64,000 bases of DNA from Patescibacteria group bacterium (lineage in GTDB: Bacteria > Patescibacteriota > Patescibacteriia > UBA1558 > UBA10009). The stretch is taken from assembly GCA_041662565.1 (NCBI GenBank), contig JBAZSE010000003.1, positions 44,260 through 108,259 of the forward strand, given 5' to 3'. The notes beneath the pieces are model-generated. The model made no database searches, was not told where the DNA came from, and saw nothing but the letters and a program-made list of their open reading frames with translations. Positions 1 through 64,000 of the stretch are shown here, one piece after another; positions within the stretch are counted from its first letter, which is position 1, and every line of letters begins with the position of its first letter. The translations under genes and the position numbers were made by a program.

Positions 1-1
1 A

Positions 2-1201
2 AAATTCAAGGATTTAACCGAAGCAGCAATTTACGCCCAATACCCGGAAGCGGAAATTACCGAAGTTAATGATTACGTTAGTTTGATTCCCGAAGATATT
101 CATAAAGTTGAATCAGATTATGATGTTTGGGCTACCGAATTTACTTTGGCTAAACCCAGTGCCTATCCCATAAAAACCTATACGGCATTTGAGCACCAAT
201 TGGCTGAAAGTTTTATCGATCCGATGTCGGCTTTGTTGGAAGTAATGAGTAAAATCGGCCAAGGCGAGCAGCTAGGTCTTCAGCTGGTAATTACGCCGGT
301 TGACGACCATTGGAAACACAAAGGCGAAGCCATTGTTGAAGAATTGATTGGCGCCAAGGGCGCCAGCAAAAAGCATTTGGGAGATAAAATGGTAGATAGG
401 ATTTTAGGTGTTTTGGAAAAATTCAGTGAAGCCATATATAAAATGTGGGGCGATATTAAGACGGAAAAAGAATCACCCAATCCCAGTTTATACCAATTTT
501 TAACAGTCGGTCAAAAAAACGTAGTTGAAGCGATCGAAAACAAATTGGCCAAAATTTGTTTTTCCGCCAGTTTTAGGGTTTATTACCTGGCTCACAAGGA
601 TCATTTTAAAAAAAGCCGGGGTGTTAATACTGTTTTAGGCGCCATTAACCAATTTAATACCAGCAACCTTAACGCCTTTAAAAAATACGGTAAGTTAACC
701 ACTCATCGTGATTATTTTTTTGTGGAAAAACGAGTTAATCGGGTTAAAAAGAAATTATTAAAATACTACAAAACCCGTTCTCGCAAGGGCTCAACAGAAT
801 TTTATCTTTCAACCGAAGAAATCGCCACATTGTATCACTTTCCTAACATTACTGTTAAGGCCCCATTGCTCAAAAAATCCGATGTTAAAACAGCCGAACC
901 GCCAACCAGTTTGCCTATTGAATATTCCGAAACTCAAAACTTTTTTATGGCCAAAACTGCCCAGCCAAATTTAACCATTGCCGATTTGGGACATAAAAAA
1001 GACGACCCTCAAATCTTACCCGAAAAAGAAACCAAACCCGAAGAAAAATTTGTCATTACCGAAAGTTTGCCCGGTTATGATTTTGATAATGATTATTTTG
1101 AGCAGCATTTTGCCAAAAACAGAACAATAAGCAATGCAACGCCAATTAAAAAAGAATTAGACAAAACAGTGGAACCGCCGTCTAATTTACCAATTTCTTA
1201 A
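2..1201 (+). CDS. hypothetical protein, 5'-truncated at window edge (tracked ORF 83..1201 starts at an internal TTG; frame is open back to nt 2)
   Basis: No in-frame stop from nt 2. Hydrophilic and Lys/Glu-rich. C-terminal duplicated motif KT(A/V)EPP(T/S)(S/N)LPI. No family recognised by eye. Stop lies 9 nt before the next gene, suggesting co-transcription. Confidence 0.45.
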   Translation, partial: KFKDLTEAAIYAQYPEAEITEVNDYVSLIPEDIHKVESDYDVWATEFTLAKPSAYPIKTYTAFEHQLAESFIDPMSALLEVMSKIGQGEQLGLQLVITPVDDHWKHKGEAIVEELIGAKGASKKHLGDKMVDRILGVLEKFSEAIYKMWGDIKTEKESPNPSLYQFLTVGQKNVVEAIENKLAKICFSASFRVYYLAHKDHFKKSRGVNTVLGAINQFNTSNLNAFKKYGKLTTHRDYFFVEKRVNRVKKKLLKYYKTRSRKGSTEFYLSTEEIATLYHFPNITVKAPLLKKSDVKTAEPPTSLPIEYSETQNFFMAKTAQPNLTIADLGHKKDDPQILPEKETKPEEKFVITESLPGYDFDNDYFEQHFAKNRTISNATPIKKELDKTVEPPSNLPIS

Positions 1202-1210
1202 TTAAAACAA

Positions 1211-2884
1211 ATGACTACAACCTCATCACAAGTGACAATTTTTGCCAAAACCAATTATCGCCATCAAGAGGTAAAATTTGGCATTAAAACCGATGATCGG
1301 CGCAGACACATGTATTTGATCGGTAAAACCGGCATGGGCAAATCCGTTACTCTGGAAAACATGATTATCCAGGATATCCAGCACGGCCGGGGAGTGGCTG
1401 TTGTTGATCCGCACGGTGAATTGGTGGAAAAAATCATCAAATTTATACCACCCAACAGGGTTAACGATGTGGTTTATATCAATCCGGCAGATTTGAATTA
1501 TCCAGTGGCTTTTAACGTACTGGAAAGCGTTTCCGAAGAACATCGTCACTTGGTTGCTTCCGGTTTGCTTGGGGTTTTTCAAAAATTATGGGCTGAATCA
1601 TGGGGTCCTCGTTTGGAATATGTATTGAACAACGCCATTATGGCTTTATTGGAATATCCTGGCAGTACGCTTTTGGGAGTAATGAGATTATTAATCGATA
1701 AATCATTTAGACAAAAGGTAATTAATAACATTACCGATCCGATGATTAAATCATTTTGGGTCGAAGAATATTCAAAATATCCCGATAAATTTCAATCCGA
1801 AGCAATTGCTCCGATTCAAAACAAAGTCGGCAGGTTTTTGTCATCGCCGATGATTAGAAATATCGTTGGTCAGGTAAAGTCATCGGTTGATTTGCGAAAA
1901 ATAATGGATGAGGAAAAAATCCTGTTACTTAATTTATCCAAAGGCCGGATCGGTGAAGACAATTCTGCACTGTTGGGCGCTATGATTATTACCAAAATCC
2001 AGTTGGCCGCCATGAGCCGGGTAGAAATTCCGGAAAAAGACCGTAAGGATTTTTATCTATACGTTGATGAATTTCAAAATTTTGCCACAGAAAGTTTTGG
2101 CAATATTTTATCCGAGGCTCGCAAATACCGCTTAAATTTAATCATGGCTCATCAATACATGGAGCAATTAAGTGAAACTACCCGTTCGGCCGTATTTGGT
2201 AATGTAGGCACCATTGTTTGCTTTAGGGTAGGAGGCGAGGATGCGGAATTTTTGGCCAAAGAATTTACTCCGCGCTTTGAAGAGCAGGATTTGTTAAATT
2301 TGGGCAAATACAATATTTATTTAAAATTGATGATAGACGGGGTTGCTTCGGAGCCTTTTTCGGCAACAACTTTACCACCGGTGCCGGAAAGCGAAGAAGC
2401 GGATAACATGATGGAAAAAGTTGTTAAGGTTTCACGCGAACGCTACGCCACCAAACGCGAAATTATCGAAGAAAAAATCCTTCGTTGGAGCTCCATGAAT
2501 GATTCCGGAGACGAGCAAGAAAGAAAACAGGCGGTAAATGTAAAAAACCAAATTAAAACTTTTTCCAAAACCTCACAACCAACCAATCAAGCAAAGAACT
2601 CTCCCAAAAAACCTTTGTTTAAAGATACGGGCATTACTCATCCTGCGGTTTGCGATGCCTGCGGTGAAAAAACCGTTTTAAATTTTATACCTGATCCCAA
2701 AAAACCGATCTATTGCAAAACTTGCTTAAAAAACTTAAGACAGGTAAAATCAGAAAACAGTCCAAAATCAGCACTTTCTGAAGAGCTTTTAAGCCAAAAA
2801 CCCTTAACTCTCAACGAAGCCATGGGTAAGGCGCCACAAAGCTTTAAAAATAGCGCCAATAACGTTAATTTAAGCCGGGAATAA
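1211..2884 (+). CDS. type IV secretion coupling-protein-like (TraD/TrwB/VirD4 superfamily) P-loop ATPase, soluble, with C-terminal zinc ribbon
   Basis: Walker A RHMYLIGKTGMGKSV at residues ~33-47. Walker B hhhhDE = YLYVDEFQNF about 250 aa later, a spacing compatible with an inserted all-alpha domain. RKYRLNLIMAHQ motif. No N-terminal TM segment. Ser/Lys-rich tail with C-x2-C-x17-C-x2-C (CDACGEKTV...YCKTC). Confidence 0.6.
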   Translation: MTTTSSQVTIFAKTNYRHQEVKFGIKTDDRRRHMYLIGKTGMGKSVTLENMIIQDIQHGRGVAVVDPHGELVEKIIKFIPPNRVNDVVYINPADLNYPVAFNVLESVSEEHRHLVASGLLGVFQKLWAESWGPRLEYVLNNAIMALLEYPGSTLLGVMRLLIDKSFRQKVINNITDPMIKSFWVEEYSKYPDKFQSEAIAPIQNKVGRFLSSPMIRNIVGQVKSSVDLRKIMDEEKILLLNLSKGRIGEDNSALLGAMIITKIQLAAMSRVEIPEKDRKDFYLYVDEFQNFATESFGNILSEARKYRLNLIMAHQYMEQLSETTRSAVFGNVGTIVCFRVGGEDAEFLAKEFTPRFEEQDLLNLGKYNIYLKLMIDGVASEPFSATTLPPVPESEEADNMMEKVVKVSRERYATKREIIEEKILRWSSMNDSGDEQERKQAVNVKNQIKTFSKTSQPTNQAKNSPKKPLFKDTGITHPAVCDACGEKTVLNFIPDPKKPIYCKTCLKNLRQVKSENSPKSALSEELLSQKPLTLNEAMGKAPQSFKNSANNVNLSRE

Positions 2885-2890
2885 ATCTTA

Positions 2891-4405
2891 ATGTTAAAAT
2901 TCTTTTTGGTTTTAAAATCCAAATTTTTTGCTAATCCAAACAGAGTTTGGGAGATTTTACCAGGCAGTATTACCTGGTTGACTTTTATTTTAGCCATAGT
3001 ATTTTCCATTTGGTTGCCGATTTGGGCAATTTATTTTATTATTGTTTTTGATCTTTTTTGGCTGCTTAAAGTTTTTTATTTGGTCATTAATCAAGTAACC
3101 TCGTGGTTTATTTTTAAAAAACAAGTCAAAATCAATTGGCTGGAAAAATTAAAAGGAGTTACCGCTAAAAATTGGCAGGATTATTATCATGTTATTTTTT
3201 TACCAACGTATAAAGAGCCCTTTGAAGTTATTGAACGAACTTTTATTTCTTTAGCTAAAGCGGTTTATGAACCGCAAAAATTTATTGTAGTTTTGGCAGG
3301 CGAAGAACGTGATCAAGAAAATTTTTTATCCTTTGCCGATAAAATTATCGAAAAATACTCCGGTCTGTTTTTAAAAATTTTGGTTACGGTTCATCCTAAA
3401 GATTTACCAGGCGAAATTCAGGGTAAGGCATCAAATATTAATTATGCCGGACATAAAGTTCAAGAGATAATTGACCAATTAAATATTCCTTACGAAAATG
3501 TTATTGTTTCGTCTTTTGACATTGATACTTGCCCGCACCCACAATATTTCAGCTATTTGGCTTACAAATATTTAACCCATCCCAAACCAACCAGAGTCAG
3601 TTACCAACCCATAGCCATTTACCACAACAATATTTGGCAATCCGATCCTTTAACCAGGGTGGTGGCCAATTCTACCACTTTTTGGCTGATGACCGATTTA
3701 GCCAGATCGGACCGTTTGTTTACTTTTTCTTCGCACTCCATGAGTTTTAGAGCTTTGGTTGATGTTGGCTTTTGGGAAAAAGATATTGTTTCCGAGGATT
3801 CGCGAATATTTTTGCAATGCTTGCTAAAATATGATGGAGATTATCAGGTCGAACCGATGTATATACCTGTTTCCATGAATACCGTTTCCACTGGTAAATT
3901 CTGGAAAGCTATGTCCGATCAATACAAACAAATGCGCCGCTGGGCCTGGGGCGTAGAGCATATCCCATACATGATGAAAAGATTTAAGGATCACCCCAAA
4001 ATGCCTTTTAAACTTAAATTTAAGCACTTTTTTAACCAAATGGAAGGAATGTGGTCTTGGGCCACCGCTCCTATTTTAATAACGGTAATGGGCCGTTTAC
4101 CACTCTTAATGGCTCCAAAAGGTATTCAATCAACCGCCATAGCCCAAATGGCCCCCCTAATTTTGGAAAAAATCATGACATTTGCCCTCGTAGGCCTTGC
4201 TTTAAACGCTATTTTAAGCACAATTTTAATGCCCGAACGGCCCAAAGGAAACAAATGGTACACCAAACTGGTTATGCTTTTAGAATGGGTATTATTCCCA
4301 GTTACCATGATAGTTTTTGGATCAATTCCGGCAACCGAAGCGCAAACCCGCTTAATGCTTGGCGGAAAATACCGCTTGGGTTTTTGGGTAACTGAAAAAA
4401 AATAA
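2891..4405 (+). CDS. membrane-embedded processive family-2 glycosyltransferase (cellulose/chitin/hyaluronan-synthase-like)
   Basis: N-terminal and C-terminal TM helices. D,D motifs (SFDIDT). QxxRW motif (QYKQMRRWAWG) diagnostic of processive GT2 synthases. Confidence 0.7.
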   Translation: MLKFFLVLKSKFFANPNRVWEILPGSITWLTFILAIVFSIWLPIWAIYFIIVFDLFWLLKVFYLVINQVTSWFIFKKQVKINWLEKLKGVTAKNWQDYYHVIFLPTYKEPFEVIERTFISLAKAVYEPQKFIVVLAGEERDQENFLSFADKIIEKYSGLFLKILVTVHPKDLPGEIQGKASNINYAGHKVQEIIDQLNIPYENVIVSSFDIDTCPHPQYFSYLAYKYLTHPKPTRVSYQPIAIYHNNIWQSDPLTRVVANSTTFWLMTDLARSDRLFTFSSHSMSFRALVDVGFWEKDIVSEDSRIFLQCLLKYDGDYQVEPMYIPVSMNTVSTGKFWKAMSDQYKQMRRWAWGVEHIPYMMKRFKDHPKMPFKLKFKHFFNQMEGMWSWATAPILITVMGRLPLLMAPKGIQSTAIAQMAPLILEKIMTFALVGLALNAILSTILMPERPKGNKWYTKLVMLLEWVLFPVTMIVFGSIPATEAQTRLMLGGKYRLGFWVTEKK

Positions 4406-4452
4406 TTTTAATAAAAAATGGCTTGCCAACTCCTGTACGGAATAGGCAAGCC
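4406..4452 (-). terminator. rho-independent terminator for the GC-rich gene
   Basis: Hairpin GGCTTGCC-N17-GGCAAGCC (4420..4452). On the minus strand it is followed by AUUUUUUAUUAAAA. Confidence 0.5.
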
Positions 4453-4474
4453 AAGGTGGACTTATTGCTTTGCT

Positions 4475-5170
4475 CTATCTGAGCTCAAAGCTGACCTCCT
4501 GGATCAAGCAGCCACTGTTTTTGAGCAACCTCTCATCAAGAATGCTCGTCAGTTCTAAGAACAATGGCCTTTGATCATCGTAGTTAGGTAAAGCAGTAGC
4601 CAAGCGTTGGCGATTTTTTTCCGCCCAGAGAGCGAGATAAAATTGAATCACCCCAGATAGAGAGCCGTAGCTCGCTATCTCTTTTTTAAACCCCCTCCAA
4701 AGTAAGTATCTTTCGAGGTCGCCAGACGAGTTCATTTTCAACCGACAGACGATGCGAGCTGATTCATTGACTTGGTTAGAAACTTCACCGAGGTAGAACA
4801 TGAAGGCGTAATCCTGTTCTTGGTAGGATTCAATCGACCGCCAATCTTTCAACCGGCTGTCCCACTTCCAGAGCAGACCTCCCTTTGGCATGACCGCGTT
4901 GACCTGGCCGAAGGAATTGAAGATGATGCTTTCAGAATCAACTGACACTGTCAGGTATTTTCGTGGCGCCATGTAAAGTAGCCACGTGAAAATAAGAAAC
5001 AATACAGTCAGAAGCATAAGTCCTGCGTTTTCGCCCTGCTGTAGCGCCGCCGATTGCTGTGTTTGCGGTAGAGACACTATGTCCCTGATAAAAACCGCGA
5101 AAAAGCAGAGCGGAACAATTAACAAAACCAGCCGAACGTGGTTGCGAAAAAATCCAGAGATGGATTTCAT
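4475..5170 (-). CDS. hypothetical two-TM membrane protein encoded on a GC-rich (~47%) island
   Basis: ORF with two N-terminal hydrophobic helices and a ~160 aa soluble tail. Sampled GC is 42-53% against ~33-38% in the flanks. Codon choice differs (CTG/GCC/CGC-rich). Sits downstream of def-fmt on the same strand with its own terminator. Confidence 0.55.
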   Translation of the reverse strand: MKSISGFFRNHVRLVLLIVPLCFFAVFIRDIVSLPQTQQSAALQQGENAGLMLLTVLFLIFTWLLYMAPRKYLTVSVDSESIIFNSFGQVNAVMPKGGLLWKWDSRLKDWRSIESYQEQDYAFMFYLGEVSNQVNESARIVCRLKMNSSGDLERYLLWRGFKKEIASYGSLSGVIQFYLALWAEKNRQRLATALPNYDDQRPLFLELTSILDERLLKNSGCLIQEVSFELR

Positions 5171-5249
5171 TTGATGATCCTTTCGGAATTTGGATTGTTG
5201 GATTGAAGGTGCTTTACAAAAGCAACTTTACCTTATGCTAAAGATAAAA

Positions 5250-6179
5250 TCAATCTCGTAAATAACCGTTAATAAATTCTTTAGCTGTCATTTCTTTTTT
5301 TCCTTCCGGTTGCAATTTTTCTATCAATAACGCGCCGTGGCCACATTGAATATATAATTTTCCATTATCTACCTGTAGCTGACCAATTAAATTGGATATA
5401 CTTTCAACGGCTTGGGCAGATATTATTTTAGCAGTTTTAAGTTTTAAGTTTTTACTTTTTAGCTCTGTATAGCTTCCTGGCCACTGCGCATAAGCCCTAA
5501 TCTGCCGTTCAATTTGATCTGCACTGTTTTGCCAATCTATTTTGCCGTCTTCCTTATTGATAATTTTACAAAAAGTAGCTTCAGTATTATTTTGAGGTTC
5601 TAACCTAATTTTTCCAGCCAAATAATCCGGTAATGTTTCTACCAGCAATTTTGCTCCCAATCCAGCTAATCTTTCGGATAAACTTTGGTAATTATCATCA
5701 GCTTTAAGTTTTAAGTTTTGAGTTATAAGTTTTGAACCATGATCCATTTTCTCATCCAATTTAATAATGGATACTCCTGTTTCTTTGTCACCATTTAATA
5801 TCGCCGACTGAATGGGGGATGGACCGCGGTACTTTGGCAATAACGATGGATGGATATTTAAAACTCCCAATGGAAATAAATCCAAAATTTCCTGGGGAAT
5901 AATTTTTCCGTAAGCAACCACAATTCCCAGATCAGGTTTTAGTGTTTCAATCTTTAATCTTAAATCTTTTAAATTTTCACAAACTTCTAAACCAAGCATT
6001 TTTGCCTCAACCTTAATTGCTGTTGGCGTTAAAATTTGCTTTCTACCGATTAACTGATCAATTTGAGTTATAACCAAAACAACATTATAGTCATTTTGAA
6101 GTAGGGCCCTTAATGCAGGAACCGCAAACTCGGGAGTACCAAAAAAAAATATCCTTTGCTTTAAATTATTTTTCGTCAT
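5250..6179 (-). CDS. fmt: methionyl-tRNA formyltransferase
   Basis: NIHPSLLPKYRGPSPIQ formyltransferase motif. C-terminal Fmt domain. Overlaps def in the canonical def-fmt arrangement. SD AAGGAG upstream. Confidence 0.9.
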   Translation of the reverse strand: MTKNNLKQRIFFFGTPEFAVPALRALLQNDYNVVLVITQIDQLIGRKQILTPTAIKVEAKMLGLEVCENLKDLRLKIETLKPDLGIVVAYGKIIPQEILDLFPLGVLNIHPSLLPKYRGPSPIQSAILNGDKETGVSIIKLDEKMDHGSKLITQNLKLKADDNYQSLSERLAGLGAKLLVETLPDYLAGKIRLEPQNNTEATFCKIINKEDGKIDWQNSADQIERQIRAYAQWPGSYTELKSKNLKLKTAKIISAQAVESISNLIGQLQVDNGKLYIQCGHGALLIEKLQPEGKKEMTAKEFINGYLRD

Positions 6180-6666
6180 TTTTTGCTCCTTTTATCCATT
6201 CTTTAACTTTATGTTCGCCTTTGGTGTATTTAAAAATCTTATCAATAAACAAAATACCGTTAACATGATCTATCTCGTGCTGCAATACTCTGGCGAGTAA
6301 ACCTTTGGCTCGCAAAAATCTTAAACGGCCATTTTCATCGCGGTAAAACAACCAAACTTTTTCCGGGCGTTTTACCAAGCCGTAAACATTCATAAAAGAT
6401 AAACAACCCTCTTCCATGACGGTTTTATTCAAAGATTTCCAGCAAATAACCGGATTAATAAAGGCCTTAGGGCCGCCATCATGGTTAACAACCAAAACTT
6501 GCCAATCTTTACCCAATTGATTGGCCGCCAATCCCAAACCATCAGCGCTTAACATGGTTTCACCCAATTCTTTAATAAAAGATTGTACCTCGGAAGAGGC
6601 GATATTGGTAATTTTTTTTGATTTTTTCCGCAAAATTTTACTTGGATATTTAACAATTTCCAACAT
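6166..6666 (-). CDS. def: peptide deformylase
   Basis: GLAANQLG, EGCLS and HEIDH motifs. Confidence 0.9.
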   Translation of the reverse strand: MLEIVKYPSKILRKKSKKITNIASSEVQSFIKELGETMLSADGLGLAANQLGKDWQVLVVNHDGGPKAFINPVICWKSLNKTVMEEGCLSFMNVYGLVKRPEKVWLFYRDENGRLRFLRAKGLLARVLQHEIDHVNGILFIDKIFKYTKGEHKVKEWIKGAKNDEK

Positions 6667-6778
6667 AATGTTCTATTAAATTATTGATTATAAATTATAC
6701 CCCAATTTTACAGTTAAATCAAGCTGTTGCCTTTAAGCTTCATCTGCTATAATTCTACTATAATTAAACAAAAAAGTA

Positions 6779-7066
6779 ATGTCCGAATCAGACAATTTTA
6801 CCAAACTAGGGGATTTGCTTAAAAACAAGCAAACCGTTAAAGGCCCGGCCTATCCTTGGCAGGATTTGGCTTTAAAAATTATCAGTGATTTAAATGTTCC
6901 GGCTTTCAAAAAAAGCGCTGTTTTTAAGGTTTGCAGGGATTTGCCCCAGCAACATATTGTCCAAGCCCTAATTGACACCAAGGAACTCTGCCAAACCGGC
7001 CAAAAATGGAAATATTTTTTTAAGATCACTTCTGGTAAGCATGATGAAATAAAAGACCCTTCTTAA
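6779..7066 (+). CDS. hypothetical small protein (95 aa)
   Basis: Isolated plus-strand ORF between minus-strand genes. Upstream TTGCCT-N15-TATAAT-like promoter. Downstream hairpin plus T-run. Confidence 0.45.
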   Translation: MSESDNFTKLGDLLKNKQTVKGPAYPWQDLALKIISDLNVPAFKKSAVFKVCRDLPQQHIVQALIDTKELCQTGQKWKYFFKITSGKHDEIKDPS

Positions 7067-7081
7067 ACGAAGGGCTTTTTG
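7054..7081 (+). terminator. rho-independent terminator
   Basis: CCCTTC-ttaaac-GAAGGG followed by CTTTTT. The stop codon lies in the loop. Confidence 0.5.
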
Positions 7082-7098
7082 TTACAACATTATTACTT

Positions 7099-7911
7099 TT
7101 AGATCTCTAAATTTGCCACCAAATAACCAACACCAACGGAATCATCATAACTTAAAATATTGGTTTTAAAATTAATTTCTTCCAAAGCTCCTAGCAAAAC
7201 CAAAATTGATTGATAACCGCATTGGCCGGAAGATTCCAGTAATTCAGAGCTTAATTCTTTAAATGATTCAATGTTTTTTTCTTTAAGGCAATTAACAACC
7301 TTTTGATCAAAAATCTTTCCTTCGGGCGAATATCCGTCGGGTGAACTCTTTTTTAAACGGTGCGAAAGATCAGCCGAGGCAATAATGGCGATTCTTTTGG
7401 AACTGGTTTCGGCTATTTTACGGATTGCTCTGCCCAACGACAAATGATTATCTCTGGATAGCAAAGAAAAACTCATTGGTATAACCAAGAGGTTTTTTAA
7501 ATGAGAAGTTAAATACCACAATGGTATGCCCGAACCATAATCGATTTTTTCTTCACTGTTTAAAACCAAAGGCATACTGCTTTCTAACGATTCCTTTAAT
7601 TGATAACCTAAAGCCAAATCATTTTTATATTCGGCCTTGGTATCCAAATCGCCGAATTCCGAAAAATCGGTTTTTAAAACCGGCGAATGATTAATCACAA
7701 AAGCATCTTTCATCATCGGCCCATGGGGGGAAATAATAATTAAAGTATCGGGTTTGGAAGCGTACAATTCCTGTTCCAACAGCAAAAAGGCCTTTTTGGT
7801 TTTGGGACATGACTTAACGGTGCCGGAAATATTTTGAGATAATTTATCTTTACTTAAAGCGGGGATTAAAACAGGTGGATGAGGAGTAATGGCGGCAAAA
7901 ACTAAAGGCAT
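7099..7911 (-). CDS. class III extradiol dioxygenase subunit B-like protein (LigB/YgiD/MEMO1-like fold)
   Basis: ITPHPPVL, IIISPHGP, DYGSGIPLWYL and IIASADLSHRL segments parallel the His-containing motifs of YgiD/LigB-type proteins. Could alternatively be an AmmeMemoRadiSam-B-type protein. Confidence 0.55.
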   Translation of the reverse strand: MPLVFAAITPHPPVLIPALSKDKLSQNISGTVKSCPKTKKAFLLLEQELYASKPDTLIIISPHGPMMKDAFVINHSPVLKTDFSEFGDLDTKAEYKNDLALGYQLKESLESSMPLVLNSEEKIDYGSGIPLWYLTSHLKNLLVIPMSFSLLSRDNHLSLGRAIRKIAETSSKRIAIIASADLSHRLKKSSPDGYSPEGKIFDQKVVNCLKEKNIESFKELSSELLESSGQCGYQSILVLLGALEEINFKTNILSYDDSVGVGYLVANLEI

Positions 7912-7923
7912 AAAATAAATGAT

Positions 7924-9474
7924 TTATTGATTAATCGGGATAGTTGTGGTTGATGAGGTGGCTGACAAATTTTTCGGAATGATTAAATCTATTGGAGCTT
8001 TATTGGCAGGTGCAGTGATTATTGCCTCCAAGGCCTCTCCGGTAGGATGAATATCTACGGCTACTTGGGATGTTTCAATAATATCCGCCCAGCGATAGCC
8101 TCTGGAAATAAAAGCTTCTTCGGTAGCAATTGGCAGCTTTTTACCTCCTGCAACAACATACACAATTGGATTATCTTTGGCTTTAATAAGTGAACCGTCT
8201 TTAAATTTAATGGCCTCGCCTTTGGGGTACTTATCAAGCTCCGTTGATCTGCCGGAAAGAATTTTCCGGTCCGGATAATTATTCTTTAAAATTTCTTTAG
8301 CCAAAATAGGGAATTTTTCACCCGCTTCAACGTAATAAACCCCGCCGCTCGAACTATCCATAATCAAAGCGCCCGTTGGATAGCTGGAACTAATGGTAAT
8401 TTCCCGTCCTTTTTTTAAAACGGCTAAATCAGCATCGGCAACGTTTTCCACTTCTTCCGGATTAAAACCCAAGGTTCTAAACACTTCCTGGCTGGAGATT
8501 TTTCTTAAGGTGTCATCAACTAGCAAATAAATATTTTTACCCGAATCAGCCAATAATGAGTATTGGGAAAATTTAATCGGTTCGCCTAATTCATATTGAT
8601 CTATCTCCAATTGATCCACAATTACGATTTTGGATGGATTAAAACGGGTAGCCAGCGCGCTAAAATTGGCAAAGGGTCTTTTTTTGCCGTCTTGAATAAG
8701 ATAAACCGTATCGTTATTATTTGCTTTAACCAAACTGCCGGTGGGTCTGATGCTAGTTTGATTAAACCAATTATTCCAAATTTTCCAAAAATTATAGTTT
8801 GCTCCAATCTTGCCTTGTTCGGTTAAAGTTCCTCCTTGATATGGATTATAAGTATAAAGAGCGGCAGTAATTTTATTTTCAGGCCTAATGGTTTGATCAT
8901 CTTGAGTCATTTTAGCCACGCCCACGCACCACTTGGTAAATGTGCAATTAAAATTGGCAACGTATTTGCTTTTAATATTTAAATCGGCTAAATAATCATG
9001 GATAAATTTCCTAGCCATTGATTGGATTTGTTTGGCAAAACCTCGGTATTTATCCAAACAGATTCCGCCATAACAGCTATAGCCAACAGCCCAATTGTAC
9101 TGATTAGCCGTAGGCGATGGATCGGTAATCAAGCTTTGCTCCTTTTGCAGCATAATCATGATAAACTTGGGGTTTATCCGGTACTCTTGAGCCGTATTCC
9201 AAATTAACCAATAGGCCGGTTGCATGGTTAAAGGATCAATATATCTGCCCAAAGTTCCACCTTTTTCATTCAAAAATTCCCTGATCTGTTCTAAAGTTAA
9301 TGAACTGTAATCATTTATAAAAGCATCGGAAATAATATGATTAGGGTTAAAATCAGGATCAAGGGGCTGATAAATAACCGCTTGAGCTAAAGAGGTTAGA
9401 GGAAGAAAGTTAAAAGTTAAAAGAGAAAAAACACTGATAATTGAGATTATTTTTTGAAATTTATTTGCGATCAT
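7924..9474 (-). CDS. secreted protein with signal peptide and four C-terminal ~55-aa tandem repeats; possible lysozyme/SLT-like N-terminal region
   Basis: N-terminal signal peptide (LLTFNFLPLTSLAQA). Weak AQE...NP...MLQKEQS resemblance to lytic transglycosylase motifs. Repeats share a L(I/L)xAxxxxxVY(L/V)VxxGxKxPI...F...G(F/Y) pattern. Confidence 0.55.
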   Translation of the reverse strand: MIANKFQKIISIISVFSLLTFNFLPLTSLAQAVIYQPLDPDFNPNHIISDAFINDYSSLTLEQIREFLNEKGGTLGRYIDPLTMQPAYWLIWNTAQEYRINPKFIMIMLQKEQSLITDPSPTANQYNWAVGYSCYGGICLDKYRGFAKQIQSMARKFIHDYLADLNIKSKYVANFNCTFTKWCVGVAKMTQDDQTIRPENKITAALYTYNPYQGGTLTEQGKIGANYNFWKIWNNWFNQTSIRPTGSLVKANNNDTVYLIQDGKKRPFANFSALATRFNPSKIVIVDQLEIDQYELGEPIKFSQYSLLADSGKNIYLLVDDTLRKISSQEVFRTLGFNPEEVENVADADLAVLKKGREITISSSYPTGALIMDSSSGGVYYVEAGEKFPILAKEILKNNYPDRKILSGRSTELDKYPKGEAIKFKDGSLIKAKDNPIVYVVAGGKKLPIATEEAFISRGYRWADIIETSQVAVDIHPTGEALEAIITAPANKAPIDLIIPKNLSATSSTTTIPINQ

Positions 9475-9524
9475 ATAATTGTTTATATTATATCATTTTG
9501 ACGTCAGAATTTCAACCAGCTAAG

Positions 9525-9553
9525 TTGAAAAAAAATCCCATAAATGCTAATAT
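9525..9553 (+). promoter_or_regulatory. sigma70-like promoter for the 9590 operon
   Basis: TTGAAA-17nt-TAATAT, 36 nt upstream of the ATG. Confidence 0.4.
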
Positions 9554-9589
9554 TAAACAGTTAATTATTCATATTTAACTCTACTATAT

Positions 9590-9979
9590 ATGTCATATGA
9601 ATCAAGTAGTCCTGAACAAATTTTACCTCAGGAGGATGCCCTAAAAAAAGCTCACAACGTCCATTTAGCAAACCTAGAGCAGGCCATAAATAATGGCTTT
9701 AACCATGAGGCCTATCAATATTTTGGTAATCTTTACCGTCACTTAACCAAATATAAAAAAATATATGATTTTAATGACGAAGAATCCGGTATAGATTTAA
9801 AAAGCATTGGTAAAAAGGTTGCTGACTTTCTTTTAAATTGGGGCCGTAAATACAAAAAAAAGTCAGGCGCTGTTGAAAATATTAAATGGCTTAATGAAAT
9901 TTTAGCCGATATCGGTTTAACTTACCAGGATATCGGCACCACTGAAATTGAAATCGAAACATTTAAACCAGGTTCATGA
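9590..9979 (+). CDS. hypothetical protein (129 aa)
   Basis: ORF with ATGA stop/start overlap into the TagA-family gene, implying co-translation. Confidence 0.5.
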   Translation: MSYESSSPEQILPQEDALKKAHNVHLANLEQAINNGFNHEAYQYFGNLYRHLTKYKKIYDFNDEESGIDLKSIGKKVADFLLNWGRKYKKKSGAVENIKWLNEILADIGLTYQDIGTTEIEIETFKPGS

Positions 9980-10860
9980 AAATTGATATTCTGGGGATTA
10001 AAATTAACGCTATCACCCAAAATCAAGTTTTAGATCAAGTTGAATCTTTTTTTATTCCTAATGGCCAAACACTGGTCAGTAGCCATCAGCTAATTACGGC
10101 CAATCCCGAAATTATTTTAGAATCGCTAAAACACCACAATTATCAAAACTTGATCAACCAATCATCGTTGGTTTTAGCAGATGGCATTGGATTATTATGG
10201 GCTGCTAAATTTTTGTCACTAAAAAGCAATAATCTTTTTTTTGCCGTTATTCAGGCATTTGTTGCCGGTGCAAGTTTATTGCTTTATCCGGATTACGTTA
10301 AAACAATTATTCCACAAAGAATTACCGGAGTTGATTTAATGGAAAAAATCTGTGAGCTAGCAAGCTCATCTCGAGCGCAGTCGAGAGACGAACTTGCTGG
10401 TCAAAAAAATTTAAAAGTTTATCTACTTGGTGGAGAACATGGAATTGCCAAACAGTGTGCTGATAAACTTAAGGAAAAATATTTTAATTTAAAAATTGTT
10501 GGTGCAGAAACCGGGCCAACGATACACGGATCGCACTACACGATCGAGAAAAATTTAATAGATAACATCATAAACTCAAAAGCCGATATTTTATTTGTTG
10601 CTATGGGAGCTCCCAAACAGGATTTTTTTATTCAACAAATTCTACCCCAATTGCCACAAGTAAAACTGGCTATGGGTGTTGGTGGAGCATTTGATTTTAT
10701 TTCCGGCAAAGCCAAACGCGCTCCGCTTATTTACCAGGATCTGGGAATAGAGTGGTTATTCCGCCTGATAAACGAACCGTGGCGATTTTTACGCATCTTA
10801 AATGCCACTATTAGATTTATGTGGAATGTGATAAAATTCAACCAAATTAGCAACCAATAA
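9976..10860 (+). CDS. WecB/TagA/CpsF family glycosyltransferase (GT26)
   Basis: MKIDILGIKIN start. GAPKQDFF motif. ~294 aa, slightly long, apparently because of a 12-aa GC-rich insert. Confidence 0.8.
   Translation: MKIDILGIKINAITQNQVLDQVESFFIPNGQTLVSSHQLITANPEIILESLKHHNYQNLINQSSLVLADGIGLLWAAKFLSLKSNNLFFAVIQAFVAGASLLLYPDYVKTIIPQRITGVDLMEKICELASSSRAQSRDELAGQKNLKVYLLGGEHGIAKQCADKLKEKYFNLKIVGAETGPTIHGSHYTIEKNLIDNIINSKADILFVAMGAPKQDFFIQQILPQLPQVKLAMGVGGAFDFISGKAKRAPLIYQDLGIEWLFRLINEPWRFLRILNATIRFMWNVIKFNQISNQ
10354..10399. repeat. GC-rich (~57%) palindromic in-frame insert within the tagA-family gene
   Basis: AGCAAG ... CTTGCT flanking inverted repeats. Internal CTCGAgcgcagTCGAG palindrome. Encodes the SSSRAQSRDELAG insert. 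Resembles the CGAG-rich core of the 61.3 kb element. Confidence 0.4.
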
Positions 10861-10864
10861 ACAC

Positions 10865-12310
10865 ATGATTAAAACACGTTTTGCGCCATCACCAACCGGC
10901 TATTTGCATATCGGAAGTTTGCGGACAGCCCTTTATAACTACCTTTTTGCCAAGCAAAATAAAGGTATTTTTATGTTGCGTATTGAAGATACTGATCAAA
11001 AAAGGGAAGTATCGGGCGCCCTTGAATCCCTTATTCAAACCCTTCAAAAAATGGGCCTAAATTGGGATGAAGGCCCGGTTATGGATAAAGACCTTAATTT
11101 AACAGAAAAAGGCCAATTTGGGCCATATTTACAGTCAAATCGGCTTAAAATCTATCATGAACAGGCCCTAAAGCTGGTTAAAGAGGGGAAAGCGTATTAT
11201 TGCACTTGTTCACCCGAAAGATTAGCGCAATTAAGAACTGATCAGGAAGCTAAAAATGAAGCGCCTAGATACGACGGACATTGTAGGGATTTGGAAATAA
11301 AAGCTGAAAAGCCGAACGGCAATCAACCATTTGTAATTCGTTTAAAAATTCCCCAAGATAGGGAAGTGGTTTTTAATGATGTGATACGTGGCGAGGTAAA
11401 ATTTAAATCAACCGAAATAGACGATCAGGTTTTAATAAAATCGGACGGTTATCCAACTTATCATTTGGCCAATGTTGTTGACGATCATTTAATGGAAGTT
11501 ACCAATGTGGTTAGAGGAGAGGAATGGTTACCTTCAACTCCAAAACATATTTTGTTATATGAAGCTTTTAGTTGGCAAGCTCCGCAATTTGCCCATCTGC
11601 CGTTATTATTAAACGCAGATAAATCAAAATTATCCAAGCGCCAAGGTGATGTGGCAGTAGAAGATTACTTGGCCAAGGGCTACCTACCGGAAGCTTTGAT
11701 CAATTACGTAGCACTTTTGGGCTGGCATCCAAACAATAACAATGAAATTTTTTCTTTAGCCGATTTGGTAAAACATTTTGATTTGAACAAAGTCCAAAAA
11801 GGCGGAGCCATTTTTGATGTTAACAAGTTAAATTGGTTTAATTGCTATTATATAAAACAACTGCCGGAAAAAGAATTGCTTCAAAGATGCGCGGAATTTT
11901 TACCGAATTTGGATAAAAATATTTTATTAAAAATTCTTAAAGTTGAAAAAGACAGATTAAATAATCTGGGGGATATAGTTGAAAAAGCCAAAATGTTTTT
12001 GGATCTACCCGATTATGATGCCAAAATATTGATCTTCAAAAAATCGACTAAAGAAACAACTCTTAATGGCCTGAACCTGGCTTTATCTGCCTTGGAAAGC
12101 GTTAATGAAAATGATTGGCAAAAAGAAACCTTGAACAAAATTTTATCAAAAACAGTCATAGATAATGGTTTGACTAACGGTGATATTTTTTGGCCTATCA
12201 GAGTAGCCGTTTCCGGGCAAGAAAAAAGCCCGGCTCCGGAAGAGATAATGGAGGTTTTGGGGCAAAAAGACAGTTTAAACAGGATAAACATCGCCATAAA
12301 CAAGCTTTAA
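10865..12310 (+). CDS. gltX: glutamate--tRNA ligase
   Basis: FAPSPTGYLHIGSLRTALYNYLFA class I HIGH region. KLSKR motif. Confidence 0.9.
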   Translation: MIKTRFAPSPTGYLHIGSLRTALYNYLFAKQNKGIFMLRIEDTDQKREVSGALESLIQTLQKMGLNWDEGPVMDKDLNLTEKGQFGPYLQSNRLKIYHEQALKLVKEGKAYYCTCSPERLAQLRTDQEAKNEAPRYDGHCRDLEIKAEKPNGNQPFVIRLKIPQDREVVFNDVIRGEVKFKSTEIDDQVLIKSDGYPTYHLANVVDDHLMEVTNVVRGEEWLPSTPKHILLYEAFSWQAPQFAHLPLLLNADKSKLSKRQGDVAVEDYLAKGYLPEALINYVALLGWHPNNNNEIFSLADLVKHFDLNKVQKGGAIFDVNKLNWFNCYYIKQLPEKELLQRCAEFLPNLDKNILLKILKVEKDRLNNLGDIVEKAKMFLDLPDYDAKILIFKKSTKETTLNGLNLALSALESVNENDWQKETLNKILSKTVIDNGLTNGDIFWPIRVAVSGQEKSPAPEEIMEVLGQKDSLNRINIAINKL

Positions 12311-12383
12311 AGTTAATTTAATCTATTAAAGAACTCATTATTATAACAATGGGTTCTTTTTTTAGCTTATTTATGTTATAATT

Positions 12384-13649
12384 TTGATAATGAACTTAAG
12401 GAAAACAGCTAAAAACTTATTTTTTTCCTTTCTTTTGGCGGTTGGTTTAATATTTCCGCAAAATATTTTTTTATTGGCCCAGGAACAAAGCACCATTACT
12501 ACCGTTGATTCATTGGAGCAAACCGACCCCGAAATTCAGCGCCTAAAAGAAGAAATCAATAAATACCAAAATCAATTAACGGAACTTGATAAACAACGCA
12601 AAACCTACGAAAATTCCATTAGAGTCAAACAGCAATCCATTACCACACTTAAAAACCAAACCGAAATTTTAAATGACAGTATCGCCAAATTAGCTTTAGA
12701 AGTACAGCAAAGCCAACTTCAAATAGAAAAAACCCAGTTGGAAATAGAAAATAACCAGTTGGAAATAAATCAAAAGGAAAAAGAAATTAAAAACCAGCAA
12801 GCAAAAATCGGTGAGGTTATCAGATCCATTGATCAGCATCAGCGCCAAACGAGCTATTTGCAGATATTGATCGTTAAAGGCAACTTAGGCAGCTTTTTTA
12901 AGGAAGCCAGCGAGCTTAAGGTTTTGGAACAGGGTTTGCTTTCACAACTGCAAAACCTTAATGATTTAAAAAACCAAGCCAGTCAAAAAAAAATCGCCTT
13001 GGAAAGCCGTAAAGCGCAGTTGGTAAAATTAACAGGAGTGTTAAAAGATAAAAACGATTTATTGGAAGGCGACAAATCCGCTAAAACCCAACTATTAAGC
13101 AGAACCAAGGGCCAAGAAGCAGAATTTCAAAAATTATTAGCCCAAGTTAAAGCCGAACAAAACAGCATTAACGCCGATATCCAGGATTTGGAATTAAAAG
13201 CCAGGCAAAAATTACAGCAAAGCGGACAACTAACCGACGAAGACAGCTTTATTTGGCCCATACCTTCCAGGACCGTAACCACTTATTTTCATGATCCGGA
13301 TTATCCCTTTAGATATGTTTTTGAACATCCTGCCATTGATGTAGGCAAAACACCGCAAGGCACCCCGTTTAGAGCGGCAAAATCCGGTTATGTAGCCAGG
13401 GTTAAAATTAACGGCTCCTCTTACGGCTATATTTTATTGGTTCACAACGGCGGTTTATCTACCGTTTACGGCCATGCCAGCAAATCATACGTTAATGAAG
13501 GCGATTATGTTATTCAAGGCCAGGTAGTGGGCCTTACCGGCGGAATGCCTGGAACAACCGGTGCCGGCAATTTAACCACAGGACCGCATTTACATTTTGA
13601 GGTGCGACTTAATGGCATACCAGTTGACCCATTGCAATATCTTCCTTAA
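12384..13649 (+). CDS. M23 family metallopeptidase with N-terminal signal/TM and long coiled coil (EnvC-like)
   Basis: C-terminal HPAIDVG ... GLTGGMPGTTGAGNLTTGPHLHFEV motifs (LytM/M23). Preceded by ~250 aa of heptad-rich Q/E/K sequence. Confidence 0.8.
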   Translation: MIMNLRKTAKNLFFSFLLAVGLIFPQNIFLLAQEQSTITTVDSLEQTDPEIQRLKEEINKYQNQLTELDKQRKTYENSIRVKQQSITTLKNQTEILNDSIAKLALEVQQSQLQIEKTQLEIENNQLEINQKEKEIKNQQAKIGEVIRSIDQHQRQTSYLQILIVKGNLGSFFKEASELKVLEQGLLSQLQNLNDLKNQASQKKIALESRKAQLVKLTGVLKDKNDLLEGDKSAKTQLLSRTKGQEAEFQKLLAQVKAEQNSINADIQDLELKARQKLQQSGQLTDEDSFIWPIPSRTVTTYFHDPDYPFRYVFEHPAIDVGKTPQGTPFRAAKSGYVARVKINGSSYGYILLVHNGGLSTVYGHASKSYVNEGDYVIQGQVVGLTGGMPGTTGAGNLTTGPHLHFEVRLNGIPVDPLQYLP

Positions 13650-13701
13650 AAATTATTATTGGTTATAATATATTTTTGCGACACTTAAAATCGGCTATAA
13701 C

Positions 13702-13730
13702 AAAAACAGGGTAGGGAACCCTGTTTTTAT
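13702..13730 (+). terminator. rho-independent terminator after the M23 peptidase gene
   Basis: AAACAGGG-tagggaa-CCCTGTT followed by TTTTTAT. Confidence 0.6.
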
Positions 13731-13732
13731 AT

Positions 13733-13867
13733 TTAGCTTTCTGTAAAACCCACTACGGATAAAATAATTATCAGAGTAAAAATATAAAACCAAACATTGG
13801 CGCCATTTTGCATTAACACAAACATCGCCAACATACCCAGCAAAAGAAGTATTATTATTTTATCCAT
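13733..13867 (-). CDS. possible small hydrophobic peptide (44 aa), unverified
   Basis: ATG ... TAA ORF, MDKIIILLLLGMLAMFVLMQNGANVWFYIFTLIIILSVVGFTES, a single TM-like helix. No obvious SD. Below the ORF-track size cutoff. Confidence 0.2.
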   Translation of the reverse strand: MDKIIILLLLGMLAMFVLMQNGANVWFYIFTLIIILSVVGFTES

Positions 13868-13978
13868 ATTTATTTATTGGTTAAAATAGAAAGGGAAGAG
13901 GCCTAATTGCTTGATAAATTGAATAGGGTTGTGTCGCACAATATATCTTATACGACGCTATAGCATGGATTTTTGGTG

Positions 13979-14839
13979 CTATTTATAAATAACCTGATTT
14001 GGCACTCGTAGGTTAATATAACTTAAGCCATTTAAATCAATCTTGCCGGTATTTAACGAAGCTTTTAATTTATTAATTTGCTGATCCAAAGTACTTAAAT
14101 AATTTACATGAATTTCAAAACCTTTTTTTGTAACAATTTTAAGGTAATTGGCCTGGGAACTATCCACTTTAAAATAATCAAGTTCAATTTGCGGCAAAGC
14201 ATAGTTTTTAAGGTTCAAATATGTTTCCAGAATCAAATTAACCAGCTTATCATTAACTCTGGTTTCGTTGATTGTCGGAATCGCGTTAGAAAGGTCGTAA
14301 ACAACCGGAATCGTTTGATTGGTTAAATCTGCAACATTAAACTGATTACTAATCAATCCGGAAGCTTCCAAAATATAATTTTGTTCGGCGCTGACCCAAA
14401 TTAATCGCCCGAGCTTTTGCTGAATATCAACAAGCAAAGTTTTGGGAAATTTTTTGCTTAATTTATAGTCAGCCAATAAATTACCCTGATTAAGTTTGGA
14501 TTGCAGCCCTTCGGTTGATGCCGTAAAAAAATTGTCACCCTTAAATAGCCAGGATCCGCTCTCTAACAACGATTGTTTTAAGTTTTCTGCCAGTTGTTCG
14601 TTAGTTTGCCCCTCAAGCTGGCCATTAATAACAATTTTACTGATTCTAAACGTTCCGGAATAAAAAAACAAATAAACCAGATAGCAAAAAATTAATCCGG
14701 CCAATACCAAAAAAACTTTTTTTCGCAACTTAACGGCGTCTCCGCGCGTATATTCATGAGCCCGTTTACTGCGTGGCTGGATAATTTCCCTTTTAGCCCT
14801 TAAAGAGCGTTGTTGTGACCAAATAACGTTTCTTTTCAT
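13979..14839 (-). CDS. ftsQ: cell division protein FtsQ/DivIB-like (POTRA domain, single TM)
   Basis: Basic N-terminus, one TM (VFLVLAGLIFCYLVYLFF), then a POTRA-like region (RISKIVINGQ ...). Confidence 0.65.
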   Translation of the reverse strand: MKRNVIWSQQRSLRAKREIIQPRSKRAHEYTRGDAVKLRKKVFLVLAGLIFCYLVYLFFYSGTFRISKIVINGQLEGQTNEQLAENLKQSLLESGSWLFKGDNFFTASTEGLQSKLNQGNLLADYKLSKKFPKTLLVDIQQKLGRLIWVSAEQNYILEASGLISNQFNVADLTNQTIPVVYDLSNAIPTINETRVNDKLVNLILETYLNLKNYALPQIELDYFKVDSSQANYLKIVTKKGFEIHVNYLSTLDQQINKLKASLNTGKIDLNGLSYINLRVPNQVIYK

Positions 14840-14904
14840 ATATCCCTGCCCTACATTAATTGGTTGTTAATTAAGTGTCGTAAAATATTAATACAAAACA
14901 ATTT

Positions 14905-15957
14905 TTATTTTGGCTTTATAAAATAATAACCGCGTTTTATTCTTCTAGCTGTTTCAATCAGCCAATTAAAATAATATTTACAACTTAACGGTAAATCATA
15001 AGCATGCAATAAATCCACTTCCCTGCCCCCAAAACCCTTCTTAAATAAACTAACGCCTGCCAATGGGTGTTTGGGATTATCATTTGGGCTTACTCCCCAA
15101 AAATTGTAAACAGTGCAGCCGTTTTTAATTGCTTCTAAAATCGAATGCCATTGCAGCAAATACGAAGGAGAAAATTTTGGATGTAAAATATTAGTAGCCG
15201 CTAAATAATATGATGCTCCTTGGCCGTAAAAAATTATAATTGAAGCCGCCTCTACTACATCGTTATAAACGGCAAACTTTAAGCTTATTTGGTTTGGTAA
15301 AAAAAATTTAAAAAGTTTTTGAATAAAAGTTTTGGAAAATGCTTCGTAATTATTTTGTTTTGAATGTTTAAGGTGCAGTTGGTAAAATTTTTCAATATCT
15401 TGATCATTGTTATCCGATTTAATAATCTTAACCCCTTCTTTTTGGGCTCGGGTAATTAAATATCTGCTTGTTTTACGCATTTTAACAAATAACTCCTGGG
15501 CCGGCTCGTTTAAATCCAAAAGCCAGGTTGTTTCGGCATGAACATGCATTGGAGCAAAAAAGTATCCCAACTTATGTAACATATCTCCGTTGGCTACCGT
15601 ACTGGGTAAAATAGTGCTAAGACGAATAAAGTCGGCCTGTTCCGTTTTACCTAAATCATGCAAATAACTTGTCCATTGCTTAAAAAATTCTTTGGCAGTT
15701 AGGGAATCTAAAAATAATGGTCCGTGCGGACACAATAAATAACATCCCCGGCGAGCGGTGATTTTTATGATTAGTCCGACTCCCACCAATTCATTATCCA
15801 GATAACATCCGATTCTAAAAATTTTCTGACCAAATGATTGTTGCAGATTCCCCCATTCCCAACTATGCAAAAAAGTATACCAAGAAGAACTGCAAACAAA
15901 ATTTTGCCAGATTTGGGAATCAGTAATTAGCGAAAATTTTAATTCAACTTCTGCCAT
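14905..15957 (-). CDS. FemAB-family peptidoglycan interpeptide-bridge aminoacyltransferase
   Basis: 350 aa. FemX/MurM-like architecture and motifs (YYLAATN, FKKGFGG). Adjacent to murF. Confidence 0.7.
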   Translation of the reverse strand: MAEVELKFSLITDSQIWQNFVCSSSWYTFLHSWEWGNLQQSFGQKIFRIGCYLDNELVGVGLIIKITARRGCYLLCPHGPLFLDSLTAKEFFKQWTSYLHDLGKTEQADFIRLSTILPSTVANGDMLHKLGYFFAPMHVHAETTWLLDLNEPAQELFVKMRKTSRYLITRAQKEGVKIIKSDNNDQDIEKFYQLHLKHSKQNNYEAFSKTFIQKLFKFFLPNQISLKFAVYNDVVEAASIIIFYGQGASYYLAATNILHPKFSPSYLLQWHSILEAIKNGCTVYNFWGVSPNDNPKHPLAGVSLFKKGFGGREVDLLHAYDLPLSCKYYFNWLIETARRIKRGYYFIKPK

Positions 15958-17216
15958 ATATTTATCAAAGCGGTTATCTTTTGGGCATCATCAAGAGATA
16001 TTCCCCGATGATTAGGTAAATTAAGTGTTTGTCGGGCCGCTTGTTCGGCCACCGGGCAATTTCCCAAAATATAACCGGCCGAACTTAAATTTGCTTTTTG
16101 GGGAGCAATTGTTTGATCATACCAGTTGCCGGCAATCACGCCATGTTGCTTTAAAAAACCAACAAGCGATTTTTTATCCTCAACCAAAATTGTAAAACGA
16201 AGGTAAATGTTCTCGCTTAATGCTTCAAGTGGATAAATTATTTTAATTTTTTCGGTATTTAAATTATGAGCATAATAATAAGCAATTTTTTGACGGTGAA
16301 AATTAACAACCGTTAATTTTTTAAGCTCTGCTAATGCCAATACTGCCAAGCAGTTGGGCAGGGCATAATTTAAAATTGACAAATCACGGCAATTATTTTC
16401 ATTTGCCGAGGTAATTTTAGGTATAAAATTAAATTTCTTAGCTAAGGTGATTATAATTTTACCTAATGACAAAAAATCATACAGACAATAGCTTTTTAGG
16501 GCAATAACTGGATAAAAAATATTCTGCCAAACTTTAATCAACGGCAAATCAGCCAATTTTGTCGGCAAATTATTAAACAAATCTTGATTATTGGTGCAAA
16601 GCATTCCCCCATTGACCGCAGAAATAACTTTATCCCGGCCAAAACTAAAAACCGAAAATTCACCGAAAGTTCCAACCAATTGGTTTTGATACTTAGCTCC
16701 TAATGAATGAGCACAATCTTCCACTAATTTAAGGTTATACTTGGCACAAAGGTGCAAAATTTTACTCAAATCAATGGGCTGGCCAAAAGTGTGTTGAACA
16801 ATAATAACCTTAGCACGCGGACTAATTAATTTTTCCAATTTTTCCAGATCAAAATTTAAATCTGAAAGATTAATATCGCCGTAAACAATTTTAGCGCCAC
16901 AAGCCAAAACCGCATTAGCCACCGAAACGCAAGTATAGGCCTGAACAATCACCTCATCACCCTCCCCTATTTTTAGCGCGCGCAGCCCGTGATACAAAGC
17001 TCCTCGAGCATTGTAAAAAGATCGAGCGTATTTTATTTTAAAATTTTCGATAAAATACTTTTCCAAGTTCTTTGCACCTTGCCCATGCCTTATTTTAAAC
17101 AAACGCCAGGGCAATAAAAAACTTAAAGCTAGCCAAGCCTGGGCCCAAGAAATCGTGGTAAAAAATGATGCAGTAAGAGTTTTCATAAGCAACGTAGAGC
17201 AAATCCCGCTAAGCAA
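15939..17216 (-). CDS. DegT/DnrJ/EryC1/StrS-family PLP-dependent aminotransferase (start probably the ATG at 17186)
   Basis: DEVIVQAYTCVSVANAV, LVEDCAHSLGAKY and SFGRDK (Schiff-base Lys) motifs. The tracked start is TTG. N-terminal ~40 aa are hydrophobic and atypical for the family. Confidence 0.75.
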   Translation of the reverse strand: MLSGICSTLLMKTLTASFFTTISWAQAWLALSFLLPWRLFKIRHGQGAKNLEKYFIENFKIKYARSFYNARGALYHGLRALKIGEGDEVIVQAYTCVSVANAVLACGAKIVYGDINLSDLNFDLEKLEKLISPRAKVIIVQHTFGQPIDLSKILHLCAKYNLKLVEDCAHSLGAKYQNQLVGTFGEFSVFSFGRDKVISAVNGGMLCTNNQDLFNNLPTKLADLPLIKVWQNIFYPVIALKSYCLYDFLSLGKIIITLAKKFNFIPKITSANENNCRDLSILNYALPNCLAVLALAELKKLTVVNFHRQKIAYYYAHNLNTEKIKIIYPLEALSENIYLRFTILVEDKKSLVGFLKQHGVIAGNWYDQTIAPQKANLSSAGYILGNCPVAEQAARQTLNLPNHRGISLDDAQKITALINIWQKLN

Positions 17217-17271
17217 AACGAGCCAACCCGCTTCGCCAGAGCTTCAGCGAGGCGAGGGAGTTTACATGTAA
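17217..17271. repeat. GC-rich CGAG/GCGAGG-rich intergenic patch between murF and the aminotransferase
   Basis: ~60% GC in a ~35% GC genome. Contains CCCGCT direct repeats and GCGAGGCGAGGGAG. Confidence 0.3.
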
Positions 17272-18858
17272 TCATATAAATTTTAAATATTTCTGCGATC
17301 TTCTGCCTTCAAACAAAACAACCGCGTTCGAGTTTATTATAGAACTTAAATAATTAACAATCGCACTCTCGCCCTCTTTTTCCAATAAAATTACTTGGTG
17401 CTTAATGCCCAAAGCAATCAATTGGCTTTTAATTATGTTACAGTAATTTTTTCCAACCAAAATTATTTTTTCCAAATCGACTTTTGCCAAAGCAGAAGCT
17501 ACTTGTTTGTGTATTTTAACGGAATCTTTTCCAAGCTCTAAGATATCATCCAAAATAACAACTCTGGGAGAGGAAAAATTTGTTAATGATTCCAGGGCGC
17601 TTAATACCCCGCTGGGATTGGCATTGTAACTGTCGTCAAGTAAAAATAAATTTTGCTTTTTTACCAACTTTAAAGTTTGATCCAGTTGTTTGATTTCAGC
17701 AACTTGTTGGGCTAAATCTTGAAAATCCAAACCCAATGCCAAACCAACAGACATGCCGGCTAAAATATTTAAAATATTATGGGAACCGATTAATGATGTT
17801 TGGCAATTAATACTTTGATTTTTATATTCTACCGTAAAATTTTGAACTCCATTAACAAAACTTATTTTTACTGCCCTTAAATCAACAACGGGGTGATTGA
17901 TGCCGTATCTGATAACAGGATGATTTTGAGGCAAAGCAATATCTCTGATAAATTCATTATCGTAATTTAAAACCAAACAAGCATTTGGCTTGGCATAATG
18001 GATAATTTCCGATTTGGCTTTAATAATGTTATTAAGGCCGCCAAATAAGGCGCTATGCTGTAAATCAAGGCCGGTAATAACCGCCACATCCGGAGGAGCA
18101 ATCTGGCAGCTTTTTTTTATTTCTCCTATTTTATAGGCCGCCATTTCGGCCACAAAAACCTTAAAATTTTGCAAACTGTGATTTAAAATAGTTTGGGCCA
18201 AACCAATCTCGCTATTTTGATTTTTAAATGTTTTAAGCGTGGGCAAATGTTTACTTAAAAACTGATAGGAAATTTCTTTAACGCTGGTTTTGCCGTAACT
18301 ACCCGTAATGCCTACAATTTTTAAATTCGATTGATTGGCAATACGCGATTTTGCTCGTTTAATTAAAATATTCTTTACAAAATATGCAAACGGATAAATA
18401 ATCCCCACGCAACTTGAAACTACTAAAGGCAACACAATTAAAATAAATACTAAAAAAATCAAAGAAAAATTGGATATTAAAGAAAAATAATAACAAGTTA
18501 AAAATGAAAATAAAATAATCAACCGCGCTTTTAAAGTCCATTTAGGCAATACCAATGATTTATTAACAAAAACTTTAAAAAGCAAAAATAGTTCGGCAAA
18601 AATAAAAATAAGGAATAAAAACTTAAAAAGCAATTGATCAGAAGGCAAACAAAAATACAGAATAATAAACGTCAAAATCTCTAAAATGTACGCCTTATTA
18701 AAGAAAGATTTTTTTCCATCAAGAGTTGAAAAATAATCAAGCAATCGATCTGTACGATATTCCTTGATTTGCCAAATGGCAACCCAAAAAATTATACTTT
18801 TGAGCAAAATAATAAACCAAACAACTAAAATAAATATGTTCAAAAAATTATTGGCCAT
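17272..18858 (-). CDS. murF: UDP-MurNAc-tripeptide--D-Ala-D-Ala ligase MurF with N-terminal polytopic membrane domain
   Basis: GITGSYGKTS P-loop and DDSYNANPSG C-terminal Mur-ligase motif. The first ~170 aa are entirely hydrophobic (4-5 predicted TM helices) instead of the usual soluble N-domain. Confidence 0.8.
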   Translation of the reverse strand: MANNFLNIFILVVWFIILLKSIIFWVAIWQIKEYRTDRLLDYFSTLDGKKSFFNKAYILEILTFIILYFCLPSDQLLFKFLFLIFIFAELFLLFKVFVNKSLVLPKWTLKARLIILFSFLTCYYFSLISNFSLIFLVFILIVLPLVVSSCVGIIYPFAYFVKNILIKRAKSRIANQSNLKIVGITGSYGKTSVKEISYQFLSKHLPTLKTFKNQNSEIGLAQTILNHSLQNFKVFVAEMAAYKIGEIKKSCQIAPPDVAVITGLDLQHSALFGGLNNIIKAKSEIIHYAKPNACLVLNYDNEFIRDIALPQNHPVIRYGINHPVVDLRAVKISFVNGVQNFTVEYKNQSINCQTSLIGSHNILNILAGMSVGLALGLDFQDLAQQVAEIKQLDQTLKLVKKQNLFLLDDSYNANPSGVLSALESLTNFSSPRVVILDDILELGKDSVKIHKQVASALAKVDLEKIILVGKNYCNIIKSQLIALGIKHQVILLEKEGESAIVNYLSSIINSNAVVLFEGRRSQKYLKFI

Positions 18859-18860
18859 AG

Positions 18861-19628
18861 CTATAAATTATTCAAAACAATTTTTTTTAATTGCTGGGGG
18901 TGGGTTAAATGCAAACCATGCCGACCATCTTCAATAACATAAGTTTTGGCTAAAGGCATGCTTTGCTTGATTTTTAAAAAATTTTTAAAAGGCGTGTAAG
19001 TATCATGTTTGCCCCAAATTATCGTTGTGGGGCATTTAAGATTGGCTAAAACCGAACTTAAATCATCAGCTAAAACATTTTTCATGGTTTGCTTCATCAC
19101 CGGGTTGGTAAGCGAACCGTAATCAACAGAACCTATTAGGCGGTAAAAAAATTCCCTTAACTTTTGGGCCTTGCCTAACAGCAAAATTTTCATGATTTTA
19201 GCGCAAAAGTTTACAATAATTTTATATAAGCTTTGCCTGGGTCTGATAACGGCAGCTCCGACTAAAAACAGCTTATTAAGAACGCCAGGATACTCTGCGG
19301 CAAATCTAACGGCAATCTGTCCGCCAAACGAATGTCCTAAAATATCAACTTTAGTTAAACCAAAACAACTACTGACTTTTTTGATAAAATGGGCGTAATC
19401 TTTGACTGTCCAGGGAGTTTGTGGGGAATCGCTTTCACCAAAGCCGGGTAAATCAAAAATTAAAACATTAACGGGCTCACCCTTAAGTTGCCCGATGTAA
19501 TTACTCCAGCTTTGAATACTGCCTCCCCAACCATGGATGATAACCAGATTATTAATTGACCCTTGGTTTAAATAAAGGCAGTTGATTTTTAAGCCGTCAA
19601 CATTAATAAAACTTGTTTCCATTGGCAA
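18861..19628 (-). CDS. alpha/beta-fold hydrolase
   Basis: HGWGGS and GHSFGG nucleophile elbow. Confidence 0.75.
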   Translation of the reverse strand: MPMETSFINVDGLKINCLYLNQGSINNLVIIHGWGGSIQSWSNYIGQLKGEPVNVLIFDLPGFGESDSPQTPWTVKDYAHFIKKVSSCFGLTKVDILGHSFGGQIAVRFAAEYPGVLNKLFLVGAAVIRPRQSLYKIIVNFCAKIMKILLLGKAQKLREFFYRLIGSVDYGSLTNPVMKQTMKNVLADDLSSVLANLKCPTTIIWGKHDTYTPFKNFLKIKQSMPLAKTYVIEDGRHGLHLTHPQQLKKIVLNNL

Positions 19629-19633
19629 AAAAA

Positions 19634-20881
19634 TTATTTAATAACTTTTAAACCCAAATATTTTTGCAAAACTTTAGGAACTTTAACAGAACCATCGGCT
19701 TGTTGATTTTGTTCCAAAATAGCCGGCAACAAACGACTGGTAGCCAAACCGGAGCCGTTTAAAGTATGGACAAACTCCGTTTTACCCGCTAAATTTTTGT
19801 ATCTAATATTGCCTCGGCGCGCCTGATAATCCATGGCCTGTGAAACGCTGGAAACTTCCTTAAATAAATTCATGCTGGGCAACCAAACTTCGATATCAAC
19901 GGTTTTAGCCATGGCACTCGAGGCATCTTCGGCTGCCAATTTAACCGTTTGAAAATGCAAATCCAAACCAGCCATTAATTTTTCGGCGTTTGTTACCAAT
20001 TCGTCAAAAATTTTTGTGGACTCATCAGGTTTGGCAAAAGCGAACATTTCTATTTTATTGAACTGATGCCCCCTAACCATACCCCGTTCTTCGGTACGAT
20101 AACTCCCCGCTTCCCTTCTAAAACAGGTTGAGAAGGAAAAATATTTTTTTGGCAGATCCTTTTCTTGAAAAATTTCTTCGCGATGATAATTCAAAAGCAT
20201 CATTTCACTGGTGGCATCCAAACACAGTTTATCCTGGGTCCAAAACAAATCGTCTCTAAATTTAGGCAAATGGCCGGAAGTAAAGGCGGATTGTTCGGTA
20301 AGTAAAAATGGTAACAATAAAAATTCGTACTTATTTTGGCGGTGAAAATCGATAAAATAATTCAATAATGCCCATTCCAAAACCGCACCGACACCTGTGT
20401 AGGCCCAAAAACCGGAGCCGGACATTTTAACTGCCCTTTCATAATCTATTAACCCAAGCGAGGTAGCTAACTCCACATGATCTTTAATTAAAAATTTTCC
20501 AACCGAAAAATTCGGTTTTTTTCCAAATACTTTAAGCACTTGGTTATTTTCTTTACCACCGGCAACCACATCTGAGGCCGGTAAATTGGGTAAAGCGGAT
20601 AATTTTTCCTGAAGTTCCAAATTAACTTTAGCCAGTTGATCGTCCAACTCTTTAATTTCTTGGCCGACTTTTTTCATAGCAGCAATGACTTCTGGAGTAG
20701 GTTTGCTTTTGGAAACCTGATTTCTTTGAGATTTTAAATCATCGCATTTTTTAATCAATTCACGGCGCGCATCATCCAAAGAGATAATTTCATCCAGATT
20801 AAAATCATCCGACTTTAATCTTTTTAATAAGGCCTGCTCAATTTCATTTTTATTATTACGAATTTTATTAATATCCAACAT
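19634..20881 (-). CDS. serS: serine--tRNA ligase
   Basis: N-terminal coiled coil. Class II motifs FRREAGS and GSGLATSR. Confidence 0.9.
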   Translation of the reverse strand: MLDINKIRNNKNEIEQALLKRLKSDDFNLDEIISLDDARRELIKKCDDLKSQRNQVSKSKPTPEVIAAMKKVGQEIKELDDQLAKVNLELQEKLSALPNLPASDVVAGGKENNQVLKVFGKKPNFSVGKFLIKDHVELATSLGLIDYERAVKMSGSGFWAYTGVGAVLEWALLNYFIDFHRQNKYEFLLLPFLLTEQSAFTSGHLPKFRDDLFWTQDKLCLDATSEMMLLNYHREEIFQEKDLPKKYFSFSTCFRREAGSYRTEERGMVRGHQFNKIEMFAFAKPDESTKIFDELVTNAEKLMAGLDLHFQTVKLAAEDASSAMAKTVDIEVWLPSMNLFKEVSSVSQAMDYQARRGNIRYKNLAGKTEFVHTLNGSGLATSRLLPAILEQNQQADGSVKVPKVLQKYLGLKVIK

Positions 20882-20903
20882 ATATTTATTTTTGCTAAAC
20901 CGA

Positions 20904-21494
20904 TTAATTCAGCAGATATTGTTTTAAAGATTCCAAATTTTTTAAACGATGGCTGATTGCTTCTCTTTCTGATTCCGTTAAATCCTGGACATGCTTATTA
21001 AAATCCGAACTGACAAAGCAACAGCGATAAGGGAAACCAACCGGATAATCGTCTCTGATATCATTGGTAATATATCCTTCTTTGGTATTTTTAAATAAAT
21101 GGATTTGTTCCGGATTATTTACTAAACAGCTTACCGCCACAAATCTGGCGCTTCTTTGATCAATGGGTATTGTTGGGATGATTTTTTTTAAATGATTAAC
21201 CAATTCTTCGTCACTGGCCTCGTATCCCAGCCACCTTTTGCTTTTAACACCCGGTTCACCATTAAAATAATCTATTTCAAATCCGCCATCATCTCCCAGC
21301 GTGGGCATTTGTGAAAGATTATAATAAAATAGGGTCTTATCGCGCGCATTTTCTTCAAAAGTGTTGCCAATTTCCTGATATTTTTCTTTTATGCCCAAAT
21401 CATCAAGAGTACAGAATTCGACCCCGATTTTGCCCAATTTTTGACGGTACGATTGAATTTTAGCAGGATTATGGGTGGCCAATAAAATTTTCAT
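20904..21494 (-). CDS. RdgB/HAM1-family non-canonical purine NTP pyrophosphatase
   Basis: MKILLATHNPAKI N-terminus typical of Ham1/ITPase. Confidence 0.75.
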   Translation of the reverse strand: MKILLATHNPAKIQSYRQKLGKIGVEFCTLDDLGIKEKYQEIGNTFEENARDKTLFYYNLSQMPTLGDDGGFEIDYFNGEPGVKSKRWLGYEASDEELVNHLKKIIPTIPIDQRSARFVAVSCLVNNPEQIHLFKNTKEGYITNDIRDDYPVGFPYRCCFVSSDFNKHVQDLTESEREAISHRLKNLESLKQYLLN

Positions 21495-23006
21495 TTATTT
21501 GACTTTTCTGCTTTCTTCTTCGGGTTTTAAAATTGGGAATAAAATAACTTCTTTAATGTTATGAGTGTTGGTTAAAATATTAACCAATCTATCTATACCC
21601 ATACCCAAACCGGCAGTGGGAGGCATGCCGTATTTTAAAGCTGTTACAAAATCATTATCATTACCCATGGCTTCATCATCTCCTTTGGCAGCCAATTCGG
21701 ATTGAAAAGCAAACCTGGCTTCTTGGTCTAGAGGATCGTTAAGTTCGGTAAAGGCATTCATCAATTCAATCCTTCCGCCAATAATAAGTTGGAACCTTTC
21801 CACGTAATTAGGACGATCGGTCATTTTTTTTGCTAAGGGGGAAAGTTCAATCGGATGGTTAATCACAAAAGTCGGGTTAATCAATTTTGGTCGAACGAAT
21901 TTTTTATAAAGTTCATCGGCTAATTTGCCTTTACCCCAAGAGGACTCAACAGCCAGGCCTTTCTTTTTGGCTTCTTTAGCTAAAGCGGAAGAATCATATT
22001 TATCCAAATCGATTCCGGATTCGTTAAGCAGAGCTTCTCTAAAATCAACGCGCTGATAAGGACCGGCAAAATTTATTTTATGGCCGTCGTATTCGATCGT
22101 TAAATCCCCGCAAACCTCTCTAACCAAAGCAGGTAAAAATTTTTCCATTTCTCCCATTAAATCGTTATAATTTTTGTAGGCCCAATAAAATTCAATTTGG
22201 GTAAATTCGGGGTTATGCGCAAAATCAACGCCTTCATTTCTAAAACAACGGGCAATTTCAAAAACTTTTTCAAATCCACCCACCACTAATTTTTTTAAAT
22301 ACAGTTCCGGTGCTACTCTTAAAAACATTTCCGTATCAAGAGCGTTATGGTGAGTTTTAAACGGCTTGGCAATGGCGCCCGATGCCAGCAATTGCAAAAT
22401 TGGCGTATCCACTTCGATAAAACCAAGATTGATAAAATAATTTCTGATAAATTGAACAATTTGGCTGCGTTTATTAAAAATTTGCCTGACCTCGGGATTG
22501 GCCAATAAATCCAAGTAGCGTTGCCTAAATCTGGTTTCCACGTCATTTAAACCGTGCCATTTTTCCGGCAAAGGTAAAAGGGCCTTTGAGAGCAGGGTAA
22601 AACTTTGAACTAATAGCGATTTTTCTCCCCTTTTGGTAGTAAATAATGTACCGGTTATTGAAATAAAATCGCCGATATCAAAACTGTCATTGAAAAATCC
22701 GTATTGCTCATCACCCAAAACATCCTGCTTAAAATAGGCCTGCATTTTTGCGGATTCATCTTCAAGATGAATAAAACAGGAACCACCATGCAAACGAATA
22801 GATCTGATCCTGCCGGCTAAAGATAATACGGCGGATGATTTTTCAAGTTCTTCAAAATCAGAGATTGCCTCATTAATCAAATGAGAACGTTGAACATTTT
22901 TTGGATAAGCATCGATGCCTAAAGCATTGATTTTAGTTAATCTTTGCAAGCGGATTTGATACTCATCCGAAGGATTTATGGGTGTATTCATATAAATTAA
23001 TATCAA
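21495..23006 (-). CDS. lysS: lysine--tRNA ligase (class II)
   Basis: OB-fold N-domain. FRNEGVDFAHNPEFT motif 2. GGLGMGIDRL motif 3. Confidence 0.9.
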   Translation of the reverse strand: MILIYMNTPINPSDEYQIRLQRLTKINALGIDAYPKNVQRSHLINEAISDFEELEKSSAVLSLAGRIRSIRLHGGSCFIHLEDESAKMQAYFKQDVLGDEQYGFFNDSFDIGDFISITGTLFTTKRGEKSLLVQSFTLLSKALLPLPEKWHGLNDVETRFRQRYLDLLANPEVRQIFNKRSQIVQFIRNYFINLGFIEVDTPILQLLASGAIAKPFKTHHNALDTEMFLRVAPELYLKKLVVGGFEKVFEIARCFRNEGVDFAHNPEFTQIEFYWAYKNYNDLMGEMEKFLPALVREVCGDLTIEYDGHKINFAGPYQRVDFREALLNESGIDLDKYDSSALAKEAKKKGLAVESSWGKGKLADELYKKFVRPKLINPTFVINHPIELSPLAKKMTDRPNYVERFQLIIGGRIELMNAFTELNDPLDQEARFAFQSELAAKGDDEAMGNDNDFVTALKYGMPPTAGLGMGIDRLVNILTNTHNIKEVILFPILKPEEESRKVK

Positions 23007-23047
23007 TATATTATAGCTAAAAACGTCATTTTTGGCAAATTTTATAT

Positions 23048-23881
23048 TTAATCATGTTTTGGCAAGGATTTATTTCTAAATTTATTAAAATAACTTAACC
23101 AACTGGCCAAATGGATGCGGGCCGTTTTGGAAAAAAAGGCCAGCCATAAACCTTTTTCAGCCGAAGTTCGCTGGTGAAAATGGATCACGCAGGCGCCGGC
23201 CACATACCAAACCTGCCACTTGTTTTCCCAAAATCTTCGGCACCAATCCAAATCTTCCATGTACAAAAAATATTTTTCATCCAACAAACCAACATTTTCC
23301 AAAGCGGATTTTTTAACTATTAAACAGGCGCCAAACAACCAATCGACTTTTTTATTCTCCTCATGGTTCCAATCCAGCATCAAATAACGGTTTAACCATA
23401 ATTTACCCCTAGATGTCGCGCCTAAAGAAGTTCGCCTGTAAAAGGGCAAACGCCAATCAGGAAAACGCGAACAAGTATACTGCAAACTGTTATCCGGATT
23501 TAAAATTTTAGGGCCAGCCAATCCAGCATTTGGATTGGCTTCCATAAAATTATATAAACCCATGATAGCGTTGCTTAAAATTCTGATATCGGGATTTAAA
23601 ATTAAAATATACTTGCCGCTTGCAGCTTTAATCCCTAAATTATTACCGGCTGCGTATCCCCTATTTTGACCGGCTTGAATAAACTTAACTCTTAAAAATT
23701 GCTCGCTGATTAAACGATCCAAGCCATCATGGGAATTATTGTCAACAACAATTATTTCATATTTAAGGGGAATATCCAAAGACAATAAATTTTTTAAGCA
23801 ATATTTAACCAAGCCCTTTTGTTGATAATTTAAAATAACGATTGATAAATCCATATTAATTAAACCATTTAACCAAATCAA
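23048..23881 (-). CDS. family 2 glycosyltransferase (likely start at MDLSIVILNYQ, nt 23854)
   Basis: SIVILNYQ ... VVDNNS GT2 N-terminal signature. Confidence 0.75.
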   Translation of the reverse strand: MIWLNGLINMDLSIVILNYQQKGLVKYCLKNLLSLDIPLKYEIIVVDNNSHDGLDRLISEQFLRVKFIQAGQNRGYAAGNNLGIKAASGKYILILNPDIRILSNAIMGLYNFMEANPNAGLAGPKILNPDNSLQYTCSRFPDWRLPFYRRTSLGATSRGKLWLNRYLMLDWNHEENKKVDWLFGACLIVKKSALENVGLLDEKYFLYMEDLDWCRRFWENKWQVWYVAGACVIHFHQRTSAEKGLWLAFFSKTARIHLASWLSYFNKFRNKSLPKHD

Positions 23882-24884
23882 ATGACGATATTTTTCTGAT
23901 ATTTTTTATAATATATTTACGTTTAGCTGACATTTTCTTTTTTTGCTTAAAAAATAACGATAAACCCTTAAGCGTTGCTGGCTCGAATATAACCAGATAA
24001 ATCAGTTTTTTGCATTCATAAAAAAATATCGGCCAAAAATACTTAAATAAATTGGCAACAAACTCATTTTTATAAATGGCCGATAAATGATTTTTATAGG
24101 AATAAATTTTAACCTGCCTATCCTTACCCTTGCGGTACAAACGGGTCGCTTTATCGCTTAAATCATTATTGCCTTTTGTTGTTCTATCATGATAAGCTAC
24201 GGCGCTTGGCAAATAAACGGCAGAATAGCCCGCTAATTGAAAACGATAAGCCAAATCAACATCTTCTTTGTACGAAAAAAAATCTTCATCAAAATATTCT
24301 GCCGCTTTACCGTGGATGGCTTCGATCTTAACTTGCTCCAAGGCACTGCGACGATAAATAGGCGCGGCTCCGGAAACGCCAAAAACCTCTTCTGTTTTTT
24401 CAAATTGCCCATCATCTTCTTGGCCTTGACCTATTTCTACCACCCGATGATTTTTAAAAATCTTTAAACCTGCCGTATCGATAATTTTTGTCTTTATATT
24501 TCCGTTAAAATCCCAATAATAAAGTTTACCCGAAATTGCCGCTGTTTGCGGGTGATTATCCAGATAAGCAACGGCTTGTGATAAATAATTCGGCTCCAAA
24601 ATAATATCCTGGTTTAAAGGCATGAAATATTCGCTTTTGGTCCAGGCAATGCCCTGATTATGAGCCTTAGCGTAACCCAAATTTTGCGGATGGCGCACTA
24701 AGGGCAGATTTGGATAGGATTCTTGAAAAAACTTAACCGTATCATCACTAGAACCGTTATCAATCACTAAAATAATAAAATCTTTAAAATCTTGATTCAT
24801 CAAAGAATTCAAGCAAAAAGGCAAATATTTACCGGCGTTGCTGGTTACCAAGCAAATGGCTAAACGTGCGCTTTTAATTTCCAT
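23856..24884 (-). CDS. family 2 glycosyltransferase
   Basis: ICLVTSN ... VIDNGSSDDT GT2 signature. Confidence 0.75.
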   Translation of the reverse strand: MEIKSARLAICLVTSNAGKYLPFCLNSLMNQDFKDFIILVIDNGSSDDTVKFFQESYPNLPLVRHPQNLGYAKAHNQGIAWTKSEYFMPLNQDIILEPNYLSQAVAYLDNHPQTAAISGKLYYWDFNGNIKTKIIDTAGLKIFKNHRVVEIGQGQEDDGQFEKTEEVFGVSGAAPIYRRSALEQVKIEAIHGKAAEYFDEDFFSYKEDVDLAYRFQLAGYSAVYLPSAVAYHDRTTKGNNDLSDKATRLYRKGKDRQVKIYSYKNHLSAIYKNEFVANLFKYFWPIFFYECKKLIYLVIFEPATLKGLSLFFKQKKKMSAKRKYIIKNIRKISSFDLVKWFN

Positions 24885-26307
24885 GGTTATTCTTTAAAAA
24901 TAATGAAATAGATGCCGTAAACAGCAAAATGCCTATGCCCAAAGGGTGGTTTAAATATGGGCTAAACATAGATACTATCAACAAGGCAATAAGGCCCCAA
25001 AATAAACCCATACCCAAAGGGCCGGATTTTAAGCAATCCATGCCTATCTTAGCAATGAATGCCAAGTAAGCCAAGAGCCCTAATAAACCCAGTTTAAGGC
25101 AAATATCCAAATATCCCCATTCAAAAGCATAGGTTAAATAATTTCCGTTGGGATTGTTTTTAAGTACTCTGGGATCTTGAGAAACATAGGTTACGGTTTT
25201 ACCAAAACCGGCGCCCAAAAAAATATTATCAATAATGTTATTTTTTAAAGGAGTTAGTTGTTGCAAACGACTAATCCCGGCAGCATCAAGATTAATACTG
25301 CCAACCCTATTGCCTACAGCCACTTGCCAATAATTTCCGGTAATGATTTGCAAAAAAAATATTTCTCCAAACAAAATTACAACTGCCAAAGCCAAACCCT
25401 TAAAAATTATTTTGTAATCAAAGATTTTTTTTACAATTGCGTAAATTGTCAAAATTACCAAAGCACCCGATAGCCCTACCCAAAAACTTCTGGATAAGCT
25501 GGCCAAAATCGCCGTGCTGCTTAAAATTAAAGTTAACCACAAAACAATTTTATCAATGCGCCGGTTAAATTGAAAAACCAATAAAGCCAAAGATATAAAA
25601 AATCCTGTTAGCAAAAAAATCTGCGATTGCATAAAAATGCGGTAAAAATTTCCGGCAATAAAGGTTACTTCGGCCAAACCGCTTATTCTTAACCATTGGT
25701 AAATATCAACGGTCAGGTGTGGCGCGCTATAAGCAAACCAAATCAGTAAAAAAAGTGTTTTTACAGATAAATAAATCACGCAGGCAAAAAAAATGCCCAG
25801 AAACTCATTTATTTTCTGTCTGGAATTTATAACAATAAAAAATACTGGCGCCAACAGCCAAAACAGCCAAGCGTTAAAATCCTGGTACCAAGTAAGCCCT
25901 TGATTTCTGAGCCAACCCTGTAAAATTGCCAATAAAACAAACACGCCAAAAACTAAAAAATATTTCCAATAATTTGTTGTAAAAAATTCTAACTGTTTTT
26001 TTCGCAAAAATTCCCAAAGCCAAATCAATAAAACTATAGCAAATAAAACTAACCGTAAAGAAATTTTAAAATCCTGAATGGTTAAATAAAATAAATACCC
26101 TTTAGAGCCAATTAACAACTCGCTCAAAATCAAATACAAACCAAAGCGCAAATCATAAATTGATAAAATAATCGTTGCCAGTGCCAAAAATATAAAAATT
26201 ACCGGATTAACGTAGGGAAAAATTGATCCCAAAAACGACAAAATTTCAATTGCCAAAAATATTGGCAAAGCAAATTTAAAATATTTAAAATTAAAATTAG
26301 CGATCAT
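24874..26307 (-). CDS. O-antigen ligase/polymerase (Wzy_C)-like polytopic membrane protein
   Basis: ~11 predicted TM helices with a large loop. Sits inside a glycosyltransferase cluster. Confidence 0.6.
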   Translation of the reverse strand: MIANFNFKYFKFALPIFLAIEILSFLGSIFPYVNPVIFIFLALATIILSIYDLRFGLYLILSELLIGSKGYLFYLTIQDFKISLRLVLFAIVLLIWLWEFLRKKQLEFFTTNYWKYFLVFGVFVLLAILQGWLRNQGLTWYQDFNAWLFWLLAPVFFIVINSRQKINEFLGIFFACVIYLSVKTLFLLIWFAYSAPHLTVDIYQWLRISGLAEVTFIAGNFYRIFMQSQIFLLTGFFISLALLVFQFNRRIDKIVLWLTLILSSTAILASLSRSFWVGLSGALVILTIYAIVKKIFDYKIIFKGLALAVVILFGEIFFLQIITGNYWQVAVGNRVGSINLDAAGISRLQQLTPLKNNIIDNIFLGAGFGKTVTYVSQDPRVLKNNPNGNYLTYAFEWGYLDICLKLGLLGLLAYLAFIAKIGMDCLKSGPLGMGLFWGLIALLIVSMFSPYLNHPLGIGILLFTASISLFLKNNHGN

Positions 26308-27184
26308 TTTTTACGGGCATAATTGATAAAAATAAACTGATTGGCGTTAGCAGAAAAATAAGCCAATATGCCAACACGCTTTGGTGTTTTTTAATATAAT
26401 TTAAGCGGCTAAGGCTAAAAATCCACTGCTTTTTTAAATTGAATTTTTCTTGGTTAAAACTGCGTCCGCCATAATGGATTATTTCGGTTTGAGCAAAATA
26501 TACTACTTTAAAACCGGCACCTATAGCGCGCTGGCAAAAATCAACTTCTTCAAACCATAGATAATATTTTTCGTCCCAAAAACCTATTTTATTCAAACAT
26601 TGCCTGCTAACCAAAAAAAGGGCACCCATAACCTGCTCCACGTTTTGCGTTTTATCGTAATTAAAATCAAGAGCTAAGTAGCGTTTTAACAAAAACAAAT
26701 GATGCAACTTAAACATCATTATTAAATGATCAAAAAGTGCGGGAAAGCGCCTAACCGATGGCTGCAAAGTCAAATCGGCATTTAAAAGTCGAGCACCTAA
26801 AATTCCGATTTTCTTATCATGAGCAATAAAATTAATGGCCCGAGTTAATGAAGAATCAAAAAATTCAGTATCAGGGTTTAAAAACAACACAAAATCGCCG
26901 CTGGAATTTTTTAGGCCCAAATTGTTGGCTCGGGCAAAACCCAAATTATTCCGGCTGGCTAAGATTTTGGTTTGGGGAAAATTACTTCGGACCATTTCTA
27001 CCGTGCCATCTGTGGAATTGTTATCAACGACAATTACTTCAAAATTCAAATCCACCAATTTGGCATAAATTGATCGCAAACAATTTTCCAATAAATCTTT
27101 AACTTGCCAGGAAACAATAATAATGGATAATTTCATAATTTTTGAAAAATTATCTCCAACATCCTTTCGGATCGCTTGAGCCAA
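26297..27184 (-). CDS. family 2 glycosyltransferase (likely start at MKLSIIIVS, nt 27136, giving ATGA overlap with the upstream gene)
   Basis: LSIIIVSWQ ... VVDNNSTDGT GT2 signature. Confidence 0.75.
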   Translation of the reverse strand: MAQAIRKDVGDNFSKIMKLSIIIVSWQVKDLLENCLRSIYAKLVDLNFEVIVVDNNSTDGTVEMVRSNFPQTKILASRNNLGFARANNLGLKNSSGDFVLFLNPDTEFFDSSLTRAINFIAHDKKIGILGARLLNADLTLQPSVRRFPALFDHLIMMFKLHHLFLLKRYLALDFNYDKTQNVEQVMGALFLVSRQCLNKIGFWDEKYYLWFEEVDFCQRAIGAGFKVVYFAQTEIIHYGGRSFNQEKFNLKKQWIFSLSRLNYIKKHQSVLAYWLIFLLTPISLFLSIMPVKNDR

Positions 27185-28305
27185 CTGTGCTCCTTTACCA
27201 AGGCAATCCTTTGTCGTCGCAGTGCATCACTATCGGATCTCAATGCTTCCACTATGGCATCTTGAAATTTTTGATAATCCGTAGTTACGGCAACGAAATC
27301 CAAAAATTCCGGCAAACCTAAACTTTGAGTAGAAACCACCGGTTTGCCGCAGGCCAGATAATCGTAAATCTTCATGGGATTAGTTGATTTGATAAACTTA
27401 TCAATTTTATGAGGAATAATGCCCACTTCAAACTGATGGATGTACATTGGTGATGCTTCATAGCTTTTACGCCCCAAAAAATATACATTTTTAAATTTTG
27501 CCAACTGATCTTTAATTTCTTTTTGCCAAACCGGCCCTACTAAAACCAAGGATTTTTCAGGATTGCTAATTGCAAGATATTCAACCAAATCAACATCAAA
27601 ACGCTCTTGGATCGTGCCAATATAACCAATAATGGGATGAGGAATATGGCCGATATCGCGATTAATTAAAGGAAAATCTTTTTGAAAATGCTTTAAATCA
27701 ACGCCATTGGGAACCCAATGGATTTTTTCTTTATGCGCGAATAAATTTTCCAATTCGTTGGAAACAGTAAAAATTATATCGGCTTTTTGATCAATAATTT
27801 TATAATTGTCTAGTAAGCGGTTTTTAAAGCGAATCAATGAAGGATGCTCAGACCAATTATCCACGGCGTCAAAAACTTTTAATGTTGGCTCCAGCTGATC
27901 AAAGTAATTGACAGCTAATGGATAAAACGACCAAATAATAAAATCTTCCTGGTTAAAAAAAGATTTTGCCAAATTAGCGATCTGTTGATAAAGTTTTTTT
28001 ACGGAAAACAAACTTAAAATGGTGGAATAAATAACCAGCTTATCGCTAATTTTGGTTGTTTGGCCTAAAAATAAACGATTTACTTGTCCGCTTAAATTAT
28101 TGGTTAATAAATCTTCTTTTAAAACCCTTAAACCTCTTTTAAAGGTGTGTGGCAAAAAATCTACAGCAATAATTTTATTAATTTTTTCATTAACCAATAG
28201 CTGTTGTAAAATTTGCCAATTGCGGTTAACTACGCCCCGACGAGCCCAATCGGAATACGAGGACATGTTAAACATTATTACATTTATTTTTTTATCACTT
28301 GGCAT
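27133..28305 (-). CDS. GT-B fold glycosyltransferase (GT4-like)
   Basis: C-terminal NPMKIYDYLACGKPVVST nucleotide-sugar binding motif. Confidence 0.6.
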   Translation of the reverse strand: MPSDKKINVIMFNMSSYSDWARRGVVNRNWQILQQLLVNEKINKIIAVDFLPHTFKRGLRVLKEDLLTNNLSGQVNRLFLGQTTKISDKLVIYSTILSLFSVKKLYQQIANLAKSFFNQEDFIIWSFYPLAVNYFDQLEPTLKVFDAVDNWSEHPSLIRFKNRLLDNYKIIDQKADIIFTVSNELENLFAHKEKIHWVPNGVDLKHFQKDFPLINRDIGHIPHPIIGYIGTIQERFDVDLVEYLAISNPEKSLVLVGPVWQKEIKDQLAKFKNVYFLGRKSYEASPMYIHQFEVGIIPHKIDKFIKSTNPMKIYDYLACGKPVVSTQSLGLPEFLDFVAVTTDYQKFQDAIVEALRSDSDALRRQRIALVKEHSWLKRSERMLEIIFQKL

Positions 28306-29389
28306 AGGATTGAATTATTTTATTTAATGCACCAGCTTGTTTACTCCAAATAAATTCTTGTTCCACTCTGGCTTTTGCAGCATTACCCAATCTTTGATGG
28401 AATTCCTGATCAGCTAATAATCGACTGATTTTTTCTATCAAATCTTTTGAGTTGCTTGGTTCAACCAATAATCCGGTTTGTTCATTTAAAACCGCCTCCA
28501 TAACTCCCCCACAACTGGCCGCCACTACCGGTAATCCAAAGGATGCGGCCTCTAAATAAACAATGCCAAAACCTTCCACATCGCCGGCTAAATTTTGTGC
28601 CGGCATAACAAATACATCAGCCGTCTGATAATACCATGACAATTCTTCATCACTAACATTTGCTAAAAATATAACTTTATTTTCCAGACCCAGCTTTAAG
28701 CTTTGAGTTTTAAGCTTTAAGCTTTCCGGCCCTTCTCCGACTATTAAATAAACCAAATTTGGAAATTTTTGTAATAATTCCGGTAGTGCCTTAATAACCG
28801 CGTCCTGACCCTTTCTTTTAACCAAACGTCCGACCGTTAGTAAAACTTTTTTTCCTTGCAAGCTTAAATTTTGTTTTATCTCTTCAAGTTTTGAGCTATC
28901 AGCTTTAAGATTTAAGCTAACATGCGGACACGGATAAACCACTACCACTTTATTATCATCATAACCTAAATTTAAAAGTTCATTTTTGGTGAAATTACTG
29001 TTTGCCGTAATAAATTCGGCATTATCCAAAACCTGCTTTAGGGCCTTTTCTTTTCTAAGCGATCTTTGCGGCAGCATAATATCCAAGCCGTGCGTAGAAA
29101 CAAAATACGGAATATGAAAAAACTTTTTAATTAAATAAGTTGCTTCGCCAACCGGCAACACTTGCCCCACCCAAATTAAATCAGGTTTTTCTTTTTTTAT
29201 CTGGCGCCTGATTTCAAAAAACAATTTCAACCATTTTGGCCAAAAAAATCTATAAAATAACTTTGGCCCTACTTCAAATACCTTAATTTGTTGGCCAGTT
29301 AAATTTTTGACCAAATTAAAATAGTAATTCCCTACTCCTCCTTTAAAAGGCGGCCATTCCATGGTTACCAATAAAATTTTCATAATCAA
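28295..29389 (-). CDS. family 4 glycosyltransferase
   Basis: EGFGIVYLEAASFGLPVVAAS motif. Contains in-frame CTTTAAG heptamer arrays. Confidence 0.8.
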   Translation of the reverse strand: MIMKILLVTMEWPPFKGGVGNYYFNLVKNLTGQQIKVFEVGPKLFYRFFWPKWLKLFFEIRRQIKKEKPDLIWVGQVLPVGEATYLIKKFFHIPYFVSTHGLDIMLPQRSLRKEKALKQVLDNAEFITANSNFTKNELLNLGYDDNKVVVVYPCPHVSLNLKADSSKLEEIKQNLSLQGKKVLLTVGRLVKRKGQDAVIKALPELLQKFPNLVYLIVGEGPESLKLKTQSLKLGLENKVIFLANVSDEELSWYYQTADVFVMPAQNLAGDVEGFGIVYLEAASFGLPVVAASCGGVMEAVLNEQTGLLVEPSNSKDLIEKISRLLADQEFHQRLGNAAKARVEQEFIWSKQAGALNKIIQSYAK

Positions 29390-30843
29390 ACCCTTTTAAA
29401 AACACTTTGTAAAAATATAACAACCTCTTCTTTGCTAATGCCTTTAAATAACCATAGAATCAATAAATAAATAAGCGCGCCGATTGGCACCAGAACGATA
29501 AAGCTGATAGCGGGCAAAAGATAAATAATATATAAATACATAGCCAATCCGGCCAGCAAAGAAACTCCTAATTTTTTAAGCAAAAAACTATAGTTGATAA
29601 CCACAATTTGTTTGGCCACAATCATTTGTAAAACAAACATTAAAACAGTGCTAACACTTGATGCTATGGCCGCGCCGATAAAACTAAAACGCGGAATCAA
29701 AATCAAGTTTAAAATAATATTAACTACCATGGTAATGCCGATATTTATAGTGTTGCGCGTTTGCCTATCACAGGCATTTAACAATGCACCCAAAGGAAAA
29801 TTTAAAAACAAAAACGGCAATGAAGAAATTAAAATCTGCAGAGCCAGTACCGAGGGCAAATATTCGGCCGTATATATTTTAAAAATCAGGGGTTGAGCAA
29901 TAGCAATAACGCCAAAAGTTACCGGCATGGCGATTAAACCAAGATAAACCATACCTCTGGCAAAATATTTAGCCAGCAGTTGCTTATTGGAAACAAAGTA
30001 GCTGGAAAAAGCCGGATACAACGAAGCAATAAAAGCCATAGGAATAAACTGCAAAGAAAAAGTCAGCTTATAGGGCAAGCTGTAATAGCCAACTGCTTCG
30101 GGCCCGGCTAATTGATGCAAAAAAACCGTATCAATATAGGCATAGACCTTGGTAAATATCGCTGCCAAGGCAAAAGGAATTGTAAAGATTACCAATGATT
30201 TAATAATGCTTTTATCAAAGGCCTTAAAAAATTTCAAACCCAATTTAACTTTTAGTAAAATTCCCGAATAAATAAAATTAAACAAGCTGGCAATAAGAAT
30301 AGCTAAGATTAAAATTCTTAAATCCTGGGTTAAATTGACGATTATCACGCCGGAAATAAAAACAATCAACTGAAAAATTATTGTACCGATGGCCTCGAAC
30401 TGTAAATTTTGCCTGCCTCGCAAAAAAGCGTAAAAAGTTAAGGTAAACGAATCAACCAACATAATCAAACCTGATAAATAAACCAATTGCCTAACCAATT
30501 CTTTATCCGATAAAAAATTTATGGCAATTATTGTTGCCGTGTAGGTGAGCAAAGCCAACGGAATTTTTAACGCCATTACCGCGCCCAAATATTGCTGACA
30601 TTTATCTTTAAATTTGGCCGCTTCTCTGATTAACACGTTAGCAAGACCTAGATCAATAAAAACGGCAAAGATAGTTGTAAAGGATAAAGCAAATGTATAA
30701 CTACCTAAATTACCAGCACCAAGCTTAACGGCAATGTAAGAAAAATAAATAAAGCTGATTAACTTTTGCAACACCAATGCTAAAGTAAATAAGCTGGTAT
30801 TTCGAGCTATTTTGTTCTCAGAATATTCCATAAACTTCAGCAT
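29386..30843 (-). CDS. Wzx-type oligosaccharide flippase / polysaccharide biosynthesis protein (MOP superfamily)
   Basis: ~12-14 TM helices. Typical size and position at the head of a GT cluster. Confidence 0.65.
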   Translation of the reverse strand: MLKFMEYSENKIARNTSLFTLALVLQKLISFIYFSYIAVKLGAGNLGSYTFALSFTTIFAVFIDLGLANVLIREAAKFKDKCQQYLGAVMALKIPLALLTYTATIIAINFLSDKELVRQLVYLSGLIMLVDSFTLTFYAFLRGRQNLQFEAIGTIIFQLIVFISGVIIVNLTQDLRILILAILIASLFNFIYSGILLKVKLGLKFFKAFDKSIIKSLVIFTIPFALAAIFTKVYAYIDTVFLHQLAGPEAVGYYSLPYKLTFSLQFIPMAFIASLYPAFSSYFVSNKQLLAKYFARGMVYLGLIAMPVTFGVIAIAQPLIFKIYTAEYLPSVLALQILISSLPFLFLNFPLGALLNACDRQTRNTINIGITMVVNIILNLILIPRFSFIGAAIASSVSTVLMFVLQMIVAKQIVVINYSFLLKKLGVSLLAGLAMYLYIIYLLPAISFIVLVPIGALIYLLILWLFKGISKEEVVIFLQSVFKRV

Positions 30844-30865
30844 ATTATAACAAAAATATTGCTTT

Positions 30866-31909
30866 TTGGCAAAAATTTATTTGACCGATATACTTGATTT
30901 ATTTGAAAAAAACTGTTATAATTATTTTTACTTTAATATGGAAAATTTTTGGACAAAACTAAAAAAACCGATTGTCGCTCTTGCACCCATGTGCGGCGTG
31001 ACTGATTTGCCGTTCAGATTAATTTGCCATAATTACGGGGCTGATGTTGTTTATTCCGAAATGACCATGGTGCAGGCCTTGGCCCACAAAGGCAAAAAAA
31101 CCATGGATATGGTAAAAATTTTAGATGCCGAACGACCGGTAATTATCCAGCTTGGCGGCAATGATCCTGAATTATTTTATAAAGCCGCCCAAGTAGTGGC
31201 TGATGAAATTGGACCCAATGGTATTGATATCAACTTCGGTTGTCCGGCAAAAAAAGTAGCCGGCCACGGTAGTGGCGTTTCTTTATTAAGAGATCTTGAA
31301 AAATCCTATCAAATAATCCAAGCCACAATCGAGGGAGCGCATGGTTTGCCAGTTTCTTTTAAAACCAGAACTCAAATCAAATCAACCGATAAATGCTCTG
31401 TGCATTGCAGCTTGGAATTGATTGAAAAAGTTAAAGATTTACCGGTGGCCGCGATTATGATTCATGGTAGGTCATTTGAAGCACCTTGGGTAGAAGAAGT
31501 TGATTATGATTATATTAAACAAGTTAGAAAACAGTTTAAAGGAATTTTACTGGCTAATGGCGGACTTTACGACCCGCAAAAAGTTAAAGAAGTTTTGGAA
31601 TTAACCGGTGCGGATGGGGTGGGTATTGCTCATGGTGTTTACGGTAGGCCATGGATTTTTAATCAAATTAAAGAATACTTAAAAACAGGTCAATTTACCG
31701 ATTTAAGCTGGCCTCAAAAGCGTAAAATTGCTCTAGAACACGCGCAGGTGGCATTTGAGACAAAAGGTACCCATGGGTTGCTGGAATTGCGCAAACAGCT
31801 CTTATGGTACGTTAAAGGGCTTACCAATGCTACAAACTACAGGCAAAGTTTGGTAACATTAAATACTTTGGAAGAAATTGAACAAGCGCTGATGAATATA
31901 GAGAGTTAG
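30866..31909 (+). CDS. tRNA-dihydrouridine synthase
   Basis: LAPMCGVTDLPFR and GCPAKKV Dus motifs. Confidence 0.85.
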   Translation: MAKIYLTDILDLFEKNCYNYFYFNMENFWTKLKKPIVALAPMCGVTDLPFRLICHNYGADVVYSEMTMVQALAHKGKKTMDMVKILDAERPVIIQLGGNDPELFYKAAQVVADEIGPNGIDINFGCPAKKVAGHGSGVSLLRDLEKSYQIIQATIEGAHGLPVSFKTRTQIKSTDKCSVHCSLELIEKVKDLPVAAIMIHGRSFEAPWVEEVDYDYIKQVRKQFKGILLANGGLYDPQKVKEVLELTGADGVGIAHGVYGRPWIFNQIKEYLKTGQFTDLSWPQKRKIALEHAQVAFETKGTHGLLELRKQLLWYVKGLTNATNYRQSLVTLNTLEEIEQALMNIES

Positions 31910-31932
31910 GCGCGCCGCATAAAAATGACAAC

Positions 31933-31965
31933 AAAAAATCCGTCAATTGATTTCGACGGATTTTT
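31933..31965. terminator. bidirectional terminator between dus and rpsI
   Basis: AAAATCCGTC-N10-GACGGATTTT with an A-run before and a T-run after. Confidence 0.55.
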
Positions 31966-31974
31966 AAATTTATA

Positions 31975-32523
31975 TTAACGTTTGGCAAATTGCGGCGCGC
32001 GTCTGGCTCTCTTTAAGCCCGGTTTCTTGCGTTCTTTCTTACGAGAATCTCTGGTTAGCAAGCCATCACCTTTTAAGGTTTTTCTTAAAGTTTCATCAAA
32101 TTTTAAAATCACTCTGGCTAAGCCGTGTCTAACCGCTTCGGCCTGAGATTTTATGCCGCCACCAGCAAGTTTAACGGTAATAAAGTACTTGCCGAGCATA
32201 TCCACCTTTTTTAAGGTTTGTTCAACGATCAATTGATATTCGGAGTAAGGAAAGCGTGTTTTATAATCAACTCCATCAACGATAAAATCGGTTCTTTCAT
32301 CTTTGGGATAAAATCTAACTCTGGCCACGGCGGTTTTACGCTTGCCCACGCTGTAAAGATAAGGCAGCTTTTTGCCTTTTTTGGCCTCTGATTCATCGTG
32401 ATGAATCGGTTTGCCCTGTTTGGCCTCGGCTTTGATTTCAATTAAAGCCGCTTCTTTAACTTCCGCTTTAACCGGAGCTTTTTTTCTGGCCGGCTTGGCT
32501 GTTTTTTCCGTAATACTGGTCAT
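31975..32523 (-). CDS. rpsI: 30S ribosomal protein S9 with ~50-aa Lys/Ala/Glu-rich N-terminal extension
   Basis: GKRKTAVARV ... ending RKKPGLKRARRAPQFAKR. Confidence 0.9.
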   Translation of the reverse strand: MTSITEKTAKPARKKAPVKAEVKEAALIEIKAEAKQGKPIHHDESEAKKGKKLPYLYSVGKRKTAVARVRFYPKDERTDFIVDGVDYKTRFPYSEYQLIVEQTLKKVDMLGKYFITVKLAGGGIKSQAEAVRHGLARVILKFDETLRKTLKGDGLLTRDSRKKERKKPGLKRARRAPQFAKR

Positions 32524-32538
32524 AAAAAATTTATCAGT

Positions 32539-32928
32539 TTATTTGTTTAAATGCAGCCGTTTAAGCATCTTGGGCCTAAGCTTGTTTTTTGGCAGCATGT
32601 TGGAAATAATTCTTTTAAAAACCTTGCAGGGGTCGTTTTCAAAACTTTTAGCTAAAGGCGTTGTTTTAAGGCCCCCTGGATAACCAGAAAAAGTGCGGGT
32701 AACATTATCAATCATTTTTTTACCGGTAAACTTTAACTTAGAAACATTGGTAATTTCCACCGTTGCGCCATGATCATAGTTAGGGCGATAGCTAGCCACG
32801 TTTTTACCCATCAATAAAATGGCAACCTTGGTGGCTAAGCGTCCGGCAACCTGATCTGTGGCATCCAGTAAATATTTGGCTCTTACTATATTTAACATAA
32901 ATTTATAAATCTGATATTGCTTAAACAA
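32539..32928 (-). CDS. rplM: 50S ribosomal protein L13 (start possibly at internal MLNIV)
   Basis: DATDQVAGRLATKVAILLMGK motif. Confidence 0.9.
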   Translation of the reverse strand: MFKQYQIYKFMLNIVRAKYLLDATDQVAGRLATKVAILLMGKNVASYRPNYDHGATVEITNVSKLKFTGKKMIDNVTRTFSGYPGGLKTTPLAKSFENDPCKVFKRIISNMLPKNKLRPKMLKRLHLNK

Positions 32929-32930
32929 AA

Positions 32931-33281
32931 CTAAACCAGTTCAATTTGGACCATATCGGCGTTATCGCCCAACCTGTGGCCTAATTTAATAATTCTCAAA
33001 TAACCTCCGCTGCGTTCTTTATATTTTGGTCCTAAAACTTCAAAAACTTTGCTCACTGCTTTTTTTATAGGCAATTTAGCCAAGAGCAAACGGCGGTTGG
33101 ACAAATTATCAACTTTGCCTCTGGTAATAACTTTTTCCACCAACGGCTTAATGGCGTGCGCCTTGGCCTGGGTAGTGGTAATTTTTTCGTATAAAATAAC
33201 CTGGCAAATCAAGCCGTTGAGCAGGGCCTGGCGAGGAGCTTTAGCCCGGCTTAATGTAATTTTTTTCTTGCGGTGTCGCAT
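32931..33281 (-). CDS. rplQ: 50S ribosomal protein L17
   Basis: MRHRKKKITLSRAKAPRQALLNGL N-terminus. Confidence 0.9.
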   Translation of the reverse strand: MRHRKKKITLSRAKAPRQALLNGLICQVILYEKITTTQAKAHAIKPLVEKVITRGKVDNLSNRRLLLAKLPIKKAVSKVFEVLGPKYKERSGGYLRIIKLGHRLGDNADMVQIELV

Positions 33282-33307
33282 AATGCTTATTGCTTATTCA
33301 ATATTCT

Positions 33308-34102
33308 TTATTCGCTTTTTTTGGTTCTGCCTTTTTTCTTAGCTTTTTTTTCTACTTCAACTTCTTCGCCATCAGCATCAACTGCTATCTTGCTCGGTTT
33401 AACAACTTCTTCAGCTTCAGCGGAATTTTCATAAACAAACATAAAATGCTTTAAGAGCAAATCGCTGGCTTCGGCAATTGCCGCTTTTGGAGTAACAGTT
33501 CCATCGGTTTCAATTTTTAAGACCAATCTTTCAAAATCAGTTCTTTCGCCTAAACGGATGTTTTCTACGTCAAAACCGACTTTGGTAAGTGGAGAATAAA
33601 TGGCATCAACCATAATGGTGCCTAAATCTACTTTTTCTTTGATCCTATCTTCCACAGTTACATAGCCGTAACCTTTTTCGGCCACTAATTCCATTTCAAA
33701 ATTAGCTCCCTTATCCGTTAACGTGGCGATAACTTCATCAGGATTGGCAATTTCTACCAAGGAATTTTTTTCAATATCCCCGGCAGTTACTATTTTTTCA
33801 CCCTTAACATGTAAATTTAAAATAACCGGTTCGTCGCTAAAAACATGCACGCGGATTTTTTTAACGTTAATGGAAATTTCCACGGCATCTTCTTTAACAA
33901 AGGGCAAAGAAGTAAATTCATGCGGCGCGCCTTTAAGTTTATAAGAAGTAATGGCCGAACCCTTAATAGATGAAAGCAAAACCCTTCTTAAAGCGTTGCC
34001 AATGGTAACACCGTAACCCGGATAGCACGGTTCAACTACCACAGTTGCCCGATTGCCTTTGGCTTCTTTAAACTCTAATTTTGTGGGAAGTAATATGCTC
34101 AT
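33308..34102 (-). CDS. rpoA: DNA-directed RNA polymerase alpha subunit, N-terminal domain only (no alpha-CTD)
   Basis: Alpha-NTD dimerisation/assembly region is conserved. The protein ends after ~230 aa with an acidic/basic tail, and 264 aa is too short to hold the ~80-aa CTD. Confidence 0.8.
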   Translation of the reverse strand: MSILLPTKLEFKEAKGNRATVVVEPCYPGYGVTIGNALRRVLLSSIKGSAITSYKLKGAPHEFTSLPFVKEDAVEISINVKKIRVHVFSDEPVILNLHVKGEKIVTAGDIEKNSLVEIANPDEVIATLTDKGANFEMELVAEKGYGYVTVEDRIKEKVDLGTIMVDAIYSPLTKVGFDVENIRLGERTDFERLVLKIETDGTVTPKAAIAEASDLLLKHFMFVYENSAEAEEVVKPSKIAVDADGEEVEVEKKAKKKGRTKKSE

Positions 34103-34132
34103 ATTATTTTGCCCTCTTAATAATATTAAAAA

Positions 34133-34765
34133 CTAACGAGAATAAAATTCAATAATCAATGTGGCGTCAAATGGTGCGATTAAATCCGCCTTGGCCGGCA
34201 AACTAATAACTTTACCGGAAAAATCAGTAGGATTTAAAGCTACCCAACCTGGAGTTTCTACTTTAGCCAGCTTGGCAATTCTCTCCTGCCAATATTTTTT
34301 GCCTGCTCCGGTGGCGCCTAAGGTAATAATATCCCCTACCTTTAAATCATTACTGGGAATATGAGCTTTTTTGCCATTCAATAAAAAGTGCCCGTGGCTG
34401 ACCAATTGCCTGGCTTGATCACGGCTATCGGCAAAACCCAAACGGTAAACTATGTTGTCAAATCTGGTTTCCAATAATCTTAACAAATTTTCGGAAGTAT
34501 CTCCGGCCAATCGATTGGCTTTGACAAAATAATTATGGAATTCTTTTTCCAACAAACGGTAGATTTTTTTAGCTTTCTGCTTTTCACGTAACCTAATACC
34601 ATAGCCCGATAAACGCTTAGATTTCATGTTAGGGCCGTGCATGCCCGGAGGAAAAGGACGCTTAATAACCGGATTCTTGGGCAATAAATTTTTATCACCC
34701 TTTAAAAATAAGCTCATGCCTTCGCGCCTTTCCTGCTTTGATTTTGGACCTAGGTTTCTACCCAT
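34133..34765 (-). CDS. rpsD: 30S ribosomal protein S4
   Basis: GRNLGPKSKQERREG start. S4 RNA-binding domain. Confidence 0.9.
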   Translation of the reverse strand: MGRNLGPKSKQERREGMSLFLKGDKNLLPKNPVIKRPFPPGMHGPNMKSKRLSGYGIRLREKQKAKKIYRLLEKEFHNYFVKANRLAGDTSENLLRLLETRFDNIVYRLGFADSRDQARQLVSHGHFLLNGKKAHIPSNDLKVGDIITLGATGAGKKYWQERIAKLAKVETPGWVALNPTDFSGKVISLPAKADLIAPFDATLIIEFYSR

Positions 34766-34807
34766 ACGAGATAATTTAAAATATGAATTTTTAATTTAAA
34801 ATAAACC

Positions 34808-35218
34808 TTAAACTCTTCTTGGTTTTGGAGCCCTACAACCGTTATGAGGAATCGGGGTCATATCCTTAATGGAAACAACTTCCAAACCATTGGCGTGCAA
34901 TGCCCTGATAGCGCCTTCGCGGCCACTGCCAACGCCTTTAACAAAAACATCAACTTGCTGCAAGCCGATTTCTTTAAGCTTTTCCAACAAATTTTTAACT
35001 ATCACGCCGGCGGCATAAGGAGTGGATTTTTTAGGTCCCTTAAAACCGCAAGCTCCGGCCGAAGAAGCGCCAACAACATTACCCACCGTATCGGTAATGG
35101 TAATTATGGTGTTATTGTAAGTTGCCTGAATATGGGCTTGGCCACGTTTAAGAACGCGCTTGATTTTCTTCTTTTTTTTGTTTGCCGCTGCTGGAGCCGC
35201 TGATTTTACTTCCGCCAT
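34808..35218 (-). CDS. rpsK: 30S ribosomal protein S11
   Basis: [16 protein letters not shown] ... [11 protein letters not shown]. Confidence 0.9.
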
Positions 35219-35258
35219 CTTGATAATTGATTAATAAAATAATTAATTGCTAAATTGA

Positions 35259-35651
35259 TTAGGTTTTTTGGTTAGCGTCTTTTCTACCTGAACCCATGGT
35301 TCTTCTAACGTTACCTCTGACTGTCCGGGAATTTGTTTTAGTGCGTTGTCCGCGAACCGGTAAATTTCTTTGATGTCTGGTACCTCTAAAGCATTTTATT
35401 TCTTTAAGCCGTTTAATATTGGACATAACCTCACGCTTAAGCTCGCCTTCAACTTTAAAGCTTTTTTCAATATGTTCGCGCAAAGAGTTAGCTTCAGCTT
35501 CGGTTAAATTCTTGATTCTGGTATCTGGATTGATTTTTAAAGCGGCTAAAATCTTTTGGGAACGCGGTAAACCAATGCCATAAATGGCACGTAAACCGAC
35601 TTCCACTCTTTTTTCGTTAGGTAAAGTAACGCTTGCAATTCTGATAGCCAT
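35259..35651 (-). CDS. rpsM: 30S ribosomal protein S13
   Basis: [27 protein letters not shown]. Confidence 0.9.
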
Positions 35652-35674
35652 ACTAAATTAATTTAAATTTATAT

Positions 35675-35788
35675 TTAACCTTGCCTTTGTTTATGCTTAG
35701 GCACTTTACATAAGCAAACAACCCGGCCCTTGCGCCTGGTTATTTTACAATCCTTGCAGATTTTTTTAACTGAAGTGCGTACTTTCAT
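35675..35788 (-). CDS. rpmJ: 50S ribosomal protein L36 (37 aa; absent from ORF track)
   Basis: Manual translation gives [37 protein letters not shown], the canonical L36 zinc-ribbon sequence, in the expected position between infA and rpsM. Confidence 0.85.
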
Positions 35789-35791
35789 ATG

Positions 35792-36028
35792 TTACATTCT
35801 AAATGTTATTCTGCCCTTGGTTAAATCGTAAGGAGTCATTTCCACTTTAACTTTATCCCCAGGCACCAAACGAATGTTAAACATCCGCATTTTACCGGAA
35901 AGATGAGTTAAAATTTCATGCCCATTATCCAATTTTACCCTAAAACTGGCCGCCGGCAGCAATTCTTCAATGGTGCCGATTGCCTCTATAAACCCCTTTT
36001 TATTGGATTTTGATTGTTCGTCTGACAT
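35792..36028 (-). CDS. infA: translation initiation factor IF-1
   Basis: S1-like OB fold. [30 protein letters not shown]. Confidence 0.9.
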
Positions 36029-36206
36029 TTATGGTAACAAAAAAGGAATTCTCTATATCTGCCCGCCACTGTTTTAACCGTTTCTCGCGCTTGATAGAGA
36101 GATTTCCGCTAAAATAAGCTAATTTTTACTATTTGTAAATATCTAACAGCTTAATGGGTATATTCTACACTATCAAAAAAATATGTCAAGAAGGCGGACC
36201 GGCCGG

Positions 36207-38162
36207 TTAGTTTTGGTCAAAATCAAAGGTAGCCGGATCGGCATTAGGCACCATTTTACCTTCTTTATAAACATAATTTTTATCTTTACCATAAGCAGAA
36301 TAATCAATTCCTTCAAAAGAGTCGTAATCAGCCCCAGCAACAACCTTATCATCAAAATAAATTACGTCTTTGCCCCTATAATAGCATCCCCTTTTTGCTA
36401 ATTCTTTAAAATTAGCAAAATCTTCATTTTCATATCTTAAAAGCTTTTGCGTGCCTCCGTTGGGAATGCACAAATAGTTCTGCATAATAAAAATTGCGTT
36501 TTTATCTTTATACTTATCATATGCTTCTTTAACAAATGTAACAGTATCCGCAAAAGGTATAATGGTTTTATAAAAAAATACATTATTTTTGTCCTTTGCG
36601 AACCCATCACCAACGACTTCAAAGCTGTCATAATCGGCATTAATAATTACTGGCGTTGGCCCTGGTAGGTAATAAATATTCCTTTTTCCTTTGGCATAGA
36701 CATGGTTGGATCCGAGGATTTTAATATCTTCAAAATTTTCATTATCAAATCTTAATAAACTGATACGCTGCTCGCCGATAAGTAGAAAAATAGAATCTTT
36801 GTCCTGATAATACGTTATTTCGTAATCACCGTAGCCCTTCAGCACGCCTTGTTTTTTCTCAAAACTAGTTGCGTCAGCTCCAGCTAAAATTTTTCCATAA
36901 GAGTAAATATTGTTATTATCTTTAGCAAGTGAATAATTAAAGATTTTAAAGCTATTTACGTCCGAACCTTCAATTTTTTGCACCTTAAAATAATTAAAAT
37001 TTTTGTCCTTGGCATATTCCGTCGCTTCACCATTATTATCTTTTATTACTTCAAAAGTTTCAAAATCAACTCCAGGTTGTGCAATCACAACGTCGTTCTC
37101 ACCCATTCCTCCGCCCATTGTTTTATATAGATTACTGTTATCATTCATATAACATTCTTCGTTGGTTTGTCTAAAACTCTGAACATCGGCGTTATTTATT
37201 GCCTGCCAACCCTCAGTGCTGCTATAAAAATAAACAAAATCCTGATCTTTGACAAAGCGGCATTTTTCATAAACAGTTAAAGTGCTTACGTTAAACAATT
37301 TTTTATCATGCAAATAGATAAAGTTTTTATCCAAAGCGTAGTCAAGATTATTATCTGTAGTTCTGGCTAATTTATCTAACTCCTCCGACTCGCCTTTGAT
37401 TAAAAGTTTAAAAGTGAGCAAATCTACGCCATTAATTATTTTAACCTGTGATCCTTTGTTCTTAAAGCCAATGTGGTAAGCATTGTTTTTATCCTTTACA
37501 TAACCAGTGGTATAACTTTTTGAGTTGTCATTTAAAAGTTCAAAGGTCTCGCCGTCAATTCCGCTAAGTATTTGATCATATTCATAAACATGATTTTTGT
37601 CTTTAGCAAAAATATTATTAACCATAACAAAGCTGGCTGGATCAGCTCCTTCGATTTTTTTTACTATATAGCCACGCATTTCTTTAGGCTTGTCTCCATC
37701 ATATTCAAAATAGTAATAAAAAACATTATTCTTATCTTTAAAATACTCCTTTTCAACTGCCAATCCAGCTTTTAAGCTTATTGTTTTTTCAACTTCGTCA
37801 ACAAATGAAAAGGTGGTGTAATCAATATTTTCTAGTTTTTTGCCGCCCAAATAGATATTATTTTTATCCTTAGCAAAACCAGCGACGGGCAAGGCCTTAA
37901 AAGTTTTAGGATCAGAACCGATAATGGGTTCACCGTATAAAGTAACATAATCGGCGTGCTTTAAATAACCCCTATCAGATCCGTAATAATCGTTTGGTTT
38001 ACCATCATTAATCGGCTGAAAAAAAATAAGCCAAACAAACCAAATAAAAAGAGGTACAGCTACCACTAAGGCGAAAGCCAAACAAAGGACGGTAAAAGCG
38101 TCCAATTTTATGCTGCTAATATATCCTCTGATTTTACACAGAAAGCTGTTTAAAAACTCCAT
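36207..38162 (-). CDS. membrane-anchored DKNYY-repeat family protein
   Basis: N-terminal TM, then at least 14 degenerate repeats centred on (F/Y)AKDKNN(V/I)(F/Y)Y, as in Pfam DKNYY-family proteins. Confidence 0.65.
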   Translation of the reverse strand: MEFLNSFLCKIRGYISSIKLDAFTVLCLAFALVVAVPLFIWFVWLIFFQPINDGKPNDYYGSDRGYLKHADYVTLYGEPIIGSDPKTFKALPVAGFAKDKNNIYLGGKKLENIDYTTFSFVDEVEKTISLKAGLAVEKEYFKDKNNVFYYYFEYDGDKPKEMRGYIVKKIEGADPASFVMVNNIFAKDKNHVYEYDQILSGIDGETFELLNDNSKSYTTGYVKDKNNAYHIGFKNKGSQVKIINGVDLLTFKLLIKGESEELDKLARTTDNNLDYALDKNFIYLHDKKLFNVSTLTVYEKCRFVKDQDFVYFYSSTEGWQAINNADVQSFRQTNEECYMNDNSNLYKTMGGGMGENDVVIAQPGVDFETFEVIKDNNGEATEYAKDKNFNYFKVQKIEGSDVNSFKIFNYSLAKDNNNIYSYGKILAGADATSFEKKQGVLKGYGDYEITYYQDKDSIFLLIGEQRISLLRFDNENFEDIKILGSNHVYAKGKRNIYYLPGPTPVIINADYDSFEVVGDGFAKDKNNVFFYKTIIPFADTVTFVKEAYDKYKDKNAIFIMQNYLCIPNGGTQKLLRYENEDFANFKELAKRGCYYRGKDVIYFDDKVVAGADYDSFEGIDYSAYGKDKNYVYKEGKMVPNADPATFDFDQN

Positions 38163-38214
38163 ATTTGTAGATTAACAACAAATATTACTCTTTTTTACAA
38201 AGATGTCAATAGTT

Positions 38215-40032
38215 TTAGCTAAGAATAGCCTTAATCCTTCTAACTCCAGCCGAAACGGCTTCTTCTTTGGCTATTTTAAAGTGGCCCATAGTACCCGTAT
38301 GTTCAACGTGCGGACCGCCACAGATCTCCTTGGAATAATCTCCAATAAAATAAACTTTGACCTTATCGCCATATTTTTCGCCAAACAAACCAACGGCGCC
38401 TTTTTGTTTGGCCTCATCAACACTCATTTCTTCAAAATGAACAGATAAATCCGCCTGAATTTGCCGATTAACGATTTCTTCAACCTGTTTAATTTGCTCG
38501 GGTGTCATTTTTTCGGGATGAGTAAAATCAAAGCGCAAGCGTTCGGCTGTGATATTTGAACCTTTTTGATTAGCATGAACTCCTAACACATCCTTTAAGG
38601 CCTGATGCAATAAATGAGTAGCCGTATGGTATTTAACTACTTGCTCGGAATTATCGGCCAAACCGCCCTTAAACATACCAACCGAGGCCGTGCGGGAAAT
38701 ACCCTGGTGTTCTTTTAATTTTTCGTTAAAATTTTTAATTAACTTTTCTTCATCAAAATTAAGACCCCTTAATCTCGCTTCCTCAATAATCATCTCTAAA
38801 GGAAATCCGTGATTTTGAAATAGATCAAAAGCCAATTCCTTATTTTGCAATCTATCAGAAATCTCTTCTTGTAATTCCCAAAATGTTCCGTCAGATTTTG
38901 GCCTGCGCGCAATAGCTTCATCTAATTTTCTTAAACCGTTTTCCAAAGATTTCTCAAAAGCATCTTCTTCTCTAATTAAAGCCAATTTTACTTTGTTTAT
39001 ATTTTTTCCAATCTCTGTATAAAATTCTTCGTATGCTTCAAAAATGAATTCAACTAAATTAGAGGTAAGTGGAATTTCTAAAGATATCCCTATTTTACGA
39101 GCGTGCCGAACGGCCCTTCTAATGAGTTTTCTGACAACATACCCCTGCTTAAGATTAGATGGGAAAATACCAATGTCATCAGACATAATAAACACAGCGG
39201 CCTTTATATGGTCAGCAATAATCCTTCCTGATTGTTCATTATAATCTTTAGCAATAGATTTTAAATAATCTAAAATCGGAACAAACAATTCAATTTCGTA
39301 AACCGAATTTTTGCCTTGCAAGGCAGCCGCGGTTCTTTCCAAACCCATACCGGTATCAACGTTTTTTTGCACCAAAGGTTCATAAACACCGGCAGTGGTA
39401 CGGTTATACTGCATAAAAACATTGTTCCAAATTTCCACCCAGTTTTTATCTGAAGAATCAAATGTGGCCGGCGGCTGAGAAGCGGAAGTCCAATAAAAAA
39501 TCTCCGTATCCGGACCTTGGGGACCGGGGTTTTTACCGCCTGCCGGCCACCAGTTATCTTCTTTACCTAAACGGACAATTCTTTCTTCAGACACTCCAAC
39601 CGAACGCCAAAGATCATATGACTCCTGATCAAACGGACAATCTTCATCGCCGGCAAAAACAGTAATAGCCAATTTTTGAGGATCAAGGCCAAGCCACTTA
39701 ATATCGGTTAAAAACTCCCAACTCCATTTGATTGCCTCTTCTTTCCAATAACTACCTAAACTCCAGTTGCCCAACATTTCAAAAAAAGTTAAATGGGTGG
39801 CATCGCCAACTTCATCAATATCCCCTGTTCTAATGCATTTTTGAACTGAAGCCAAAAGCTTGCCCGATGGGTGCTTTTCGCCCAACAAAAAAGGCACCAA
39901 AGGATGCATACCGGCGGTGGTAAATAAAACAGAAGGGTCGTTTTCCGGAATTAAAGAAGCCGAAGGAATAATGGTATGCCCTTTTTGTTTAAAAAATTCC
40001 AAATATTTTTGACGAATTTCGGAGGCCTTCAT
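38215..40032 (-). CDS. alaS: alanine--tRNA ligase, short form lacking the C-Ala domain
   Basis: FTTAGMHP, QKCIRT.DIDEVG and HLTFFEMLGNWS catalytic motifs. HxxxH/CxxxH editing-domain region present. Ends at 605 aa, whereas full-length AlaRS is about 870 aa. Confidence 0.85.
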   Translation of the reverse strand: MKASEIRQKYLEFFKQKGHTIIPSASLIPENDPSVLFTTAGMHPLVPFLLGEKHPSGKLLASVQKCIRTGDIDEVGDATHLTFFEMLGNWSLGSYWKEEAIKWSWEFLTDIKWLGLDPQKLAITVFAGDEDCPFDQESYDLWRSVGVSEERIVRLGKEDNWWPAGGKNPGPQGPDTEIFYWTSASQPPATFDSSDKNWVEIWNNVFMQYNRTTAGVYEPLVQKNVDTGMGLERTAAALQGKNSVYEIELFVPILDYLKSIAKDYNEQSGRIIADHIKAAVFIMSDDIGIFPSNLKQGYVVRKLIRRAVRHARKIGISLEIPLTSNLVEFIFEAYEEFYTEIGKNINKVKLALIREEDAFEKSLENGLRKLDEAIARRPKSDGTFWELQEEISDRLQNKELAFDLFQNHGFPLEMIIEEARLRGLNFDEEKLIKNFNEKLKEHQGISRTASVGMFKGGLADNSEQVVKYHTATHLLHQALKDVLGVHANQKGSNITAERLRFDFTHPEKMTPEQIKQVEEIVNRQIQADLSVHFEEMSVDEAKQKGAVGLFGEKYGDKVKVYFIGDYSKEICGGPHVEHTGTMGHFKIAKEEAVSAGVRRIKAILS

Positions 40033-40718
40033 AATTTAATTTTATAGCTAACGTTCCTCACTATATAACCATAAAAGCGGGCATAAATCAACCAGCAGGC
40101 AAAAGCACCGCCGATAATATCTGCAATCAAATCCTCGCCCGTATCCCACAAAAAACTTTTATTATCTCCGAACATTTTGGAATGCTTAAAAATCAGATCG
40201 ATAAAACTTTCATAAAATTCCCAGGCCACGGACAAAAAAATAATAATCAAAGCGTTGATGAATAAAGTGATAAAAAGATTGGTTTTTTTAAAAATAATTT
40301 TTTGCAATAAGATGGGGATCACCGCGGTTAATGTAAAAATCATCACCGGATTTATAAAATGAACAAAAGTATCGTAATAAGCAGTGTGCGGATTAGTGTA
40401 AAAACCTAATGATCCCAAAAGATTTAAAAATCCTGCTAAAGCCAAAACAAACTGAACTCTGATTAAAAACTCGGGGCTAAAAGTTTTTTGAAATCTTAAC
40501 CAATTATCAAACAGATAATCGGGCAAGATTATAAAAATAATTGTTATGGCGTAACCGGCCAATTTTAAATAATCCCCAATGCCAAAAAAAACCACACAGG
40601 AAATTGCGATTATCCAAATAATCAAGCCAATAAGCTTTTTTTCCAATTTTGCCAGCATAACCTTATTATATAATCTTCCCGCCTCCCAGACAAACATCAT
40701 CGCTGTAAAATACCGCAA
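40029..40718 (-). CDS. hypothetical polytopic membrane protein (real start probably the internal Met near nt 40658)
   Basis: 5-6 hydrophobic helices. The tracked start would overlap mnmA by 53 nt. Confidence 0.45.
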   Translation of the reverse strand: MRYFTAMMFVWEAGRLYNKVMLAKLEKKLIGLIIWIIAISCVVFFGIGDYLKLAGYAITIIFIILPDYLFDNWLRFQKTFSPEFLIRVQFVLALAGFLNLLGSLGFYTNPHTAYYDTFVHFINPVMIFTLTAVIPILLQKIIFKKTNLFITLFINALIIIFLSVAWEFYESFIDLIFKHSKMFGDNKSFLWDTGEDLIADIIGGAFACWLIYARFYGYIVRNVSYKIKL

Positions 40719-41805
40719 ACTGCCCCGGTGTTATGGCTCTCTGGGGTTCTTTAAACACAACTTTAAGCAGATGATTGGAAATTTGAAGTTTGGTATTTTT
40801 TTGTGAATTGTTAGCGGTAGATGGTTGCTTTTCGATAACGCACTCCTGATCACCTTGCCTGTATCTGATTTTAACCGAACATTTTAAAGGTAGTTTTGGC
40901 TCTTGATTGGAAATCCAATGAATTTCGGAAACCAACATCTCTTGTTTAAATAAGGCCTCATCCTGATCTCCACGAGCAACAATTAATCTGTTAGCCGTCA
41001 AATCCTTATCAACTACGTAATAAGGCATGCCTCCGCCAACACCAATCCCCTTTCTTTGACCAATCGTGTAAAACCAAACGCCCTCATGCACGCCGATTTT
41101 TTTATTTTCAGTAGTAACAATATCTCCTATTTGCGGTTTTATCCTTTGTTGTAAAAATTCTTTCATGGCAACTTCGCCCACAAAACAAATTCCTTGACTA
41201 TCTGGTTTTTTAGCCGTTGCCAAGCCGTATTTATCAGCCAGTTGTCTGACAGCCGGCTTAGCATACTCGCCTATTGGAAATAAACAATGAGACAGTTGTT
41301 CCTGTGTAATTTGATATAAAAAATATGATTGATCTTTATTGGGATCTAAACCTTTTAACAACTGATAACTTACACTTTGTTTTTTGTCGCTTGTTGATTG
41401 TTTATTCCTGACATAATGTCCTGTGGCTACAAAATCCGCGCCGCGTTCAAGAGCGTAATTTAAAAACGGCTTAAACTTTACTTGGCTGTTGCACAAAACA
41501 TCCGGATTGGGCGTTCGTCCCTCTTGATATTCGTTAAATAAATAATCCACCACATCGCGCCTATATTCTTTTTCAAAACTAACCACAGAAAGTTTTATGC
41601 CTAATTGCGAAGCCACCAAACGCGCGTCTTTTTCATCAGAATTTAACGGGCACATTAACAAACCTTCGGCTGTTGAACGCGGAGTCCAATTTTTCATAAA
41701 AACCGCTTCTACCTGATAACCCTGTTCTAATAACAAAGCACAAGTAACCGAAGAATCTACTCCGCCCGATAGCGCCACAATTACTTTTTCTTTTTTTAAT
41801 AACAT
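40666..41805 (-). CDS. mnmA: tRNA-specific 2-thiouridylase MnmA
   Basis: VIVALSGGVDSSV PP-loop and a conserved Cys pair. Confidence 0.9.
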   Translation of the reverse strand: MLLKKEKVIVALSGGVDSSVTCALLLEQGYQVEAVFMKNWTPRSTAEGLLMCPLNSDEKDARLVASQLGIKLSVVSFEKEYRRDVVDYLFNEYQEGRTPNPDVLCNSQVKFKPFLNYALERGADFVATGHYVRNKQSTSDKKQSVSYQLLKGLDPNKDQSYFLYQITQEQLSHCLFPIGEYAKPAVRQLADKYGLATAKKPDSQGICFVGEVAMKEFLQQRIKPQIGDIVTTENKKIGVHEGVWFYTIGQRKGIGVGGGMPYYVVDKDLTANRLIVARGDQDEALFKQEMLVSEIHWISNQEPKLPLKCSVKIRYRQGDQECVIEKQPSTANNSQKNTKLQISNHLLKVVFKEPQRAITPGQFAVFYSDDVCLGGGKII

Positions 41806-41809
41806 GATT

Positions 41810-42787
41810 CTATTTTCCTATATTAAATTTAAGATAATGTCCGATTTTGGCCTTGGCCTTAGATGCCTCAAAATTCTTTTTAAACTCCGGATCAACTTCG
41901 GTTAATCGTTTATCTTTAACCCAGGGATTGATGACCCTAAATTTATTTGGGTATACTAAATCATAATCATCACGACTCCCTTTTAAATTAATTTTCCTAA
42001 TTCGCTTGATAAAATTCAGCCTGGAATTTATCCAAGGGTCTTGTATTAAGTTTAATTTGGCTAGTAACTCTTTATCGCCCAACCAAAAATCTTCAATACT
42101 GATAATCTTTTTATCAATAGCATGTTTCAAAATTTCTCCCATTAAATAAAAAGATAATTCGCCCCAATCAGAATGCCAAACTTCGGCCTGCATTTTTAAC
42201 GATAATTTTCCTAATAATTTTGCCGGCGCTAAATTGTTAAAAACAAAACCCCGCTTATCAACACTTAAATCATTTAAAACTTGTTTAATCAATTTTTTAC
42301 TAGCTAAACCGGCCGCAAAACTATCTCTTAATGTATAATCCAACCGGTCAGCACATAAATTAGGCAGATCATTGTCCAAAAGCGACCAATTGGCAAAATT
42401 ACCAATTTTTTTTGATGATAAACCTTCGAATTCAAGAATCTTCTCAATTACCCTGTCATTGATAAAATCTTGATGGATTGAATCCTGATGATCGGCTTTG
42501 ATATTGTTATCATAAAAATAATCAATCACATGAGAAAAAGCCTGGTGGGAAATATCATGCAATAAACCAGCAACCTGTTCTGCTAAACCGGCATTAAACC
42601 TTTTTAACAGCAACATAACGCCGATTGAATGCTCAAATCGATTAGTGTTAAATTTTGGCCAAAAATAAAAATAGATGCCATTTTGGTGAACTTTTTTCAA
42701 CCTTTGCATTTGAGGCAGTTTAAGTAATTTTAAAATAATCGGTTCATTAATTTCGAATCTGCCGTAAACTTTATCGTTGTATTGCAT
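41810..42787 (-). CDS. HD-domain phosphohydrolase
   Basis: H ... HD ... D metal-binding motif (FEHSIGV ... LLHDISH). Confidence 0.7.
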   Translation of the reverse strand: MQYNDKVYGRFEINEPIILKLLKLPQMQRLKKVHQNGIYFYFWPKFNTNRFEHSIGVMLLLKRFNAGLAEQVAGLLHDISHQAFSHVIDYFYDNNIKADHQDSIHQDFINDRVIEKILEFEGLSSKKIGNFANWSLLDNDLPNLCADRLDYTLRDSFAAGLASKKLIKQVLNDLSVDKRGFVFNNLAPAKLLGKLSLKMQAEVWHSDWGELSFYLMGEILKHAIDKKIISIEDFWLGDKELLAKLNLIQDPWINSRLNFIKRIRKINLKGSRDDYDLVYPNKFRVINPWVKDKRLTEVDPEFKKNFEASKAKAKIGHYLKFNIGK

Positions 42788-42829
42788 GATTTTTTATGAG
42801 TCTTTATTTTTAACTGTTTACATTATATA

Positions 42830-43273
42830 ATGGTAATAATTATAAAAGCAAATATGGAAACAATAAATAGACCAAAAGTAGGTATTGGTGTAATTCTGAT
42901 AAAAGAAGATAAAATCCTAATGGGCTTAAGAAAAAACTCTCACGGAACAGGCACCTGGGGTTTTCCCGGCGGTCATTTGGAATTAAATGAATCTATTGAA
43001 GAATGCTCCATTAGAGAAGTGTTGGAAGAAAGCGGTTTAACCATAAAAAATATTAGGCACTTGGCCTTTACCAATGATATTTTTACCGATGAAAACAAGC
43101 ACTACGTTACCTTATTTATTTTAGCCGATTACAATTCGGGTGAATTAAAAAACTTGGAACCGCAAAAATTGGAAAAATGGGAATGGTTTAAACCCAGCCA
43201 ACTCCCCTCACCGTTATTTTTCCCGATTTTAAATTTATTAAAACAAGATATTAAATTATTTAAACAAGAATGA
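42830..43273 (+). CDS. NUDIX hydrolase
   Basis: Nudix box GFPGGHLELNESIEECSIREVLEESGL. Confidence 0.8.
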   Translation: MVIIIKANMETINRPKVGIGVILIKEDKILMGLRKNSHGTGTWGFPGGHLELNESIEECSIREVLEESGLTIKNIRHLAFTNDIFTDENKHYVTLFILADYNSGELKNLEPQKLEKWEWFKPSQLPSPLFFPILNLLKQDIKLFKQE

Positions 43274-43845
43274 AAAAAATAATTCTAGCTTCAAACTCGC
43301 CTCGGCGAAAGCAAATCCTAAAAATTACCGGTTTACCTTTTACAGTTGTAGCCAGCAACTATAAAGAAAATATGGATCTTAAAATGAACCCGCTTAAACT
43401 GGCTAAATTTTTATCTCAAGGCAAGGTTAAAGATGTGGCTAAAAAATATTCCAATCATTTGATTATCGGAGCAGATACATTTGTGGTTCTTAAAAATAAA
43501 CTTTTAGGCAAACCTAAAAATAGTGCCGCAGCCCGAATTATGCTCAAAAAAATCAGCGGCCAAATTGTTGATGTTATTACAGGTTTTAGCGTTTTAGACA
43601 GCCAAAGCAAAAAAATAATCTCTCACTCACAAACAAGTAAAATATATATTAAAAAATTAAGTTTGTCTGAAATTAACAACTACATTAAAACCGGCGATCC
43701 TTTGGATAAAGCCGGCGCTTTTGCCGTACAAGGGATTGGCGCATTAATCATCAAAAAAATCGAAGGCGATTATTTTAACATTGTGGGCTTGCCTTTATTT
43801 GCCTTGTCAAAAACACTAAAAAAATTTGGAATTTCTATTCTTTAA
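43270..43845 (+). CDS. maf: Maf-family nucleoside triphosphate pyrophosphatase
   Basis: ILASNSPRRKQIL N-terminus. Overlaps the NUDIX gene by 4 nt. Confidence 0.8.
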   Translation: MKKIILASNSPRRKQILKITGLPFTVVASNYKENMDLKMNPLKLAKFLSQGKVKDVAKKYSNHLIIGADTFVVLKNKLLGKPKNSAAARIMLKKISGQIVDVITGFSVLDSQSKKIISHSQTSKIYIKKLSLSEINNYIKTGDPLDKAGAFAVQGIGALIIKKIEGDYFNIVGLPLFALSKTLKKFGISIL

Positions 43846-43861
43846 TTCGAATTAAAAAAAC

Positions 43862-43893
43862 ACCCTGGATTTATCAGGGTGTTTTAATTATTT
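43862..43893. terminator. bidirectional terminator
   Basis: A-run-ACACCCTG-gatttat-CAGGGTGT-T-run between convergent genes. Confidence 0.55.
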
Positions 43894-45385
43894 ACAATTT
43901 TGGCATATTTTGAGGTGCCACAGGTGGAATAGCGTTAGGTTGCTGCTCTATACCTCTTCTGGCAGGCATTTGCCCCTCTGTACCCTGCCTTAATCCTGGC
44001 TTAAGGGGCTGGGTATTGGGTCTTTCATCATTTTTATTTGCTTCATTTTTTGGTTCTGCCGAATCCTCTTTGTCTTTTTCAACTTTTTCGGCTTTTTTAA
44101 CTTCTGCCATTTTTCTATCCATTTTTTTTAGTAATTCCGGATCAGCTTGCCTAATAACCCTTTGCATAACTGGCGCGGGATTTATTTCTTTCTTTAATTC
44201 TTGGATATTTTTCTGATTATCCATTTTTTCCAAACGATTATTAAGGTTTTCCACCTTTCTTTCTTGAACTTGCTGTAAGGCCTCTTTAGCCCGAGCATTT
44301 TTAACTTCTTGGCGTAAACGATCAATTACTTCAATAGATTTGGTATCACCGGAATCTTCCAGGGGCTGCAACAAATCTTGTTGCTGTTCGGGAGTTTTGG
44401 TTTCTTCTAAAAGCTGTTTTAAATTATTCAAGCGATTTTGCTCAAATTTTTTAAGCGGTACCATTAATGCCTTTAAATTCGGATCAACTTTGCTTTGTTC
44501 ATCCAAACCCTCTTTAAGAAAATTTATCACCCTTAACTGATCGGCATCTTGGCCGGACAGGCCATCCAATTGGGAATTAAATTCTTTAGCGGATCCGCTG
44601 CCCTCTTCTTTCATTTGCTCGAAAAACTTTTCCCTAACAGCTTGATTGGCCTCCCTTACGCCCTGGCGCATTTCTTCATCTTCCATTTTATCGCCTAATT
44701 TTTGGATAACTTTTAAATTTAAGAGCTGATCGGAAATTGTTCCGTTTTCGCTAGCAGAAGATTCAGCCGCTTTTTCCAAGCGCTCCTTAATTTTTTCCTG
44801 ATTCTTTTCAACTCGTTGTAAAAATTGGCCGAATTTTTCCAAAGTTTTTTCTTTGATGGCTTCAAATTTTTGCTTTTGCTCTTCGGTTAAGCCAGCTGTT
44901 TTTTCTTCAATCTTATCCATAACCTGCTGTTGCTTGAGCTGGTTATCGGTAATTTTATCCAACAGTTTTTCGGCGCTTGCGCTATTTTTTTCTTTTATGG
45001 CCTCAACCCTGGCTTGCACTTTATCCATCATTTCTTGGTATTTTTGCAAACTTTTTTCTACCATGGCCTGGGCCTTGGCATTATCGGGATTTTCTTGAGC
45101 AATTTTTTTGGCTTCCAACAATTTTTCATTGGCAATGTTTAACTGTAATTCGGCTTTTTTTTCTGCATTAAAAGTTAAGGTTGTTTTGATTGTTCGGCCT
45201 AAATTTTTAAACCAGTAGCCAAAGGCATTGGTTGGTAAAACCGTTGGTTCAGCTACTCCTAAATCGCTCGAAGTAACTTCGGCCGTGGCTGTTGATTCAA
45301 CAACTGCCTGGTCTTGCGCTAAAACAGGCCCAGCCAAAGATAGGCAAAACAAGGATATTATGAAAAGAAATAATAATTTCCGCAT
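43892..45385 (-). CDS. secreted low-complexity coiled-coil protein (Glu/Lys/Gln-rich)
   Basis: Signal peptide ending LAGPVLAQD followed by ~470 aa of heptad-rich charged sequence. Confidence 0.55.
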   Translation of the reverse strand: MRKLLFLFIISLFCLSLAGPVLAQDQAVVESTATAEVTSSDLGVAEPTVLPTNAFGYWFKNLGRTIKTTLTFNAEKKAELQLNIANEKLLEAKKIAQENPDNAKAQAMVEKSLQKYQEMMDKVQARVEAIKEKNSASAEKLLDKITDNQLKQQQVMDKIEEKTAGLTEEQKQKFEAIKEKTLEKFGQFLQRVEKNQEKIKERLEKAAESSASENGTISDQLLNLKVIQKLGDKMEDEEMRQGVREANQAVREKFFEQMKEEGSGSAKEFNSQLDGLSGQDADQLRVINFLKEGLDEQSKVDPNLKALMVPLKKFEQNRLNNLKQLLEETKTPEQQQDLLQPLEDSGDTKSIEVIDRLRQEVKNARAKEALQQVQERKVENLNNRLEKMDNQKNIQELKKEINPAPVMQRVIRQADPELLKKMDRKMAEVKKAEKVEKDKEDSAEPKNEANKNDERPNTQPLKPGLRQGTEGQMPARRGIEQQPNAIPPVAPQNMPKL

Positions 45386-45455
45386 ATTTATTTTTGTTTA
45401 ATGATAAATCTTTTTAATTATATCACAAAATTACTAAAAATCATACTTTAAAAAG

Positions 45456-45959
45456 CTACTTAATCTCCCCCTTTTTATAAGATATAACAACTGAAACAAT
45501 AGCCAAAAGCCAAATAACTATTTCCAAATACCAGTACCAATGATGAAAATAATTATCCACCAAAAATCCGCCGGTAAAACCAACATTATAAACTCCAATT
45601 AAACCATCGTAAAATGGCCATAGCCACCTTACGCCCACAAAAGCCGTATCCAAGAACAAATGCAAAAATACATTGGCAAAAATGATAATTGTTGAATATT
45701 TAAGCCAGGATTTTTTGTAAATTTTGTAGAACAGCCAGCCGATTAACACTAAAACCAGCCAAAACAATGGAATGTAGGTAAAAAAATATCGATGGCTACC
45801 AATGGAATTCTTGAATAAAATCGGATAAATAATGTCAAAATCCGGTAAAACAGAGCCCAATAAACCCAACCCCAGCCACAATTTGCTGATTGGCAAACGA
45901 TTTTTTTTAATCAGCCAGCGGGTTAAAAAGTATCCAGCCGGCAAATGTCCGATAAGCAT
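45456..45959 (-). CDS. small polytopic membrane protein, possibly DUF457-type membrane-bound metal-dependent hydrolase
   Basis: 4-5 TM helices. His-rich motifs (GSHRYF, HLFLD, HHWYW). Confidence 0.4.
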   Translation of the reverse strand: MLIGHLPAGYFLTRWLIKKNRLPISKLWLGLGLLGSVLPDFDIIYPILFKNSIGSHRYFFTYIPLFWLVLVLIGWLFYKIYKKSWLKYSTIIIFANVFLHLFLDTAFVGVRWLWPFYDGLIGVYNVGFTGGFLVDNYFHHWYWYLEIVIWLLAIVSVVISYKKGEIK

Positions 45960-46004
45960 ATTTGAATGGTAGATTATTTATCAGTTGAATTCTATTATAC
46001 CAAA

Positions 46005-46033
46005 CTTGACAGAAAAACAAAAATCAGTTATTC
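46005..46033 (+). promoter_or_regulatory. candidate promoter for rpmA
   Basis: TTGACA-17nt-TATTCT. Confidence 0.35.
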
Positions 46034-46068
46034 TATTAATCAAATAAGCTATTAATCTATTATTTCAT

Positions 46069-46347
46069 ATGGCTCATAAAAAAGCAGGCGGTTCAACAGA
46101 ACTAGGCCGCGATTCACAGGCAAAAAGATTAGGAGTTAAAAAACATGCCGGCGAAATAGTTAAAACCGGAATGATTTTGGTTCGCCAAAGAGGCACAAAA
46201 ATTAGGCCAGGCGTAGGCGTTAAAAAAGGCAAAGATGATACTTTGTTTGCCATTAACCCAGGCGTGGTTAAATACTCAACCAAAAAAATCAAACGGTTTG
46301 ACGGCAATTTAAAACCCGCTAAATTCGCCAGCGTTGTGTCTAAATAA
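46069..46347 (+). CDS. rpmA: 50S ribosomal protein L27
   Basis: [24 protein letters not shown]. Confidence 0.9.
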
Positions 46348-46362
46348 AATTAAATTGTTTTA

Positions 46363-46397
46363 AAAAATCCAACCCTTTCTGGGGTTGGATTTTTTTG
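46363..46397. terminator. bidirectional terminator between rpmA and ftsX
   Basis: AAAAAATCCAACCC-tttct-GGGGTTGGATTTTTTT. Confidence 0.6.
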
Positions 46398-46415
46398 ATC
46401 TTTTAAACTATTGAA

Positions 46416-47339
46416 TTAAACCTTAATGTAGCGCCTTACTGCCAAATAACTGCTGGCCATGGTAATAATTACGGCAATTAATAACTGCCCGCCGAAAAAC
46501 ATTAAAAAGTTTTTATTAACCAAAGAAATCAAGTTAACGGTGTAATCGCGGAAAAAACTGTCTACATAGGGCTGAATTAAGGATAACAACGGATAAATTA
46601 ACAAGCACAACAAAGCAATACTAATTACGCTATACACAGCGCCTTCTATTAAAAACGGCGACCTGACAAAATTATTGGAAGCCCCAACTAATTTCATAAT
46701 ACCTATTTCCTCGCGATGAGTGTAAATGCCCACCTGAATGGTATTAAAAACCACTAAAATGGCAATAATGATAAATATTAAGCTGACTACCAAACCACCT
46801 TGCTGAATTTTTCCGGAATATTCTGAAATACCCTGGACCAATGTTTTGGCATCGGCAAATTCTTTATCATCAATTTCCAAATAACTGGCATATTCCTTTT
46901 TGGATAATTCGTTTAAAATTATAGGAAAATCTTCGATCTTATAAACATTAATGCGAATACTGCCTCGAAAGGGATTTTCGGCCAAAGCATCAAGCGATTG
47001 AATGATTAAAGTGTTATCCTTGTGCCTTTCTCTAAAATTAACCAAAGTTTGATCGGGCGTGATAAATTCTGCTTCTTTAATGGCCGATAATTTTTTAAGC
47101 TCGTCAATTAAAGTTTGTGCTTGCCCTGCCGTGGCATCCTGAGTTAAATCCACATATACATCGGTTTTGTTTTCCACCACCGCCAGAACATGCGTGGATA
47201 CCAAATTAAACAACGATAATATGCTGATGGAAAATAGCGCCAGAACAATAATGGTAATAGTAACAATGGAAAGCCAAATATTTCTGAAAAAACTTTGAAA
47301 AGCGAATTTTAAAATTTGATTTAGTTCGGAAAAAAACAT
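46416..47339 (-). CDS. ftsX: cell division permease-like protein FtsX
   Basis: N-terminal TM, large extracytoplasmic loop, three C-terminal TM helices. Directly downstream of ftsE. Confidence 0.8.
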   Translation of the reverse strand: MFFSELNQILKFAFQSFFRNIWLSIVTITIIVLALFSISILSLFNLVSTHVLAVVENKTDVYVDLTQDATAGQAQTLIDELKKLSAIKEAEFITPDQTLVNFRERHKDNTLIIQSLDALAENPFRGSIRINVYKIEDFPIILNELSKKEYASYLEIDDKEFADAKTLVQGISEYSGKIQQGGLVVSLIFIIIAILVVFNTIQVGIYTHREEIGIMKLVGASNNFVRSPFLIEGAVYSVISIALLCLLIYPLLSLIQPYVDSFFRDYTVNLISLVNKNFLMFFGGQLLIAVIITMASSYLAVRRYIKV

Positions 47340-47373
47340 AGTTTTAAAAAAATTTATAATTTAAAGTAAGAAA

Positions 47374-48066
47374 CTATAAAACGTATCTACCCTTGCTTTG
47401 ATCGGAAATAATCTGCCCCTGATCAATGGTAATTACTCTTTTTTTAAGGCCGTTAACAACCTCTCTATCATGTGTAACTAAAACAATGGTTGTACCCAAC
47501 TCATTGATTTTTTTCAGCAAATCAATAATTTCCAAAGTATTAATAGAATCCAAATTTCCGGTTGGCTCATCGGCCACCAATAATTTTGGCTTATGCACTA
47601 GCGAACGGGCAATAACCACTCTTTGCTGTTCCCCGCCCGAAAGCTGGTATGGATAGCGCTCTTCTTTGCCCTCCAAACCCACGATTTTAATAACTTGAGG
47701 CACAATGTGGATAATTTTTGACCAAGGTGAACCGCACGTTTGCAAGGCAAAAGCGATATTTTCAAAAACCGTTTTTTTGGGCAATAGCTTAAAATCCTGA
47801 AAAACCACACCGATCTGCCTTCTTAAATATGGGATCTCCCGTTCGCGAATATCCGTTATATCCCAGCCGCCAATGGTTACCCTCCCGCTGGTGGGCTTTT
47901 CTTCGGCAATTATCAAGCGCATAATGGTTGTTTTGCCGGTGCCCGATTGGCCAACAATAGAAACAAATTCGCCCGGAGCGATTTGCAAATTAACATCCTT
48001 AAGCGCCATGGTATTGGGCTTATAAAATTTGGAAACGTTGATAAGTTCAATCATGTAAAACTTCAA
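47374..48066 (-). CDS. ftsE: cell division ATP-binding protein FtsE
   Basis: GQSGTGKTT Walker A. LSGGEQQRVVIARSL ABC signature. Confidence 0.9.
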   Translation of the reverse strand: MKFYMIELINVSKFYKPNTMALKDVNLQIAPGEFVSIVGQSGTGKTTIMRLIIAEEKPTSGRVTIGGWDITDIREREIPYLRRQIGVVFQDFKLLPKKTVFENIAFALQTCGSPWSKIIHIVPQVIKIVGLEGKEERYPYQLSGGEQQRVVIARSLVHKPKLLVADEPTGNLDSINTLEIIDLLKKINELGTTIVLVTHDREVVNGLKKRVITIDQGQIISDQSKGRYVL

Positions 48067-49327
48067 TCTTAACCGGCATAACGCCGCTTGATAATAAACC
48101 TATTTCTTTAAAAGCGACCTTGTCCAAATCAATAATCCTATTGGTCTGAATCTGGGGACCATAATCATTAACCTCTACCACCACCGATTTGCCCCGGTAT
48201 TTACCGTTGGCCTGATTAGTCACTTTTAATTTGGTGCCCTTGGGGAAATCACGCGATGCCGCGAATAATCCTTTTTTCCAGGAATACCAGCTGGCTTGAC
48301 CTACCCATTGGCTACTTTCTTGGAACAAGGCAACTTGTGCCAAATCCTTCTCTATTATAGCAGTTACTGTTTTATTTTTGTAGTCATCAAATGATTCTAA
48401 TTTTTCCCAAGTTTCATTATTAAGCCAATAAGCGCTTTTTGCCTGCTTGGAAGAGGTTTCGTAAGGCAAAATTATTTCATAAGAATAACTGCCGGGATTT
48501 TTTTGGCAATTAATTTGATTGATTTTAGCTAAAGTCGCCCCCAAAACCCAGCCAGTACCTTTACTTAAACCGGACGGTTGCAAAATATCGGCCGAATACC
48601 TTTCTTGAAATGTCTTAACCGCGCCAAAAGTTACATTGCCGTAATAACCACTAATTGGCAAATCATTAAAACCCTCGGTTTCTTTTAAAAACAATTGGAG
48701 TTTTTTTACCTCTGATGTAGGGTTGGATTTATCCGACTTAAAAAAATTTTGCAAATAAGGACGGCAAATTTTACTAAACATTAATTGGCTGGATTCCTCG
48801 CCAACGGCAAAAGAAAATGTTTCTGAAATCTTAATCGGTTCCTGATTTTGAGTTGGTGTTTGAGTTAAATTAGAGCCGACAACCACCAATTTATTTTCCT
48901 TGCCCTTTAAACTAAAAGTTAAATTATTATTAAAGGCTCGATTACTGGCCATGGCCCATTTTTGAGTCAAGGAATTAAAATAATAAATTGTTTTACCTTT
49001 TTCCGGGCCACCCGGATAATTTATTGTTATGGTAAATTCCGATTCTTCAGTTATTGCCGAGGAATAAATATAATAAGAAAACACCTCGCTTAAGGCGTTT
49101 AAATCAGCAGGCAACTGTTCTTGGGGATGGCGGTAAAAATAAACATCCAAGGGCTGTTGATATTTTTGGCTAGGAATTTTAATTTGAAATAAATTATCGC
49201 TTGAAATAAATTGACCACCTCGCCAGGTTTGGTTTGCTTCAAAATGTAAATTTTCCGCCAGAGCCAGCTTGGGCGAAAAGCTTAAAAAAATTACAATCAT
49301 CAGTAAAAAAAAACGGCCGAATTGCAT
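48047..49327 (-). CDS. secreted RlpA-like (double-psi beta-barrel) protein with PG_binding_1 domain
   Basis: Signal peptide. LQLFLKETEGFNDLPISGYYGNVTFGAVKTFQ (peptidoglycan-binding domain). C-terminal GQASWYSW ... VEVNDYGP ... IDLDKVAF (RlpA/3D DPBB motif). Confidence 0.65.
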   Translation of the reverse strand: MQFGRFFLLMIVIFLSFSPKLALAENLHFEANQTWRGGQFISSDNLFQIKIPSQKYQQPLDVYFYRHPQEQLPADLNALSEVFSYYIYSSAITEESEFTITINYPGGPEKGKTIYYFNSLTQKWAMASNRAFNNNLTFSLKGKENKLVVVGSNLTQTPTQNQEPIKISETFSFAVGEESSQLMFSKICRPYLQNFFKSDKSNPTSEVKKLQLFLKETEGFNDLPISGYYGNVTFGAVKTFQERYSADILQPSGLSKGTGWVLGATLAKINQINCQKNPGSYSYEIILPYETSSKQAKSAYWLNNETWEKLESFDDYKNKTVTAIIEKDLAQVALFQESSQWVGQASWYSWKKGLFAASRDFPKGTKLKVTNQANGKYRGKSVVVEVNDYGPQIQTNRIIDLDKVAFKEIGLLSSGVMPVKIEVLHD

Positions 49328-49359
49328 ATTTCAAAAAAAGTATTATAATATTAATCTAT

Positions 49360-49433
49360 GCAGGTATAGTTTAACGGTAGAATATATCCTTCCCAAGGAT
49401 AGGGTACGGGTTCAATTCCCGTTACCTGCTCCA
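49360..49433 (+). tRNA. tRNA-Gly (anticodon CCC), CCA encoded
   Basis: Cloverleaf GCAGGTA/TACCTGC acceptor, anticodon loop CTTCCCAAG, T-arm GGTTCAATTCC. Confidence 0.85.
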
Positions 49434-49475
49434 TTCGACTCGTCCCGACATTCGTCGGGACTCGCTTTAATTCCT

Positions 49476-49551
49476 GCCGATGTAGCTCAATTGGTAGAGC
49501 AACGGTATCGTAAACCGTAGGTTGTCGGTTCAATTCCGACCATCGGCTCCA
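49476..49551 (+). tRNA. tRNA-Thr (anticodon CGT), CCA encoded
   Basis: Acceptor GCCGATG/CATCGGC, D-arm TAGCTCAATTGGTAGAGCA, anticodon stem ACGGT/ACCGT with loop ATCGTAA. Confidence 0.85.
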
Positions 49552-49590
49552 TTAGATTTACTCCGACATTTGTCGGATCTAAAGATATAA

Positions 49591-51120
49591 CTAAATTCTA
49601 ATTAAAGTCAGTACCTTGGCTTTTTTTATTTGTTCGTTTAAATAATCTTCAAAGGAAGCTTTTTTCAAAAAAAGCTGACTGATATGGTAATAGGGCTGGC
49701 CGTTTTTGCTATCCACTACCCTTTCCAATAATTTAATTACGTGGTAACCGGCGCTGCTTTCAAAAACCTGACTTAATTCACCCGGATTTAAACTGATAAA
49801 TTGCAATTCAAACTCGGGTAAAATTTCTCCCAAATGAAACCAGCCCAAATCACCGACTGTCAATTTGGTTTCATCTTCATTTATTTCACCGGCAACTTGG
49901 GAAAAATCATTTTCTTGATTAACCAGCTTGGTGCGATAATCTTCCAATTTGGCTTTAATTTCCTGATTGCCCTGGGTTTGATTGAAATTTTGTTCCACCT
50001 TTTGGGCTAAAATTAAAGGTCTGATTATTTTTTCGCTATACTGGTTTAAATCCCAGCCGTACAAATTTTTAATCGCCTGGGCGAGTTGTTCCAAAGTGCC
50101 GGAATTGGCAACCATAAAATCAATTTCATTTTGCACTTCATCATCTTGCACTTTAAACTGCTGTTTTTTAGCCATTTCGGCAATAACTTCTTTTTGCAGC
50201 AAACTTTGCAAAACCTGCTTTTGAGCGGAAATTTTACTATTGGAACTTGTTAAAACTTTAAAGCGTTTTTGATATGCCAAAAAAGCATCCGTATCTTCGT
50301 AAAAAACTTTTAAGCTGATAAAATGGCCGTTAACATAAACAGCCGGCAAAGGAATTATAGCTGCTGTTTTTCTAATTAAAGTATTATCCCAGTTGGCAAA
50401 ATAAATTCCTGCTAACGAAACAACGGCAAAAATCATCACACCGGTTAAGATGCTGGATAAAGGCAGCCAAAGCTTGGCCCAATGCTTTTTTAGAGGCAAA
50501 GAAGGTAATTCTTTAACTAACGGCTTTAATTTTTGGACTAAAGGAACCGGATCAATCAGCGGCTTAACCAAGTTTTTTATTACCGCAACCGGTGCCGGCT
50601 TATTTTTTATTAAATTTGAAAAATCGGTTGAGGCGTTGCTGCCGGCTAATTGTTCTAAAACAGCCGAACGGATTGCAGCAAGAGGCAAATTATTTTTAGC
50701 TTCTGCTCTAATTGGACCAGGCAAGGGCTTGATTTCTTTTTTAACGGTGGTTGAATTACTTGGTTCTGCTTCCGGTTTGGCTGGAGCAACACTAACAACA
50801 TTATCCACAGGCAGCTCCGCAATAGCTTGAGTGATCTTTTCCTTATAACCTTCTTCAATAATTTTTTTGGTTTTTAGAGAAATCTTTTCTTTGTTAACGG
50901 GCGTTAAAACAGGCGTTGTTTTTTTTGTTTTTTTATTCGCCACAACCTTGGTTTTAACTGCGGGTTTTTTAACCCTGGCAACTTTCTTTATCACCTTAAT
51001 GGGCTTTACCACCTTAATCGGTTTTTTTTCTTTAATTGCCTTAGCCGGCTTGGCTGGAGCTAAGGGTTGTTGAGGTTCTTGGGCAATAGAAAAATCTTTT
51101 TTAAAGCTATTAATAACCAT
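49591..51120 (-). CDS. membrane-anchored PpiC/parvulin-type peptidyl-prolyl isomerase (PrsA/SurA-like) with Lys/Pro-rich N-terminal tail
   Basis: C-terminal GDLGWFHLGEILPEFE ... GYHVIKL parvulin motif. One TM around residue 215. N-terminal KPxK repeats. Confidence 0.7.
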   Translation of the reverse strand: MVINSFKKDFSIAQEPQQPLAPAKPAKAIKEKKPIKVVKPIKVIKKVARVKKPAVKTKVVANKKTKKTTPVLTPVNKEKISLKTKKIIEEGYKEKITQAIAELPVDNVVSVAPAKPEAEPSNSTTVKKEIKPLPGPIRAEAKNNLPLAAIRSAVLEQLAGSNASTDFSNLIKNKPAPVAVIKNLVKPLIDPVPLVQKLKPLVKELPSLPLKKHWAKLWLPLSSILTGVMIFAVVSLAGIYFANWDNTLIRKTAAIIPLPAVYVNGHFISLKVFYEDTDAFLAYQKRFKVLTSSNSKISAQKQVLQSLLQKEVIAEMAKKQQFKVQDDEVQNEIDFMVANSGTLEQLAQAIKNLYGWDLNQYSEKIIRPLILAQKVEQNFNQTQGNQEIKAKLEDYRTKLVNQENDFSQVAGEINEDETKLTVGDLGWFHLGEILPEFELQFISLNPGELSQVFESSAGYHVIKLLERVVDSKNGQPYYHISQLFLKKASFEDYLNEQIKKAKVLTLIRI

Positions 51121-51129
51121 CTTTTTATT

Positions 51130-51537
51130 TTAGTTTGTTTTAAAAAAATAAATCCACCATTTTACCGGATTGGGCACGTAGTCGGGCAAATTTTGAGCGG
51201 CTAGTACCGAAAGCTTGTCCGACATTTTTGAATCATTAATATTTTCCGGCACAATGATTATTTTTTCCCCCGGCTTTTTTAAATTTAATTTTGTTCTGGC
51301 AACTTCTTCCACAAAATCGGGAGTTTTATAATAATCTATCAAACTGCCCAACTGTTGATTTTTGCCTTCCAAATCATTTATTTGCCCTTGATAAACGGCT
51401 ATTTCACCTTCCAATTCGCGACGATTAATAATTTGGCTAACTAAATTAATCGAAAAAAATAGCAAGACCAATAAACTGGCCAAAAAAAGAACTTTTGAAC
51501 CCAAAATTCTTCCAATTATTGACCTTTGTCCACTCAT
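51130..51537 (-). CDS. septum formation initiator FtsB/DivIC-like
   Basis: Single TM plus a coiled coil (ELEGEIAVYQGQINDLEGKNQQL), the typical FtsB/DivIC architecture. Confidence 0.65.
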   Translation of the reverse strand: MSGQRSIIGRILGSKVLFLASLLVLLFFSINLVSQIINRRELEGEIAVYQGQINDLEGKNQQLGSLIDYYKTPDFVEEVARTKLNLKKPGEKIIIVPENINDSKMSDKLSVLAAQNLPDYVPNPVKWWIYFFKTN

Positions 51538-51593
51538 ACGATTACAAAATTATAACACAAAAACAGTATTTCTGCCAATTTAATTCTTAATAA

Positions 51594-52085
51594 CTAATTG
51601 CTGGCTTCTTTTTTTAATTCCAATAACAATTGCTGAACTTTATCTGGCCTGGGGATTTTACTAACAACCAGGGCATTTTCCAAACCATGGGCCTGAATTC
51701 TTAATGAGCCATATTTACCGATTGTTTGCCAAAAACCCTTCTTTCTATAAGCCACATCTTGAATACTTGGATAATCGGTTTCTGCTACCAAACGGTCAAA
51801 AAAACCCTTTTGTTTGATTAAAATCAACCGCTGGTTGGTAATTAAAAAAACATTATATGACCAAATCAAGTAAACTCTGATAATGGCCAAAATGCCAATA
51901 ATTGTCAAAAAAAGAAAAATTCCCAAACCCAATTTTTGCCATCTAAAAAGCAAAAACATTAAAAAAAACGGCAAAACAATTAACAATAAAGCCAGTAGAC
52001 CTGGCTTAAAAAAAACCAGAACATGCTGATGGATAACTCTCAACAGCACTTCATTATTTTTTAAAAATCTGCTAAAATTAAGCAT
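51594..52085 (-). CDS. membrane protein with bacterial PH-like domain (bPH_2/YdbS-like)
   Basis: Two TM helices followed by an ITNQRLILIKQ-containing beta-rich domain. Confidence 0.45.
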   Translation of the reverse strand: MLNFSRFLKNNEVLLRVIHQHVLVFFKPGLLALLLIVLPFFLMFLLFRWQKLGLGIFLFLTIIGILAIIRVYLIWSYNVFLITNQRLILIKQKGFFDRLVAETDYPSIQDVAYRKKGFWQTIGKYGSLRIQAHGLENALVVSKIPRPDKVQQLLLELKKEASN

Positions 52086-52241
52086 GTTGCTATTAATATT
52101 TAACCCATTTGCCTTATGAACCGCAAAACCATCAAAATAATTTGGATCGTCTTAAGCTTTATTATGATCCTATCCATGCTCAGTTGGAGCTTAAGTTCTC
52201 TGTTCTACTAATATTTAGTTTACAATAAAAAGGTCTTTTTC

Positions 52242-52265
52242 AAAAGCTGAGAATTTCAGCTTTTT
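52242..52265. terminator. hairpin terminator overlapping the stop of the PEP-utilizer gene
   Basis: AAAGCTGA-gaatt-TCAGCTTT followed by TTAATTTT. Confidence 0.4.
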
Positions 52266-53272
52266 AATTTTCTGATAATCCCCTTGTTGGCGTCAACCTC
52301 AACCAAATCCCCGTCATGCAAAACCTGCGTGGCGATTTTGGTGCCGATAATGCATGGTATTCCTAATTCCCTGGCCACAATAGCGGCATGACAGGTGATA
52401 CCTCCTTCATCGGTAATAATAGCACCAGCCTTTTTCATAGCGGAAATAAAGTCGGGCGTGGTCATAGGTGAAACTAAAATTTCATCGGACAATAAAGAGC
52501 CGACTTGATTTTTTCTCTTAATAATTCTAACCCGGCCTGTGACATGTCCAGGCCTAGCAACTTGACCTTTCAAATAATTTGAATTACCGACTTTATGAAG
52601 AAAAAAATGATACTTTTGGTTGTGCCTGACAAAATTTTCTATTGAAGTTATCTTTGGCTTGCTACTAATGATCATTAGGCAATTTTTGAATCTCCCTTTT
52701 AATACCTTTTCATTTGGCGGCGCTTCAATCTCGTTTATTAAAATTGATATAGCCATGCCTTTAACGCGCGGATATAAGTATTCAAGAGTATTTTTAATCA
52801 AACAATCCATGCGATCATAAAATTCGTCTTTGCTTCTGGCACGGATAGCCGTATTCCTAATTGGTTTAGGTGTTTTATCATCAAGACCCGAATAATAAAA
52901 CGCGACAAATGTACGTGTGCCGCGCTTTAACAATTCAATTAACTTTTTTAATTGGCCCACTGAAGTTAAACGATTTTTTTTAACAATCGGCTTAAGTTCA
53001 CTTAATACTTTAGCGTGTTCATTAATAATGACATTTAAAAATTCTTTATCCTGAATATTTTTCTTAAGCAGTTGTGATGAGAACCATTTCATGGCTCGCT
53101 TATTCTCCCATATTTCAACGATCCCGTCATTAACGTAATTGACGATGGGAGGAAAATTAGGATTAACATTGCCAAAATAATCATACAAGTGGGCCTCACC
53201 CCAAACTTCCTGGATAATTAAACAGTTATCGCGGGTGTACTTTTTTTCTAAAAAAATTTTTTCCATAATCAT
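52256..53272 (-). CDS. PEP-utilizing-enzyme mobile (phosphohistidine) domain protein
   Basis: C-terminal GGITCHAAIVARELGIPCIIG signature of the swivelling His domain of PPDK/PEP synthase/rifampin phosphotransferase. The N-terminal 230 aa are unassigned. Confidence 0.7.
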   Translation of the reverse strand: MIMEKIFLEKKYTRDNCLIIQEVWGEAHLYDYFGNVNPNFPPIVNYVNDGIVEIWENKRAMKWFSSQLLKKNIQDKEFLNVIINEHAKVLSELKPIVKKNRLTSVGQLKKLIELLKRGTRTFVAFYYSGLDDKTPKPIRNTAIRARSKDEFYDRMDCLIKNTLEYLYPRVKGMAISILINEIEAPPNEKVLKGRFKNCLMIISSKPKITSIENFVRHNQKYHFFLHKVGNSNYLKGQVARPGHVTGRVRIIKRKNQVGSLLSDEILVSPMTTPDFISAMKKAGAIITDEGGITCHAAIVARELGIPCIIGTKIATQVLHDGDLVEVDANKGIIRKLKS

Positions 53273-55044
53273 CTTTTTAACACAGCCATAAACGCTTCTT
53301 GGGGAATATCAACTTTGCCAGTGCCCATAGCCATCATTTTCTTTTTGCCTTTCTTTTGTTTTTCCAATAACTTGCGTTTACGGGTAACATCACCGCCATA
53401 AAGTTTGGCAGTTACGTCTTTTTTCATAGCGCTAATGCGTTCTCCGGCAATAATTTTTCCGCCCACCGCGGCTTGAATTTTAACTACAAACATCTGCTTG
53501 GGCAAAATATCTTTTAAGGCAGTAACAATCCTTTTACCGGCTTTAAAAGCATCATCTTCATAAACAATGGTGGAAAGCGCGTCTACCAAATCATCAGCTA
53601 CTAAAATATCCATTCTCACAACTCGAGCCGGACGGTAATCCAATAATTCGTAGTTCATGGAAGCATAGCCCGATGATAAACTTTTTAAATTATCGTAAAA
53701 ATCAGTCAGAATTGCAGAAAGTGGAATATGGTAATGCAAAATTGTCCGGTTCTCATCCAGATATTCGGTTGTTTGGTATTCTCCCCTGCTTTCCTGAATC
53801 AGCTTCATTAAACCGCCTAAATAATCTTTAGGTGTAATAATATCCAGCTTAACATAAGGTTCTTCCACCTCGGCCACTTGCCCCGAATCGGGCAACTCTT
53901 GAGGAGAGTGAATGATTGTATTTTTGCCGTTTGAAAGCTTAACTTTGTAAGCTACCGAAGGCGTGGTAATCACTAGATCCAAGCCGTATTCCCGGCGCAA
54001 GCGTTCTTGGAAGATTTCCAAATGCAACATGCCCAAAAAACCGCACCTAAAACCGTAACCCAAAGCCGGGGAATTTTCCGGCTCATAAAACAGGGCGGAA
54101 TCGTTTAATTTTAATTTATCAATGCCTTCGCGCAAACGCTGGTAATCATCCCCTTCTTTGCAAAAAACGCCTGCAAACACCATTGGTTTTACTTCTTTAT
54201 AGCCGTGAAGCAATTGCGCCGGATCAGAAGCCAAGGTAATCGTATCGCCCACTCTGGCTTTATCCAATTGTTTTAAACCGGTAACGATATATCCGATTTC
54301 CCCTGATTCCAATTTATCGGCTTTTTGAAATTCCGGCTTAAAATAACCTACTTCCAAAATTTCACTGGTTTCATTTGCGGCTAGAAAACGAATTTTTTGG
54401 CCGGCTGTTAACGAACCGTTCTTAAGCCGAACATATGCCACAACGCCTTTATAGTCATTAAATTCCGAATCAAAAATCAAGGCCTGGACTTGAGCCGAAC
54501 TATTGCCTTGCGGTGGCGGAGTTTTTGCTATTACCTCCTCCAAAACTTGCGCGACATTTTGGCCGGTTTTGGCGGAAACTTCAATAATATCATCAGGTGC
54601 GCAACCTAATAAATTTACTATTTCTTTACGCACTTTTTCCGGATGAGCGGCCGGCAAATCAATCTTATTCATCACCGGGATAATGGTTAAATTTTGCTCC
54701 AAAGCCAGATATAAATTAGCTACGGTTTGGGCTTCTATGCCCTGCGAAGCATCAACCAGCAAAATAGCCGATTCCACGGCCGCCAAAGATCGTGAGACCT
54801 CGTAGGTAAAATCAGCATGGCCCGGAGTATCAATTAAATTTAAAATATATCCCTGATAATCCATGCGCACGGGCTGAAGTTTTATGGTAATGCCCCGTTC
54901 GCGTTCCAGATCCATCCGATCCAATAGCTGATTTTTCATTTTCCGGCTTTCCACGGTTTTAGTGATTTCCAAAAAACGATCAGCCAAAGTTGATTTACCA
55001 TGATCAATATGCGCGATGATACAAAAGTTACGGATATTATTCAT
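53269..55044 (-). CDS. lepA: elongation factor 4
   Basis: NFCIIAHIDHGKSTLADR GTPase and LepA C-terminal domain. Confidence 0.9.
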   Translation of the reverse strand: MNNIRNFCIIAHIDHGKSTLADRFLEITKTVESRKMKNQLLDRMDLERERGITIKLQPVRMDYQGYILNLIDTPGHADFTYEVSRSLAAVESAILLVDASQGIEAQTVANLYLALEQNLTIIPVMNKIDLPAAHPEKVRKEIVNLLGCAPDDIIEVSAKTGQNVAQVLEEVIAKTPPPQGNSSAQVQALIFDSEFNDYKGVVAYVRLKNGSLTAGQKIRFLAANETSEILEVGYFKPEFQKADKLESGEIGYIVTGLKQLDKARVGDTITLASDPAQLLHGYKEVKPMVFAGVFCKEGDDYQRLREGIDKLKLNDSALFYEPENSPALGYGFRCGFLGMLHLEIFQERLRREYGLDLVITTPSVAYKVKLSNGKNTIIHSPQELPDSGQVAEVEEPYVKLDIITPKDYLGGLMKLIQESRGEYQTTEYLDENRTILHYHIPLSAILTDFYDNLKSLSSGYASMNYELLDYRPARVVRMDILVADDLVDALSTIVYEDDAFKAGKRIVTALKDILPKQMFVVKIQAAVGGKIIAGERISAMKKDVTAKLYGGDVTRKRKLLEKQKKGKKKMMAMGTGKVDIPQEAFMAVLKR

Positions 55045-55045
55045 A

Positions 55046-56620
55046 TTATCTAAACAACGGCCTTAAATATTTAGCCAGCCAAATTCTGATTATTTGAATT
55101 TCTTCACAGCGGGTTAGCAAACTGATTAACAGATAAAAACTTAATCCGGCCAAACCGGCTACCAGGCCTTGGGTAAAAATTCCCAAAAAGCTCCTCATAT
55201 CCACTGCACTGGCCATAATTCTTAAAACCACATAAACAACTAAGCCGGAAATAACGGAATTAAAGGAAATTTTAAGCGTTGACCAGATGATTTTTTTATC
55301 GTCCAAATACCCAACTCTTAAACGCAAAACCATTAGTAAAATTATCATATTAACAATGGAGGAAATGGAAAAAGCCATGGCCAGGCCTGCCACTCCGAAA
55401 AGCTTGCCCAAAAAAACAGTGCCGATAATATTTAAAACAATAGCCAAACTGCTGATATAAACCGGGGTTTTAGTATCTTCCAGGGCGTAAAAACTCCTGG
55501 CAAGCATAGGAATCAAACTTTGGGCCAAAAGTGAAATTGTAAACCAACCTAAGGTTTGGGCGGTATCATAAGTGTTCTGCCAATCAAAATTTCCTGAACC
55601 CAAAATTACCCTAACCAATTGTGCCCGAAGCAACAAAATAAAAACGGAAATCGGAATCAGCAAAAAAACCACCCGCCTAAAGTGCAAAGAAAAAACCTGA
55701 ACAAATCTGCCTGATTCATTTTGTGCCAAGGTCTCCGAAAAAACCGGAAAAACAGCAATAGCCAAGGAAACGCCAAAAATGGAAATAGGAAACGATTGCA
55801 AATTATTGGCCAAATTAAAAATAGCCAAGCTGCCGGTAGCGAGTGTTGAAGCTACAACGGTAATGACGATTAAATTAAACTGATTGGCAGCCAAGCCAAT
55901 TGTCCGAGGAATCATCAGTTTAAAAACTTTTACTGCTTCCGGATTTGGGCGCCAACTCCATTGATAGCGCCAGCCGGATTTTATAACTTCAGGCAGTTGA
56001 ATTAATAAATGCAAAATAGAACCAAAAACAACGCCCCAAGCCAATCCACTTAAGCCAAAAATCGGGTAAAAAGTAGTTACGCCCAAAATAATACCCAAAT
56101 TATAAAAAACCGGAGCCAAAGAAAAGGTAAAAAACTTTTTTAAGGAATTTAAAATTCCACCCACCACATTGCTGATACCGAAAAAAATAATGCTCAACAA
56201 CATGATTCTGGTTAATAAAACGGTTTGCTCAAGCTGATCGCCGGAAAAACCAGGGACAATTAAGGGAACCAAATTTGAGGCAAAAATTATCATGCCTCCT
56301 GCCAAAACAATTAAAGCCACTAATAAATAATTTAAAATTATATTGGATAAAATTAAAGCTTTTTCTTTATCCTTAAACCAGGCCTTGGTAAAAACCGGAA
56401 TAAAGGCCGAAGCCAAAGCGCCTAAAACCAAAGTATTAAATATAATATCCGGCAGCTTAAAAGCCGCGTAGTAACTATCCAAAATACTGCCCGCGCCAAA
56501 ATACGAAGCCAAAAGCCGATCGCGCACTAAACCCAAAAGCCGGCTGATTACCGAAAAAAACGCGATTAATACCGCGCCCCCGCTAACTGTTGTGATTAAT
56601 TTTTGCCAAAAATTCCTCAT
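55046..56620 (-). CDS. murJ: lipid II flippase MurJ
   Basis: 14-TM MviN/MurJ family with characteristic N-terminal motifs. Confidence 0.85.
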   Translation of the reverse strand: MRNFWQKLITTVSGGAVLIAFFSVISRLLGLVRDRLLASYFGAGSILDSYYAAFKLPDIIFNTLVLGALASAFIPVFTKAWFKDKEKALILSNIILNYLLVALIVLAGGMIIFASNLVPLIVPGFSGDQLEQTVLLTRIMLLSIIFFGISNVVGGILNSLKKFFTFSLAPVFYNLGIILGVTTFYPIFGLSGLAWGVVFGSILHLLIQLPEVIKSGWRYQWSWRPNPEAVKVFKLMIPRTIGLAANQFNLIVITVVASTLATGSLAIFNLANNLQSFPISIFGVSLAIAVFPVFSETLAQNESGRFVQVFSLHFRRVVFLLIPISVFILLLRAQLVRVILGSGNFDWQNTYDTAQTLGWFTISLLAQSLIPMLARSFYALEDTKTPVYISSLAIVLNIIGTVFLGKLFGVAGLAMAFSISSIVNMIILLMVLRLRVGYLDDKKIIWSTLKISFNSVISGLVVYVVLRIMASAVDMRSFLGIFTQGLVAGLAGLSFYLLISLLTRCEEIQIIRIWLAKYLRPLFR

Positions 56621-56699
56621 AAAACAAACCAGCTTCTTATAACATCAGAAACTGGTTAAACTATACTATAAACAAGGGCTTTTTTCAATCCCACCCTTC

Positions 56700-59408
56700 T
56701 TATTTCTTTAACAAAACACTGTACAAATAATCTTGATCTAACTTGACCGAAAAATCTGCTCCCTGGGGGTTGGCCTTAACCTGTTGACCGTTACTTGCGC
56801 CGGACCAAACAATGCCCCAGTTATTTGGCAAAACCAGGTGGCTACTTAGATTGGTTTGGGTAGCGCCAGACTGTTTTTGAACCAATAAACTGTAGCCGGC
56901 CTTGGCAGAAGCGCGATTGAATCCGACAAATGACAAAATTTGATTAAGCTTGCTTGATTTAAAATCAAGCTTAAACGGCAAAAGGTAAGAAAAAGTTAAG
57001 GTTTGGCTTTCTCCTGGATTTAATTGCAGCCAAGCGGCCATAACTGATTTATTCAACTCATCATAAGTAACTACCCCTCCATCAGAGCCAAAATTTTGTT
57101 GATTAGAAACAAGAGCAGATAAATCAGGATCTTCCATATAACCTTCGTAAGGTTCTTTAAACAAAGATTGATCTAAAATACTGTAACCACTGGCCTCTTG
57201 GAGTTTTGCGCCTTGGGGGACGTAAACCCTAATATAAGCATTGTTTTGAACCCGCTCAAAAACATCATTTTTATTGCCATAATGGTTTAAAGTAACGGAT
57301 ACGGTATCAATTATCGAACCGTCGGCCAAAACATGAGCGTAATGATCAATTTGCTCGCTTAACACGCTATTGGATTTTCCTCCGCCGATATTGGTGTTAA
57401 TAACGGCCAAATAATCTTGATTTGCTTGTTTAATTTCACCAGCCCAATTAAAGGCCTTAGCGCGCTGTTCCATAGCCGAATCGGTAAAATAAAGCTGAAC
57501 ATCTTTGCTGTTTAACCCCTGGCCAAAAACAGCCAGCAATCCGGGCAAAGAAGAAGCTGAACCCGAAGTTAATCGTTCCAAGACAACTTTAAACAGATCA
57601 CCAATAATCTTTTTGGGTTGATTGGAAATTTTATCGTATTCAAATTCCGTTTCATGTTGCAGGGCTAAAATAACATTTTCGGGAGTTAATACCTGATCGT
57701 ATTGGGGCAAAATTACATTGCCGGAAATTTTTAAAATCTCAGGCATTAAATTTGAATTGATTAAAATAACGCCGTCAACTGTTGGGCCACCTGATTTGTA
57801 ATAAAACCATAACAGCTTATTCATGGAAGTTGGCACATCAGGCGACCAATTGGCATCCCAGGGCATCCAAGGAGTCCCTAGTAAGTGCATTGGCTTAGGT
57901 GAGAGCACTTTTTCGCCCGAGGCCTGAAAATCCTGCTTTAAATCATACAAACCGCCTGGAGGCACCTCTAAATTTGAAATCTTGCCCGAAACAATATCAG
58001 CTAAAGCATAACTGCCCATAAAACCTCCGGTGGCCTTGCGTTCATTTGTATTTTGAAACACTAGTAAATAGCGCTTGGCTGTTTGATAACCCAAAACATC
58101 GTAAGTAAAGTTTAACAATTCATTGGCCTGATCCAAGCTGGCAAACAAAACCGGCAACTGGCTTTTAATTTCGGTAAATGCCGGTCGATAATTTTTAGGC
58201 AAAGCATGTGCATCCACTTGGTCTAAATTATTCAAGGCCTCTTTTAAATGCTCTAAGCCCATAGCCAAACCTTGTTTTAAAATTGCAAAATTTTGATCCA
58301 ACGGAGAATTAACATCGGTCGTTCCTCCGGCTAAAGCCACGGTTTGAGAAATTTCCGAACCTGCCTGGGTTAATAGCTGGCCAGCAGCGATTAAATGCTT
58401 GCCACCATTAATTTTGCCGCTTGCTACCGGAATATTTTCCAAAAAATTCAAAATTGATTGGTTGTAACTGTTTAAAACTTCGGCGGCTTGGGAAAAATAA
58501 TCGTTGGCCAAATTAAAATTAAAACCGGCTTTTTGCCAATCTTGCGCGCCAACTGCCAATAAGCCGTCTTTGACTTGCTGGATAGCCTCTTCTGTTGCGC
58601 CTAAAACTTTAACCTGGCTTTTATTAACTTGGCTGTAAATAAAATAACTGCGCATTGGTACAATAAACAGCAAAGCAATTAAGGCAAAATATAAAGTATT
58701 TTTTAAATTAAACCAATAAAAAGAAGTGGTGGTAATTGGTTGAGAACTTAATTTTTTATAAGATGGCTTGAATCGAAAAGTGGGAAAAATTCCTCGTGAA
58801 AACTTAACAAAATCCGCAACAATTTCTACAAAAGTCCGTTTCTTTAACAAGGTTGGGGCATCGAGCAGAGGTAATTCTTCAAAATTATTTTGGCCAAAAA
58901 CCAAACTCGGTTTAAACTTAGCCGGTTTGGTAAATTGGGCACTAGCGGATTTTTTAAGATTTAAAGTATGGGCGGAATTTTTGGGTAAGGCCTTAGGGCT
59001 AACGCCGGATAAACCGCCTTTTTTATCCAAAAAAACGCTAAAACTTTTTTTATTTAAGAATGATTTTAAAGAATTTTGGAGTTCCTGTCTGTGAGTCGGT
59101 ATTGATTCAACCGTTGGTTGATTTGATAAAAAATCTTTTTGAAAAGTTTGCTGGGTTTTGTTTGATTCCAAATTCTGTATTTCTTTATATATTTGCACTT
59201 GCTCATCAACTAAAAAATGATCCAAATTGAAATCAATTTTGGTTTCAACAGGTTGGTTTAAGAGCTGTTTAGCTTTCTTTTCGGCTTTGGTTCGCTGGCT
59301 TTTAACCAAACTTTTTTTAGTTTTTTGGCGAACCGTTTTTTTTACCGGTAGTTCTAAAAAATCACCCTCAAGGTTATTTTCTAGATTTGATTTTTGTTTT
59401 TCTTCCAT
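56700..59408 (-). CDS. large hypothetical membrane-anchored extracytoplasmic protein (902 aa)
   Basis: Basic N-terminal ~230 aa, one TM (LYFALIALLFIVPM), then a ~650 aa mixed alpha/beta region. Family not recognised; DUF4012-like is only a guess. Confidence 0.55.
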   Translation of the reverse strand: MEEKQKSNLENNLEGDFLELPVKKTVRQKTKKSLVKSQRTKAEKKAKQLLNQPVETKIDFNLDHFLVDEQVQIYKEIQNLESNKTQQTFQKDFLSNQPTVESIPTHRQELQNSLKSFLNKKSFSVFLDKKGGLSGVSPKALPKNSAHTLNLKKSASAQFTKPAKFKPSLVFGQNNFEELPLLDAPTLLKKRTFVEIVADFVKFSRGIFPTFRFKPSYKKLSSQPITTTSFYWFNLKNTLYFALIALLFIVPMRSYFIYSQVNKSQVKVLGATEEAIQQVKDGLLAVGAQDWQKAGFNFNLANDYFSQAAEVLNSYNQSILNFLENIPVASGKINGGKHLIAAGQLLTQAGSEISQTVALAGGTTDVNSPLDQNFAILKQGLAMGLEHLKEALNNLDQVDAHALPKNYRPAFTEIKSQLPVLFASLDQANELLNFTYDVLGYQTAKRYLLVFQNTNERKATGGFMGSYALADIVSGKISNLEVPPGGLYDLKQDFQASGEKVLSPKPMHLLGTPWMPWDANWSPDVPTSMNKLLWFYYKSGGPTVDGVILINSNLMPEILKISGNVILPQYDQVLTPENVILALQHETEFEYDKISNQPKKIIGDLFKVVLERLTSGSASSLPGLLAVFGQGLNSKDVQLYFTDSAMEQRAKAFNWAGEIKQANQDYLAVINTNIGGGKSNSVLSEQIDHYAHVLADGSIIDTVSVTLNHYGNKNDVFERVQNNAYIRVYVPQGAKLQEASGYSILDQSLFKEPYEGYMEDPDLSALVSNQQNFGSDGGVVTYDELNKSVMAAWLQLNPGESQTLTFSYLLPFKLDFKSSKLNQILSFVGFNRASAKAGYSLLVQKQSGATQTNLSSHLVLPNNWGIVWSGASNGQQVKANPQGADFSVKLDQDYLYSVLLKK

Positions 59409-59511
59409 GTTAACAAATTAAACAGTAAAATTACAAATAAATGATTCTTTTATTTGATCAAAAAGGAAAAAATTCTCCTCTCCCTTGTTGCCAATTATAA
59501 CATAATCTGGC

Positions 59512-60609
59512 CTAAAGCGACAAGTACAATGCCCTGGTTTCTTTAATCATCTTATCCCAACTAAACCTTTGGACATTTTTTAGGCCATTAGCAATGATTT
59601 GTTGGCGCAAATGCCTATCATTTAATGCGTTATTAATAACATTAAACATCTCGGATTCATTGCTTGGATCAAAATAAACAGCCCCTTGGCCTAGCACTTC
59701 AGGCAAGCATGATGAATTAGCCGAAACTACCGCTAAACCATGGGCTTGGGCCTCTACCGGCGGCAAACCAAACCCTTCATATAAAGAAGGAAAAACATAT
59801 AAAATTGCTGATTGATACAAAGCGGCAAGTTCGCTATCGGCCACAAAACCCGTAAAAATTACACTGGCATCTGCTGCAAAAGCTTGTTTAAGCTGTTGAT
59901 AAAAATAATCAATCCGGCCGGCTAAAACCAGTTGATAATTTTTACTGCTATTTATTTTTGGCCAAACTTTTAACAATTGTTCCAAATTTTTATGGGGGTA
60001 GGCCGCGCCAACATAAAACAAAAACGGCTTGGTTATTTTAAAACGACTGATATCAACGGCCTGTTGTTGGTTTGACAAAAAATAGCTTTCATAAATCACC
60101 TTAACTTTTTCGGGCTTAAGAGAAAAAGTTTTGACTAAATCGTTTTTAACAAATTCCGAAGGCGCAATAATTTTTTTTGCCTTTTTAGCCGCCTGAGCAA
60201 TAATTTTTTTATAAAACCATAATTTAATGGCATACAGCCATTTTGGCAAAGTGCTGGCGCGAGAATCGGGAAAATGATTGATAATTAAATCATGGATCGT
60301 AACTACAAATGGGCCACGATAAAAATATGGCACATTAAAATGAGGCCAATGCATTAAATCCAAATTCTCCCGAGCTATAACCCTTTGTCCAAATAATTGT
60401 TCTCGCCAACCGTACCAAGGCATATTAAAAAGAACCTTTTTGACTCTTGGCGAATCTGTTTTAAAATCATCAAAATTATCAGCGGATAAAAAAATAACAA
60501 AAGAATTTTTTTTATCATCGGTTACCAGGCCGTCAACCAATTTTTTAACATAACGGCCTATCCCCCGCTGTTTTGTGCCGTAAAAACGCGCGTCAATGCC
60601 AATACGCAT
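59512..60609 (-). CDS. family 4 glycosyltransferase
   Basis: EGFGLPPVEAQAHGLAVVSANSS motif. Confidence 0.8.
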   Translation of the reverse strand: MRIGIDARFYGTKQRGIGRYVKKLVDGLVTDDKKNSFVIFLSADNFDDFKTDSPRVKKVLFNMPWYGWREQLFGQRVIARENLDLMHWPHFNVPYFYRGPFVVTIHDLIINHFPDSRASTLPKWLYAIKLWFYKKIIAQAAKKAKKIIAPSEFVKNDLVKTFSLKPEKVKVIYESYFLSNQQQAVDISRFKITKPFLFYVGAAYPHKNLEQLLKVWPKINSSKNYQLVLAGRIDYFYQQLKQAFAADASVIFTGFVADSELAALYQSAILYVFPSLYEGFGLPPVEAQAHGLAVVSANSSCLPEVLGQGAVYFDPSNESEMFNVINNALNDRHLRQQIIANGLKNVQRFSWDKMIKETRALYLSL

Positions 60610-60628
60610 AGTTACTGATTATTAATTA

Positions 60629-61231
60629 CTAATTAAATCTTCCATTAAAAATTATTTCATCCAAATTCTTTCTGGTTCTTTCGGCTAATTCCGACTGCTT
60701 TTGTTCCGACGTTAATTTTTCCAAATCAGTCAAAGTTGCCGGGTAGCCAACGGCAATCATTGAACCGGCCTGATATTCCTGCGGATCCACACCTAATGCT
60801 GTAACTGCTTTATCTTTATCAAAACCCGCCATTTGATGAGCTACTAAACCAAGATGCACCGCTTCCAAAACTAAACTCATCGAAGCCGCTCCAGTATCGT
60901 GCAGAGCATGATAATTAGGTAAGTTGTTTTTTGTTTGATTTTTTTTGGCAAACGAAACTGCCAATAAATAGGCCTTGCCCGCCCAACCCTGGTTAAATTC
61001 TCCCATTAACGAAAATAGAATTTTAAATTTTTCGGGCTCATTTGCTGTTGCATAAACATAACGCCAGGGCTGTTCATTATTAGATGAAGGTGCCCAGCGG
61101 GCTGCTTCAAATAAACTCATTATTTTTTCATTTTCAATAGGTTGACCTGAAAAAACTCTAGGGCTCCAGCGGTTTTTAGCTAAATCGTTAATGGGATAAA
61201 CAACCTTTGCCGGTTTATTTGGATATGTCAT
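60629..61231 (-). CDS. nitroreductase-family protein
   Basis: RWSPRVF ... AARWAPSSNNEQPWRY FMN-binding motifs. Confidence 0.8.
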   Translation of the reverse strand: MTYPNKPAKVVYPINDLAKNRWSPRVFSGQPIENEKIMSLFEAARWAPSSNNEQPWRYVYATANEPEKFKILFSLMGEFNQGWAGKAYLLAVSFAKKNQTKNNLPNYHALHDTGAASMSLVLEAVHLGLVAHQMAGFDKDKAVTALGVDPQEYQAGSMIAVGYPATLTDLEKLTSEQKQSELAERTRKNLDEIIFNGRFN

Positions 61232-61252
61232 ATGGGTTTATTATTTATGTGA

Positions 61253-61383
61253 ACGAGGGTAAGTAAAATTTTTTTCGGTCCGAGCCGGGTCCCCCCGAAC
61301 GAGCCTGGGCGAGCGATTCGAGCGAGACCCTGGCGAGTTGAGGAAGGGAGGCGCAGGACAAAAAAATTTTACTTACCCGAGGG
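61253..61383. repeat. MITE-like element: 18-19 bp AT-rich terminal inverted repeats enclosing an 85-nt ~68% GC, CGAG-rich core
   Basis: GGGTAAGTAAAATTTTTTT (61256..61274) and AAAAAAATTTTACTTACCC (61360..61378) are perfect reverse complements. CGAG is present on both outer flanks. The core has no ATG in either sense. The right arm overlaps the last codons and stop of the GT4 gene. Confidence 0.45.
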
Positions 61384-62508
61384 AACATTCAAATTAAATT
61401 CTCTAAAAACTTCCAACATTTGTTTGGCTGATTGTTCCCAAGAATACTTTTTAACCTGCTCAAAACCATTGGCGATAAGTTTGCTTCTTAAATTATTATC
61501 GCTTAATGCCAAATGCATGGTTTGGGCGATTTCTTTAATATTATATGGATCAACCAAAATGGCTGCTTGAGCCAAAACCTCGGGCATTGAAGAATTAGCC
61601 GAAGCAATTACCGGCACTCCGGCTCGCATGGCTTCGAGCGGTGGAAAGCCAAAGCCCTCGTAAAATGACGGCCAAACAAATAAATCGGCTCGTTGATACA
61701 ACTCAGATTGTTGGGCGGGCGTAACATAGCCCAAAAATTTAACCCTGTTGCCCAATTTTAATTGACGGACCAGTTGAATTAGCTTGCTATACTGCCAGCC
61801 CGCCCCGCCGGCTAAAACCAAATGATACTGGGGATTATTTAACAAATGAAAAGCTTTAATAATCCCAATAATATTTTTGCGCGGTTCCAATGTGCCCAAA
61901 AATAAAATATATTTATCCGGTAAATCAAATGGTAATGTTTTAGGCAAATAATTTTTTACCTCAATCGGCCCTGGATAAATCACTTTGATTTTATCTGGAA
62001 GTAAATCGTAAGTAGTTATCAAATCATCTTTGGTACTTTGCGATACAGCTACGATTTTAGCGGCATTTTTTAATTTTTGGTTGATTCCTATGGCCTTATG
62101 CCATAAGCGCATTTTAGGCGAATAAAGTTCTGAAGTTTTGATAAACGATAAATCATGGACAGTAACTATTGTTGGGCAACCGGGCGAAACGGACCAAAAA
62201 TTTAAATTGGGAAACCAGAAAATATCAGCTCCCCCAACCAAACGATCAAGATAGGGCTTGCCTAAAAATTTGAGCGAAAAATTAAATAATTTATTGGGAA
62301 TTTTTTTGGAATAATAAGTTGTATTTTTACCTTTAACCAGCTGCTGAGCGATTTTATTTTCCTTGATTGAATTGGAAAATAAAACGTATTGGTTTTCTTG
62401 ATCCAATTCAAATAATTTTTCCAACAACTTGTAAGCGTAAAATCCAACTCCGGTTAAATTTCCTCCGCCTAATAATCCCCTTGCATCAATGGCAATTTTC
62501 ATAATCAA
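61369..62508 (-). CDS. family 4 glycosyltransferase (start likely the ATG at 62502)
   Basis: EGFGFPPLEAMRAGVPVIASANSS motif. Confidence 0.8.
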   Translation of the reverse strand: MIMKIAIDARGLLGGGNLTGVGFYAYKLLEKLFELDQENQYVLFSNSIKENKIAQQLVKGKNTTYYSKKIPNKLFNFSLKFLGKPYLDRLVGGADIFWFPNLNFWSVSPGCPTIVTVHDLSFIKTSELYSPKMRLWHKAIGINQKLKNAAKIVAVSQSTKDDLITTYDLLPDKIKVIYPGPIEVKNYLPKTLPFDLPDKYILFLGTLEPRKNIIGIIKAFHLLNNPQYHLVLAGGAGWQYSKLIQLVRQLKLGNRVKFLGYVTPAQQSELYQRADLFVWPSFYEGFGFPPLEAMRAGVPVIASANSSMPEVLAQAAILVDPYNIKEIAQTMHLALSDNNLRSKLIANGFEQVKKYSWEQSAKQMLEVFREFNLNVPSGK

Positions 62509-62552
62509 AGGTAAAAAATTCCGGTTTTAAAACAAAAAAATGTTGAAGTATG

Positions 62553-62578
62553 CAAAACCCCTATGGTAAGGGGTTTTG
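62553..62578. terminator. hairpin terminator (A-tract/U-tract type) downstream of the Cys-rich small ORF
   Basis: CAAAACCCCT-atggta-AGGGGTTTTG. Perfect 10-bp stem. Confidence 0.45.
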
Positions 62579-62593
62579 AGCCGATATTTAAGT

Positions 62594-62716
62594 TTAACTG
62601 TTGCAACCGCATTCACAGCTGGCTGAGCATTGGCAGCAGTTGGAACAATGGTCTCCGCAGGAGCATTTGTTAACATCATTTAAAGGCATATCGCATTTTG
62701 AGCAATTCATAGGCAT
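62594..62716 (-). CDS. cysteine-rich 40-aa peptide, metallothionein-like (absent from ORF track)
   Basis: Manual translation gives MPMNCSKCDMPLNDVNKCSCGDHCSNCCQCSASCECGCNS, with 11 Cys and 1 His in 40 aa arranged as CxC/CC/CxxC clusters. Consensus promoter upstream and hairpin downstream. No SD. Confidence 0.4.
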   Translation of the reverse strand: MPMNCSKCDMPLNDVNKCSCGDHCSNCCQCSASCECGCNS

Positions 62717-62743
62717 AAAATTAATTATTATTTAAGCAAGTTG

Positions 62744-62772
62744 ATTATACCAATGGCCATAAAATCTTTCAA
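62744..62772 (-). promoter_or_regulatory. consensus sigma70 promoter (TTGAAA-17-TATAAT) reading into the Cys-rich ORF
   Basis: On the minus strand, TTGAAA (62772..62767), a 17-nt spacer, then TATAAT (62749..62744). The ATG is 27 nt downstream. Confidence 0.5.
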
Positions 62773-62787
62773 GACATGGCCAGCCGA

Positions 62788-63903
62788 TTAAAGAGGTAGT
62801 TTTTTGCCCGAAAATTCCTGCCAGCTTGAAGCGGCAAAATCCTTGATTTCCCTTTCAAATCTAGAGGCGGAAAATTTTTCGGCATAATCTTTAATTTTAT
62901 AAGGGTCAAAATCTTTAAGACAAGTTTGAAAATTTATAACCGCATCGGCTAAGGCCTCCCAGGATTGTTCATCAAAAAACTTACCGCTAAAATTATCAAT
63001 AACTGTTTCCAAAGCCCCGCCTGATTTATAAGCAATAACCGGCCGGCCGCTAGCCATGGCCTCAACCGCGGCAATGCCAAAATCCTCTTCTTGCGGATGG
63101 ATAAAAGCCAAAGCCCGGCTAAGTAGCGAATTGCGTGTTTTATTATCCACTTCGCCTAAAAATTCTATATTGCTTTTGGCGATTTTTTTTAAACTGGCTT
63201 CTTCTTCTCCGCTGCCGATTATTTTTAAAGGCAAATGCAACTGGTTAAAGGCCTTAATAACAATATCCACACGCTTATAGGGCCTAAGACGGGAAACCAA
63301 AACGTAATAATCTCCTAAATCGGGATTGATTTTAAATGAGGTGGTATCAACCGGTGGATATATAACTTTGGCTTCGCGCTGATAATATTTTTTTATTCTT
63401 TTGGCCACAAACTCGGAATTGGCGATAAATTTATCCACCCGCTGGGCAGCCGTGTAATCCCAAGTTCGCAAACTGTTTAAAATAAAAGGCAGAATTTTTT
63501 TGATGATTTTGGGTTGTTTTAATTCTTCCACGTAACGATGAGCATCCGACCACAAATACCTAACCGGCGAATGGCAATAACTGATATGCAATGTGTTGGG
63601 CGCCGTTAAAATGCCCTTGGAAAAAGCCGAAGAAGAAGAAATTACAATATCGTATTCGGAAAAATCAAAACGCTCCCAGGCAATGGGCATTAAACTTAAA
63701 TACCACTTAAAGTGGCTTTTGGCAAAAGGCAACTTATCCAAAAAAGAAGTTCTAACGTCAAAATCCCTAAAAAGTTCCGTTTTTTCCGGATTATTTATTA
63801 AGGTATAAACCGGGCTTTGGGGGAAAATTTTATGCAATTCCAAAAGCACATTTTCGGCTCCGCCGATTTGAAATAAATGATCATGAGTTAAAGCTATCTT
63901 CAT
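62788..63903 (-). CDS. family 4 glycosyltransferase
   Basis: EDFGIAAVEAMASGRPVIAYKSGG motif. GGAGG SD 8 nt upstream of the ATG. Confidence 0.8.
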   Translation of the reverse strand: MKIALTHDHLFQIGGAENVLLELHKIFPQSPVYTLINNPEKTELFRDFDVRTSFLDKLPFAKSHFKWYLSLMPIAWERFDFSEYDIVISSSSAFSKGILTAPNTLHISYCHSPVRYLWSDAHRYVEELKQPKIIKKILPFILNSLRTWDYTAAQRVDKFIANSEFVAKRIKKYYQREAKVIYPPVDTTSFKINPDLGDYYVLVSRLRPYKRVDIVIKAFNQLHLPLKIIGSGEEEASLKKIAKSNIEFLGEVDNKTRNSLLSRALAFIHPQEEDFGIAAVEAMASGRPVIAYKSGGALETVIDNFSGKFFDEQSWEALADAVINFQTCLKDFDPYKIKDYAEKFSASRFEREIKDFAASSWQEFSGKKLPL

Positions 63904-64000
63904 ACTGATTGCCTCCGGCTAAAAACCGCTTTAGGGGTTCTTAGCATAATTTGCAAATCAAGCCCTAAGCTCCAATTTTCCACGTAATAAGTATCCAAGC

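What the first reader, a model, noticed from the sequence alone, without database searches (positions are those of the whole stretch)
1..2884. Soluble T4CP-like ATPase with a C-terminal zinc ribbon, paired with an unknown upstream gene cut by the window edge
The 557-aa protein has the TraD/TrwB/VirD4-type P-loop (RHMYLIGKTGMGKS), a DEFQNF Walker B about 250 residues later (room for an all-alpha domain), and an arginine-containing RKYRLNLIMAHQ segment. It has no N-terminal membrane anchor, which canonical coupling proteins do have. It ends in a Ser/Lys-rich tail carrying a C-x2-C-x17-C-x2-C zinc ribbon, not a feature of classical type IV coupling proteins (T4CPs). It sits 9 nt after a Lys/Glu-rich gene of unknown family (duplicated KTxEPPxxLPI motif) whose 5' end lies outside the window. 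The pair is directly followed by a processive GT2 synthase. Possible roles: a T4SS-like DNA or protein translocation module of the kind reported in CPR episymbionts, a conjugative remnant, or a two-gene NTPase-based system of unknown function such as defence.
Basis: partly seen in the sequence, partly recalled or inferred. Interest (0 to 1): 0.6.

Follow-up and report, generated by a model that had tools for sequence, protein, structure and literature searches.

The report
Split membrane-tethered coupling-type ATPase of Patescibacteria
This gene pair encodes a DNA-pump-like ATPase related to conjugation "coupling proteins" plus a membrane anchor protein that folds like the front half of the secretion ATPase VirB4. 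It is a conserved chromosomal pair in the ultra-small Patescibacteria, not a plasmid remnant, and its job is still untested.

Summary
ORF 1211-2884 is a soluble 557-aa VirD4/TrwB-type P-loop ATPase with a C-terminal CxxC-x17-CxxC zinc finger. It starts 9 nt after a gene cut by the window edge.

- **Upstream gene:** I recovered it whole from the same genome. It is 525 aa and belongs to Pfam DUF8128. It has one N-terminal transmembrane helix, a confident alpha/beta domain and a disordered tail with two conserved PPxxLP motifs.
- **Fusions:** the two genes form one protein in a Bacillus subtilis conjugative plasmid, where it sits beside a relaxase-like gene and TcpC/D/E plus a VirB4-like ATPase. 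They are also fused in Bacillus phage G, a haloarchaeal plasmid and some Patescibacteria; one fused form carries an S1 domain instead of the zinc finger.
- **In Patescibacteria:** the pair is chromosomal and strongly conserved (ATPase 61-81% identical across lineages). It usually follows secDF and has no VirB4, relaxase or integrase nearby.
- **Literature:** a 2025 paper already noted abundant orphan VirD4 homologues in this phylum. It did not describe the partner gene, its fold, the fusions or the tail domains.

Verdict: a new variant of a known kind, probably a membrane-tethered nucleic-acid motor. Function untested.

The parts
1..1201 (+). 3' part (codons 127-525 plus stop) of gene 1. The full gene is 525 aa and belongs to Pfam DUF8128. 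It has an N-terminal TM helix (residues ~20-49, outside the window), a VirB4-N-terminal-domain-like alpha/beta domain (residues ~60-403) and a disordered Lys/Glu/Pro-rich tail.
815..844 (+). EEIATLYHFP motif at the end of the DUF8128 domain. H405, F406 and P407 are invariant. The fused phage and plasmid homologues carry aligned, related motifs here (IHLP in phage G gp156, RFP in the B. subtilis plasmid protein).
   Evidence: Alignments A1 and A2. hhalign to phage G gp156 and to the B. subtilis plasmid protein aligns this motif.
887..919 (+). First KTAEPPTSLPI motif. The consensus is VKAPLLKK.E.K.AEPP..LP; P427 and P431 are invariant.
1163..1195 (+). Second motif, KTVEPPSNLPI, at the extreme C-terminus. 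The consensus is PPxNLP(I/F).
   Evidence: A PxNLP-type C-terminus is present in 64 of 80 related loci. Alignment A1.
1211..2884 (+). Gene 2: a soluble VirD4/TrwB-type P-loop ATPase of 557 aa. The core spans residues ~14-426. It is followed by a low-complexity linker, a zinc finger and a short tail.
   Evidence: Pfam and NCBIfam. PDB sequence search puts TrwB first. hhalign to TrwB gives probability 93.2 over 264 columns, against probability 2.4 to TrwK/VirB4. Alignment A3 has 59% mean column identity.
1322..1345 (+). Walker A motif GKTGMGKS (residues 38-45).
   Evidence: G38, K39, T40, G41, M42, G43 and K44 are invariant; S45 is nearly invariant.
2054..2074 (+). Walker B motif YLYVDEF (residues 282-288).
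   Evidence: Invariant in A3. It aligns with the TrwB Walker B.
2120..2155 (+). RKYRLNLIMAHQ (residues 304-315): the conserved Arg/Gln segment that aligns with TrwB RKAGLRVVAGLQ.
2636..2734 (+). Treble-clef zinc finger (Pfam match residues 476-508; CxxC-x17-CxxC at residues 481-505).
   Evidence: PF23477 scores 37.8 bits and TIGR04272 scores 36.3 bits. The four Cys are invariant in A3. Zinc binding by this domain type was shown experimentally in Methanosarcina mazei small proteins (PMC12704099).

Best explanation
The two genes encode the two halves of one machine: a coupling-protein-type translocation ATPase tethered to the membrane.

**Gene 1 (DUF8128).** It inserts by a single N-terminal TM helix, predicted N-out/C-in because HEKRKKY follows the helix. 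This places a VirB4-N-terminal-domain-like alpha/beta domain and a disordered tail with two PPxxLP motifs in the cytoplasm.

**Gene 2.** It is the motor: a VirD4/TrwB-like P-loop ATPase with about 240 residues between the Walker A and B motifs. A C-terminal zinc finger is attached by a flexible Lys/Ser-rich linker.

**Inferred steps.**
- The ATPase forms a ring, as its relatives TrwB, TcpA, FtsK and HerA do.
- The ring docks on the gene 1 domain at the membrane. This recreates the TM + VirB4-NTD-like + ATPase architecture that is a single chain in the coupling protein of Tcp-type conjugative plasmids of Bacillus.
- ATP hydrolysis moves a nucleic-acid substrate that the C-terminal module (zinc finger here, S1 domain in a WWE3 relative) helps to capture.

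In Patescibacteria this is a conserved chromosomal gene pair, not part of a mobile element. I think it most likely serves, in trans, the chromosomal MPF-FATA-like type IV secretion system of these bacteria. That system has been proposed as a route for acquiring nucleic acid from the host.

**Shown:** homology, domain architecture, fusions, conservation, synteny, and absence of conjugation genes nearby.

**Inferred:** physical interaction of the two proteins, oligomeric state, nucleic-acid substrate, and the link to the T4SS.
For: **ATPase identity**
- TrwB_AAD_bind scores 43.6 bits over residues 26-340, and T4SS-DNA_transf scores 25.2 bits. Both are above their cut-offs.
- TrwB is the best solved-structure sequence match.
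- hhalign to TrwB gives probability 93.2 over 264 columns, against probability 2.4 to VirB4/TrwK.
- TrwB finds the ATPase by tblastn in 49 related loci. Four VirB4-type queries find nothing.

**Gene 1**
- PF26449 (DUF8128) is a precomputed hit.
- It has one TM helix; the ATPase has none.
- The AF2 model has pLDDT 85.5.
- The 14 best Foldseek matches (probability 0.92-1.00) are all TrwK chains.

**One functional unit**
- phrog_5156 covers both genes.
- Phage G gp156 (825 aa) combines a DUF8128-like N-terminal part (hhalign probability 97.3; Foldseek E 3.7e-16) with the ATPase.
- The B. subtilis plasmid protein (913 aa) carries PF26449 + DUF87 + TrwB_AAD_bind. It sits beside a replication-relaxation gene, TcpC, TcpD, TcpE and an AAA_10 VirB4-like ATPase.
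- Fused forms also occur in Patescibacteria lineages: Jacksonbacteria, WS5 and WWE3.
- The ATPase lies directly downstream of DUF8128, on the same strand, in 57 of 80 species-representative loci.

**Housekeeping character**
- The ATPase is 61-81% identical across the aligned Patescibacteria homologues, with many invariant columns.
- At least 588 species genomes carry DUF8128.
- DUF8128 has 2060 clusters at 50% identity.
- SecDF/sigma-like synteny is kept in 46-54 of 80 loci.
- GC is uniform.
- Neighbours are SecA, SecDF, fmt and def.

**Nucleic-acid hint**
- The C-terminal module is a zinc finger in 34 of 50 complete neighbours.
- It is an S1 domain (63 bits) in a WWE3 fusion.

**Literature**
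- VirD4-type homologues occur in 2,918 of 3,035 Patescibacteria genomes, and only 148 of 5,713 lie near virB4. The authors say exaptation cannot be excluded (PMC12102498).
- The T4SS has been proposed as a nucleotide-acquisition route (PMC11665869).
Against: - No experiment bears on this family in Patescibacteria.
- The T4SS link is weak. No virB4 or other T4SS gene lies in the 64-kb window or the upstream 8.8 kb.
- The cited paper finds T4CP homologues in more genomes (2,918) than VirB4 (2,417).
- That paper also reports that the t4cp homologue of Ca. Southlakia epibionticum is not essential although the T4SS is. I did not verify that this homologue belongs to the present family.
- 18 of 80 loci have DUF8128 without an adjacent ATPase.
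- 16 of 50 complete adjacent ATPases lack the zinc finger, so that module is not obligatory.
- Zinc fingers and S1 domains can also mediate protein contacts or RNA binding.
Confidence: 0.5

Rival explanations
1. The pair is a T4SS-independent housekeeping nucleic-acid translocase. It was exapted from a coupling protein and now works alone at the membrane. Possible roles are DNA import for competence or nucleotide scavenging, chromosome handling at division, or RNA/DNA export.
For: - The ATPase is very strongly conserved.
- It is never seen next to T4SS genes here.
- T4CP homologues occur in more genomes than VirB4, and only 148 of 5,713 lie near virB4. The t4cp is dispensable in a species whose T4SS is essential (PMC12102498).
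- The interchangeable zinc-finger and S1 C-terminal modules suggest direct nucleic-acid capture.
- Synteny with secDF is conserved.
Against: - The only homologues seen in an informative gene context (one Bacillus plasmid, and phage G next to a VirB4-like gene) sit with T4SS-type partners.
- A ring ATPase needs a membrane channel, and none is encoded in the operon.
- The genome counts include incomplete assemblies, so a genome that appears to lack VirB4 may simply be incomplete.
Confidence: 0.3
2. The pair acts like a VirB4, not like a coupling protein. It would be an assembly or protein-translocation ATPase for a surface structure or secretion route, with gene 1 playing the VirB3/VirB4-NTD role.
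For: - Gene 1 has a VirB4 N-terminal-domain fold behind a TM helix.
- The split into NTD-like and ATPase genes parallels TrsD + TrsE of pGO1.
- The next-best fold hits are EccE subunits of type VII secretion.
- The pair lies next to secDF.
Against: - The ATPase domain matches VirD4/TrwB, not VirB4. AAA_10 scores 20.1 bits, below its cut-off of 27.5. hhalign to TrwK gives probability 2.4.
- In the Bacillus plasmid a separate bona fide VirB4-like ATPase (AAA_10, 285 bits) coexists with the fused homologue.
- Patescibacteria already have their own VirB4 clade.
- S1 and zinc-finger tails point to nucleic acid.
Confidence: 0.1
3. The pair is a decayed remnant of an integrated conjugative element or plasmid.
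For: - Homologues are common on plasmids: 534 PLSDB records, 109 of them typed conjugative.
- The fused form is the coupling protein of a Tcp-type cluster.
Against: - No relaxase, integrase, tRNA or T4SS gene lies nearby.
- GC is uniform.
- The same gene order occurs in dozens of species from several Patescibacteria lineages, with 61-81% ATPase identity. This conservation and shared gene order do not fit a decaying remnant.
Confidence: 0.03
4. The pair is a two-gene NTPase-based anti-phage defence system (MADS mad8-like or HerA-like).
For: - PADLOC mad8 hit: E 9.6e-15, 52.9 bits.
- Weak HerA hits confined to the P-loop.
Against: - Gene 1 has no PADLOC hit.
- None of the neighbouring genes scanned has a defence-related family.
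- Defence systems are patchy and fast-evolving, whereas this pair is widespread in the phylum and very conserved.
- HerA equivalog scores are far below their cut-offs.
Confidence: 0.03

Closest known systems
VirD4/TrwB-family type IV coupling proteins (R388 TrwB; PDB 1E9R)
   Same: - P-loop ATPase of the FtsK/HerA superfamily.
- Walker A, Walker B and the RK...Q segment all align.
- The spacing between the Walker motifs, where TrwB has its all-alpha domain, is similar.
- The Pfam coupling-protein models score above their cut-offs.
   Different: - No TM segment in the ATPase chain.
- The membrane anchor is a separate protein with a large VirB4-NTD-like domain that TrwB lacks.
- A C-terminal zinc finger is added.
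- No relaxase or T4SS genes are adjacent.
- It is chromosomal, conserved and syntenic across lineages.
- It scores far below the NCBIfam TraD equivalog cut-offs (42 against 366).
Fused DUF8128-ATPase proteins of Firmicutes and archaeal plasmids and Bacillus phages (B. subtilis plasmid NZ_OX419581 WP_144625398, 913 aa; Bacillus phage G gp156, 825 aa; Haladaptatus plasmid protein, 1193 aa). None of these is characterised.
   Same: - The same two domains in the same order (PF26449 then the TrwB-like ATPase).
- The plasmid and phage G proteins carry related junction motifs (RFP, IHLP) that align with the HFP motif.
- The ATPase cores are 27-29% identical.
   Different: - They are a single polypeptide.
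- They have no N-terminal TM helix and no zinc finger.
- They sit on mobile elements, next to a relaxase-like gene and TcpC/D/E/VirB4-like genes (plasmid) or a VirB4-like gene (phage G).
VirB4 (R388 TrwK; PDB 7O42, 8RTD), together with VirB3
   Same: - The overall order, membrane element then NTD then ATPase, is that of VirB3-VirB4.
   Different: - There is no sequence similarity.
- The ATPase half is VirD4-like, not VirB4-like.
- It is split into two genes.
- It is not next to VirB3, VirB6 or VirB8.
Orphan VirD4-type T4CP homologues of Patescibacteria (Quinonero-Coronel et al. 2025, Microb Genom, PMC12102498)
   Same: This is very probably the same gene set: VirD4-profile hits present in 96% of genomes, almost never near virB4, and suggested to be possibly exapted.
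   Different: In the passages I searched, that paper treats them as single T4CP genes. They do not mention the DUF8128 partner, its VirB4-like fold, the fusions, the zinc finger or S1 tails, or the secDF synteny (term search: zinc 0 and TrwB 0 occurrences).
TrsD + TrsE of Staphylococcus plasmid pGO1 (split VirB4)
   Same: A small VirB4-NTD-related protein is encoded immediately upstream of a DUF87 ATPase.
   Different: - DUF8128 has no detectable sequence relation to TrsD (probability 0.2).
- TrsD is 227 aa, against a domain of about 345 aa here.
- TrsE is the VirB4 of its system, and pGO1 has a separate VirD4-like TrsK.

Membership tests
VirD4/TrwB type IV coupling protein (T4CP) | FtsK/HerA-superfamily P-loop domain with Walker A and Walker B, matching coupling-protein profiles above threshold | tested here: met
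   PF10412 scores 43.6 bits (cut-off 20.5) and PF02534 scores 25.2 (cut-off 20.1). TrwB is the top PDB sequence hit. hhalign to TrwB gives probability 93.2.
VirD4/TrwB type IV coupling protein (T4CP) | All-alpha domain inserted between Walker A and Walker B | tested here: inconclusive
   About 240 residues separate the motifs. The TrwB_AAD_bind profile is matched across positions 10-310, and hhalign spans the region. No structure of the ATPase was predicted.
VirD4/TrwB type IV coupling protein (T4CP) | N-terminal transmembrane anchor in the same polypeptide | tested here: not met
   No 19-residue window reaches Kyte-Doolittle 1.6 in the ATPase. The upstream protein has one TM helix at residues 20-49.
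VirD4/TrwB type IV coupling protein (T4CP) | Genetic association with a relaxase and/or mating-pair-formation (VirB4) genes | tested here: not met
   Neighbours are SecA, SecDF, a sigma-like protein, GT2, fmt and def. The ten largest ORFs of the window are housekeeping or unrelated domain-of-unknown-function proteins, none T4SS-related. VirB4-type tblastn queries find nothing.
VirD4/TrwB type IV coupling protein (T4CP) | Match to NCBIfam TraD/TrbC equivalog or subfamily models at their trusted cut-offs | tested here: not met
   The best hit is TIGR03743 at 42 bits against a cut-off of 366, and it covers the P-loop region only.
VirB4 | VirB4 N-terminal domain fold | tested here: met
   [not shown]
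VirB4 | VirB4-type ATPase domain (AAA_10 / CagE_TrbE_VirB profiles) | tested here: not met
   AAA_10 scores 20.1 bits, below its cut-off of 27.5. hhalign to TrwK gives probability 2.4, P-loop only.
Pfam DUF8128 (PF26449) | Match to the family model | tested here: met
   PF26449 is a precomputed hit for the full upstream protein and for nearly all its listed homologues, and also for the fused Bacillus protein. The local Pfam copy returned no match to this model.
CxxC-x17-CxxC / zf_Tbcl_2 treble-clef zinc finger (TIGR04272, PF23477) | Two CxxC pairs 17 residues apart, matching the model at its cut-off | tested here: met
   TIGR04272 scores 36.3 bits (cut-off 36) and PF23477 scores 37.8 (cut-off 27). 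The four Cys are invariant in 25 homologues. Zinc binding itself was not tested here; it was shown for M. mazei members (PMC12704099).
FtsK/SpoIIIE DNA translocase | FtsK_SpoIIIE motor-domain profile above threshold | tested here: not met
   PF01580 scores 17.0 bits, below its cut-off of 24, and covers the P-loop only.
HerA helicase | HerA equivalog model | tested here: not met
   NF040819 scores 15.1 bits against a cut-off of 970. The PDB HerA hit has E 0.13.
MADS or other anti-phage defence system | Multi-gene defence island with the other system components | tested here: not met
   There is only a mad8 profile hit to the ATPase (52.9 bits). Gene 1 has no PADLOC hit. The neighbouring genes scanned are housekeeping or unrelated families.

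The most novel reading that the evidence does not exclude
The DUF8128 + ATPase pair is a phylum-wide, T4SS-independent nucleic-acid motor of Patescibacteria. Its membrane adaptor keeps the VirB4 N-terminal fold and its engine is VirD4-like. Interchangeable C-terminal nucleic-acid-binding modules (zinc finger or S1) capture DNA or RNA. It could be the missing energy source for acquiring nucleic acid from host cells, or for chromosome handling in these minimal cells. It would also be a living intermediate that links the VirB4 and VirD4 branches of the T4SS ATPases.
Probability: 0.2. Interest if true: 0.85.

Novelty: new variant of a known kind. Interest (0 to 1): 0.55.

Why it matters
Patescibacteria make up a large share of bacterial diversity. 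They cannot make nucleotides, and how they obtain nucleic acid from their hosts is an open question. Their type IV secretion system is essential in the one species tested, yet its coupling ATPase has been a puzzle. Homologues are present in about 96% of genomes, almost never lie next to the T4SS genes, and the one tested is dispensable.

This analysis shows three things about that orphan ATPase.
- It is half of a conserved two-gene unit.
- Its partner is a membrane-anchored protein with the VirB4 N-terminal fold.
- The same unit is a single-chain coupling protein in the one Gram-positive conjugative plasmid examined in detail.

That gives a concrete, testable model: a membrane adaptor, a ring motor and a nucleic-acid-binding tail. 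It assigns a structural identity to a domain of unknown function with more than 2000 sequence clusters. It also suggests that a VirB4-like N-terminal domain may be ancestral to part of the coupling-protein lineage. If the function turned out to be ordinary, acting in trans with the T4SS, the result would still correct the annotation of thousands of 'hypothetical protein' genes.

Tried and rejected
- **Single-sequence AlphaFold of gene 1.** It gave a useless model (pLDDT 34.8) and cost one of the two structure jobs. As a result neither the ATPase nor the complex could be modelled.
- **Exact-sequence contig look-ups.** Three failed because my ORF starts differ from the public gene calls, or because of my coordinate slip on the minus strand. 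The P0001 look-up worked.
- **Sequence searches of DUF8128 against PDB.** Both the single-sequence and the profile search found nothing.
- **hhalign of DUF8128 against VirB4-type proteins.** TrwK, the Bacillus VirB4-like protein and pGO1 TrsD all gave nothing significant. The VirB4 relation is structural only.
- **Literature.** No paper mentions DUF8128. A search for DUF87 together with coupling protein found nothing relevant.
- **AFDB Foldseek library.** It was not available.
- **Defence system.** Rejected: one PADLOC hit only, no island, and strong conservation.
- **ICE or conjugative remnant.** Rejected: no integrase, tRNA, relaxase or T4SS gene, uniform GC and conserved synteny.
- **FtsK or HerA identity.** Rejected: below thresholds.
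- **GT2 as a functional partner.** Rejected: present downstream in only 8 of 80 loci.
- **Antisense ORFs inside the two genes.** All are 118 aa or shorter and lie within strongly conserved coding sequence. I treated them as spurious.

Full report
**1. What is in the sequence**

The ORF at 1211-2884 (+) encodes 557 aa. It has these features:
- Walker A GKTGMGKS at residues 38-45.
- Walker B YLYVDEF at residues 282-288.
- RKYRLNLIMAHQ at residues 304-315.
- A K/N/S-rich tail from about residue 430.
- CDACGEKTVLNFIPDPKKPIYCKTC at residues 481-505.

It has no hydrophobic segment of transmembrane strength.

An ORF in the same direction runs off the left edge of the window and stops at 1199-1201, 9 nt before the ATG. 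It carries KTAEPPTSLPI and KTVEPPSNLPI. A GT2 gene (Glyco_trans_2_3) starts 6 nt after the ATPase stop.

**2. Family of the ATPase**

- Pfam gives TrwB_AAD_bind at 43.6 bits over residues 26-340 of the protein and positions 10-310 of the profile.
- T4SS-DNA_transf, TraG-D_C and DUF87 also score above their cut-offs. FtsK_SpoIIIE and AAA_10 score below theirs.
- NCBIfam TraD, TrbC, CedD and HerA models match only the P-loop and fall far below their cut-offs.
- Among solved structures the best sequence match is TrwB, followed by DotL.
- A profile of 25 homologues aligns with R388 TrwB over 264 columns at probability 93.2. With R388 TrwK/VirB4 only the P-loop aligns, at probability 2.4.
- The zinc finger matches PF23477 (37.8 bits) and TIGR04272 (36.3 bits).
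- Zinc binding by this domain type has been shown experimentally in Methanosarcina mazei small proteins (PMC12704099).

**3. Recovering gene 1**

A 100% identical ATPase (P0001; its gene call starts at GTG 1232) lies on an 809-kb ENA contig. The window matches locus L001 from position 8770 onward.

The complete upstream gene encodes 525 aa and carries the precomputed Pfam hit PF26449 (DUF8128). The local Pfam copy returned no match to that model.

The gene order is: SecA ... SecD, SecF, a sigma70_r4/HARE-HTH protein, DUF8128, ATPase, GT2, then fmt and def on the other strand. The gaps are 42, 9 and 6 nt. Promoter-like sites lie before the sigma-like gene and terminator-like sites lie after secF.

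There is no VirB4, VirB6, relaxase, integrase or tRNA. The ten largest ORFs of the rest of the window include AlaRS, LepA, MurJ, a Mur ligase and a class II tRNA synthetase. None is T4SS-related. GC is uniform.

**4. Anatomy of gene 1**

It has one TM helix at residues 20-49, followed by HEKRKKY, so the bulk of the protein is predicted to be cytoplasmic (positive-inside rule, inference).

A 116-sequence alignment gave an AlphaFold model with pLDDT 85.5 and pTM 0.76. The model shows a long helix at residues 18-57, a confident alpha/beta domain at 60-403 and a disordered tail.

The conserved motifs are:
- EELATLYHFP at the end of the domain.
- VKAPLLKK.E.K.AEPP..LP just after it.
- PPxNLP(I/F) at the extreme C-terminus, present in 64 of 80 loci.

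Fold comparison:
- No other P-loop ATPase appears in the top 60 hits: not TrwB, FtsK, HerA or the VirB4 C-terminal domain. The match is therefore to the VirB4 N-terminal domain.
- The 14 best Foldseek matches are all TrwK chains, with probability 0.92-1.00.
- TM-scores are low (about 0.3).
- There is no sequence-level signal to VirB4 or to TrsD.

**5. The two genes are one unit**

- phrog_5156 (824 positions) covers gene 1 at positions 100-360 and the ATPase at positions 394-808.
- Bacillus phage G gp156 (825 aa) has a DUF8128-like N-terminal part plus the ATPase. hhalign gives probability 97.3 and E 1.8e-11; Foldseek on the viral library gives E 3.7e-16. The gene lies next to a VirB4-like gene, gp155.
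- A 913-aa protein of a B. subtilis plasmid has the same architecture. hhalign gives probability 95.4. Its precomputed Pfam hits are PF26449 + PF01935 + PF01580, and a local scan adds TrwB_AAD_bind at 22.6 bits.
- That plasmid gene is followed by a replication-relaxation gene, TcpC, TcpD, TcpE and an AAA_10 ATPase scoring 285 bits. It therefore occupies the coupling-protein position of a Tcp-type conjugation cluster.
- A 1193-aa haloarchaeal plasmid protein shows the N-terminal signature by eye, together with TrwB_AAD_bind.
- Fused forms also exist in Patescibacteria: Jacksonbacteria, WS5 and WWE3.
- The WWE3 protein (942 aa, in a housekeeping context) ends in an S1 domain (63 bits) where the zinc finger would be.

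**6. Distribution**

- The ATPase search saturated at 8000 clusters. The listed hits are 61-80% identical and are named Komeili-, Nomura- or Buchananbacteria or Parcubacteria.
- Alignment A3 has 59% mean column identity and many invariant positions.
- DUF8128 has 2060 clusters at 50% identity with E at or below 1e-3.

In the 80 best loci:
- The ATPase lies directly downstream on the same strand in 57.
- In 5 loci the contig ends within 1.4 kb of gene 1.
- 18 have at least 3.7 kb of other genes downstream instead.
- SecDF lies upstream in 46 loci, and the sigma-like gene in 54.
- Of 50 complete adjacent ATPases, 34 have the zinc finger.
- Many end in PG(Q/E)VIKF. The window protein lacks that ending.

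**7. Literature**

Quinonero-Coronel et al. 2025 (PMC12102498) studied 3,035 Patescibacteria genomes. They found VirB4 in 2,417 genomes and 5,713 VirD4-type T4CP homologues in 2,918 genomes. Only 148 of those homologues lie near virB4.

They noted that the t4cp of Ca. Southlakia epibionticum is not essential, unlike the T4SS, and that exaptation cannot be ruled out. The passages I searched do not mention the partner gene, the zinc finger or the fusions.

A PNAS perspective (PMC11665869) proposes the T4SS as a candidate route for nucleotide acquisition. No paper mentions DUF8128.

**8. Interpretation**

The pair is a split version of a coupling-protein family whose N-terminal half has the VirB4 N-terminal fold. 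In this form it is anchored to the membrane.

- Homology, architecture, fusion, conservation and context are shown.
- Docking of the ATPase on gene 1, ring formation, a nucleic-acid substrate and cooperation with the T4SS are inferred.

The main rival is a T4SS-independent role, which the distribution data make quite plausible. A conjugative remnant and a defence system are both contradicted by conservation, synteny, composition and context.

**9. Verdict**

The gene class was already noticed in the literature as orphan T4CP homologues. The two-gene architecture, the VirB4-like fold of DUF8128, the fusions and the variable nucleic-acid-binding tails appear to be undescribed. I rate it a new variant of a known kind, with interest 0.55.

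Noticed in passing
L088:8001-10829 (WWE3 genome GCA_014729135.1; protein P0417): A fused DUF8128 + TrwB-like ATPase carries a C-terminal S1 RNA-binding domain (residues 854-925, 63 bits) where the window protein has a zinc finger. The chromosomal context is housekeeping: EF-P, Lgt, LspA and GyrA.
   Followed up: partly
L001:3589-8351 (upstream of the window) and loci L002-L081: The gene order SecD, SecF, (sigma70_r4 + HARE-HTH protein), DUF8128, ATPase is kept in 46-54 of 80 species-representative loci. I could not tell whether this reflects function or shared ancestry. The sigma-like/HARE-HTH protein is itself uncharacterised.
   Followed up: partly
L039, L041, L043, L044, L049, L051, L052, L055, L058, L060, L061, L064, L069, L071, L073, L076, L077, L079: These Falkowbacteria- and Magasanikbacteria-like loci keep DUF8128 behind secDF or the sigma-like gene. 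Most keep its PPxNLP tail. None has an ATPase within 3.7-6 kb downstream. In L051 the downstream genes are GT4, DUF4012 and DUF11 proteins. I did not check whether the ATPase lies elsewhere in those genomes.
   Followed up: partly
model of L001:8393-9970: After VirB4, the next-best fold matches are EccE3 and EccE5, membrane subunits of type VII secretion systems. I recall that they sit beside the FtsK-like ATPase EccC. This hints at a shared fold for membrane adaptors of this ATPase superfamily.
   Followed up: no
window 2804-2824 and the C-termini of homologues (alignment A3): The ATPase tails carry two further short conserved motifs after the zinc finger: (I/L)SLxEA(L/M), and a C-terminal PG(Q/E)VIKF. 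The window protein has the first (LTLNEAM) but lacks the second.
   Followed up: partly
window 1211 vs 1232: The public gene call for the identical protein starts at GTG 1232 (550 aa). Homologue N-termini fit ATG 1211 (557 aa).
   Followed up: yes
window 2891-4405 (+): This is a multi-pass membrane GT2 (Glyco_trans_2_3, 38.5 bits) starting 6 nt after the ATPase stop. It is found downstream of the pair in only 8 of 80 related loci, so it is probably not part of the system.
   Followed up: partly
window 4475-5170 (-), 36207-38162 (-), 43892-45385 (-), 56700-59408 (-): These are uncharacterised proteins elsewhere in the window: a 231-aa membrane protein with no family, a 651-aa DKNYY-repeat protein, a DUF5667 protein and a 902-aa DUF4012 protein.
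   Followed up: no
L087:25886-28602 (pGO1): In pGO1, TrsD (227 aa) lies immediately upstream of the 672-aa DUF87 ATPase TrsE, which I take to be the plasmid's VirB4. PMC12102498 describes TrsD as remotely similar to the VirB4 N-terminal part. This split parallels the DUF8128/ATPase split, but DUF8128 and TrsD share no detectable sequence similarity.
   Followed up: partly
L082:8001-9188 (Sulfitobacter mediterraneus plasmid NZ_CP081110): The closest non-Patescibacteria ATPase homologue (39.7% identity over residues 1-388) is a stand-alone 395-aa protein. It lies among transposases and a recombinase, and no DUF8128 gene or T4SS gene is annotated nearby.
   Followed up: no

What the first reader, a model, noticed from the sequence alone, without database searches (positions are those of the whole stretch)
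4406..5249. Single-gene GC-rich island (~47% versus ~35%) appended to the def-fmt operon
The ORF 4475..5170 and its terminator have sampled GC of 42-53%, against 33-40% in the neighbouring fmt, def and GT2 genes. Codon usage is visibly different (CTG, GCC, CGC, CGG). The product is a 231-aa protein with two N-terminal TM helices and a ~160-aa soluble domain of unrecognised family. The gene has its own rho-independent terminator. This compositional discontinuity suggests recent horizontal acquisition of a membrane protein, possibly a toxin/immunity, defence or host-interaction factor, into a conserved housekeeping operon.
Basis: seen in the sequence. Interest (0 to 1): 0.55.

Follow-up and report, generated by a model that had tools for sequence, protein, structure and literature searches.

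The report
Foreign SPFH-like membrane gene after fmt
A single gene with foreign base composition sits between two conserved housekeeping-region genes of a tiny-genome (Patescibacteria) bacterium; it encodes a very rare small membrane protein whose predicted fold resembles stomatin-type membrane scaffolds, which makes it an ordinary acquired accessory gene with one curious trait, a distant relative at the same spot after fmt in another lineage.

The parts
4475..5170 (-). Protein-coding gene X, 231 aa (identical to NCBI MFA6304703.1, 'hypothetical protein', Patescibacteria group bacterium). Compositionally foreign.
   Evidence: ORF listed. GC/GC3 outlier. Codon use z = -11.6 and tetranucleotide z = 5.2. 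Homologues P0002, P0004 and P0005 share its architecture. NCBI name.
5179..5184 (-). Shine-Dalgarno-like AAAGGA, 8 nt upstream of the ATG at 5170.
   Evidence: Read from the sequence. The 231-aa start is supported by NCBI's call and by the alignment of the first TM helix with P0004. JGI's 200-aa call from GTG (P0001) would drop that helix.
5075..5131 (-). Hydrophobic segment 1 (residues 14-32).
   Evidence: Kyte-Doolittle 19-residue peak of 2.56. Helix 4-32 in the model.
4970..5026 (-). Hydrophobic segment 2 (residues 49-67).
   Evidence: Kyte-Doolittle peak of 2.24. Helix 42-73 in the model.
4478..4948 (-). Soluble alpha/beta domain (residues ~75-231): several beta strands, four helices and a terminal strand. 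Predicted SPFH/Band-7-like fold.
4859..4870 (-). Invariant W-x-W-D motif of the family (residues 101-104), within LWKWDSRLK.
   Evidence: Invariant columns W101, W103 and D104 in alignment A1. Codons read.
4406..4453 (-). Rho-independent terminator closing def-fmt-X: stem 4419..4453, then a U-run.
   Evidence: Fold gives dG -24 kcal/mol, z -3.56. Inverted repeat I3.
5171..5249 (-). 79-nt fmt-X spacer with no terminator-like or promoter-like site, so X is probably read through from the def-fmt promoter.
   Evidence: Scan finds no minus-strand terminator or promoter between 5170 and 5250. The fold is weak, z -1.67, with no U-run.
5250..6666 (-). Context: fmt (5250..6179) and def (6166..6666). 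Host-typical composition up to the last fmt codon.
   Evidence: ORFs. Pfam families on the identical locus L084. Codon-use windows of fmt have z between -1.2 and +0.3.
3950..4405 (+). Context: 3' end of the convergent GT2 gene, with raised GC3 and borderline-atypical codon use. Possibly part of the same recombination tract.
   Evidence: GC3 0.41-0.46 and codon-use z of -2.3 to -3.3 for codons 352-501; only 1-4 of 300 null windows are as low. Relative amino-acid identity switches from L001-like to L003-like.

Best explanation
X is a real, recently acquired accessory gene in a Komeilibacteria-like Patescibacteria genome.

Shown:
- It was inserted into the short spacer between the convergent fmt and GT2 genes.
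- It carries none of the usual marks of a mobile element.

Inferred, origin and expression:
- It most likely arrived by recombination with DNA from another bacterium of moderate GC (~43-49%) and weak codon bias, possibly another Patescibacterium with a gene of this family next to fmt.
- It is transcribed by read-through from the def-fmt promoter and ends at its own terminator.

Product:
- It is a 231-aa membrane protein with a two-helix N-terminal anchor and a ~155-aa alpha/beta domain (shown at the level of sequence and model).
- The predicted fold is that of SPFH/Band-7 proteins (stomatin, QmcA, HflK/C, flotillin; FliL is the minimal analogue).

Inferred mechanism, from fold only:
- It sits on the cytoplasmic membrane and self-associates or binds another membrane protein.
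- It would then act as a small scaffold or modulator, as stomatin does for channels, HflK/C for FtsH and FliL for stators.
- It is not an enzyme, toxin or defence effector.
- It lacks the long C-terminal coiled coil that builds SPFH cages, so any assembly would be FliL-like rather than cage-like.
For: Foreign origin:
- GC, GC3, codon and tetranucleotide outlier.
- Its codon use is close to uniform (-1.24). It fits Patescibacteria loci of 43-49% GC (z -0.9 to -2.6) far better than the host (z -12.4) or the sister species L001 and L003 (z -3.4 and -9.5).
- It is absent at the fmt 3' end in L001, L003, L002, L088, L089/90, L091/92 and L093 and in 80 GTDB fmt loci.
- The nearest fmt in public data is only 68% identical.

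Real gene:
- Exhaustive phmmer over 1.84 billion representatives finds P0002, P0004 and P0005 (E 4.5e-7 to 4e-4). All are 210-223 aa with the same two hydrophobic segments, and 17 columns are invariant, including WxWD, SY and N...R.

Not a chimera:
- Locus L085 is 100% identical and L084 99.88% identical, with no differences in the gene.

Fold:
- The order of elements (strands, four helices, one strand) matches SPFH domains as I know them.
- SPFH proteins are known to be sequence-divergent, patchily distributed and dispensable (PMC13086221).

Operon reading.
Against:
- Topology is unsettled. The positive-inside rule puts the domain in the cytoplasm for X and P0004, but outside for P0002 and P0005.
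- No donor is identified, and there are no repeats or mobility genes at the borders.
- A homologue at the same position after fmt in L083 allows an older history at this locus.
- Function is inferred from fold alone.
Confidence: 0.6

Rival explanations
1. Old resident, not an import. An ancestor of this Komeilibacteria-like clade already carried the gene downstream of fmt. X and P0004 are fast-evolving positional orthologues, and the gene was lost repeatedly in other lineages. The odd composition would have another cause.
For: - P0004 lies 73 nt downstream of fmt in L083, whose fmt C-terminus is 50-57% identical to clade members.
- Two of only four family members share this adjacency. That is very unlikely by chance in genomes of roughly 800 genes (that genome size is my estimate).
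Against: - Codon use z = -11.6 cannot survive the divergence implied by about 50-60% fmt identity, while every other gene in the window is ameliorated.
- X is the most divergent family member. P0004 is closer to P0005 (35%), which is not fmt-linked, than to X (20%).
- All sampled relatives lack the gene at this site, and 80 further fmt loci have no member within 10 kb.
- P0004 is itself GC3-richer than its fmt.
Confidence: 0.15
2. One reading: X is a toxin/immunity, anti-phage defence or host-interaction factor carried on a small defence or mobile island.
For: - It is a single foreign accessory gene with a very patchy distribution.
- P0005 lies at the edge of a variable block that contains a giant surface protein and a Y1 transposase.
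Against: - No PADLOC model matches at E<=1. The only PHROG hit has E 0.44 and the only NCBIfam hit has E 0.25.
- No relatives in IMG/VR, GenBank phages or PLSDB plasmids.
- No partner gene, no nuclease, protease or pore-forming domain, and no mobility genes or repeats.
Confidence: 0.1
3. X is a membrane-tethered T-fold (pterin/purine-binding) protein that is functionally tied to folate-dependent Met-tRNA formylation. That would explain why it sits after fmt twice.
For: - Two members follow fmt and one lies next to pth.
Against: - SPFH proteins rank first in both models and in Foldseek, with longer alignments.
- The order of elements has only one strand after the helices, whereas a T-fold has two (T-fold topology is from my own knowledge).
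- None of the catalytic residues I know for PTPS or DHNA (my own knowledge of these enzymes) appear among the invariant columns W, W, D, S, Y, N, R, G.
- P0002 is monocistronic next to nrdR.
Confidence: 0.05
4. Artefact: a chimeric assembly, or a spurious ORF in non-coding DNA.
For: The codon use is nearly uniform, which would also be expected of non-coding sequence.
Against: - Identical gene and flanks in separately assembled contigs from NCBI (an 809-kb and a 21-kb contig), JGI, Logan and ENA.
- Conserved full-length homologues.
- Shine-Dalgarno sequence, terminator, and a confident model for the homologue.
Confidence: 0.02

Closest known systems
SPFH / Band-7 proteins (bacterial QmcA 8z5g, HflK/HflC 7vhp, archaeal stomatin PH1511 3bk6/8gn9, flotillin, prohibitin, erlin)
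   Same: - N-terminal membrane anchor followed directly by an alpha/beta domain with the order strands, helices, strand.
- As a class they are patchily distributed, divergent and non-essential (PMC13086221).
   Different: - No detectable sequence similarity.
- Two hydrophobic segments instead of one.
- Only 231 aa, with no long C-terminal coiled coil and therefore no obvious means of building a 20-40-mer cage.
- No NfeD partner gene nearby.
FliL (single TM helix plus stomatin-like periplasmic domain; 6ahq, 7sgn)
   Different: - FliL belongs to flagellar operons and surrounds stator units. No flagellar genes neighbour any family member.
- No sequence similarity.
Classical genomic islets / ORFan genes acquired by horizontal transfer
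   Same: Atypical GC, codon use and oligonucleotide content. Absent from relatives, single gene, no known function.
   Different: - No tRNA, integrase, transposase, or direct or inverted repeats at the borders.
- It is inserted exactly in a 14-116-nt spacer between conserved convergent genes.
- A distant homologue occupies the same site in another lineage.

Membership tests
SPFH / Band 7 (Pfam PF01145 and relatives) | Significant sequence match to a Band_7/SPFH profile | tested here: not met
   No Pfam family at E<=1 for X or P0002, and no Band_7 among the weak hits of P0004 and P0005. No NCBIfam match. A profile of the family against all PDB sequences gives no SPFH hit at E<=10.
SPFH / Band 7 (Pfam PF01145 and relatives) | SPFH alpha/beta fold | tested here: met
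SPFH / Band 7 (Pfam PF01145 and relatives) | N-terminal membrane anchor immediately before the domain | tested here: met
   Two hydrophobic segments, residues 14-32 and 49-67, are present in all four members. The sidedness of the domain is ambiguous.
SPFH / Band 7 (Pfam PF01145 and relatives) | Long C-terminal coiled-coil region that drives ring or cage oligomerisation | tested here: not met
   The protein ends at residue 231 with a beta strand. After the sheet there are only four short helices (152-214) that pack on the domain.
SPFH / Band 7 (Pfam PF01145 and relatives) | Forms large homo-oligomers on the membrane | not testable with these tools
   No multimer prediction or experiment is available.
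SPFH-NfeD operons | Adjacent NfeD-family gene | tested here: not met
   The neighbours are fmt and GT2 (window), fmt (L083), pth and an LTD/fn3 protein (L081), and nrdR (L086).
FliL | Encoded in a flagellar gene cluster, with a single TM helix | tested here: not met
   No flagellar genes in any of the four contexts. There are two hydrophobic segments.
Horizontally acquired genomic islet | Composition and codon use that deviate from the host genome | tested here: met
   GC3 0.56 against 0.354±0.047. Codon use z = -11.6 and tetranucleotide z = 5.2. All 100-codon windows of X lie below all 300 null windows.
Horizontally acquired genomic islet | Absent at the orthologous site in related genomes | tested here: met
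   L001, L003, L002, L088, L089/90, L091/92 and L093 have fmt followed by a convergent gene 14-116 nt away. However, the nearest relatives are only 59-68% identical in fmt.
Horizontally acquired genomic islet | Mobility signature (integrase or transposase, tRNA target, flanking repeats) | tested here: not met
   The only tRNAs are at 49360-49551. No convincing direct or inverted repeats at the borders. No Rfam hit in 3500-7500.
Known anti-phage defence or toxin-immunity systems | Match to a defence or toxin model, or a defence-island context | tested here: not met
   PADLOC gives 0 families at E<=1. The only NCBIfam hit is a T6SS effector model at E 0.25, 11 bits against a cut-off of 90. The flanking genes are conserved housekeeping or cell-envelope genes.

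The most novel reading that the evidence does not exclude
X and its three relatives are a new family of membrane-tethered factors that act on the start-of-translation pathway (fmt, def, pth). An example would be anchoring or modulating Met-tRNA formylation or nascent-chain deformylation at the membrane. The family would spread among Patescibacteria as an 'fmt-linked cassette', by homologous recombination through the highly conserved 3' end of fmt.
Probability: 0.07. Interest if true: 0.6.

Novelty: new variant of a known kind. Interest (0 to 1): 0.3.

Why it matters
The finding gives a clean, well-bounded example of recent gene gain in a streamlined, episymbiotic-type (CPR) genome. The gain occurred without any mobile-element machinery, at a spacer of a few dozen bases between conserved genes. 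It also defines a very rare protein family (four members among about 15 billion predicted proteins). The family would extend the SPFH-like scaffold fold to a minimal form with two TM helices and no coiled coil. The repeated placement behind fmt is a small, testable puzzle. Nothing here bears on a long-standing open question.

Tried and rejected
- Sequence annotation: Pfam, NCBIfam, PHROGs and PADLOC all gave nothing useful.
- Rfam and tRNA scans of the region: nothing found, so there is no hidden RNA gene.
- Word-indexed protein search with X and with the family alignment returned only X itself and two known members.
- Family scans of the JGI metagenome contigs and of IMG/VR added no new member.
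- tblastn against GenBank phages and PLSDB plasmids: no match.
- A family profile against PDB sequences gave only chance hits.
- hhalign against a stomatin core recalled from memory: no similarity.
- Border repeats or target-site duplication: none convincing.
- afdb50 fold library: not available.
- P0003 (710 aa, 8 matched stretches) was rejected as a spurious repetitive ORF.
- Donor search by codon-use fit gives a GC class only, not a donor.
- The idea that the GC rise reflects amino-acid composition was rejected, because the excess is at third positions.
- The idea that the family is intrinsically GC-rich was rejected, because P0005 and P0002 match their own genomes.

Full report
**What is there.** The interval 4406..5249 is exactly the space between the stop of a GT2-family glycosyltransferase gene (2891..4405, +) and the stop of fmt (5250..6179, -). 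The def gene (6166..6666, -) lies upstream of fmt. The interval holds one ORF, 4475..5170(-), of 231 aa. An AAAGGA Shine-Dalgarno sequence lies 8 nt before its ATG. A strong hairpin with a U-run terminator follows it at 4406..4453 (dG -24 kcal/mol, z -3.6). No terminator-like or promoter-like site lies in the 79-nt fmt-ORF spacer. The gene is therefore most simply the last cistron of a def-fmt-X transcript. This is an inference.

**Is the compositional anomaly real?** Yes.
- The interval has 45.0% GC, and none of 1231 other 844-nt windows reaches that value (mean 36.7%, sd 2.7).
- The ORF has GC 46.8% and GC3 56.0%. The 58 window ORFs of at least 100 aa average 37.2±3.1% and 35.4±4.7%, and the next-highest GC3 is 47%.
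- Under the window's own synonymous codon frequencies, the ORF scores -1.46 per codon against -0.976±0.041 (z = -11.6).
- Its tetranucleotide distance from the window is the largest of all 700-nt windows (z = 5.2).
- Every 100-codon window of the ORF lies below all 300 null windows.
- The shift is more than extra GC. The gene prefers GCG, CTC, GTC, ACG and CGG, and avoids the host's favoured GCC, ACC and CCC.
- The boundary is sharp at fmt, which is host-typical to its last codon. It is gradual on the other side. GT2 GC3 rises from about 0.25 to about 0.44 at codon ~200, and its last ~150 codons have borderline-atypical codon use (z -2.3 to -3.3).

**Is it an artefact?** No. The identical 231-aa protein is on record from NCBI (MFA6304703.1 and MFA6460582.1, 'hypothetical protein', Patescibacteria group bacterium; contigs of 809 kb and 21 kb), JGI, Logan and ENA. 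Locus L085 (Logan SRR6484324) is 100% identical to the window over 13.1 kb. L084 (GCA_041665425.1) is 99.88% identical, and all 14 differences lie far from the gene.

**Is it a gene?** Yes. A word-indexed search found only the gene itself. An exhaustive phmmer scan of 1.84 billion cluster representatives found three true relatives: P0002 (219 aa, E 4.5e-7), P0004 (223 aa, 2.5e-4) and P0005 (210 aa, 4e-4). A fourth hit, P0003, is a spurious repetitive ORF. The four real proteins align end to end. They share two N-terminal hydrophobic segments and 17 invariant columns, including L-W-x-W-D-x-R/Q-L/I-K/S, S-Y, N-x3-R and a Gly. Searching again with the alignment, and scanning JGI metagenome contigs, IMG/VR, GenBank phages and PLSDB plasmids, added nothing. 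The family is extremely rare.

**Who is the host, and is the gene present in relatives?**
- The fmt query retrieved Candidatus Komeilibacteria MAGs as the nearest GTDB species (63, 62 and 59% identity). In all public protein data the nearest fmt is only 68% identical.
- L001 and L003 have def-fmt followed directly by the convergent GT2 gene, with gaps of 14 and 116 nt. L003 also keeps the VirD4-like ATPase and the DUF8128-family gene (Pfam family as recorded for the identical window locus L084) beyond GT2, as in the window.
- L002, L088, L089/90, L091/92 and L093 (fmt 62-66% identical) have fmt followed 78-116 nt later by a different convergent gene.
- A family HMM finds no member in any of these loci, nor within 10 kb of fmt in the 80 GTDB loci.
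- The alignment of the junctions shows conserved fmt and GT2 3' ends, with X as a clean insertion between them.
- There are no flanking repeats, tRNA genes or mobility genes.

**Where could it have come from?**
- X's codon use is nearly uniform (-1.24). It fits Patescibacteria loci of 43-49% GC (z -0.9 to -2.6 against their native genes).
- It fits much worse to the host (z -12.4) or to L001 and L003 (z -3.4 and -9.5).
- P0002 (GC3 0.54 in a contig with GC3 0.51-0.60) and P0005 (GC3 0.40 in a locus of 41.5% GC whose genes mostly have GC3 0.30-0.45) match their own genomes, so the family is not intrinsically GC-rich.
- All nearest relatives of the host have 42-47% GC, which makes the host the low-GC outlier of its clade.
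- No donor can be named.

**The odd point.** P0004 lies 73 nt downstream of fmt on a 1.2-kb ENA contig (L083), with its own TTGACA-17-TAAGAT promoter-like site and a terminator. The fmt C-terminus of L083 is 50-57% identical to clade members. L083 is therefore another lineage of the same broad clade, not a close relative of the host.
- Two of the four family members thus follow fmt. A third, P0005, lies beside pth (separated by a 63-aa gene on the opposite strand), at the edge of a variable block. The fourth, P0002, is monocistronic next to nrdR.
- X is the most divergent member (20-25% identity to the others). P0004 is closer to P0005 (35%) than to X. P0004 also has higher GC3 than its fmt (0.50 against 0.355, though from only 75 codons).
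- I read this as repeated locus-specific gain, perhaps through the DNA-level conservation of the fmt 3' end, rather than as vertical inheritance. The alternative of an old resident gene with many losses keeps about 15%.

**What does the protein look like?**
- Hydrophobic segments lie at residues 14-32 and 49-67. The positive-inside rule puts the C-terminal domain in the cytoplasm for X and P0004: K/R-rich N-terminus and acidic or neutral loop. It puts the domain outside for P0002 and P0005, which have K/R-rich loops. Sidedness is therefore unresolved.
- The AlphaFold model of X from the 4-sequence alignment is mediocre (pLDDT 64.7, pTM 0.47). The model of P0005 is decent (pLDDT 80.8, pTM 0.60). 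Both show two long helices, a multi-stranded sheet, four helices and a final strand.
- Foldseek lists only SPFH or FliL chains in its top 29, with weak statistics (best E 0.04, probability up to 0.9).
- No sequence method links the family to SPFH.
- I conclude that the fold is SPFH-like. Homology is unproven. The long coiled coil needed for SPFH cages is absent.

**Mechanism, inferred from the fold.** X would be a small membrane-anchored scaffold or modulator that self-associates or clamps a membrane partner, closer to FliL or a stomatin core than to HflK/C cages. SPFH proteins in bacteria are typically divergent, patchy and dispensable (PMC13086221), which fits an accessory gene. A T-fold, folate-linked reading is attractive because of fmt, but it is second-best structurally.

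**Verdict.** The horizontal-acquisition interpretation is supported, and the functional guesses are not. The gene is an ordinary kind of thing (a foreign ORFan islet) encoding an undescribed, very rare SPFH-like membrane protein, with a curious recurrent position behind fmt. Interest 0.3.

Noticed in passing
window 2891..4405 (+), especially 3490..4405: The GT2 gene is compositionally two-part. GC3 is 0.22-0.30 in codons 1-200 and 0.41-0.46 afterwards. The last ~150 codons have borderline-atypical codon use (z -2.3 to -3.3). Amino-acid identity switches from L001-like in the 5' part to L003-like in the 3' part. This may be a recombination tract that came in together with gene X.
   Followed up: partly
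L083 ~76..103 (ENA ERZ27248895 k141_364747): The fmt reading frame of this contig is broken at a 14-nt tandem duplication (GCGGAACCCGAAAC x2), so the gene call is only 75 aa. This is either a collapsed repeat in a short-read assembly or a real frameshift, directly upstream of family member P0004.
   Followed up: no
window 6779..7066 (+): A 95-aa ORF divergent from def is conserved at the same position in L001 (93 aa), L003 (106 aa), L088 and L089 (89 aa). It has a conserved 'PAYPWQDLALKII..PPFKKSAVFKVCRDLP' core and no Pfam match, so it is an uncharacterised clade-specific small protein.
   Followed up: no
whole window compared with L001, L003, L002, L088-L093: The host genome (36.8% GC, mean GC3 0.35) is clearly lower in GC than all of its nearest sampled relatives (42-47% GC). 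This lineage has therefore undergone a GC decline, which makes foreign genes stand out.
   Followed up: partly
window 83..2884 (+): A gene of the DUF8128 family (Pfam family as recorded for the identical locus L084) lies next to a VirD4/TrwB-like coupling ATPase with a C-terminal treble-clef zinc ribbon. The same pair is syntenic in L003. It is a conserved chromosomal module, not a plasmid remnant.
   Followed up: no
L081 9077..16735 (SDBU01000977.1): Family member P0005 lies at the boundary between a housekeeping block (RNR, ftsZ, ftsA, ybeY, HIT, hisS, lepB, pth) and a variable block with a 1439-aa LTD/fn3/Lcl_C surface protein and a Y1 (IS200-like) transposase.
   Followed up: no
L001 and L003 fmt, about residues 270-300: The fmt proteins of the sister species carry an insertion of about 11 residues ('..NCASL..DNQ..') in the C-terminal domain that the window's fmt lacks.
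   Followed up: no

What the first reader, a model, noticed from the sequence alone, without database searches (positions are those of the whole stretch)
10354..10399. In-frame 36-nt GC-rich palindromic insertion inside the tagA/wecG-family gene, related in motif to the 61.3 kb element
The WecB/TagA/CpsF gene carries a ~57% GC segment gagctagcaagctcatctcgagcgcagtcgagagacgaacttgctgg. It has 6-bp flanking inverted repeats AGCAAG/CTTGCT and an internal CTCGAgcgcagTCGAG palindrome. It adds 12 residues (SSSRAQSRDELAG) at a position where TagA homologs normally have a short ELAAEKG-type linker; that 12-aa excess is recalled from memory, not from a computed alignment. Its CGAGCG-N3-TCGAG-(C)GAGAC core closely matches gcgagcgattcgagcgagac in the 61.3 kb element. 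In-frame insertion of palindromic elements into ORFs is what Rickettsia palindromic elements (RPEs) do, so this may be a small selfish-element family that tolerates or creates peptide insertions.
Basis: partly seen in the sequence, partly recalled or inferred. Interest (0 to 1): 0.5.

Follow-up and report, generated by a model that had tools for sequence, protein, structure and literature searches.

The report
Palindromic 36-base insertion inside tagA
A cell-wall enzyme gene of an uncultured Patescibacteria bacterium carries a real 36-base hairpin-forming insertion that adds a floppy 12-residue surface loop; it turns up at the same spot in only one other, non-sister lineage, so it looks like a rare transferable DNA snippet, not a member of a repeat family.

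Summary
The sequence is as described. It is a 36-nt in-frame insertion (envelope 10360-10401) in a TagA/WecG gene (9976-10860). It forms a -22 kcal/mol hairpin, the third strongest 50-nt hairpin region in the 64 kb window.

It is absent from 118 of 120 homologues examined and from two syntenic orthologues. In a confident AlphaFold model it lies in a low-confidence loop between helix 118-131 and strand 147-152.

Two claims do not hold. The GC content is only in the top 2% of 36-nt windows.

No second copy was found in the window, in 185,579 species genomes, in 241 million metagenome records or in viral contigs. The one exception is the same codon position of tagA in one other Patescibacteria lineage (27/36 nt identical). 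That lineage was never sister to this one in 300 bootstrap trees.

Best reading: a short palindromic segment gained twice or transferred between lineages, tolerated as a neutral loop. It behaves like an RPE or a mitochondrial GC cluster, but it is not shown to be multi-copy.

Separately, other TagA orthologues carry other GC-rich hairpin inserts. One of these matches an intergenic element at 17.2 kb of this window almost exactly.

The parts
9976..10860 (+). WecB/TagA/CpsF-family glycosyltransferase gene (294 aa), the host of the insertion
   Evidence: ORF listed. Pfam PF03808 E 1.3e-49. PDB TagA 7mpk E 3.8e-37. AlphaFold model with pLDDT 92.7 matches TagA 7n41 with TM 0.93 normalised to the target. 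Synteny with orthologues is conserved: 516-aa protein, ~125-aa protein, tagA, gltX.
10360..10401 (+). Envelope of the 36-nt (12-codon) in-frame insertion. The boundaries are ambiguous by 6 nt: residues 131-142 (10366-10401) in alignment A1, or residues 129-140 (10360-10395) in the register shared with P0024.
   Evidence: 12-column gap against 40 of 41 aligned homologues. Absent from syntenic orthologues L006 and L007. P0024 has 12 extra codons in the same register, 27/36 nt identical.
10356..10374 (+). 5' arm of the hairpin. It includes AGCAAG and TCTCGA, and its outer part overlaps the ancestral E-L-A-S codons.
10375..10380 (+). Hairpin loop GCGCAG
10381..10401 (+). 3' arm of the hairpin. It includes TCGAGA and CTTGCT and has a 3-nt bulge because GAGAGA can pair in two registers.

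Best explanation
Shown:
- A 36-nt imperfect palindrome sits in frame in the tagA gene of a Patescibacteria (CPR) genome of about 37% GC.
- It lies in the stretch that encodes the turn between helix 118-131 and strand 147-152.
- It adds about 12 residues (SSRAQSRDELAG) that are predicted to be a disordered surface loop, while the TagA fold is kept.
- A homologous copy (75% nt identity, same codon register, same three different Ser codons in a row) exists at the same site in one other TagA lineage that is not its sister. All sampled closer relatives of both lineages lack it.

Inferred:
- The segment is a small transferable palindromic DNA. Either it entered this permissive, sequence-conserved site independently in two lineages, or it was moved between them by recombination.
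- It persists because an in-frame insertion in this loop is harmless.
- The hairpin is the likely substrate of whatever inserted it, by analogy with single-strand hairpin-handling transposition or recombination. That analogy was not tested here.
- The P0024 copy has decayed. Its differences are mainly second-position transitions, and it no longer folds.
- In behaviour it resembles Rickettsia palindromic elements and mitochondrial GC clusters. It is not shown to be a repeat family and is unrelated to the 61.3 kb element.
For: - The insertion is real and restricted.
- Hairpin strength.
- Loop location and retained fold.
- P0024 copy: same register, 27/36 nt identical, AGC-TCA-TCT shared. It was recovered from two independent assemblies, L001 from ENA and L015 from JGI.
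- Non-sister status. In the NJ tree WIN groups with P0002-P0008 and P0018, while P0024 groups with P0036, P0019 and P0021.
- In 300 bootstraps the two were never sisters. The smallest clade holding both had a median of 29 of 42 taxa. WIN grouped away from P0024 in 87% of replicates.
- Insert identity of 75% compares with 36% at 58 four-fold degenerate sites of the same gene pair, P 2e-6 if the insert is neutral. Third positions match at 9/12 against 0.478 in the rest of the gene, P 0.054.
- Short GC-rich hairpins do move between loci in this clade. The P0007 insert equals the window's 17.2 kb element at 31/33 nt, P0019 insert 1 and the P0027 insert match at 27/33, and the second inserts of P0024 and P0019 match at 21/24.
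Against: - No donor or second copy was found anywhere: the window, 185,579 species genomes (one chance hit), 241 M metagenome records (eight chance hits plus P0024's own tagA) and viral contigs.
- No clear target-site duplication. GAGCTAGCA and GAACTTGCT match at only 6/9.
- No co-conversion tract in the upstream flank.
- Amino-acid identity of the insert (50%) is about that of the rest of the protein (55%). Against the whole-gene nucleotide rate the excess similarity is not significant, P 0.11. Constraint on an old insertion therefore cannot be excluded.
- The tree is from 264 columns, by NJ only.
- The source genome (809 kb contig) could be examined only over the 64 kb window.
Confidence: 0.45

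Rival explanations
1. One ancient insertion occurred in the common ancestor of this TagA clade. It was then lost repeatedly and precisely, for example by palindrome-stimulated slipped-strand deletion between the flanking E-L-A codon repeats. It was retained in two lineages because the loop or the hairpin is under some constraint.
For: Same site and same register in both lineages. The insert's amino-acid identity (50%) is close to the gene average (55%), and its nucleotide identity is not significantly above the whole-gene rate, P 0.11. No donor copy was found anywhere. From established knowledge, palindromes flanked by short direct repeats are deletion-prone.
Against: It needs many independent exact losses. 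The smallest clade holding both carriers has a median of 29 of 42 taxa, and 118 of 120 homologues lack the insert. The loop is predicted to be disordered, pLDDT 57, which argues against protein-level constraint. The hairpin is not conserved in P0024, z +1.4, which argues against structure-level constraint.
Confidence: 0.27
2. The palindrome was made in place by a replication template switch (quasi-palindrome or fold-back synthesis) that copied the neighbouring codons in inverted orientation. It never was a mobile element.
For: One arm of the outer stem (AGCAAGC, codons A-S) is the ancestral gene sequence present in the orthologues, and the other arm is its inverted copy. No other copy exists.
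Against: The inner 20 nt (TCTCGAGCGCAGTCGAGAGA) have no template nearby, since no hit of 12 nt or more was found in the window. An in-place origin cannot by itself explain a 75% identical copy in a non-sister lineage.
Confidence: 0.1
3. The insertion is an adaptive addition. It could be a Ser/Arg-rich regulatory or interaction loop of TagA, or an mRNA hairpin that modulates translation or stability of the tagA-gltX transcript.
For: It has been kept in frame in two lineages. SSSR and S-[RK]-D are conserved between them. A strong mRNA hairpin is present in the window copy.
Against: Six of the 12 residues differ. Eight of the nine differing nucleotides fall in non-synonymous codon changes. The region is predicted to be disordered. 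The hairpin is lost in P0024. The insert is absent from nearly all homologues, which presumably function without it.
Confidence: 0.1
4. It is a member of the same selfish-element family as the 61.3 kb element.
For: The shared words CGAGCG and TCGAG give a local alignment score of 11, at P about 0.03 uncorrected.
Against: The score is not significant after correction for 8 comparisons, and the P0024 copy gives P 0.15. The architectures differ: the 61.3 kb element is 131 nt with 19-nt perfect AT-rich terminal repeats and dG -60. blastn finds no cross-hit.
Confidence: 0.04

Closest known systems
Rickettsia palindromic elements (RPEs)
   Same: Palindromic DNA inserted in frame into unrelated housekeeping genes and translated as an extra surface peptide compatible with the fold. 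Presence is patchy among relatives (PMC10969869 for the RPE description; here).
   Different: RPEs are about 150 bp and fall into ten families. They occur 44 times in one R. conorii genome, each with a conserved peptide (PMC10969869). This element is 36 nt, is known at a single site only, comes from a different phylum, and showed no second copy in any search.
Mitochondrial palindromic GC clusters (e.g. yeast GC42) and, from memory, the double-hairpin elements of Allomyces mitochondria
   Same: Hairpins of 30-50 nt that are richer in GC than an AT-rich host genome. Their distribution between lineages is sporadic and there is evidence of horizontal spread (PMC4478555). In-frame occurrence in coding regions is recalled from memory for yeast var1 and for the Allomyces elements.
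   Different: GC42 is highly multi-copy, has a defined AG target and shows structural constraint across copies (PMC4478555). Here there are two copies in two organisms at one site, the hairpin is not conserved in the second copy, and GC is only 58%.
MITEs, and REP or palindrome-associated elements mobilised by IS200/IS605 or RAYT transposases
   Same: A short non-coding hairpin with terminal inverted repeats. Insertion without an obvious duplication would fit the IS200/IS605 mode (established knowledge).
   Different: There is no multi-copy family, no clear target-site duplication and no parent transposase identified. At 36 nt it is at the very bottom of the size range.
The GC-rich hairpin inserts of other Patescibacteria TagA orthologues and the window's own 17.2 kb element
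   Same: Same gene, same kind of site (surface loops; P0007's insert is 3 codons downstream), in frame, hairpin-forming, patchy.
   Different: Those inserts are related to one another, with significant pairwise alignments, and occur at different loci. The 36-mer shows no similarity to any of them, P 0.18-1.0.

Membership tests
Rickettsia palindromic elements (RPE) | Length about 100-150 bp | tested here: not met
   The net insertion is 36 nt. RPE size is taken from PMC10969869.
Rickettsia palindromic elements (RPE) | Many dispersed copies per genome, in unrelated genes and spacers | tested here: inconclusive
   No second copy in the 64 kb window, which is about 8% of the 809 kb contig. No copy outside tagA in the genome, metagenome or viral scans. 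The source genome itself is in neither collection, so most of it was not examined.
Rickettsia palindromic elements (RPE) | Palindromic, with a stable predicted hairpin | tested here: met
   dG -22 kcal/mol, z -2.35 and -3.24. Top 3 of the hairpin regions in the window.
Rickettsia palindromic elements (RPE) | In-frame insertion that is translated and lies on the protein surface | tested here: met
   12 codons with no stop. Coil 132-146 with pLDDT 57 in a model of pLDDT 92.7. Translation itself was not tested.
Rickettsia palindromic elements (RPE) | Sequence similarity to an RPE family, and a Rickettsia host | tested here: not met
   The host is a Patescibacteria group bacterium. No Rfam or other family match. 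No direct comparison with RPE consensus sequences was made.
MITE | Terminal inverted repeats | tested here: met
   Arms 10359-10372 and 10385-10398, 14 nt and 86% complementary, plus an inner 6-bp pair.
MITE | Target-site duplication | tested here: inconclusive
   GAGCTAGCA and GAACTTGCT (E-L-A and E-L-A) match at 6/9. In P0024, GAACTAGTA and GGACAAGCT match at 5/9.
MITE | Multi-copy family and a related autonomous IS | tested here: not met
   No other copy found. A parent transposase was not searched for.
Mitochondrial-type palindromic GC clusters | Palindrome of 30-50 nt, GC-rich relative to an AT-rich genome | tested here: met
   36-42 nt at 57-58% GC in a genome of 36.8% GC. The contrast is modest: top 2.1% of 36-nt windows.
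Mitochondrial-type palindromic GC clusters | Sporadic (non-phylogenetic) distribution among lineages | tested here: met
   Two non-sister carriers among 120 homologues. In 300 bootstraps they were never sisters.
Mitochondrial-type palindromic GC clusters | High copy number, with the secondary structure conserved across copies | tested here: not met
   Single site only. The P0024 copy does not fold: dG -5.2, z +1.43.
Same family as the 61.3 kb element of this window | Significant sequence similarity or shared architecture | tested here: not met
   The architecture of the 61.3 kb element is shown.
WecG/TagA/CpsF glycosyltransferase (host gene) | PF03808 domain and the TagA fold | tested here: met

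The most novel reading that the evidence does not exclude
Patescibacteria carry a class of very short (30-80 nt) hairpin mini-elements, analogous to mitochondrial GC clusters. These elements spread between genomes and loci and are repeatedly fixed in frame in permissive protein loops. The tagA 36-mer would be a site-specific ('homing') member that targets one conserved codon position and so creates lineage-specific peptide loops in an otherwise streamlined genome.
Probability: 0.25. Interest if true: 0.65.

Novelty: new variant of a known kind. Interest (0 to 1): 0.4.

Why it matters
On its own this is a small and probably neutral insertion in one gene. Its value is as one data point. In the tiny, AT-rich genomes of CPR bacteria, short hairpin-forming DNA segments do land in frame in essential cell-envelope genes and are shared between non-sister lineages.

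Taken with the other TagA inserts and the 17.2 kb element, it points to a process of protein-loop creation by mobile palindromes. That process is described for Rickettsia and for mitochondria, but the paper library searched here holds no description of it for Patescibacteria. Such inserts would also be useful strain or lineage markers, and a caution for alignment-based annotation.

Tried and rejected
- **Fragment protein search:** the 59-aa fragment around the insert returned nothing because of the word-index rule. That search was wasted.
- **HMMER search of the same fragment:** against 1.84 billion representatives it gave only the source protein and two irrelevant hits. The query was too short for that database size.
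- **Genome scan:** a tolerant pattern gave one chance hit in a high-GC Acidobacteriota MAG.
- **Metagenome scan:** eight chance hits in GC-rich contigs plus P0024's own tagA.
- **Viral scan:** none.
- **Rfam on the insert:** chance-level hits only. A templated copy of a conserved RNA gene is therefore not supported.
- **Tandem duplication:** rejected. The 12 upstream codons are unlike the insert (read directly from the sequence).
- **Co-conversion tract upstream of the insert:** rejected. The flank is equally conserved in all gene pairs.
- **Sister relationship of the two carriers:** rejected by bootstrap.
- **Pervasive palindromic insertions in this genome:** rejected for the 14 syntenic gene pairs compared with L006. 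Of three window-specific insertions of 6 aa or more, only the tagA one is a hairpin.
- **Correction to an earlier figure:** one search used a register shifted by one codon. One search gives the corrected and weaker statistics.

Full report
**Where we are.** The window has about 37% GC. Its TagA protein is identical to one annotated as 'MAG: WecB/TagA/CpsF family glycosyltransferase [Patescibacteria group bacterium]' on an 809,043-nt contig.
- The gene is 9976-10860 on the + strand, 294 aa.
- It matches Pfam PF03808 at E 1.3e-49 and the solved TagA of entries 7mpk and 7n41 at E 3.8e-37.
- Gene order is conserved in two related genomes, L006 and L007: a ~516-aa protein, a ~125-aa protein, tagA, gltX, an M23 peptidase, FemAB, DegT, a Mur ligase. 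These are therefore true orthologues.

**The observation.** The quoted sequence is present at 10354-10400.
- Codons are E127 L128 A129 S130 S131 S132 R133 A134 Q135 S136 R137 D138 E139 L140 A141 G142 Q143.
They are part of longer arms, 10359-10372 and 10385-10398 (14 nt, 86% complementary), plus TCTCGA/TCGAGA.
- As RNA the 49-mer folds to -22.0 kcal/mol (z -2.35), and its complement to -21.9 (z -3.24).
- In a scan of 12,790 overlapping 50-nt windows (mean -5.8, sd 3.5) only 18 regions reach -18 kcal/mol. This one, at -21.4, is the third strongest.
- GC content is not special. The maximum is 58.3% per 36 nt, a value reached by 2.1% of all 36-nt windows, and there are about 180 such islands.

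**Is it an insertion?** Yes.
- In a MAFFT alignment of 42 homologues (45-65% identical) the window protein has exactly 12 extra columns between 'CELAS' and 'QKN'.
- Reading all 120 listed homologues, only P0024 also has extra residues at this site. P0007 has a different 10-residue insert three residues downstream.
- The syntenic orthologues read GAA CTC GCC AGC | CGA AAA AAC (L006). The window reads GAG CTA GCA AGC, then 36 nt, then CAA AAA AAT.
- The boundaries are ambiguous by six nucleotides because E-L-A occurs on both sides. The envelope is 10360-10401.

**Where it sits in the protein.** AlphaFold2 with the 42-sequence alignment gives a confident model, mean pLDDT 92.7 and pTM 0.91.
- Helix 118-131 is followed by coil 132-146 and strand 147-152.
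- Mean pLDDT is 57 for residues 131-140 and 79 for 141-150, against 95-98 on either side.
- The model superposes on TagA 7n41 and 7mpk with TM 0.91-0.93 normalised to the target.
- The insert is therefore a disordered loop at the end of a helix, and the fold is kept.

**The link to the 61.3 kb element does not hold.**
The insert has TCGAGAGAC where the pattern needs TCGAG(N)GAGAC.
- blastn-short finds no cross-match.
- The best local alignment scores 11. That score is reached by 3.1% of shuffles and by 3.6% of 358 GC-matched natural 40-mers from the window. With eight elements compared this is not significant, and the P0024 copy gives P 0.15.
- The 61.3 kb element is a different object: 131 nt, with perfect 19-nt AT-rich terminal inverted repeats around a GC-rich core, dG -60 kcal/mol, z -5.6.

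**Is it a repeat family?** No other copy was found.
- The window holds none.
- A tolerant pattern scanned against one genome from each of 185,579 species gave one chance hit in a high-GC Acidobacteriota contig.
- A still looser pattern against 241 million metagenome records gave nine hits. Eight are chance hits in GC-rich DNA. The ninth (L015) is the tagA of the P0024 lineage.
- Viral contigs gave none.
- Rfam gives only chance-level matches.
- The source contig itself is in neither collection, so 92% of the genome remains unexamined.
- Among 14 gene pairs syntenic with L006, the window has three private insertions of at least 6 residues. Only the tagA one is a hairpin. This genome region is therefore not peppered with such inserts.

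**The second copy.** P0024 comes from a genome fragment of 30.6% GC and was recovered in two independent assemblies (L001 from ENA, L015 from JGI). It has 12 extra codons in the same register.
- P0024 reads GTA AGC TCA TCT CGG GTG GAT TCG AAA GAC GGA CAA. The window reads GCA AGC TCA TCT CGA GCG CAG TCG AGA GAC GAA CTT.
- That is 27/36 nt identical, including three different serine codons in a row. This is common descent of the DNA, not convergence.
- The two host proteins are only 56% identical, rank 28 of 41 for the window protein. Each has relatives at 67% identity that lack the insert.
- In 300 bootstrap NJ trees the two were never sisters. The smallest clade holding both had a median of 29 of 42 taxa. 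The window protein grouped with P0002-P0008 and P0018, away from P0024, in 87% of replicates.
- A search seeded with P0024 found no closer relative; its best hit is 59% identical.

**Age of the insert.** In the correct register the insert is 75% identical, against 64% for the rest of the gene (P 0.11).
- Third positions match at 9/12, against 0.478 for the rest of the gene (P 0.054).
- The 58 four-fold degenerate sites of the same gene pair are only 36% identical. If the insert were evolving neutrally since the genes split, 27/36 would have P about 2e-6.
- So either the insert copies are younger than the gene split (transfer or repeated insertion), or the insert is under constraint.
- Three facts argue against constraint. 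Six of 12 residues differ. The loop is predicted to be disordered. The P0024 copy no longer folds, z +1.43.
- Two facts argue against recombinational transfer with long flanks. There is no co-conversion signal upstream, because that flank is equally conserved in all gene pairs. An earlier calculation used a register shifted by one codon and overstated the signal.

**Mechanism.** I commit to this reading: a short palindromic DNA segment that is transferable between lineages, or was inserted twice, at a conserved and permissive site, and is kept because it is harmless as a loop.
- One arm of the outer stem is the ancestral A-S codons. This fits either an element whose end pairs with its target or a fold-back origin.
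- The inner 20 nt have no local template.
- The actual insertion chemistry is inference. No transposase was looked for.
- The main rival is a single ancient gain with many exact losses. It is less parsimonious but not excluded.

**Context that supports the kind, not the membership.** Other TagA orthologues carry other in-frame, GC-rich, strongly folding inserts in other loops.
- P0024 has a second insert with dG -24.2 kcal/mol. P0019 has an 80-nt insert with dG -45.6.
- These inserts are related to each other across lineages, loops and orientations. P0019 insert 1 (reverse complement) matches the P0027 insert at 27/33, and the second inserts of P0024 and P0019 match at 21/24.
- P0007's insert is AACTCGCCTCGCTTAAGCTCCGGCGAAGCGGGTTGG. 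It is 31/33 identical to the minus strand of an intergenic element at 17200-17262 of this window.
- That window element fills an 85-nt spacer between the Mur-ligase and DegT genes. In L006 and L007 those two genes overlap by 4 nt.
- Mobile short GC-rich hairpins therefore exist in this clade. The 36-mer shows no sequence similarity to any of them, P 0.18-1.0.

**Comparison with known systems.**
- RPEs are about 150 bp, fall into ten families and occur 44 times in R. conorii, often in frame (PMC10969869). The behaviour is the same here, but size, copy number and taxon are not.
- Yeast mitochondrial GC42 is a 42-bp palindromic, mobile, sporadically distributed GC cluster (PMC4478555). Size, palindromy and sporadic distribution match. 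Copy number and conserved structure do not.
- No paper in the searched library describes such elements in Patescibacteria. This is weak evidence of novelty.

**Verdict.** The finding is a real, tidy, probably neutral in-frame palindromic insertion with an unexpectedly patchy distribution. The family claim and the link to the 61.3 kb element fail. The general idea of hairpin elements creating peptide loops is supported in this clade by other elements.

Noticed in passing
window 17200-17262 (element read on the - strand); spacer 17187-17271: A GC-rich hairpin element, CTCGCCTCGCTGAAGCTCTGGCGAAGCGGG, fills an 85-nt spacer between the Mur-ligase and DegT genes. In relatives L006 and L007 those genes overlap by 4 nt. 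It is 31/33 nt identical to an in-frame 10-residue insert (SPRLSSGEAG) in the tagA of another Patescibacteria organism (P0007, L003 about 493-528). This is clear evidence that this 30-mer moves between loci and lineages. It is single-copy in the window.
   Followed up: partly
L001 1776-1830; L002 about 310-370 and 760-870; L003 about 120-215 and 493-528; L004 about 5325-5365: TagA orthologues carry several other in-frame GC-rich hairpin inserts in different surface loops, with dG down to -45.6 kcal/mol. They are significantly related to each other across lineages, loops and orientations. Examples are CCGTGCCTGCC..GCTTCGCC in P0024 and P0019, and AATTTCCC.GCC.GAGGC.GG in P0019 and P0027. TagA looks like a recurrent landing site.
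   Followed up: partly
L017 10547-10576, L018 7301-7330, L019 8397-8426 (IMG/VR contigs): The same 30-mer core (29/30 identical to the window's 17.2 kb element) occurs in three near-identical phage-like contigs of 68% GC. There it lies in a ~195-nt intergenic cluster of GC hairpins after a 141-aa ORF. It is not found in the annotated phage or plasmid collections. Why a 37%-GC CPR genome and a 68%-GC phage share it is unexplained. The core contains GCGAAGC, recalled from memory as an unusually stable DNA mini-hairpin.
   Followed up: partly
window 61255-61385: The '61.3 kb element' is a 131-nt structure with perfect 19-nt AT-rich terminal inverted repeats (GGGTAAGTAAAATTTTTTT / AAAAAAATTTTACTTACCC) around a GC-rich core. 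dG is -60 kcal/mol and z is -5.6. It is intergenic, MITE-like and single-copy in the window, and it is unrelated to the tagA insert.
   Followed up: partly
window 10219-10299 (TagA residues 82-108): This Patescibacteria TagA clade has an extra hydrophobic segment of about 25-30 residues (helix 87-103, confidently modelled) between the DG.G motif and the G.D motif. It is absent from the solved T. italicus TagA and from some shorter homologues of 243-249 aa. It may be a membrane-association feature.
   Followed up: no
L006 7096-7628; L007 12007-12539; L002 1349-1872: Relatives have an antitoxin/ParE-YafQ-like toxin pair downstream of tagA (between tagA and gltX in L006 and L007). The window has none: tagA is followed directly by gltX at 10865.
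   Followed up: no
window 49360-49551: tRNA-Gly(CCC) and tRNA-Thr(CGT) are separated by a 42-nt spacer that holds a GC-rich hairpin (TCGACTCGTCCCGACATTCGTCGGGACTCG).
   Followed up: no
L003 about 175-208 (P0007 tagA, N-terminal loop): A tandem ACAAGCT x4 repeat lies next to a GC-rich hairpin insert inside the coding region (translated as STSYKLQATS).
   Followed up: no
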